A stretch of 24,509 nt of DNA, from positions 1-24,509 of the forward strand of contig JAGLPV010000022.1 of assembly GCA_023137195.1 (NCBI GenBank). Direction: 5' to 3'. The notes below the pieces were generated by a model. It had not been told where the DNA came from and did not search any database. It saw only the letters and a list, made by a program, of their open reading frames with translations. Positions 1 to 24,509 of this stretch are shown here, piece by piece. The position numbers and the translations under genes are program-made. The stretch's first letter is position 1. Every line of letters starts with the position of its first letter. This DNA is from Candidatus Aenigmatarchaeota archaeon (GTDB lineage Archaea > EX4484-52).

Positions 1-801
1 TATTCCACAAATGGTGCGAAATACTGGACAAGCTTTCAGCCTGATCAAAATGGCACTATGCTTTGGACAATCTGTCGATTTTTTAAGAATAAAGAAATGC
101 CAAAAAAATATGTTGATCTTGTCAATAAACTGGCGAATGGTACCTGTACTATTTGGGACAAAACCCATTTTACCATTAAAGCACAAGATTTATGGGAGAA
201 ATATTTTTGTTACCAGGATTTAAATGAGAATCATGTTTATTCTCTTGCAGCATGTGTGTGCGGACTTAATCTGGCAAATAAAATAACTCCTCATAAGAGA
301 TGGACAACTGTTTCAGAACAGATGACAAAACAAATTCAAAAGGGATATGTTAAAAAACATAAACATTTCACCAGGACTACAGGAGAAATTAAGTTTTTAA
401 AATTGGATGCTTCTCTTCTTGGATTGGTCTATCCATTTAATATACTGGCAGCCGATGACCAAAGAATGATAAATACAGTTAACGTCATGGAGAGAAAAAT
501 ATATAATCAAACAGGATTAGTGAGATACGAGTATGATACATTTGATGGTTGGGCAATTGAAGGGGGTTTTCGAAGAAGGGGATCCGGAAGTTGGCCTCTG
601 CTTAATTTTTGGCTTGTAATTTATTATTCAAAAGTTGGAAATAAAAAAAAAGCTTTAGATGTTTACAATATGACTCTAAAACAATTCGATGATTACATAC
701 CTGAACAGATTTTTGAAAATAATCTGCAACAATCTGTAAAACCCTTGGCTTGGGCGCACGCTATGTTTATTCTTGCCACAAAAGAGCTGGATTTAATATA
801 A
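1..801 (+). CDS. Glycoside hydrolase family 15 (glucoamylase/trehalase-like), 5'-partial
   Basis: Frame 1 is open from base 1 (YSTNGAKYWTSFQPDQNGTMLW), so the gene starts upstream of the window. GH15 motifs: QPDQ, DLWE (catalytic acid), LDASLLGL..PF, GLVRYEYD, WPL..FW, IPEQ (catalytic base), PLAWAHAMF. Confidence 0.85.
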   Translation, partial: YSTNGAKYWTSFQPDQNGTMLWTICRFFKNKEMPKKYVDLVNKLANGTCTIWDKTHFTIKAQDLWEKYFCYQDLNENHVYSLAACVCGLNLANKITPHKRWTTVSEQMTKQIQKGYVKKHKHFTRTTGEIKFLKLDASLLGLVYPFNILAADDQRMINTVNVMERKIYNQTGLVRYEYDTFDGWAIEGGFRRRGSGSWPLLNFWLVIYYSKVGNKKKALDVYNMTLKQFDDYIPEQIFENNLQQSVKPLAWAHAMFILATKELDLI

Positions 802-816
802 CAATTGCATTTCTAT

Positions 817-1261
817 ATGGATATAACAATAACCTTTGCGACAGTAATAGGAGTTTTGACTGTGATAGTTGGAATTCTGGTTAAAGTTCTGGGATTTCCA
901 GATCAATTTATGAAAAATTACAAGTAAATTTTTTAACGAAAAACAATAAAAGAGTCTTATGCCAAGTACTACTTTTAATGTCATAAATAAAGTTCCGGAT
1001 ATAATGTACTTTATTTAGATACGAAAAAATTTTCATGTTGTGTCTAAATTTGTACGTGATATATAGTTTATACACAACAAGAAAAAATCTACAGAAGGAT
1101 TATCTACTTTATTTATGCTTCTTGCATTTGTGTCTTATGTTTTATGGACAATCTATGGGTATCTGCAAAAGGACTGGGTTCTTTTAATTGGGCAAGGGAT
1201 GGGGATATTGACAACGGGAATGATTGTTGCCCAAATAATTTATTATCGAAAAAAGAAGTAA
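817..1261 (+). pseudogene. SemiSWEET/PQ-loop (MtN3) family transporter interrupted by a 157-bp insertion
   Basis: 817-924 reads MDITITFATVIGVLTVIVGILVKVLGFPDQFMKNYK, followed by TAA. 1082-1261 reads KKSTEGLSTLFMLLAFVSYVLWTIYGYLQKDWVLLIGQGMGILTTGMIVAQIIYYRKKK*. Joined they give a 95-aa, 3-TM protein with the P(D)Q..KNYK.KSTEGLS and LW..YG....D signatures. Confidence 0.85.
925..1081. mobile_element. Non-autonomous modular palindromic insertion element, copy 1 (157 bp)
   Basis: Flanked by a direct ACAAG repeat (920-924 / 1077-1081). Colinear and highly similar to 15617-15856. Removal restores the SemiSWEET frame. No credible ORF inside. Confidence 0.8.
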
Positions 1262-2053
1262 GAGGGTTGGATTCTGTTGAGTATAATATTGGGATTTGGA
1301 GAAGTTCGAGATTTGCTCGAATTTGTGTGAAGCGTAGCGAAACATTAAAAGTATTTCTGGTGGTCGGATTTTATTTGCCAACAATTCAATTACTGAAGAT
1401 AATTTTGGAGCAGGGGAGGTTCTGGAATAATCACGAAATAATTGCTCTTTATATTCTTTGATATATTCTATGCTGAAACCTGCTGTTTTCAGGTGGTTGG
1501 AGATTGTGTTTTTGGTGTGGAGATATCTTGAGATTTTTATTGGGGTGTGTTTTCTATCTGAATCTAATAATGGGTATGTGGTCATCTTGGTGTTGTTGTT
1601 ATATTCTGAATTTATTGTGTTTGCTTCCCAGTCTTTTTTTCTTACTACTATGAAAATTCTTCCATTGGGTTTTAATACTCTGTGGAGTTCCTTTAATGTT
1701 TTATCCAGTTCTTGTTTTGTTAAATAATGGAGAATTAATCTGGCGTATATGAAGTCGAAGTATTTGTTGGTGTAGGGTATTGGTTTGGTGATATCTTCTA
1801 TTTTTACATGGATTTGGTTGGATAATTTTAGTTGGTTGATGGTTTTTTTTGTTTTTTCGTATCCTTTTGTGTCTATTGTGGTTGCAATTATTTGTCTTTT
1901 TTTGTTTTGTAAAGCCATTTTTATTTCAGCAAATCCGCATGTGCTGATGCCGGGGGAAAAAATTGATAGGTCTGTGTTTTTGAGTAAACTGACTCCTCTT
2001 TTTTCTGAAGGGGATTGTTTTGCACTAGGGTTATTGGAATTGATATTTTGCAT
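1184..2053 (-). CDS. Class I SAM-dependent methyltransferase-like protein; C-terminal ~60 aa probably a read-through extension
   Basis: Motifs EDITKPIPY..KYFDFIYARLILHYL and LKELHRVLKPNGRIFI; atypical motif I (SPGISTCG). After ELLA the ORF runs through a structured spacer and overlaps the SemiSWEET 3' half. Confidence 0.8.
   Translation of the reverse strand: MQNINSNNPSAKQSPSEKRGVSLLKNTDLSIFSPGISTCGFAEIKMALQNKKRQIIATTIDTKGYEKTKKTINQLKLSNQIHVKIEDITKPIPYTNKYFDFIYARLILHYLTKQELDKTLKELHRVLKPNGRIFIVVRKKDWEANTINSEYNNNTKMTTYPLLDSDRKHTPIKISRYLHTKNTISNHLKTAGFSIEYIKEYKEQLFRDYSRTSPAPKLSSVIELLANKIRPPEILLMFRYASHKFEQISNFSKSQYYTQQNPTLLLLFSIINYLGNNHSRCQYPHPLPN
1276..1341. repeat. Structured spacer motif, copy 1 (TTG..TATAAYAT..AT..AA(G/T)T + hairpin + ATTTG)
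   Basis: gttgagtataatattgggatttggagaagt, then hairpin aagttcgag/ctcgaattt, then GCGTAGC. Same layout as 2104-2220 and 3004-3084. Confidence 0.4.
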
Positions 2054-2103
2054 GGGGGTATAATGGTTGTTGGGGTTATAAATGTTTGGTGGGGGTTGGG
2101 GGA

Positions 2104-2220
2104 ATTGAATATAACATCATGATTAAGAAAATTTAATTTCTCTCTACGAACGATAGTGAGTGAGAGTTGAGAAATTAATTTGGAAAAATCCTGTATGGAT
2201 TTTCTCTTTAATTACTGTTC
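2104..2220. repeat. Structured spacer motif, copy 2
   Basis: attgaatataacatcatgattaagaaaatt, hairpin ttaatttctc/gagaaattaa, atttgg, second hairpin gaaaaatcc/ggattttct. Confidence 0.45.
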
Positions 2221-2295
2221 TGTGGGAGACTGTAAGTCGACCGACCAAAGGGACCGTTTGAAAACCTGCGTCAGAGGTGGTAGATGCGCGCAATC

Positions 2296-2928
2296 CTATC
2301 TGGGAGTTAAATTATAAAACATTATTTGTATCAAATATATCACAATCAACCAAATTATTGAGAGGTCTGAAATATTCCACCAAGTAAAAGTAGTTAAAAG
2401 TAAAAAAACTAAGTGGATATGTTTCATATCTTTATTAAATCCTAATATAATTGGAAGGGTTTTCATTTTTTCTTTCTTATCTTTTGTTATATCTCTAAGG
2501 TCTCCAGCAAAGTTTCTTAATGCAAGTAAGCCTCCTGCAAGAAAAGAGATAGGATTAAGAAATCCAATTATTCCTGATGTAAGAAAATAAGATTGAAGTC
2601 CTCTTAAAAAAGGACTATATGGACTAAAATTAGGCAAATTCTTTTTTGCATAAAAGAAACTGCAAATTAAAAATCCGATAACAAAAAAGGATTTGTAAAA
2701 AACTATTCCACTTAAAAACAAGAATGCCCATAAATATTTTGGGAAAGGCATTCTATATTTGTGTTTATGAGTATATTCTAAAAACAATAAAAAGCCGATA
2801 TGCAAGAATATTACTCCTATAAGTTGGAAATTGTCGGCTTTTATTGCAATTATAAGGAGGATTAAGTCAATTAAAGAATATACCCTGATTTGACCAAGAA
2901 GATTTAATAAAGAATTTTTTGACCTCAT
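2296..2928 (-). CDS. Integral membrane protein, UbiA prenyltransferase-like (210 aa)
   Basis: Start re-assigned to MRSKNSLL (2928), because the upstream ORF extension crosses a hairpin-rich spacer. Multiple TM helices; Asp-rich NFAGDLRDITKD...KTLP motif typical of the UbiA second motif. Confidence 0.6.
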   Translation of the reverse strand: MRSKNSLLNLLGQIRVYSLIDLILLIIAIKADNFQLIGVIFLHIGFLLFLEYTHKHKYRMPFPKYLWAFLFLSGIVFYKSFFVIGFLICSFFYAKKNLPNFSPYSPFLRGLQSYFLTSGIIGFLNPISFLAGGLLALRNFAGDLRDITKDKKEKMKTLPIILGFNKDMKHIHLVFLLLTTFTWWNISDLSIIWLIVIYLIQIMFYNLTPR

Positions 2929-3003
2929 TTTATCAAAAATAGTTGAGTATTTTATTAAGTTATCTATTGCGTGCGCCGTTGGGGGTGAAAAGCAGGTTCT
3001 CTG

Positions 3004-3084
3004 ATTGCTTATAATATGTGAATATGTGAAGTCGGCGTGAGCCGATTTGGGAAAAATTTCAGCAGGAAATTTTTCCGTATATTC
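3004..3084. repeat. Structured spacer motif, copy 3
   Basis: attgcttataatatgtgaatatgtgaagt, hairpin aagtcggc-gtga-gccgattt, second hairpin ggaaaaatttc/gaaatttttcc. Confidence 0.45.
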
Positions 3085-3271
3085 TTTGTGTGGTTCTCCG
3101 AATGGTAGGGGGTGAGGAATAGTTACAAGCGATTTTGCGAAGTGAGAAATCCCAAAGAATTTTTGAGAACGCTGTCTATTATGGTAAAGAATGGAACACC
3201 ACAATAATTATTAACTTAAAAGCAATCAGAAATGTTAGTTTTAAAAAATAATTATTATTTTAATACATAAA

Positions 3272-4297
3272 ATGAATACATTAAGAATTTGGGATACCAC
3301 ACTAAGAGATGGTGAACAATCACCAGGTTTTGCATTAAATACAGATCAGAAAGTAAGAGTTGCAAGACTATTAGAAGAAATAGGTGTGAGTTCTATTGAA
3401 GCAGGGTTTCCTGCAAATAAAGAGCATGATTATGATTCAGTTAAGGCGGTTGCAAAAATCATTGAAAAAGCAGAGGTTGTAGCATTTGCCAGAGCTAAAA
3501 AAGAAGATATTGAATTAGCTGCTAAATCTTTAGAATGTGCAAAATCTCCTGTTATTGCAATACTCGCTCCTGCATCAGATACAAAATTAGAGATTATTGA
3601 TTGGACAAGACAACAAGGATTAGATTACGCAGTTAATGCAGTTCAACTTGCACGCCGGTATGTTGATCAAGTATGTATTGGCGTTGAGTTTGCATCAAAA
3701 GCAGATAAAGGATATCTTAGTACTTTGCTTCAATCTGTAGTTAATGCAGGTGCAACAAGAATTGTTATCTGTGATACAACTGGATTTATGTTGCCCGACC
3801 AATTTGGCAGCCTAGTAGATAATGTTATTAAAACAGTTCAAGGAGATTATATATTGGGTGTTCATTGTCATAATGATTGTGGGATGGGGGTTGCTAATGC
3901 TGTTGAGGCTATAAGAAAGGGAGCAAAAGAAGTTCATGTTACTGCATATGGTATTGGCGAGAGAACAGGAAATACTGCTTTAGAAACATTACTTCAAAAT
4001 ATTTATTATCATAAAGATATTTTGGGATGTACTGCAAACGTAAATTATAAAGCAATAGTGAAAAATATTAGAGAGATTGTAGATATATTTGGTATTCCTG
4101 TTTTACCAAATTCTCCTGTTATTGGTGAAAATGCGTTTGCAACAGGGGCAGGAATGCATATAAAAGGTCAAAATATTTATCATGAAATTGATCCAAATGA
4201 TGTTTATGGAGTTCAATCCTGTGTTTTTTCTGGACCGCATTCAGGTTCAACTAAAGGAAAAGAACGTAAATTGAATCCGATGGATATTACAAAATGA
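3272..4297 (+). CDS. DRE-TIM metallolyase, LeuA/homocitrate/citramalate synthase family, catalytic barrel only
   Basis: DTTLRDGEQSPG, IEAGFP, ICDTTG, HCHNDCGMGVAN, GIGERTGN. 341 aa with no C-terminal regulatory domain; substrate unknown. Confidence 0.85.
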   Translation: MNTLRIWDTTLRDGEQSPGFALNTDQKVRVARLLEEIGVSSIEAGFPANKEHDYDSVKAVAKIIEKAEVVAFARAKKEDIELAAKSLECAKSPVIAILAPASDTKLEIIDWTRQQGLDYAVNAVQLARRYVDQVCIGVEFASKADKGYLSTLLQSVVNAGATRIVICDTTGFMLPDQFGSLVDNVIKTVQGDYILGVHCHNDCGMGVANAVEAIRKGAKEVHVTAYGIGERTGNTALETLLQNIYYHKDILGCTANVNYKAIVKNIREIVDIFGIPVLPNSPVIGENAFATGAGMHIKGQNIYHEIDPNDVYGVQSCVFSGPHSGSTKGKERKLNPMDITK

Positions 4298-4544
4298 ATC
4301 ATAGTTCCCATTCTATCTGTTGGTTCTCAAAATTGACCTGGATTAAATGAGTTTGCAAAACAACTAGGAGACAATGCAACACAGATGGATTGATGTCTTG
4401 TTCTGCGCCCTAAGCCGATGTGAGAGTGTAATGTGGTCGAGGAGCGAAGCGATGAAGAAGTAATTTTAGAGGTGTCCTATCTTATGAACGAAGTGGTATA
4501 TTAAGACATATAAAAGAGGATTTTTGCGTTATTTTTAGATTAAG

Positions 4545-5135
4545 TTATAGATTATAATTTGGATTATCTCTTAACCATACATCTAAAGATATTGCTTTTT
4601 CCAATAGTTTTTGTTTTAGTTCAACATATGAATTGATTTTGTTAATATCTAAAACTTCCCTTTCTTCTAAGAATCGCCCTTCTGAATCATACAGCATTTC
4701 GATAATATATTTATCATCAAAAAGCCAGTAATCAATTGGTTTAAATTCTATTTGATTTACAATCTCATTGTAATTCTTTTCTGACATTAAATAAACCAAT
4801 TCTCCTGCTTTTGCTAAAGGAATATAGCCTATTGTTATCTCAAATTTTAGATAATCTGAGAGTTTAGTTGGAACTACATGAAGTCTTATCGTCTTTTTAC
4901 CTTCTTTTGAATATCTATGAACTCTTTCGAAATACCTTTTTATGTTCTTATTTTCCAGTATAGTTTCACCTTTAAGAAATTTCTGAAAGGAATCCCATTC
5001 CTCTTCAACTCTATAACACTCTAACAATTCAAGTCTGAAGTATTCTTTGTTAAATGATTCTAGGAGATTAGTTAATTTTGGAACATCTAATTTTTCCTCA
5101 TTTGTGTCTTTTTCTATGAGTTTTTTTGTTTTCAT
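4545..5135 (-). CDS. DUF6879-like protein (196 aa)
   Basis: Start re-assigned to MKTKK (5135). Motifs FRLE..Y, RLHVVP..LSDYLKFE, AGE.VY, DYWLFD, Y..EGRF. Confidence 0.75.
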   Translation of the reverse strand: MKTKKLIEKDTNEEKLDVPKLTNLLESFNKEYFRLELLECYRVEEEWDSFQKFLKGETILENKNIKRYFERVHRYSKEGKKTIRLHVVPTKLSDYLKFEITIGYIPLAKAGELVYLMSEKNYNEIVNQIEFKPIDYWLFDDKYIIEMLYDSEGRFLEEREVLDINKINSYVELKQKLLEKAISLDVWLRDNPNYNL

Positions 5136-5287
5136 AATATTTTTAATTGGTACTATATTTAAATCTTTTGTCAAATAAAAATATTTGTGTTTTTTCTGCA
5201 AGAAAAAATCGCTGAAGCGAAGTGGAGGCATAGTATGCTGTGGATTGATTACGTAAAGTATTTAACTGATAAAGACAAAATTATATT

Positions 5288-5500
5288 ATGGCATTAAATA
5301 TATCTGAAAAAATAATAACAAGAGCAACGGTTGCAATGGCACTTGTAGCAGGAATACAAGGAATGGTTGCATTTAAAGATTTCAGTAAGGATATTGATAG
5401 TTTTTTTGGAATCTTAGCACTCATCGTTCTAGGTATTTTTGTTGTACTTGCTTGTGTTTTGGCTTTTGGTGGGATTATGTCTCTAAGGAAAGTTAAGTAA
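5288..5500 (+). CDS. Small 2-TM membrane protein
   Basis: 70-aa ORF with two hydrophobic segments and a basic C-terminus; fills the space between structured spacers. Confidence 0.6.
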   Translation: MALNISEKIITRATVAMALVAGIQGMVAFKDFSKDIDSFFGILALIVLGIFVVLACVLAFGGIMSLRKVK

Positions 5501-5545
5501 TCAATAGAGTAATATCGTATATCATAATTATTATGACTTAATTAA

Positions 5546-5613
5546 TAATACCTGCCAATACAGAGTATTATCATAACTTTTTTCTGTTCCTTACGCTTAC
5601 GACATTTTTCTGC
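5546..5613 (+). repeat. Direct repeat copy A (68 bp)
   Basis: Aligns with 6601-6667. The last 30 bp (ctgttccttacgcttacgacatttttctgc) are identical. Confidence 0.9.
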
Positions 5614-5643
5614 TTCATTTATTTTAATTCTCTTTAAGAATAT

Positions 5644-6471
5644 TTATTTTTCAGAAATTATTTTATCATTATAATAAAGTTCTATTTTAATGATTTTTGC
5701 ATTTGTGAATGTCACTGTTTTAACATTACTCTTAGGAGATACAATCATTCCTGTGCTTTCTACCTCTTTTTGTGCAATTTCATCAAAGTACACCTTAATT
5801 CTATCTTTATCTGGCGGAAATCTAAACAATTCAAATTCTTTAGTTTCGCCAAGAGCCGGAGTCCATTCAAATCCTTCAGTAAAAACTAAATTCCAGAAGT
5901 GTTTTGCATCCATGCCCAAACCTAATTTTGAGTAAATTTCCTTATATTTTTCATCTGGCTCATCGATAGTTAATGACTTATTATTATCCTCAAAATTTTT
6001 AACTACAAAAATAACCAGTATTAATATGAACAATATAAACAAACTTTGCTTAATGAATCGTTTTTTCATAGGAGAATATTGGCGTACTTTGGATTCTGAT
6101 TCATGGTGTGTTTTGGGTTCTTGAGGCTCTTTGGGTTTTGAAAACCTAACACCATATTCTAATAGACCTTCTTGAATTATTTTATTTGTATGTGTTAATT
6201 GGTCTGGATATATCCATATGCACTTAATATTATTGAGCTCATAAACTCGCCTTTTCTCTTTGTAACGTTGTTTATGCTCATTATTGGTGTTCCAATTGCC
6301 TAAAAATTCTATGTAAATATCTTCTTCAGGTAAATAAAAATCGGCATCTCTAAATTTTTTAGTATCTCCCTTGAGATTAAAAATTCTCTTTTCCTGTATA
6401 AAATTAAGTTTGAGGTGTTTTAGTTCTGATTTTACTGCTCTTTCTCCAGGAGTTTCATCATGAGTATTCAT
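5644..6471 (-). CDS. PD-(D/E)XK-like nuclease domain + single TM + C-terminal domain
   Basis: N-terminal TPGE...ADFYLP..DIYIEFLG...K...Y resembles DUF559/Vsr-like nucleases; TM segment FILFILILVIFVV. Confidence 0.65.
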   Translation of the reverse strand: MNTHDETPGERAVKSELKHLKLNFIQEKRIFNLKGDTKKFRDADFYLPEEDIYIEFLGNWNTNNEHKQRYKEKRRVYELNNIKCIWIYPDQLTHTNKIIQEGLLEYGVRFSKPKEPQEPKTHHESESKVRQYSPMKKRFIKQSLFILFILILVIFVVKNFEDNNKSLTIDEPDEKYKEIYSKLGLGMDAKHFWNLVFTEGFEWTPALGETKEFELFRFPPDKDRIKVYFDEIAQKEVESTGMIVSPKSNVKTVTFTNAKIIKIELYYNDKIISEK

Positions 6472-6600
6472 ATTGATTTAATTCTTTAATAGCTATTTAC
6501 ACCCACTTATACTTTAAAATGTTTTTGATAAAACAATACATTTCTGTAATTTATTTATCTATTAAAATTATCGAATACAATTCTGGTTTTTTCTAATAAG

Positions 6601-6667
6601 TAATACCTACCAATACAGCATATTATTCTAACCACTCCTGTTCCTTACGCTTACGACATTTTTCTGC
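6601..6667 (+). repeat. Direct repeat copy B (67 bp)
   Basis: Aligns with 5546-5613. Confidence 0.9.
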
Positions 6668-6742
6668 ATCCTTGCAAAATTTGCGTGCAGAAAAATACCA
6701 TGAAAATCGCTGGGCTTACGCTAAATACCGCGCTTTTCAAGG

Positions 6743-6813
6743 TTAAAAAGGGCTCACGGCGGAATTCATAAAATCCAGGGTTACGATGAATTCCTTTGTT
6801 CGCTCCTTTTTAA
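6743..6813 (-). terminator. Hairpin directly downstream of tRNA-Leu (terminator/processing candidate)
   Basis: ttaaaaagg/cctttttaa outer stem and ggaattcat/atgaattcc inner stem. Confidence 0.35.
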
Positions 6814-6896
6814 TGCACGGGAAGGGATTTGAACCCTCGAACTCCTACGAGACTAGGTCCTTAGCCTAGCACCTTTGACCACTCGGCAACCCATGC
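6814..6896 (-). tRNA. tRNA-Leu, anticodon AAG
   Basis: GCATGGG/CCCGTGC acceptor with discriminator A; D arm TTGCCGAGTGGTCAAAGG; anticodon stem CTAGG/CCTAG with loop CT-AAG-GA; long variable arm; T loop TTCAAAT; no encoded CCA. Confidence 0.95.
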
Positions 6897-6904
6897 GCCT
6901 TATA

Positions 6905-6977
6905 CGAACCTGAAGGGATTTGAACCCTCGACCTTTCACTTAGGAGGCGAACGCTCTATCCGCTGAGCTACAGATCC
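6905..6977 (-). tRNA. tRNA-Arg, anticodon CCU
   Basis: GGATCTG/CAGGTTC acceptor; D arm GCTCAGCGGATAGAGC; anticodon stem TTCGC/GTGAA with loop CT-CCT-AA; T loop TTCAAAT. Confidence 0.95.
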
Positions 6978-6983
6978 TTTTTA

Positions 6984-7256
6984 GTGCAGAAGCACCACAC
7001 AAAAGACAACAACCGCGCCCGGAACAATCGGTGCCCTACCTCAGCCCTGTATCTTATAGGCATGGTTATATCAACTTATGGCTGCTCCTTCACGGTCTGA
7101 CCAGGTTCGCAGATAAAACCACCATACAAGGCAGGGATTCATCGTTCAAACACCAATGAATGAACACGGTGCGCCTCTCGTGTGGTTTTCGGTTCTCTAT
7201 AGACTTAAGCTAAGAGGTACGCCTAACACCTCAACCTATCCTGCAATAACATTTGT
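6984..7256 (-). ncRNA. ffs: Archaeal SRP (7S) RNA
   Basis: Helix 8 TGGTCAGACCGTGAAGGAGCAGCCA; 5' Alu-like segment GATAGGTTGAGGTGTTAGGCGTACCTC; terminal helix TGCAGGA/TTCTGCA. Ends are approximate. Confidence 0.9.
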
Positions 7257-7284
7257 TTTATTTTTTTTTAAATGTTGTGTTTCA

Positions 7285-8121
7285 TCAGGTAAAAACAAGC
7301 AATTGGAACAACCCCCTTATCCCTGGTGCCAGCCCAAGCAAAATTATTATCATCTTCAAAAAATTCTTCTGCTGTTTTGTTATATCTTCTTTGTCTATGA
7401 CATATAGCGCAAAGCCGACGACGATTAGTTTTAAGGGGAACATTATCCATGCCCCGGAATTGTTTAGTGTAAGACCAATGGTTTCCATGCTGTCTATCAA
7501 AACCCGTGCAAGGACATGCTTTTCTGTAAAACTAAAGAATGTCATTGCAATGAAAGTGGATGTTGAGTCTGTCAGATGCGCCAAAAGCGTTGCTATGTTT
7601 AATTTGGAGAAAAAGCTGTGCCGGGTGATTAATCTTAATATCCACAATATTGCTATAAAAAAACTCAAAACTCCGAGCCATACAAAAAATATCGGTGTAT
7701 TTTCAAAGAAAAAGATGATTTTTGAAAAGAAAAATAAAGCAAGGACTAGCCCGGATGCAAACCATGATTTCCAGTAGGGGATTTTGGTTTTGGTTTCGAT
7801 ATAGTGTGATAAAATCAATGCAGGGAAACAGATGCTAAATATTACTGCGTATATTATTGGAGTTATGAGCAAAATTGTTGTGTATACATCCAGGTCTTTG
7901 AGGACTCTCAATATTGTCCCCAGAAGAATCCACGGGAGCAGGGCAAAAATAAATTTATTGTCTATTGCCTGTTTTTGCTTTTGAAAATAGTTCATGAGAA
8001 CGAAAACGCCTGAAACAAATACAATAGCCCATAGGGTGGTATTGACCAGATTGTAGCCTGTGTCGTATAGGATTGGATCAATAATATATTTGTTCAAAAA
8101 AGCAGTAATTTCAGGTATCAT
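7285..8121 (-). CDS. DUF63 family archaeal membrane protein
   Basis: Y.IDPI....GYN.VNT, LRVLKD, ITP.IY, AH..D..STF, EKHVL, LGLAPG.R motifs. Confidence 0.85.
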   Translation of the reverse strand: MIPEITAFLNKYIIDPILYDTGYNLVNTTLWAIVFVSGVFVLMNYFQKQKQAIDNKFIFALLPWILLGTILRVLKDLDVYTTILLITPIIYAVIFSICFPALILSHYIETKTKIPYWKSWFASGLVLALFFFSKIIFFFENTPIFFVWLGVLSFFIAILWILRLITRHSFFSKLNIATLLAHLTDSTSTFIAMTFFSFTEKHVLARVLIDSMETIGLTLNNSGAWIMFPLKLIVVGFALYVIDKEDITKQQKNFLKMIIILLGLAPGIRGLFQLLVFT

Positions 8122-8206
8122 AATATTCTTTTACTGGTGCTTTTATATAACGTAAGTTCCGGATTACTAAGTTTTATAAAAACAATAATTCGTAATATAA
8201 AGTAAT

Positions 8207-9307
8207 ATGAAAATCGGAGTTCCAAAAGAAATAAAAAATAATGAAAACAGGGTTGCCATTACGCCAGCCGGTGTTAAGGAATTAAAACTTAACGGACACC
8301 AGGTTTTGGTAGAAGAAAACGCAGGGGTCGGAAGTGCATTCAGCAATGAAGACTACACAGAAGCAGGGGCAAGAATAGTGCCGGTGAACGATGTGTGGGA
8401 TTGCGAAATTGTAGTTAAAATAAAAGAACCTCTTGAACCGGAATACGGTCGCATAAAAGACCAGCTTATATTTACATACCTGCATCTGGCTTCAGCTCCG
8501 AAGGAATTAACTGAAGTCATGCTCAAGAGCAATTGCATAGGGATTGCATATGAAACTGTTGAAAAAGGCAAGGTATTGCCTCTTTTGGTGCCAATGAGTA
8601 ATATTGCAGGGCGTATCGCAATACAGATAGGTGCGCAATATCTTGCAAAAACCAATGGCGGACGCGGAGTCCTGATAGATGGTATTGCTGGTGTTGAATC
8701 AGGAAATGTATTGATAATCGGCGGCGGAGTTGTTGGCGGCAATGCTGCAAAAATAGCGGTAGGCCGGGGAGCAAATGTAGTTGTAGTTGATATTGATGTA
8801 GAAAGGCTGAATTACCTGGAAGAAATGCTGAATGGAAAAATAACTACACTTTACTCTGATTCATACAATATTGCTGAGAAAATCCGGTGGGCTGATCTTG
8901 TGGTTGGCGCTGTTTTAATACCTGGCGCCAAGGCACCGACTTTAGTGACCAAAGAAATGATTTCAACCATGAAAAAAGGTTCAGTTGTCGTGGATGTCGC
9001 AATAGACCAGGGTGGTTGTATTGAAACTTCCAAAGTTACAAGCCATGACAATCCAGTGTATCCTGTTGATGGCGTAATGCATTATGGCGTGCCCAACATG
9101 CCTGCTGCGTATCCGCGCACGTCAACTATAGGAATCACTAATGCAACACTGCCTTATCTTCTCAGACTTGCAAACAAGGGATTTGAATCTGCAATGAAAG
9201 AAGACTGTGGATTTGCTAAAGGGATTAATATATACCGCGGGAAACTTACTTACAAAGCAGTTGCAGATGCATTGGGTCTGGAATACACCCAATTGCACCA
9301 GAGTTAG
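8207..9307 (+). CDS. ald: Alanine dehydrogenase (bacterial-type AlaDH/PNT family)
   Basis: MKIGVPKEIKNNENRVA, FTYLHLA, IAYETV, GGGVVG, DVAIDQGGCIETS, VPNMP. Confidence 0.95.
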   Translation: MKIGVPKEIKNNENRVAITPAGVKELKLNGHQVLVEENAGVGSAFSNEDYTEAGARIVPVNDVWDCEIVVKIKEPLEPEYGRIKDQLIFTYLHLASAPKELTEVMLKSNCIGIAYETVEKGKVLPLLVPMSNIAGRIAIQIGAQYLAKTNGGRGVLIDGIAGVESGNVLIIGGGVVGGNAAKIAVGRGANVVVVDIDVERLNYLEEMLNGKITTLYSDSYNIAEKIRWADLVVGAVLIPGAKAPTLVTKEMISTMKKGSVVVDVAIDQGGCIETSKVTSHDNPVYPVDGVMHYGVPNMPAAYPRTSTIGITNATLPYLLRLANKGFESAMKEDCGFAKGINIYRGKLTYKAVADALGLEYTQLHQS

Positions 9308-9398
9308 CAGAATATACACACCGAATATACAATAATATCTATTAAACAAGATGAAAACACAAAATATATTATATTGAAGTCGTATATATATTATAATT

Positions 9399-10106
9399 AT
9401 GGGGACTGTATATTTCAAACTCGAATATTTCAGAATCATCCATTATTTTTATTTTTTTCTTTCGGTTCTTGATGTCATCATAGCATTTGTCGGATGGGGG
9501 AATTTTAGGAAAATCAGTATTGCAGTGTCTGTAATCGGTCTGGTCAATCTGTATTTTTCATATATTTCTGAATTAAAAATACGGGAGCTTTTTGTTGGAA
9601 GCAAAACATACTGGGTTCTATCGCACCTGTTGATTGTCATTCTGACTGTTGCTTATTATTTTATATCGATTAGTAAAATCCCCTTTCCTGTATTTTTACA
9701 GACTATGTTCCTGCTTACATGTTATGTTAGTATATTCAGTTCATTGATTCTTATTTTTATCAGATTTGACTTCACAAGGAAGATGCTTTTATTCTTTAGC
9801 CTTTCAAAACAACACCTGGGGGTGGAAAAAATTATTGTTTTGGAAGAAGAGAAAACTCCTTTGTTTAGGGAAATATTTGCTGCGGTTGATATGGATGTCC
9901 TTAAGTCATATGTGATTGGAACGTCTGATAAGATAGACAACTTGCTGGATGAAATAGAAGATGCTAAAACCACGGGCAATTGCCTGTGGAAAATTAAATT
10001 CCTGTTCATCTATCTCTATGAAAGAAAATTAGAGAATAGTGGAATTTCTTCTGAAAAGGAAAGAATCGCAAACACTATTGCGTATATTAAAAAACAACTC
10101 AATTAA
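9399..10106 (+). CDS. Hypothetical membrane protein (about 4 N-terminal TM helices + soluble C-terminus)
   Basis: 235-aa ORF with a hydrophobic N-half; no family recognised. Confidence 0.6.
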   Translation: MGTVYFKLEYFRIIHYFYFFLSVLDVIIAFVGWGNFRKISIAVSVIGLVNLYFSYISELKIRELFVGSKTYWVLSHLLIVILTVAYYFISISKIPFPVFLQTMFLLTCYVSIFSSLILIFIRFDFTRKMLLFFSLSKQHLGVEKIIVLEEEKTPLFREIFAAVDMDVLKSYVIGTSDKIDNLLDEIEDAKTTGNCLWKIKFLFIYLYERKLENSGISSEKERIANTIAYIKKQLN

Positions 10107-11482
10107 TGATTTTCTAAAGGATATGGGTAATTGCCGCTTATGCACCCCATACAAAGTTCATCTGTTCCTATTGACTTTTTTAAATCATCGATAGAGGAAT
10201 ATATCAATTCATCAGCGCCCAGTTCTTTTCTTATTTCATCAACCGATTTGTCGTGAGCGACCAATTCTTCTTTTGTGGCTATGTTTATGCCGTATTTGCA
10301 TGTTGAAATTATTTTAGGGCATGCTGAAACGATAATTATTTTTTTGGCACCTCTTTTTTTTAGTAATTTTAACATCTGTTTCATTGTTGCCCCGCGGACT
10401 ATGCTGTCGTCTACTAAAAATACTGTTTTACCTCTGATTTCGGAGGAAACATTTAATTTTAATTTTATGTTTTTGGCTCTCAGTTTATCTGTGTGCATTA
10501 TGAATGTTCTTGCTATGTACCTATTCTTTATGATATAATCGCGATATTTCATGCCTGTCTCTTCAGCAAAAGCGATTGCTGAGGTTCTCCCGCTGTCAGG
10601 GACAGGAACCACTATGCTGTCCTTGTCAATCAAATTTTTTTCCATCGCTGTTTTTGCCAGACATATCCCTAAGTTTTCTCTTGCCTTGTATACGCTCATT
10701 TCTTCAATATTGCTGTCCGGACGTGCAAAATAAACCCATTCAAACATGCAATGCGCTTTCTTTGGTTTTTCTTTTATGATTTTTCTTTCAACATTTAACT
10801 TGTGGTCTATGAATATTGCTTCTCCCGGCTGGACATCGCAAAGTTTCTTGTAGTCCAGCGCATCCAAAGCAGCACTTTCAGATGCAAAAAGATAAGATTT
10901 GTCCGGCGATTGTTTTGAGCCCAGCACAAGCGGTCTTATTCCATATGGGTCTCTTAATGCAAGCAAACCTTTGTTTTGGACAAGACACACAATTGAATAG
11001 GCTCCTTTGAGTTTATTCATCAAAAATTTTGCGCTTTCGAAAATATCTTTTGATTTCAAATATTCGTATGCAAATAGTTTTGCTATTAATTCGATATCGC
11101 AATCTGTCTGAAGGCAGATTTTTTTTTCTCTTAAAAATTCTTTGAGTTGATTGTAATTTTGCGTATCTCCGTTGCTTGCAACAGCAATGGATACAGGATA
11201 ATTGATAAAAAAAGGATGCGCGTTTTCTATTCTTGATGAACCTGCTGTACTGTACCGGGTATGTCCTATGCCGATGTTTCCATGCAAGTGCTCAAGATTC
11301 TTTTTTGAAAATTCAAATACGAGACCTTTTTTCTTTTTTACATACATCAGGTCATCGCTATCTATAGTTGCTATGCCTGCAGCATCCTGTCCCCTGTGCT
11401 GAAGACAAACGAGAGCGTTGTAGATATCATAAGATACTTTTGCGTCTTCTTTTTCTGATACTATACCGACAATACTGCACAT
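10103..11482 (-). CDS. purF: Amidophosphoribosyltransferase
   Basis: Ntn nucleophile Cys2, LQHRGQD, GHTRYST, RDPYGIRPL, VYFARPDS, VDDSIVRG. Cys pattern (HCMFE, TCKYG, LCMGC) of the Fe-S type. Confidence 0.97.
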   Translation of the reverse strand: MCSIVGIVSEKEDAKVSYDIYNALVCLQHRGQDAAGIATIDSDDLMYVKKKKGLVFEFSKKNLEHLHGNIGIGHTRYSTAGSSRIENAHPFFINYPVSIAVASNGDTQNYNQLKEFLREKKICLQTDCDIELIAKLFAYEYLKSKDIFESAKFLMNKLKGAYSIVCLVQNKGLLALRDPYGIRPLVLGSKQSPDKSYLFASESAALDALDYKKLCDVQPGEAIFIDHKLNVERKIIKEKPKKAHCMFEWVYFARPDSNIEEMSVYKARENLGICLAKTAMEKNLIDKDSIVVPVPDSGRTSAIAFAEETGMKYRDYIIKNRYIARTFIMHTDKLRAKNIKLKLNVSSEIRGKTVFLVDDSIVRGATMKQMLKLLKKRGAKKIIIVSACPKIISTCKYGINIATKEELVAHDKSVDEIRKELGADELIYSSIDDLKKSIGTDELCMGCISGNYPYPLENH

Positions 11483-11705
11483 TTTATCCTCTGTTAATAT
11501 TAATTACTTGATTAAGAAAATAAATCATTATATATCTTTCTTTTGCCAAAATAATTGCAGTTTAAAAATGAATCGTCCTTAAAAGATAAAAAAAGGCAGA
11601 CTTATCCTATGCAGAACTAATTATCGACAAAAACAATGCTATTATTCCTGGAGAATATTACAAAATATATAGTTAAATTTAAATAGATTAAATGCGTAAA
11701 TACTT

Positions 11706-11921
11706 ATGCAAAACAATAATGAGGAATTATTTGAAGATACAAACCAAAACTGGTTTTATGTTTTGATGGTAGCTTTTATAATATTTGCTTTTGGATATAA
11801 AATAGCCAGGGATTCCACTTTTTTTGATTTAAGCATCTTTTTAATAATTGTTCCTATCATGGTTGCAATGTTCTTCCTCATGATGATTTTCTATCATTTT
11901 ATGAGAAGACATGGTCATTAA
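11706..11921 (+). CDS. Small 2-TM membrane protein
   Basis: 71-aa ORF with two hydrophobic helices; TTTAAATA about 25 nt upstream. Confidence 0.6.
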   Translation: MQNNNEELFEDTNQNWFYVLMVAFIIFAFGYKIARDSTFFDLSIFLIIVPIMVAMFFLMMIFYHFMRRHGH

Positions 11922-12006
11922 CTAAACCTAGTTTGGAGAGTCTGTCATCTGAAGACAATTATTTATCTATGGTTTGTTTATTGCTAAGCATGATTCTTTC
12001 AATACC

Positions 12007-12013
12007 TTTAAAA
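12007..12013 (+). promoter_or_regulatory. Candidate archaeal TATA box for rpl2
   Basis: TTTAAAA centred about 25 nt before ATG 12035. Confidence 0.45.
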
Positions 12014-12034
12014 TATTTTTGTAAATAAAAAGAT

Positions 12035-12742
12035 ATGGGTACACCAATCATTGTACAAAGAAGAGGTAAAGGATCTCTTACTTACAAGGCAAGAAGTCAT
12101 GCTTTTCTTACTGACTTAAAATATCCTTCTCTTACTGAAGCTAAGGGTGTTGTAGAAGATATTGTAACTGACCGGGCAAGAGGTGCTCCTCTACTGGTTG
12201 TCCAATTTAACGATGAAAAACACTATGTGCTTGCAGGGGAAGGAATAAGCACAAAGAATACTATTGTCATCGGGCAAAAATACAATAAAAAAGAAAAACC
12301 TTCTTCGGGTACAATCCTACCTTTGAGTGAAATACCAGAGGGTATGCCTGTTTTTAACATTGAAGTACAGCCAAATGACGGCGGAAAATTAATAAGAAGT
12401 TGCGGTAATTTTGGTTTGATTGTGTCCAGAGATAAGGATAAAATAATTGTGAAGATGCCTTCAAAAAAACAAAAAGCATTTAATCCAAAATGCAGAGCAA
12501 TGATTGGCGTTGTTGCGGGCGGAAAGAGAACATCCAAACCACTTGTAAAGGCAGGAAATAAATTCCATAAAATGAAATCCAAAAGCAAGAAATACCCAAG
12601 AATATCTCCTACGAACATGAATGCACGAGACCATAAATATGGCGGACAAAACTTTGGAAAGCAAAAGACAGTCAGCAGACATGCACCACCAGGAAGGAAA
12701 ATAGGTTCTATTGCAGCAAGAAGAACAGGGAAGAAAAGATAA
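12035..12742 (+). CDS. rpl2: 50S ribosomal protein uL2, archaeal type
   Basis: QRRGKGS, NIE..P.DGGKL.RS.G, A.IG.VAGG.R..KP.VKAG, MNA.DH..GG, APPGRK.G.IAARRTG. Confidence 0.97.
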   Translation: MGTPIIVQRRGKGSLTYKARSHAFLTDLKYPSLTEAKGVVEDIVTDRARGAPLLVVQFNDEKHYVLAGEGISTKNTIVIGQKYNKKEKPSSGTILPLSEIPEGMPVFNIEVQPNDGGKLIRSCGNFGLIVSRDKDKIIVKMPSKKQKAFNPKCRAMIGVVAGGKRTSKPLVKAGNKFHKMKSKSKKYPRISPTNMNARDHKYGGQNFGKQKTVSRHAPPGRKIGSIAARRTGKKR

Positions 12743-12772
12743 GTACTGTTCGTGGCATTTAGAGGGTATAGA

Positions 12773-12780
12773 TATATAAA
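12773..12780 (+). promoter_or_regulatory. Candidate archaeal TATA box for rrp42
   Basis: TATATAAA about 25 nt before ATG 12801. Confidence 0.45.
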
Positions 12781-12800
12781 AGTTTCTTCTAAAATCATTT

Positions 12801-13565
12801 ATGGTACTTAATAGATTGACATCAAAATACATTTCTAAAAAAATATTAGAAGATGGTCGCTTAGATAACAGAAAACTGGATGAATACAGGGTTTTAGATA
12901 TTAAAAAAAATGAAATCAGCAATGCTCTTGGTTCATGCAGGTTAAAATTAGGAAATACAGAAGTTGTATGCGGAATAAAAGCAGATTTAGCAACACCTTA
13001 CTCCGACAGTCCTAATGAAGGAGTTATTGTAACTTCAGTAGAATATATGCCTCTTGCCGCAAAAGAAATAGAAGGCGGTCGACCCGATGAGACTATGGTT
13101 GAAACAAGCAGGGTTGTTGACAGAGGAATAAGAGAATCCCATTGCATCGACATGAAAAAATTATGTGTAACTGAGGGAGAGGAAGTTTGGAGGGTCTGTA
13201 TTGACTGCTATGTAATGGGTCACGACGGTAATTTGATTGACGCATGCGCTCTTGCTTCTGCATTGGCACTTACCTGGTCTACAATGCCAAAAAAAGATGA
13301 AAAAGAAAAGGACAAGCCGTTTCCGATTAATGATTTTCCTATTGCGATAACAGCAAGAAAATACAAGACAAAAATCGTTCTTGATACTACTAAAGATGAA
13401 GAAAAATGTTTTGAAAGCAGACTTACAACAACATTCACAAAAGACGGCAATATCTGCGCTATGCAGAAAGGCGAATGCGGTGGGTTCAGCGTAGATGAGT
13501 TTAATACTATATTGGATTTGTCCTCGAAGAAGCAAAAAGAATTGAGAAAAAAGGCAGGGGTTTAA
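12801..13565 (+). CDS. rrp42: Exosome complex component Rrp42
   Basis: RLDNR...EYR, A.GS...KLG.T.V..G.K, PYSDSPNEG, E.SRVVDRGIRES, DGNL.DA, ICAMQKG. Confidence 0.93.
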   Translation: MVLNRLTSKYISKKILEDGRLDNRKLDEYRVLDIKKNEISNALGSCRLKLGNTEVVCGIKADLATPYSDSPNEGVIVTSVEYMPLAAKEIEGGRPDETMVETSRVVDRGIRESHCIDMKKLCVTEGEEVWRVCIDCYVMGHDGNLIDACALASALALTWSTMPKKDEKEKDKPFPINDFPIAITARKYKTKIVLDTTKDEEKCFESRLTTTFTKDGNICAMQKGECGGFSVDEFNTILDLSSKKQKELRKKAGV

Positions 13566-13577
13566 ATTCTTGCCGGA

Positions 13578-13961
13578 CTAAGCCACTTTTTTAATCTTTC
13601 TTATTGTTATTAAAATTGCGGCTTTGCATGGTTCTTCTTTATTTTCAGGTATTTGTTTAATTATTTGATACCATTTTCCTGATGTAAAATATTCAACAGT
13701 TCCTTTTAATTCGTAGCCGACACAATTTTCTTTCCAGTTTTTGTTCCATACTGCTAAAGCAACATTTGGGTTTTTTTGAATGTTTTTTGTTGTTTCTGCC
13801 ATGTAATTGTTTGTAGCAAGAATCTGGTTTTTACTTACTACTTTTACAAAACCAACAGCAATGCAATGCGGATTTCCCTCTTTGTCTGTAGTTGCCAATG
13901 CCAAAGCGTTTTGTTCGATTAATTTTTTTAATTCTTTATTTAGTTCTTCCATTTTTATCAT
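13578..13961 (-). CDS. Pyridoxamine 5'-phosphate oxidase-like FMN-binding protein
   Basis: LAT.DKEG.PH, T..NI..NP.V.L, GYELKG.VEY..SG. The start may instead be the second Met (13952). Confidence 0.85.
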   Translation of the reverse strand: MIKMEELNKELKKLIEQNALALATTDKEGNPHCIAVGFVKVVSKNQILATNNYMAETTKNIQKNPNVALAVWNKNWKENCVGYELKGTVEYFTSGKWYQIIKQIPENKEEPCKAAILITIRKIKKVA

Positions 13962-14728
13962 TCTTTTAATTTATATGTCCTTGAAATATTATCTGCGTAT
14001 GCTAATTCAAACCCATCTATTTGTTGTTGCTCTATTGCTTTGCCGGCAATTGTTGAGAAGAGTGGCTCTGGTTCCTTGTCAAGAGCAATGTAAAATGCTC
14101 CTGATTTGCTCTCATCATCAATATGAACATAAAGATGAGTTGCATTGTATTTTTTCATTATTTTAATTGCCTCATCGGGGTCGAAGGAAAGTAAAAACTC
14201 TGCAATATCCACAATAAATGTATGTGGAACGCAGCCGGGACAGTCTATCTCTTCTGTTGATTTGCCAAGATGCTTTGCGACTGTTGTAAGTAAAATCTCC
14301 TTTGACGGTGAATCAGCAACTGGCTCGCGCTGTGCATATGCGCGAATGACATGACCGTAATCCCACCATGCCATTATGATTGCATCTTCGGGTGTATTTG
14401 CATTTAGCCAGTCAAGAGAAGGACGCATATTGTCCGGCAAAATCTGGTCGGGGTCTATAACTTCTCCGTCCTTTACATACTGGATTTTTCTCGTCTCGAA
14501 TGTCTTGTTGTTGTGAGTTATTCTTGTGACATTGAGCGTCAGGTTGTATTTTCCTCCTATATTCTCTGTTTCATGGGTCTGCAATGGTTTGTTATTTTCT
14601 GTTCTCTGTTCTTTGTTTTCTTCCTGAATGTTTGTTATTGTTGGTTCTTTTGAATCAACACAACCGCTTGTAAGAATAAGTCCAAGTATTAGAATAAGAG
14701 AAAAAAAGTAAAAAGAATATGATTTCAT
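13958..14728 (-). CDS. Lipoprotein carrying a stand-alone AglB/STT3 C-terminal core domain
   Basis: Lipobox-like LILTSG-C; LDWL..NTP.DA.IMAWWDYGH.I; EA..IMKKYN...LYV; DDESK (DxxK). No multi-TM domain. Confidence 0.75.
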   Translation of the reverse strand: MKSYSFYFFSLILILGLILTSGCVDSKEPTITNIQEENKEQRTENNKPLQTHETENIGGKYNLTLNVTRITHNNKTFETRKIQYVKDGEVIDPDQILPDNMRPSLDWLNANTPEDAIIMAWWDYGHVIRAYAQREPVADSPSKEILLTTVAKHLGKSTEEIDCPGCVPHTFIVDIAEFLLSFDPDEAIKIMKKYNATHLYVHIDDESKSGAFYIALDKEPEPLFSTIAGKAIEQQQIDGFELAYADNISRTYKLKE

Positions 14729-14756
14729 TGGAATTTAAAAAAGAAAAAAGAAGAAA

Positions 14757-15527
14757 TCATTTCCAAAGCCATCCAAGAAGACCCTTGCTTTTCTTTTCTT
14801 TTTGTGCTAAATCTCCTAATCTTTCCTGTTCCTGCTCCATGTTCTGGATTTGCTCCTGCATCATTGTTTTTATTTCTTCATCGCATTCGCATTCTTCTTT
14901 TAGTTGTTTTAATTCCTGGATTTTCAGGCGATTCTGGTTGATTTGACCTTCAAGCTCTTCTGCTGTTTTTGAATCTCCGCCTGCAAATAATCTTGCTATT
15001 GTGCTTCTCGTCTGTATTTTCTCCTCTGCTTTTATTGTTGCCTGAACAGAATTGTTAAATTCGCGTGCTATTGCAGATATCTGTGGTCCCATTTTTCCGG
15101 TAAAGTTCTCCATAGCCAATAAAGCGTGGACCGATTCCCTTACTCTGTTCTGGTTCTTGTAAACATTTTGTTCTTTATTGCCCATGTTCTGGAGTTCCTG
15201 ATCCATTTTTTCTTTTTGTTCCTGGATTCTTTCTTTCAATTGGTTTGTATTTTGGACTTTTTGCTGAGTTGCTATTATATTTCCTTTTCCTTCCTGTCCG
15301 GTATCATTTTGGGCACCTTTTACAGAGTCATTCCCGGGATTTGTTTGTTTTCCTGTTGCCGACACATTATCTGTGTTGTTTCCTCTTTCTTCATCCGTCT
15401 GGTTTGATTGTGGGTTTTCCGCTCCTGTTTCGGATTCATTTGTTCCCTGTGGTCCTGCTGCAGACACAAAAGCACTTAATATAAGCAAAGTGCAAACTAA
15501 AATAACTATTTTATTCATATTTATCAC
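14757..15527 (-). CDS. Secreted protein with low-complexity N-terminus and Q/E/K-rich coiled coil
   Basis: Signal peptide ending VSA; eight N-x-S/T sequons; C-terminal KGLLGWLWK. Confidence 0.8.
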   Translation of the reverse strand: MINMNKIVILVCTLLILSAFVSAAGPQGTNESETGAENPQSNQTDEERGNNTDNVSATGKQTNPGNDSVKGAQNDTGQEGKGNIIATQQKVQNTNQLKERIQEQKEKMDQELQNMGNKEQNVYKNQNRVRESVHALLAMENFTGKMGPQISAIAREFNNSVQATIKAEEKIQTRSTIARLFAGGDSKTAEELEGQINQNRLKIQELKQLKEECECDEEIKTMMQEQIQNMEQEQERLGDLAQKEKKSKGLLGWLWK

Positions 15528-15616
15528 GCATTTATATTGTTATGTCACTTTACATATATAAAAGTTTCGGTTTTATATTGAAATTTCTATATAATTGATA
15601 TTATAAACGGCACAAG

Positions 15617-15856
15617 CAAATTTTTTAACGAAAAACAATAAAAGAGTCTTATGCTAATTACTACTTTTAATGTCGTAAATAAAGTTCCTGATGTAAAATA
15701 CACTTTATTTAGATACGAAAAAATTTTCATGTTGCAATAAAAGAGTCTTATGAAATTTACTTCTTTTAATGTTGTGTCTAAATTTGTACGCAATATACAT
15801 TTTATACCCAATATCTAAAGTTCCTTGCGAAATTATATACTTATATACACAATAAG
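15617..15856. mobile_element. Non-autonomous modular palindromic insertion element, copy 2 (240 bp)
   Basis: Flanked by ACAAG (15612-15616) and ATAAG (15852-15856). Homologous to 925-1081 plus two extra modules. Removal joins the kinase-like ORF in frame to LVPFIISII* ending at 15587. Confidence 0.8.
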
Positions 15857-16468
15857 AAAAATTATTGACTCTCCAGTCATACCGGAAAATACAGGCACGA
15901 TTAAATTATCATCCAATCTTCCGCTTATGGTCTCAACTATTGTCGCAACAGTTGCCATTGCTATCAAAATGACCCACCATGTAGGAGAAATAGCCCCAAC
16001 AAACAGCCAAAGATAAATCATTCCTGCAAGCATATCGGCAACAAATTCTGCGAAGACGCCCTCTGTTGCCTTGTTTTTTAACCCGGGGATAAAATGCTTT
16101 CCATATGCCCTGCCGAAAATCGCGGCAGAGGCATCGCCAAAAACAGCCATAAGTATCGACATTATTGCGACTTCCTTTGAAAAAACAGAAATCACAAGAA
16201 TCGCTCCAATTTCAAAGTACACGTGCCCGGCAAGTGTCTTTCTTTCTTTTTTCCTGTATGTTGCATCAAAAAACGGTATTTTTACGCCGTGCTCTATTCT
16301 CAAATATTCTGCTTCCAGTGCTATGACTAATGCAATCATAAGAACGATAAGGGTGATTTGCTTGCCAAAAAATTCATATAAAAGCACAATGAACAAGGCA
16401 TTCATGTGGATTAATTTCCTCATCAATTCTGTGGCAAATGAATATTTTTTTATTTTGGATGAGTTCAT
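15833..16468 (-). CDS. Dolichol/phytol kinase-like (CTP-dependent polyprenol kinase / SEC59 family) membrane protein
   Basis: E..RKLIH, GD..AA.FG..YG, K..EG, ET....DDNL..P. The current last residues (IVYISI*) are encoded by the inserted element. Confidence 0.85.
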   Translation of the reverse strand: MNSSKIKKYSFATELMRKLIHMNALFIVLLYEFFGKQITLIVLMIALVIALEAEYLRIEHGVKIPFFDATYRKKERKTLAGHVYFEIGAILVISVFSKEVAIMSILMAVFGDASAAIFGRAYGKHFIPGLKNKATEGVFAEFVADMLAGMIYLWLFVGAISPTWWVILIAMATVATIVETISGRLDDNLIVPVFSGMTGESIIFLIVYISI

Positions 16469-16553
16469 ACTATCTATTGCCCTGCAAAGATTAAATAGTT
16501 TTTTGCATTTGCATAATTCAAAAGATTATTAAATCATTCTTCTTTTTTTATGC

Positions 16554-18680
16554 ATGGGTGATGGAGAAAAAGAACTGGATTACTTGTTTGCGCTAAAAGC
16601 ACTGGACGAGATATCCTTTGGTGTCGGGAAAAAACTGTTGATAGATTTCCTAAAGGGTGATGAAACCAACAAATCAATCGCCCGGAACTCTTTGGCGTCA
16701 AAGAAAAATTTTGGAATCCTTGCTTATGATGATGATGAACTCAACGCGATGATAGACAATCTTATTCTAAATGACCTTATTAGACTAACTTCTGTTAACG
16801 GCAAGAAGTTCTGGAAAGTGTTGGAATTGACTGAAAAAGGAGAAAAAGAAATCGACAACCCTTCTTTGTATAAAAAAAAGCTGTCGTTTAATTTTAAGGA
16901 AACCCAGACGCAAATAACACAAAAGGAGAAGGAATTATTTGAAAAATACAGTGATTTTCTCGGGCAGTTTAATGATGAGCAGAAAAAGGCAATCTTAAGT
17001 TCCAATAAGCATATTTTGTGCCTTGCTGGGGCGGGTTCGGGAAAAACTACTGTGCTTACAAAGAGGATTGAATTTTTGGTAAAGTACTGCTCTGTCGACC
17101 CGAAAAAGATACTGGCAATTACATTTACCAGGAAAGCGCGGGCTGAAATGATGAGACGGCTGGAGCAGTTAAGTGAAGTTAATATTGAAACATTCAATTC
17201 ATTTTGCGAGAAGATTTTGAGACAGCATAATAATTTAATATATAACAAGCCGGTCCGGGTCATTAATTACAGGGACAAGATTGTGATGGTCAACAAGGCG
17301 CTTTCCAGTTTGAATATAGCACCTGAAAATGCAATAACTATTTATTTCAGTCCTGCCCAAAGAGGAGGAAAAACTGTTGAGCAGTTATTCAATATATTTA
17401 TGAATGACTGCTTTTTTATCCGGGATTATTATAAGTTCAAGAACAAACTCCTGCGGAACTTGTCTTTTGAAACTGCTGACAAAGACCATAAAAAAAGCGC
17501 AGATTTGGTATTCGGAGTGTGCAATTATATCGAGGCTTATATGAAAAAATATGGTCTGCGTGATTTTGCAGACCAGTTGGTTGATGCGATAAAACTGTTT
17601 GAAAAGCATAATGAACTGATACCTAAATTTGAGCATGTGCTTATAGACGAATACCAGGATGTCAATTCTACGCAGATTAAACTTGTTGATATTCTTGATT
17701 CTCCTAATTTGTTTTGCGTGGGGGATCCAAGGCAATCTATATATGGATGGAGAGGGTCAGATATAAGATATATACTTAATTTCGAGGACAAATATCCTGA
17801 CTGCGACATAATCACACTGACGAAAAATTACAGGTCTACAGAGCATATTGTGGAGTTGATAAATAAGTCTATTAGGAATATGGGACTGGCAGATTTACAT
17901 TCTACAATTGAGGGAGAGAAAAATATCAATCTTCTGAAATTTGGGTCGGAAGATGCCGAGTTTGAATTCGTGCTCCAAAAAATACTTGCCTCAGAACTTC
18001 CGAAAAAAGAAATATTTGTGCTGGCACGAGTCAACAGGCAGTTGACTGAAATGTCGCAGAGAATGAAACTTGCCGGGATAAAGCATGTTGTGAGAAGCGA
18101 TGAAATGAAAAGGAGTAGTAAAGCAAGAACAGAAGAGGTAACTCTTGCGACCATCCATGCGATTAAGGGGATGGAAGCTAAAATGGTTTTTGTTGTCGGG
18201 TGTAATGCTCTTAATTTTCCATGCAAAGGCAGTGAACATCCTGTTGTGGATATGGTGAAGGTCGAGGAATATGATAAGGAAGAGGAGGAGAGGCGGCTTT
18301 TTTATGTTGCTATGAGCAGGGCAAAAAATAGTTTGTACCTGACATATCCAAGCAAAAAACCCACTTATTTCATAACGAAAAGCATGCTTGAAATAATGGA
18401 CGGAAAACAAGAGAAAATGTCTCCGAAATCAAAAAAGAAGCTTATTGATGTCGACATGTCTAAATTATCGGGGGATTTGGTGACCAGATTAAAGAAGTGG
18501 AGAGGGTCTCTTGCAAGGGATATGGAACTTCCTGCTTATTGCATACTGCATGACAGGACTCTGCTTGAAATAGCGCAGAAAATACCGAAGAGTTCTGCTG
18601 AACTGGGAGAGATACATGGTCTTGGACCTGCAAAGATTGAGAAGTACGGGGCGGATATTTTGCAGGTTGTCAAGGGTTGA
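16554..18680 (+). CDS. SF1A UvrD/PcrA-like helicase with N-terminal RQC-like and C-terminal HRDC domains
   Basis: AGAGSGKT, IDEYQD, VGDPRQSIYGWRG, LTKNYRS, TIH..KG.E, EERRLFYVAMSRAK. HRDC: L..WR..LA....LPAY.I..D.TL..IA...P...EL..I.G.G..K.EKYG. Confidence 0.9.
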   Translation: MGDGEKELDYLFALKALDEISFGVGKKLLIDFLKGDETNKSIARNSLASKKNFGILAYDDDELNAMIDNLILNDLIRLTSVNGKKFWKVLELTEKGEKEIDNPSLYKKKLSFNFKETQTQITQKEKELFEKYSDFLGQFNDEQKKAILSSNKHILCLAGAGSGKTTVLTKRIEFLVKYCSVDPKKILAITFTRKARAEMMRRLEQLSEVNIETFNSFCEKILRQHNNLIYNKPVRVINYRDKIVMVNKALSSLNIAPENAITIYFSPAQRGGKTVEQLFNIFMNDCFFIRDYYKFKNKLLRNLSFETADKDHKKSADLVFGVCNYIEAYMKKYGLRDFADQLVDAIKLFEKHNELIPKFEHVLIDEYQDVNSTQIKLVDILDSPNLFCVGDPRQSIYGWRGSDIRYILNFEDKYPDCDIITLTKNYRSTEHIVELINKSIRNMGLADLHSTIEGEKNINLLKFGSEDAEFEFVLQKILASELPKKEIFVLARVNRQLTEMSQRMKLAGIKHVVRSDEMKRSSKARTEEVTLATIHAIKGMEAKMVFVVGCNALNFPCKGSEHPVVDMVKVEEYDKEEEERRLFYVAMSRAKNSLYLTYPSKKPTYFITKSMLEIMDGKQEKMSPKSKKKLIDVDMSKLSGDLVTRLKKWRGSLARDMELPAYCILHDRTLLEIAQKIPKSSAELGEIHGLGPAKIEKYGADILQVVKG

Positions 18681-18724
18681 TTTGACATTACTGACCGATT
18701 TATTGGTTTTTTCAATATTCCTAA

Positions 18725-20071
18725 TTAATCCAGTTTAGCCAATGCTGATTGAGCAGCTGTTATCAATGGATAAACTGTTGGTGCTGTAGTCAAAAGCGGA
18801 TGTGTGGAAAATTGCATAGTCTGGAAATCGTAAACAGTAAGTTCATTTTGAATTGCCAATGCAAGGATGTTTATCATTTCACTTATGCTTTCCGGACCGG
18901 ATATCTGGGCTCCCAGCAAGGCTTTGGATGTTTTAGAGAAAATAAGCTTGACCTTGATGCTGCCTGTATTTGGCAATGTTCCAGGGTGGTGATTCGGGCA
19001 TTGGCTTGTACCGAGGAGGATGTCAAAACCTTCTTTTTTAGCCCTGTTTTCTGTAATTCCTGTTCCTCCTAAAACCAAACCATCAATACATGTTGAAAAT
19101 GAGGAGAGAGTTCCTTTAGTTTCTCTTAAATCATTTAATTGATATAGATTAGCGGCAACTATTCTTGCTTTAGTTGTTGCTGTGGAAGCCAGCATTATTG
19201 GAATATGTTTGCCTGTGAAAAAGTCTCTTGTTTCTGCACAATCGCCTATTGCAAAAATATCAGGGACATTTGTTCTCATGTATTCGTCTACCCTGATTCC
19301 GTTATAATCGCCCAGTTTAATTCCCGGCTCTTTTGTCAAATCAATGTTGGGTCTTGCTCCTATGGCTAAAATTACTATGTCTGCCGGAATTGTTTTTCCG
19401 TTGTCTAATTTTACATATTCTACTCTATTCTTTCCTGTGATTTGGTTTACTGAACAGTTGGTATATAGTTTAACTCCTTTTTGTTTTAGTTTTTCTTCTG
19501 CCTCGACAGCAAATTCTTTATCTAAAGTTGTTATCAGGCAATTGTCTAATTTTTCAACGAGACTTATATTTAATCCGTTTATATTAATTAATTCTTCTGC
19601 TATTTCTACGCCAATAAAACCGCCGCCGAGAATTACGATATTCTTTGATTTTAATACTTCCTGGCGTAATTTTTTCAAATATTCTAAATCCTTTTCAACT
19701 CTCCAAACTCCTTTTTTATCGATTCCGTCAATGGGGATTGTGATTGGTTTTGAGCCAACTGCCAAAATTAGTTTATCGTAACTTATGTTTTTACCGCTTT
19801 TAAGATCGACTGTTTTAGCGGTTTTATCAATTTTTACTGCTTTATCAATGAGTATATCAATTTTATTTGCTTCTAAACCATTGTCCGGCATTATGTTTTT
19901 TTCAGCAGAATCCAGGCGATTGAAGATATATGGAATGCCGCAGGGAATTACTGCTTTTTCTGTTTCTCTAACCAATGCAATTTTTTTAGAAGGATTGTTC
20001 TTTCTTGCGGTAACTGCAGCAACTACTCCTGCCGGACCGCCACCAATTATTAAAATATCTGTTTTTGCCAT
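18725..20071 (-). CDS. FAD-dependent pyridine nucleotide-disulfide oxidoreductase (NADH oxidase / CoA-disulfide reductase family)
   Basis: GGGPAG, single redox Cys in PCGIPY, GGGFIG.E, T..PDIFAIGDC, C-terminal dimerisation domain. Confidence 0.9.
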   Translation of the reverse strand: MAKTDILIIGGGPAGVVAAVTARKNNPSKKIALVRETEKAVIPCGIPYIFNRLDSAEKNIMPDNGLEANKIDILIDKAVKIDKTAKTVDLKSGKNISYDKLILAVGSKPITIPIDGIDKKGVWRVEKDLEYLKKLRQEVLKSKNIVILGGGFIGVEIAEELININGLNISLVEKLDNCLITTLDKEFAVEAEEKLKQKGVKLYTNCSVNQITGKNRVEYVKLDNGKTIPADIVILAIGARPNIDLTKEPGIKLGDYNGIRVDEYMRTNVPDIFAIGDCAETRDFFTGKHIPIMLASTATTKARIVAANLYQLNDLRETKGTLSSFSTCIDGLVLGGTGITENRAKKEGFDILLGTSQCPNHHPGTLPNTGSIKVKLIFSKTSKALLGAQISGPESISEMINILALAIQNELTVYDFQTMQFSTHPLLTTAPTVYPLITAAQSALAKLD

Positions 20072-20169
20072 GACATGATTGCAAGTTGAATTATTTAAAT
20101 ATTTCTAATGGATTTTCTCTTTATAGCAAAACACATAATATATTTAATAGCATTTATGTATTTTGCTAG

Positions 20170-20391
20170 TATATTCGACCGCAAAGAGCGGGTGAATATA
20201 TTCGAAGACGCAATTAGCATAACGGGTAATATAATTGCGTTTGAGATTATATCGCGCCACATTACTTGCATTACTTTTGTGTCGTGATATAAAGTAAGAA
20301 ATTCTGTCTTATTATTTTTTTGATTATATGTATAGTGTGAACTTTATTCTGCTATCTCACAACACAAAAGCAATACGGGTATGTGGAGTGA
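20170..20391. other. Cluster of three hairpins, including a ~140-nt imperfect inverted repeat
   Basis: tatattc..gaatata (20170-20200); agacgcaatta/taattgcgttt (20206-20242); ccacat..ttttgtgtcgtga / tcacaacacaaaa..atgtgg (about 20252-20391). Confidence 0.6.
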
Positions 20392-20522
20392 GACTATCCA
20401 GAAAACTCCGGCGATTATCGCTGATTCCATGAAAAGATATTTAAAGTAATTATCTATATTAACTATATTGAACTCAGATAAAGAGTCACTTCTTTTGGAA
20501 TTTAATTAAAAAGGTAAAAACT

Positions 20523-21077
20523 ATGATAGAGACGATATTGATAGAAAGGATGATATACATTTTCTTTATGTGTGCAGGTATGCGTTGCATAAGAACAGTA
20601 CAGGAAATAACCCGGATACAGGGTCAAAAAAAAGCAACTTCTGTACTGATTGCTTTAGATACGACATTATTCTTATTTGTATTCCGGGATGTTCTGGTTG
20701 GTGAACCCAATATGATTATTTTTCTGACAATAGCAGCAGGTTATATTGCGGGATACTACATTGGCAGTTATATTGAAGAGAAGATGGCACTTGGAAAAGT
20801 CGAGGTTTCAATCAAGATAGGAAAAGAACACTCTCATAAACTGGCTCGTGTCCTGCGTGAGAATGGTTTTATATTTATCCAGTCAAAAAGATATTACTCT
20901 CATAAAGGCAAACTCAGGAAAATGCATGAAGGGATAATATACAGGAAAGAGCTTCCAAAACTAAAGAAGATAACCGAAGAGTTTAATATTGTCGGAGTTG
21001 TAAGCGATATAAAATCAACATTTGGAAAAGAGATTTTTAGCACAAAGGAATATCTTAAAATTAATAAGGAGATTTAA
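20523..21077 (+). CDS. DUF5698/DUF2179 (UPF0316-like) membrane protein
   Basis: Three N-terminal TM helices, A.GY..G.Y.G..IEEKMALG, LA..LRE.GF. Confidence 0.75.
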   Translation: MIETILIERMIYIFFMCAGMRCIRTVQEITRIQGQKKATSVLIALDTTLFLFVFRDVLVGEPNMIIFLTIAAGYIAGYYIGSYIEEKMALGKVEVSIKIGKEHSHKLARVLRENGFIFIQSKRYYSHKGKLRKMHEGIIYRKELPKLKKITEEFNIVGVVSDIKSTFGKEIFSTKEYLKINKEI

Positions 21078-21141
21078 GGGATAAAATATTCTCTGATTAT
21101 AAAGTAATCTATGCATATTCTGCGGGCTGCACATTCCTCTT

Positions 21142-22323
21142 CTACAATGCTTTATGTTTGTGCAGGAAAAGTAAGGATATCACTCCAAAAATCAAAAAAA
21201 TAGTTCCTGATGTTAACAATGCTGTCTGCAATGAATAGATGTCTGCCACCCATCCCATGAATGGACCGATTATTGCAAATATCAATCTGCCGACTAAATT
21301 CTTAATGGACAGAACAGTTGCTCTCATATCAGATGAGATTAATTTGTTTACATAATCTTTCAATACAGGGCTGCTTATCCCTCTTACAAAATAAGATAAG
21401 AAAATGAAAATGATTGACCATAAGGATTGAAATAATCCTAATAAAATGTATCCTGCGAAGGAAATGAATATCAAAGAGATCAGGGATTTTTTTCTGCCGA
21501 CTATGCTTTCGAATTTATGCGCGTATAGAGAAAATATGCCGACGGAAAAGTTGAGTATTCCCCATACTATCCCGAAGTATGCAAGAGGCAAATTGACGAG
21601 CAGGAAATATGGCTGAATAAACCAGACCATAGTCAATGTTGATGCCACGGTAAATCCTGCATAAAAAATCAGGCATTTGACTTCCTTGTGGTCGTTTAAG
21701 GAGTATTTGACAATCTTCATGATTTCTTTTAAACTTCCTTCTTTATTTTTGTATTTGTGCCTTTTTGGTTCAACCAAAGATAAGGCTATAGGAATGGTCA
21801 GAAACATCAATGCGGTTTCTACAAAAAAGGGTGTCCTTAAATTGATTAAGGCAAGGAAACCTCCGATTATGCTTGCTATACCTTCAGAGAAATTCCCTGC
21901 CGAGAGCATTCTTCCTTCAATTTTTTTGTATTCTTTTTCTTTTTTTAACTGTAGTAGAGTATCGTAAATAATTGCTGAATCAGTACCGGATATGAAACTG
22001 GTTCCCAGTCCTAAAAGTAATTCAGCGATAAGGAATCCCATAAATCCATAAGAAAATGAATATGTCAGGAGACCGAGAAATCCAAAAATGCAACCAAGAA
22101 CTATTGTTGTTTTTCTGCCGACTACATCAGAGAAATAACCTGAAGGGATTTCAAATAATACTACTCCTATTGAAAATAATGATTGCAATAAAAGAATTTC
22201 TTTCATTGATAAACCGTTTTCCTGGAAGAATAATACTATGGTGGGCATTATCAGCAGGAACCAACGTAATGTTTTTATTATGTATAATTTCCAGATGTTT
22301 GAGGAGAGGTTGTTGTTTGTCAT
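21142..22323 (-). CDS. MFS transporter
   Basis: About 12 TM helices, FEIPSG.FSD..GRK, SG.D.A..YD, RAT.LS. Confidence 0.92.
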   Translation of the reverse strand: MTNNNLSSNIWKLYIIKTLRWFLLIMPTIVLFFQENGLSMKEILLLQSLFSIGVVLFEIPSGYFSDVVGRKTTIVLGCIFGFLGLLTYSFSYGFMGFLIAELLLGLGTSFISGTDSAIIYDTLLQLKKEKEYKKIEGRMLSAGNFSEGIASIIGGFLALINLRTPFFVETALMFLTIPIALSLVEPKRHKYKNKEGSLKEIMKIVKYSLNDHKEVKCLIFYAGFTVASTLTMVWFIQPYFLLVNLPLAYFGIVWGILNFSVGIFSLYAHKFESIVGRKKSLISLIFISFAGYILLGLFQSLWSIIFIFLSYFVRGISSPVLKDYVNKLISSDMRATVLSIKNLVGRLIFAIIGPFMGWVADIYSLQTALLTSGTIFLIFGVISLLFLHKHKAL

Positions 22324-22470
22324 TATTATTTAATTGGGAGAAAAGTTAATATAAAATTATCGGAATGGTTGAGCAGGACACAAAGAAGAAATTAAATGTA
22401 CTTTAGTGTATCTGACCCAATATCCCCATTAGATTAAAATAACTTTTATTTTTCCCCTGTAATTAAAATC

Positions 22471-22478
22471 TTATAAAA
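22471..22478 (+). promoter_or_regulatory. Candidate archaeal TATA box for pheS
   Basis: TTATAAAA about 25 nt before ATG 22500, with an A-rich BRE-like sequence upstream. Confidence 0.45.
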
Positions 22479-22499
22479 ATAACCCTACATATATTATCC

Positions 22500-24047
22500 A
22501 TGAACAATGATTATTCGCAAATTCTAAACACTCTCTCTGAATCAGAGAGAAAACTTTTCCCTTACTTGAAAAAGACCCTTGACTTAGAGAAACTTATAGA
22601 ACTCTCGGGCATGGAAAAAGTTGAGGTAATGCGCGCCCTTATGTGGCTTTCAAACAAGGAAATAGTCGAGACAAAAATATCTTCCTTCAATGCTGTTGTG
22701 CTTGATGTTTTCGGGGAGCAGTACAGGAAGGAGGGATTCCCTGAAAAAAAGATACTGGTATTTCTGTCAAAAAGCAATAAAGCAGATACTAAAGAACTTT
22801 CAGAAAAACTGAAATTAAGCCAAGGGGAGGTATCCTCGACTATCGGGATATTGAGGAGAAGCAATGCTGTGAATATAGAGAAAAAAGACAACAAGCTGTA
22901 TTTAACTATCACAGAGGAAGGGGAAAACATCGCGGGAAAAAAGACAGATGAGGAAAAGTTCCTTGAGAAAAAATTTCCGTTGAAGGCGGAGTCTCTGACA
23001 AGTGGCGAGAAAAAAATAGTGGATGAACTCAAGCTCAGGAAGAGTTTTATTAAAGTACAGACAATCAGGCATACGGATATTAAACTTACAGAAACAGGGG
23101 GAAAAATTATAAATGTTGATTATGATTTTGGAAATACTGTAGATACGCTCTCCTCTTCCATGCTAAAGGATGGAAGCTGGAAGAACAAAAAATTCAGGGA
23201 ATATGACATCTCTTCTCCTGTGCCGAAAATACAGAGAGGGAGGAGGCATCCTGTGAAGGAGGCATGTAATTTAATACGGGATGTATTTCTTGAGATGGGA
23301 TTCCAGGAGATGTCGGGTCCCTGGGTCGAGACGGCATTCTGGTGCATGGATTCTATGTGGATTCCGCAGGACCATCCTGCTCGCGATGTCCAGGACACTT
23401 TTTATATCGGTAAAAAAGGAGATTTGCCGGATAAAAAACTTGTAAAAAAAGTAAAAGAAGCGCATGAAAATGGCGGAGATACCGGCTCAACCGGTTATAT
23501 GCATGAGTGGGAAGATGACAAAGCAAAAGAACTGCTTATGAGGACTCACAGCACAGCAACTACATTCCGGATGTTTGGTCTTGAAAAAGTGAATTGCGAC
23601 TGTAAGTATTTTTATATTGCGAATACATTTAGGAACGAGGCGGTTGATGCAACGCATCTGCCGGAATTTTTGCAGGCAGAAGGATTTATCATGGCGGATG
23701 ATTTGACGCTTTCTGACTTAATGGGATTTATCAAGGAATTTTATTCAAAGCTTGGAATCAAGAAGATTCGGTTCAAGCCCACATACAATCCTTATACTGA
23801 GCCGAGCATGGAGGCGCATTACTATGATGAAAAGAAGAAGAAATGGTATGCTCTTATCAACTCGGGGATTTTCAGACCCGAGGCATTGTATCCTTACGGG
23901 ATAAAGAAAACAGTGATTGCATGGGGGATGGGTGTCAGCAGGATTGCATCTCTGCTCAACAGGAAAAACAATTTAAGGGAGCTTGTGGGGGCAACCTGCG
24001 ATATTGAGTGGATACAGAACCACAAAGCGCTCGGAAGAAAATTGTAA
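22500..24047 (+). CDS. pheS: Phenylalanine-tRNA ligase alpha subunit, archaeal type
   Basis: Long N-terminal winged-helix region, GRRHP, PQDHPARD.QDTF, RTHST, FRNE..DATHL.EF.Q.EG, YNPYTEPS.E, NSGIFRPE, AWG.G. Confidence 0.97.
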   Translation: MNNDYSQILNTLSESERKLFPYLKKTLDLEKLIELSGMEKVEVMRALMWLSNKEIVETKISSFNAVVLDVFGEQYRKEGFPEKKILVFLSKSNKADTKELSEKLKLSQGEVSSTIGILRRSNAVNIEKKDNKLYLTITEEGENIAGKKTDEEKFLEKKFPLKAESLTSGEKKIVDELKLRKSFIKVQTIRHTDIKLTETGGKIINVDYDFGNTVDTLSSSMLKDGSWKNKKFREYDISSPVPKIQRGRRHPVKEACNLIRDVFLEMGFQEMSGPWVETAFWCMDSMWIPQDHPARDVQDTFYIGKKGDLPDKKLVKKVKEAHENGGDTGSTGYMHEWEDDKAKELLMRTHSTATTFRMFGLEKVNCDCKYFYIANTFRNEAVDATHLPEFLQAEGFIMADDLTLSDLMGFIKEFYSKLGIKKIRFKPTYNPYTEPSMEAHYYDEKKKKWYALINSGIFRPEALYPYGIKKTVIAWGMGVSRIASLLNRKNNLRELVGATCDIEWIQNHKALGRKL

Positions 24048-24452
24048 ATGATTATGATTCGTAAATCGCTTTCAAATATTTATGAAGCACTACTGGTCTT
24101 TATTATTATAAGCAGTCTTATTATGTACGCTACTGCTTTTGAAAACAATTCATTGCATGATTTTTCTAAAACTACAAAGAAGCAAAAGATGGGAGATACA
24201 TGCTATCTGTTGTATGATGCAGGGTATTTTTATACGGATAATGCTAGTTATCTAAAAAATAAAATCCAGGAATATGCACCCCAGTATCTTGTTGATGTGG
24301 TGATAAAAAATGCGACGGACAATAGCATAATTTCGTCGGAAAGGGAATGTGAAAACCGGCTTACGAAGTATTGCGTTTCGTATCTTCTTAGTTCGCAATA
24401 TGAAAACAGTAGTGTTTATGATCCTGTTAAAACTGTTGTCTGCGGATGCTGA
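24048..24452 (+). CDS. Hypothetical protein with an N-terminal hydrophobic anchor
   Basis: 134-aa ORF abutting the pheS stop; RKS-LSNIYEALLVFIII loosely resembles a class III signal peptide. Confidence 0.65.
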   Translation: MIMIRKSLSNIYEALLVFIIISSLIMYATAFENNSLHDFSKTTKKQKMGDTCYLLYDAGYFYTDNASYLKNKIQEYAPQYLVDVVIKNATDNSIISSERECENRLTKYCVSYLLSSQYENSSVYDPVKTVVCGC

Positions 24453-24466
24453 ATTAATGCACGGAT

Positions 24467-24490
24467 GCGAAAAAAGCTCTGCTTTTTTGC
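24467..24490. terminator. Short hairpin with T tract
   Basis: aaaaaagc-tct-gctttttt, 15 nt after the stop at 24452. Confidence 0.35.
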
Positions 24491-24509
24491 ATATTCAATT
24501 TCATTGAAT

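Follow-up and report, generated by a model that had tools for sequence, protein, structure and literature searches.

The PATEs of Haloquadratum are described as non-coding and often nested elements that have no inverted terminal repeats, carry palindromes close to their termini and produce no target duplication; the same account treats them as derivatives of IS200/IS605-type elements that are mobile though the IS200-type transposases have decayed (PMC3119063). The Rickettsia palindromic elements, as presented in PMC10969869, are short palindromic repeats that lie inside ORFs, can be translated and have an unknown mover. Small repeats without a transposase, such as PATEs, the 'small mobile repeats' of haloarchaea and the Rickettsia palindromic elements, are common, and their movement is largely unexplained. 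Elements of the IS608 type have similar hairpins at their left and right ends. The IS91/ISCR elements and the Helitrons insert between A and T without duplication; their ends are asymmetric, with a hairpin at the 3' end, and their target is like the donor nick site. Rolling-circle transposons have the ends TC...CTRR, and we know of none from DPANN archaea. REP/BIME with RAYT, BOX and the neisserial NIME are built as modular strings, in which hairpin units combine variably.

The DNA analysed here (24,509 nucleotides, referred to as the window) is contig C15 of a MAG of Candidatus Aenigmatarchaeota archaeon, here called G000, which has 1.42 Mb in 57 contigs, 35% G+C and a completeness of 84.8%; the genomes of its relatives measure about 1 Mb. 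The window contains two copies of a small non-coding, non-autonomous mobile DNA element, copy A at positions 921-1077 and copy B at positions 15613-15852, both on the + strand. They belong to a genus-restricted, recursively nesting, two-hairpin family, non-autonomous and duplication-free, with a soft preference for W^TRAAAAAA, and this PATE-like family is, or was, very probably mobile DNA. PATEs are the closest known class and, by the definition given in the description cited above, the one that fits best. The sequencing runs that contain the window sequence are labelled cold seep metagenome, come from one study and may include the source sample. An archaeal SRP RNA match adjoins two tRNAs in G000; its 79 bits fall short of the gathering score of 96.5. 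With the small genomes of the relatives and the titles of named records in which the repeat occurs, it puts G000 among the small DPANN-type archaea.

Copy A, a 157-base element running from CAAG to ACACAA, lies in the sense orientation in a SemiSWEET (PQ-loop) gene. The 5' part of this gene, with the first transmembrane helix (817-920, + strand), was identified by tblastn to an orthologue from another family of the order (L014) and by three database homologues (P0001-P0003); in the 3' part (1078-1261, + strand), 59 residues downstream of the copy match the Pfam profile MtN3_slv (positions 28-86 of 87, E 5.7e-9). Once the 157 bases, which carry stops, are excised, the SemiSWEET frame is restored and neither gains nor loses a codon. 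The three homologues (75-83% identity) and one order-level orthologue read NY[KR][RK]KST without a gap across the site, and in L014 the N- and C-terminal parts abut, AATTATAAG being followed directly by AGAAAATCC. Because the halves of the orthologue abut and the three homologues are ungapped, copy A is an insertion of 157 bases that cost the host no codon. The L014 orthologue (G006:C2, 1480-1820, minus strand) has TAA and TGA at the two glutamines (FPDQF, IGQG) of the window protein and the three homologues; it is either a decaying gene or a case of recoding.

Copy B is a composite of 240 bases, antisense to its host gene (15853-16468, minus strand) and placed in the last codons of that gene. 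By translation the product is a membrane protein, without a Pfam or NCBIfam match, whose last 8 codons are replaced by the insertion; the orthologue in genome G003 stops 9 residues after GES, a comparison of tails that is not decisive. A sequence-only reading of the window had already noticed the two homologous stretches, and both are present, with the start and end strings that it quoted. Positions 2-116 of copy A are 92.3% identical to 15618-15734 (117 columns), and positions 111-153 are 88.4% identical to 15769-15811 (43 columns). The observation of that reading that the element is sense to one host gene and antisense to the other also holds. That both excisions are in frame is right for copy A; for copy B, 8 codons from the stop of the gene, it carries no weight, because the gene with the copy and the gene without it differ in no more than a few codons at the end.

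The ends of the window copies were set by analogy with an exact filled/empty pair. A metagenome contig (L031) and contig C55 of G000 are 89% identical across a NUDIX gene and differ by exactly 90 bases. The insert in L031, antisense to the NUDIX gene, reads in the element orientation CAAGAAATAATTTTGC...AGTTTATACACAA, that is CAAG...ACACAA, between the flanks CCAGTTTTTT and TGGTTCC; the empty site in C55 is CCAGTTTTTT^TGGGTTT and contains no CAAG. These ends cannot be shifted, since neither the first nor the last base of the insert is the same as the flank base next to it. The pair thus makes CAAG the element's own, has the element end in ACAA and leaves no duplication. Neither a target duplication nor a shared core is seen in this one clean pair, in which insertion and precise loss look the same. 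The two ends are not complementary (CAAGYAAA... against ...TATACACAA), and insertion is blunt, without target duplication, terminal inverted repeats or shared core. Two orthologous intergenic comparisons with G003 (L006 versus C37 and L027 versus C1) are too diverged for placing ends. In L031, the 90-base unit (285-374) also forms 30 stop-free codons directly after the Nudix box, and a second hairpin insertion (about 497-560) ends the NUDIX frame at ...EDIYFRN; the open frame of the first copy may be due to chance, the gene being truncated as well by the second insertion.

By this analogy, the ends earlier placed at 925-1081 and 15617-15856 move by 4 bases to 921-1077 and 15613-15852, and the sites before insertion become, for copies A and B respectively, ATTA^CAAGAAAAAA and GGCA^TAAGAAAAAT. 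For copy A the earlier excision had merely been rotated by 4 bases, the host chancing to read CAAG at the right flank. Half of the target proposed at that time, ACAAG^AAAAA, is element, since CAAG is the 5' end of the element and is missing from the empty site, and the short shared core AAG/CAAG has no counterpart at the L031/C55 site. A model with a 4-base duplication of ACAA, which would save start codons, was rejected; it adds a SemiSWEET codon that is absent from four homologues, and L031/C55 shows no duplication.

All four junctions of copies A and B are crossed by independent contigs from four sequencing runs, by at least 31 bases, which speaks against the misassembly that the earlier reading had named as a danger. 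Among the joints displayed (from contigs of the four runs, not reads, with 8 further joints not displayed), none connects 920 to 1078 or 15612 to 15853. At position 15566, about 45 bases to the left of copy B, contigs of two runs diverge into other sequence and represent a strain variant.

A unit of the family comprises 81-102 bases: 5'-CAAK, a left (L) hairpin, the motif WTTTCATG (TTTTCATG), a right (Z) hairpin with the feet TTGT...ACAA, and the end ACAA-3'. Folding of copy A as DNA (-17.7 kcal/mol, z -3.03) gives, on the + strand, an L hairpin at 926-1032, with an outer stem in which 926-938 pairs with 1022-1032, and a nested pair of hairpins inside its loop at about 944-1019. The central motif TTTTCATG between the two hairpins, located by alignment of units, occupies 1030-1037, and the Z hairpin, TTGTGTCTAAA...TTTATACACAA, with 10 pairs and the conserved C.T mismatch, occupies 1038-1077 (both + strand).

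The stems are conserved as structures. The sequence of the L stem varies by subfamily yet stays complementary (AAATTTTTT/AAAAAATTT, AAAAATCTTTCA/TGAAAGATTTTT, AAAAATCCYGC/GCRGGATTTTT and AATAATTTTGC/GCAAAATTMTT). The Z hairpin, TTGTGTCTAAAC-loop-GTTTATACACAA, keeps its C.T mismatch at one position; four of its ten pairs have changed on both sides and column 75/106 is never paired. When 17 simple units are aligned, 89.6% of the cells in the L and Z stems are paired, against 25-58% with the partners slid; 8 of 22 stem pairs have changes on both sides, and the covariation score was reached by none of 500 shuffles. The two stems are unrelated in sequence, the loops are conserved and measure 14-18 bases, and the L hairpins terminate in T-runs.

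Units nest within units, in the loop of an L hairpin or just before a Z hairpin, and this yields composites of 150-450 bases, including both copies of the window. A CAAT...ACAA unit sits in the loop of the outer L hairpin in copy A and before the Z hairpin in copy B. The one in copy B is a complete two-hairpin unit, CAAT...ACCCAA (15735-15811, + strand), directly before the last hairpin, and matches the covariance model of the family over all 95 positions (E 1.8e-7); this stretch is missing from copy A, and the extra length of copy B consists of additional hairpin modules, which are themselves of the L and Z types. An empty loop on the L stem of copy A is found in two other copies (C2:41302 and C45:1563), and contigs C17, C26 and C56 have one composite of the L-loop type in common.

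Several other families of hairpin repeats fill G000, with members at 6657-6697 and 20124-20291 of the window and on many other contigs. Examples are GCTTACGA-CATTTTTCTGCA-loop-TGCAGAAAAATA-CCATGAAA and a repeat, roughly 200 bases long, that contains TATATCGCGCCA hairpins. Motifs like TCCTTRCRAAAT are common to the loops of these families and those of the Z-type hairpins.

The covariance model, built from 17 simple units, finds 40 units in G000 at E<=0.01 (13 of them training rows); the two copies recognized by the sequence-only reading are real, without being an isolated pair. BLAST, nhmmer and a library search likewise give dozens of partial and full relatives across many contigs. Among 42 genomes of the order, searched at E<=0.001, there are 36 matches in G000, 18 in G001, 18 in G003 and 2 in G002, which are the four genomes of the genus; outside the genus one weak match occurs in G013, and the model finds none in the other 37 genomes at this threshold. 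Five loci occur in public genome contigs: two MAG records under the title Candidatus Nanohalarchaeota archaeon hold four, and a Pelagibacteraceae record holds the fifth, which is taken for chance. A metagenome scan gives five loci, two of which (L028 and L030) are chance-like. The element is absent from the viral (two scans), plasmid and phage collections, and nothing in Rfam matches the copies at E<=1. A longer copy with the same ends and an ORF for a recombinase, an HUH enzyme or TnpB, for which the earlier reading suggested looking, was not found in G000, where every L-type end has a Z end within 454 bases. The limited library searched listed no account of elements like these from DPANN archaea.

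The flanks were compared in two sets. The first (n=24) comprises copies with both ends defined, 22 from G000, the L031 copy and one from G001; the second (n=36) comprises all model matches in G001 and G003, no rows being dropped and one being shared with the first set. In the second set, the ends read CAAT, CAAG or CAAA in 23 of 36 and ACAA in 20 of 36. At position +1, T is found in 19/24 and 29/36, and position +2 is A or G in 21/24 and 32/36, A being the commoner. Positions +3 to +8 are A in 15-22 of the 24 copies, with a maximum at +7 (22/24). The left flank is nearly uninformative, position -1 being A in 14/24 and 22/36 (T in 7/24). The mean number of A at +2 to +9 is 5.08 in the first set, compared with 2.32 at random T sites, and none of 5000 samples was as high. 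Insertion thus occurs between W and T of W^T-R-AAAAAA, with 0.3-1.2 bits per position in the right flank (n=24). The sequence specificity claimed earlier survives as this soft, A-rich preference of the right flank, in which the AAAAA is real; ACAAG does not belong to the target.

There is a resemblance between the preferred flank (TGAAAAAA, YAAGAAAA) and the 5' end of the element, CAAG-Y-AAAAA. In addition, TGAAAA, the usual right flank, and the TTTTCA(TG) that precedes the Z hairpin inside the element are complementary, which allows the stem to extend into host sequence. That such pairing guides targeting is an idea only: it fits the consensus, and against it stand the position +2, which is A oftener than G, and the internal TTTTCA variants, which show no co-variation with the flanks when the copies are compared by eye.

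Because of the right-flank preference, many copies lie just before ATGAAA start codons. Many have ACAATG at their end and a real gene after it, the last A of the element rebuilding ATG. Behind such copies, the profile match of a DUF190 protein begins at residue 9 and that of a GalU-type nucleotidyl transferase at residue 5, and in our reading of the sequence neither has an in-frame start upstream. The earlier ends would have left both genes without a start codon before insertion; with the corrected ends the site was A^TG and the ATG is restored. Insertion at A^TGAAA is consequently tolerated, since the terminal A rebuilds the start codon. In a pilin/archaellin-like gene (G000 C31:2572-3153; L045 173-754), an 84-base unit follows ATGAAAAAAA, the first three codons, and leaves the frame open; the pilin N-terminal domain starts at residue 33, and translation of the element would give a long leader ahead of KKAISPLIASV. 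Units of the family are also found just upstream of two open frames of about 10,900 and 5,670 codons (C54:19771-52503 and C1:111116-128137 of G000), which are giant genes.

No enzyme that could move the element was recognized in G000. This genome (84.8% complete) gives no match to Y1_Tnp, the TnpB zinc ribbon, the IS110 DEDD domain (PF01548) or Resolvase (PF00239), and tblastn with the TnpA and TnpB of its relatives reaches at best E = 1.1. Genes for Y1 enzymes occur in other families of the order, where the intact IS605 copies (G015 and G030) have unrelated ends. Within the genus the only trace of Y1 is a decayed C-terminal fragment of an IS200/IS605 TnpA (L042, G003:C64, 1501-1691; 32 bits, one internal TAG), and its surroundings contain no L or Z hairpins. 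A search for Y2 HUH enzymes (PF04986) gave no match in 31 genomes, and the control was likewise silent in 14 known genomes. The sequence-only reading had seen no transposase or recombinase in the window, which is correct and extends, for transposases, to the MAG. Its view of a DNA-level, non-coding, non-autonomous element without terminal inverted repeats, distinct from DDE MITEs, is borne out. The chemistry of IS110 or IS607, two of those that it named as closer, has neither an enzyme in the MAG nor a shared core at L031/C55.

In the explanation that we consider best, and to which as a whole we give about an even chance, a mobile two-hairpin element is transposed in trans by a single-strand, structure-specific, HUH-like process. 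The likeness and complementarity of the flanks suggest that one structure- and sequence-specific nuclease/ligase would nick both the donor end and the target. The element would move as folded single-stranded DNA, like IS200/IS605 and rolling-circle (IS91/Helitron-type) elements, and the enzyme would be supplied in trans from DNA outside the 85%-complete MAG. Taken separately, movement as single-stranded DNA by an HUH-like enzyme is a tentative proposal, somewhat less probable than the explanation as a whole. A further-reaching possibility, which we think rather unlikely, is a new kind of archaeal single-strand hairpin transposon, in which the 5' end would copy the nick site, so that the element homes to self-like W^YRAGAAAA or ATGAAAA sites and nests recursively, driven either by nucleases of a family not yet described or by a housekeeping enzyme in a DPANN archaeon wholly without a recognisable transposase.

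The strongest of the competing explanations, improbable in our judgement, is that a tyrosine recombinase moves the folded hairpins, in the manner of integron attC sites or through pseudo-dif sites, the candidates being the two Xer-like paralogues of the host. Two Xer-like tyrosine recombinase genes are indeed present in G000, and about 35 bases upstream of one of them lies a perfect dif-like 11-6-11 palindrome, ATTGCGTATAA-TATACA-TTATACGCAAA (C45:31060-31087; L035). Twenty-six bases of it are identical in G002 (C53:7140-7165) and G003 (C10:20269-20294), the three genomes being otherwise 20-25% different, and it is likely to be the chromosomal dif site beside its recombinase. Of the 11 positions of a dif arm, 10 agree with the consensus of the Z loop, TTATACGCAAG, and there is a likeness between the outer ends of dif and the hairpin feet ATTGT...ACAAT. 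Sites of the attC type carry extrahelical bases, of which the conserved stem mismatch is reminiscent. The likeness to dif is, however, weak by permutation (p 0.015-0.2), the 10-mer being expected about 6 times by chance according to our estimate, and no 11-6-11 dif-like match was found inside the elements. L031/C55 shows no shared core or overlap, and the break lies outside the hairpin arm rather than at the border of arm and spacer. The two paralogues, moreover, are spread over the order (25 and 24 of 31 genomes), while the elements are restricted to a single genus.

Slightly less probable still is that the units are mainly signals useful to the host, such as leaders that mask start codons, terminators or hairpins that bind protein or RNA, maintained in their spread by selection, with mobility being secondary. 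The many copies that end exactly at a start codon, where the stem can extend over ATGAAAA through TTTTCAT, agree with this, as do the T-runs at the ends of the L hairpins and loop motifs such as TCCTTGCGAAAT, which are common to hairpins with different stems, including those of other repeat families of G000. Against it, copies are found in both orientations inside coding sequence, where one has broken the SemiSWEET gene and one has hit the NUDIX gene, and the spread is limited to one genus. Nor do the units bring a promoter: in archaea a TATA-like element must lie further from ATG than 8-13 bases, and TTTATA, considered for this role and rejected, lies only 8-13 bases before ATG.

An element of the IS110 type (with a bridge RNA) or of the IS607 type, with AAG/CAAG as the shared core and ACAAGAAAAA as the target, was the earlier proposal and is now very unlikely. 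In its favour are the ACAAG found on both sides of copy A and of the copy at C2:41302 (ACAAG/ATAAG for copy B) and before 11 of 12 L1-type left ends, and IS492, of the IS110 family, reportedly uses CTTGT; against it, CAAG and a shared core are missing at the empty site, T rather than CAAG follows ACAA in most copies, and G000 has no DEDD or serine recombinase domain. Least probable of all is that no mobile DNA is involved: for copy A, sense to its gene and leaving an intact frame on removal, an archaeal bulge-helix-bulge intron would do, and the tandem hairpins with variable stems superficially recall the TIGR stem-loop arrays as outlined in PMC12045711, but an assembly artefact is contradicted by the junction-spanning contigs of four runs and by the family's presence in four genomes and in the named MAG records of other studies, an intron by the antisense copies inside genes (copy B, L031), and a TIGR-like guide array by dispersed copies with loops of 14-18 bases, too short for two 8-12-base spacers and boxes; Rfam, too, has no match at the copies at E<=1.

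The two-hairpin element can be compared with known mobile repeats. It shares with PATEs the lack of terminal inverted repeats, a hairpin near each end and, in one pair, the lack of a target duplication. It differs from them, PATEs being compared here by their description, in that the hairpin abuts the conserved flank without a spacer. PATEs insert next to a fixed target of 4-5 bases; here one flank is conserved, in the form of a loose A/T run, T-R-AAAAAA, with 0.3-1.2 bits per position, a pattern that recurs in the set of 36 copies. On two tested features membership of the class fails: the two hairpins of the window family are dissimilar, no cognate IS605-type element with similar ends being found, and a Y1 TnpA is absent from G000 (84.8% complete), with a decayed fragment in G003 only.

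The element resembles IS91 and the Helitrons in its insertion at A^T without duplication, its asymmetric ends, the Z hairpin at the 3' terminus and a target that resembles the donor end; unlike theirs, its ends are CAAK...ACAA, and no match to a Y2 HUH enzyme was found (31 genomes, control silent). Like the Rickettsia palindromic elements, so far as these are portrayed in the source cited, it can be translated, the 90-base copy being read through in the NUDIX gene and the 84-base copy forming a pilin-like leader; unlike them, most copies are intergenic, and copy A has stops. With the mosaic repeats of the REP, BOX and NIME kinds it shares modular hairpin units, and it differs from them in its direct nested order, its defined CAAK...ACAA ends and the absence of a RAYT (Y1) gene from G000. 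MITEs of the DDE type have terminal inverted repeats and target site duplications, both of which are missing here. IS110/IS1111 elements would call for a DEDD match and a shared core, and IS607 for a serine recombinase; G000 has neither enzyme domain, and L031/C55 shows no shared core.

Among small repeats without a transposase, this family offers sharply defined ends, a clear flank rule and recursive nesting. The host genome is very small, and the mover should be easy to find once that genome is closed. In MAGs of this kind, gene callers will misread the leaders, as in the pilin-like gene, and will split genes, as in SemiSWEET. An insertion element, as the family also illustrates, need not destroy genes when it settles at their start codons, its last base restoring the ATG.
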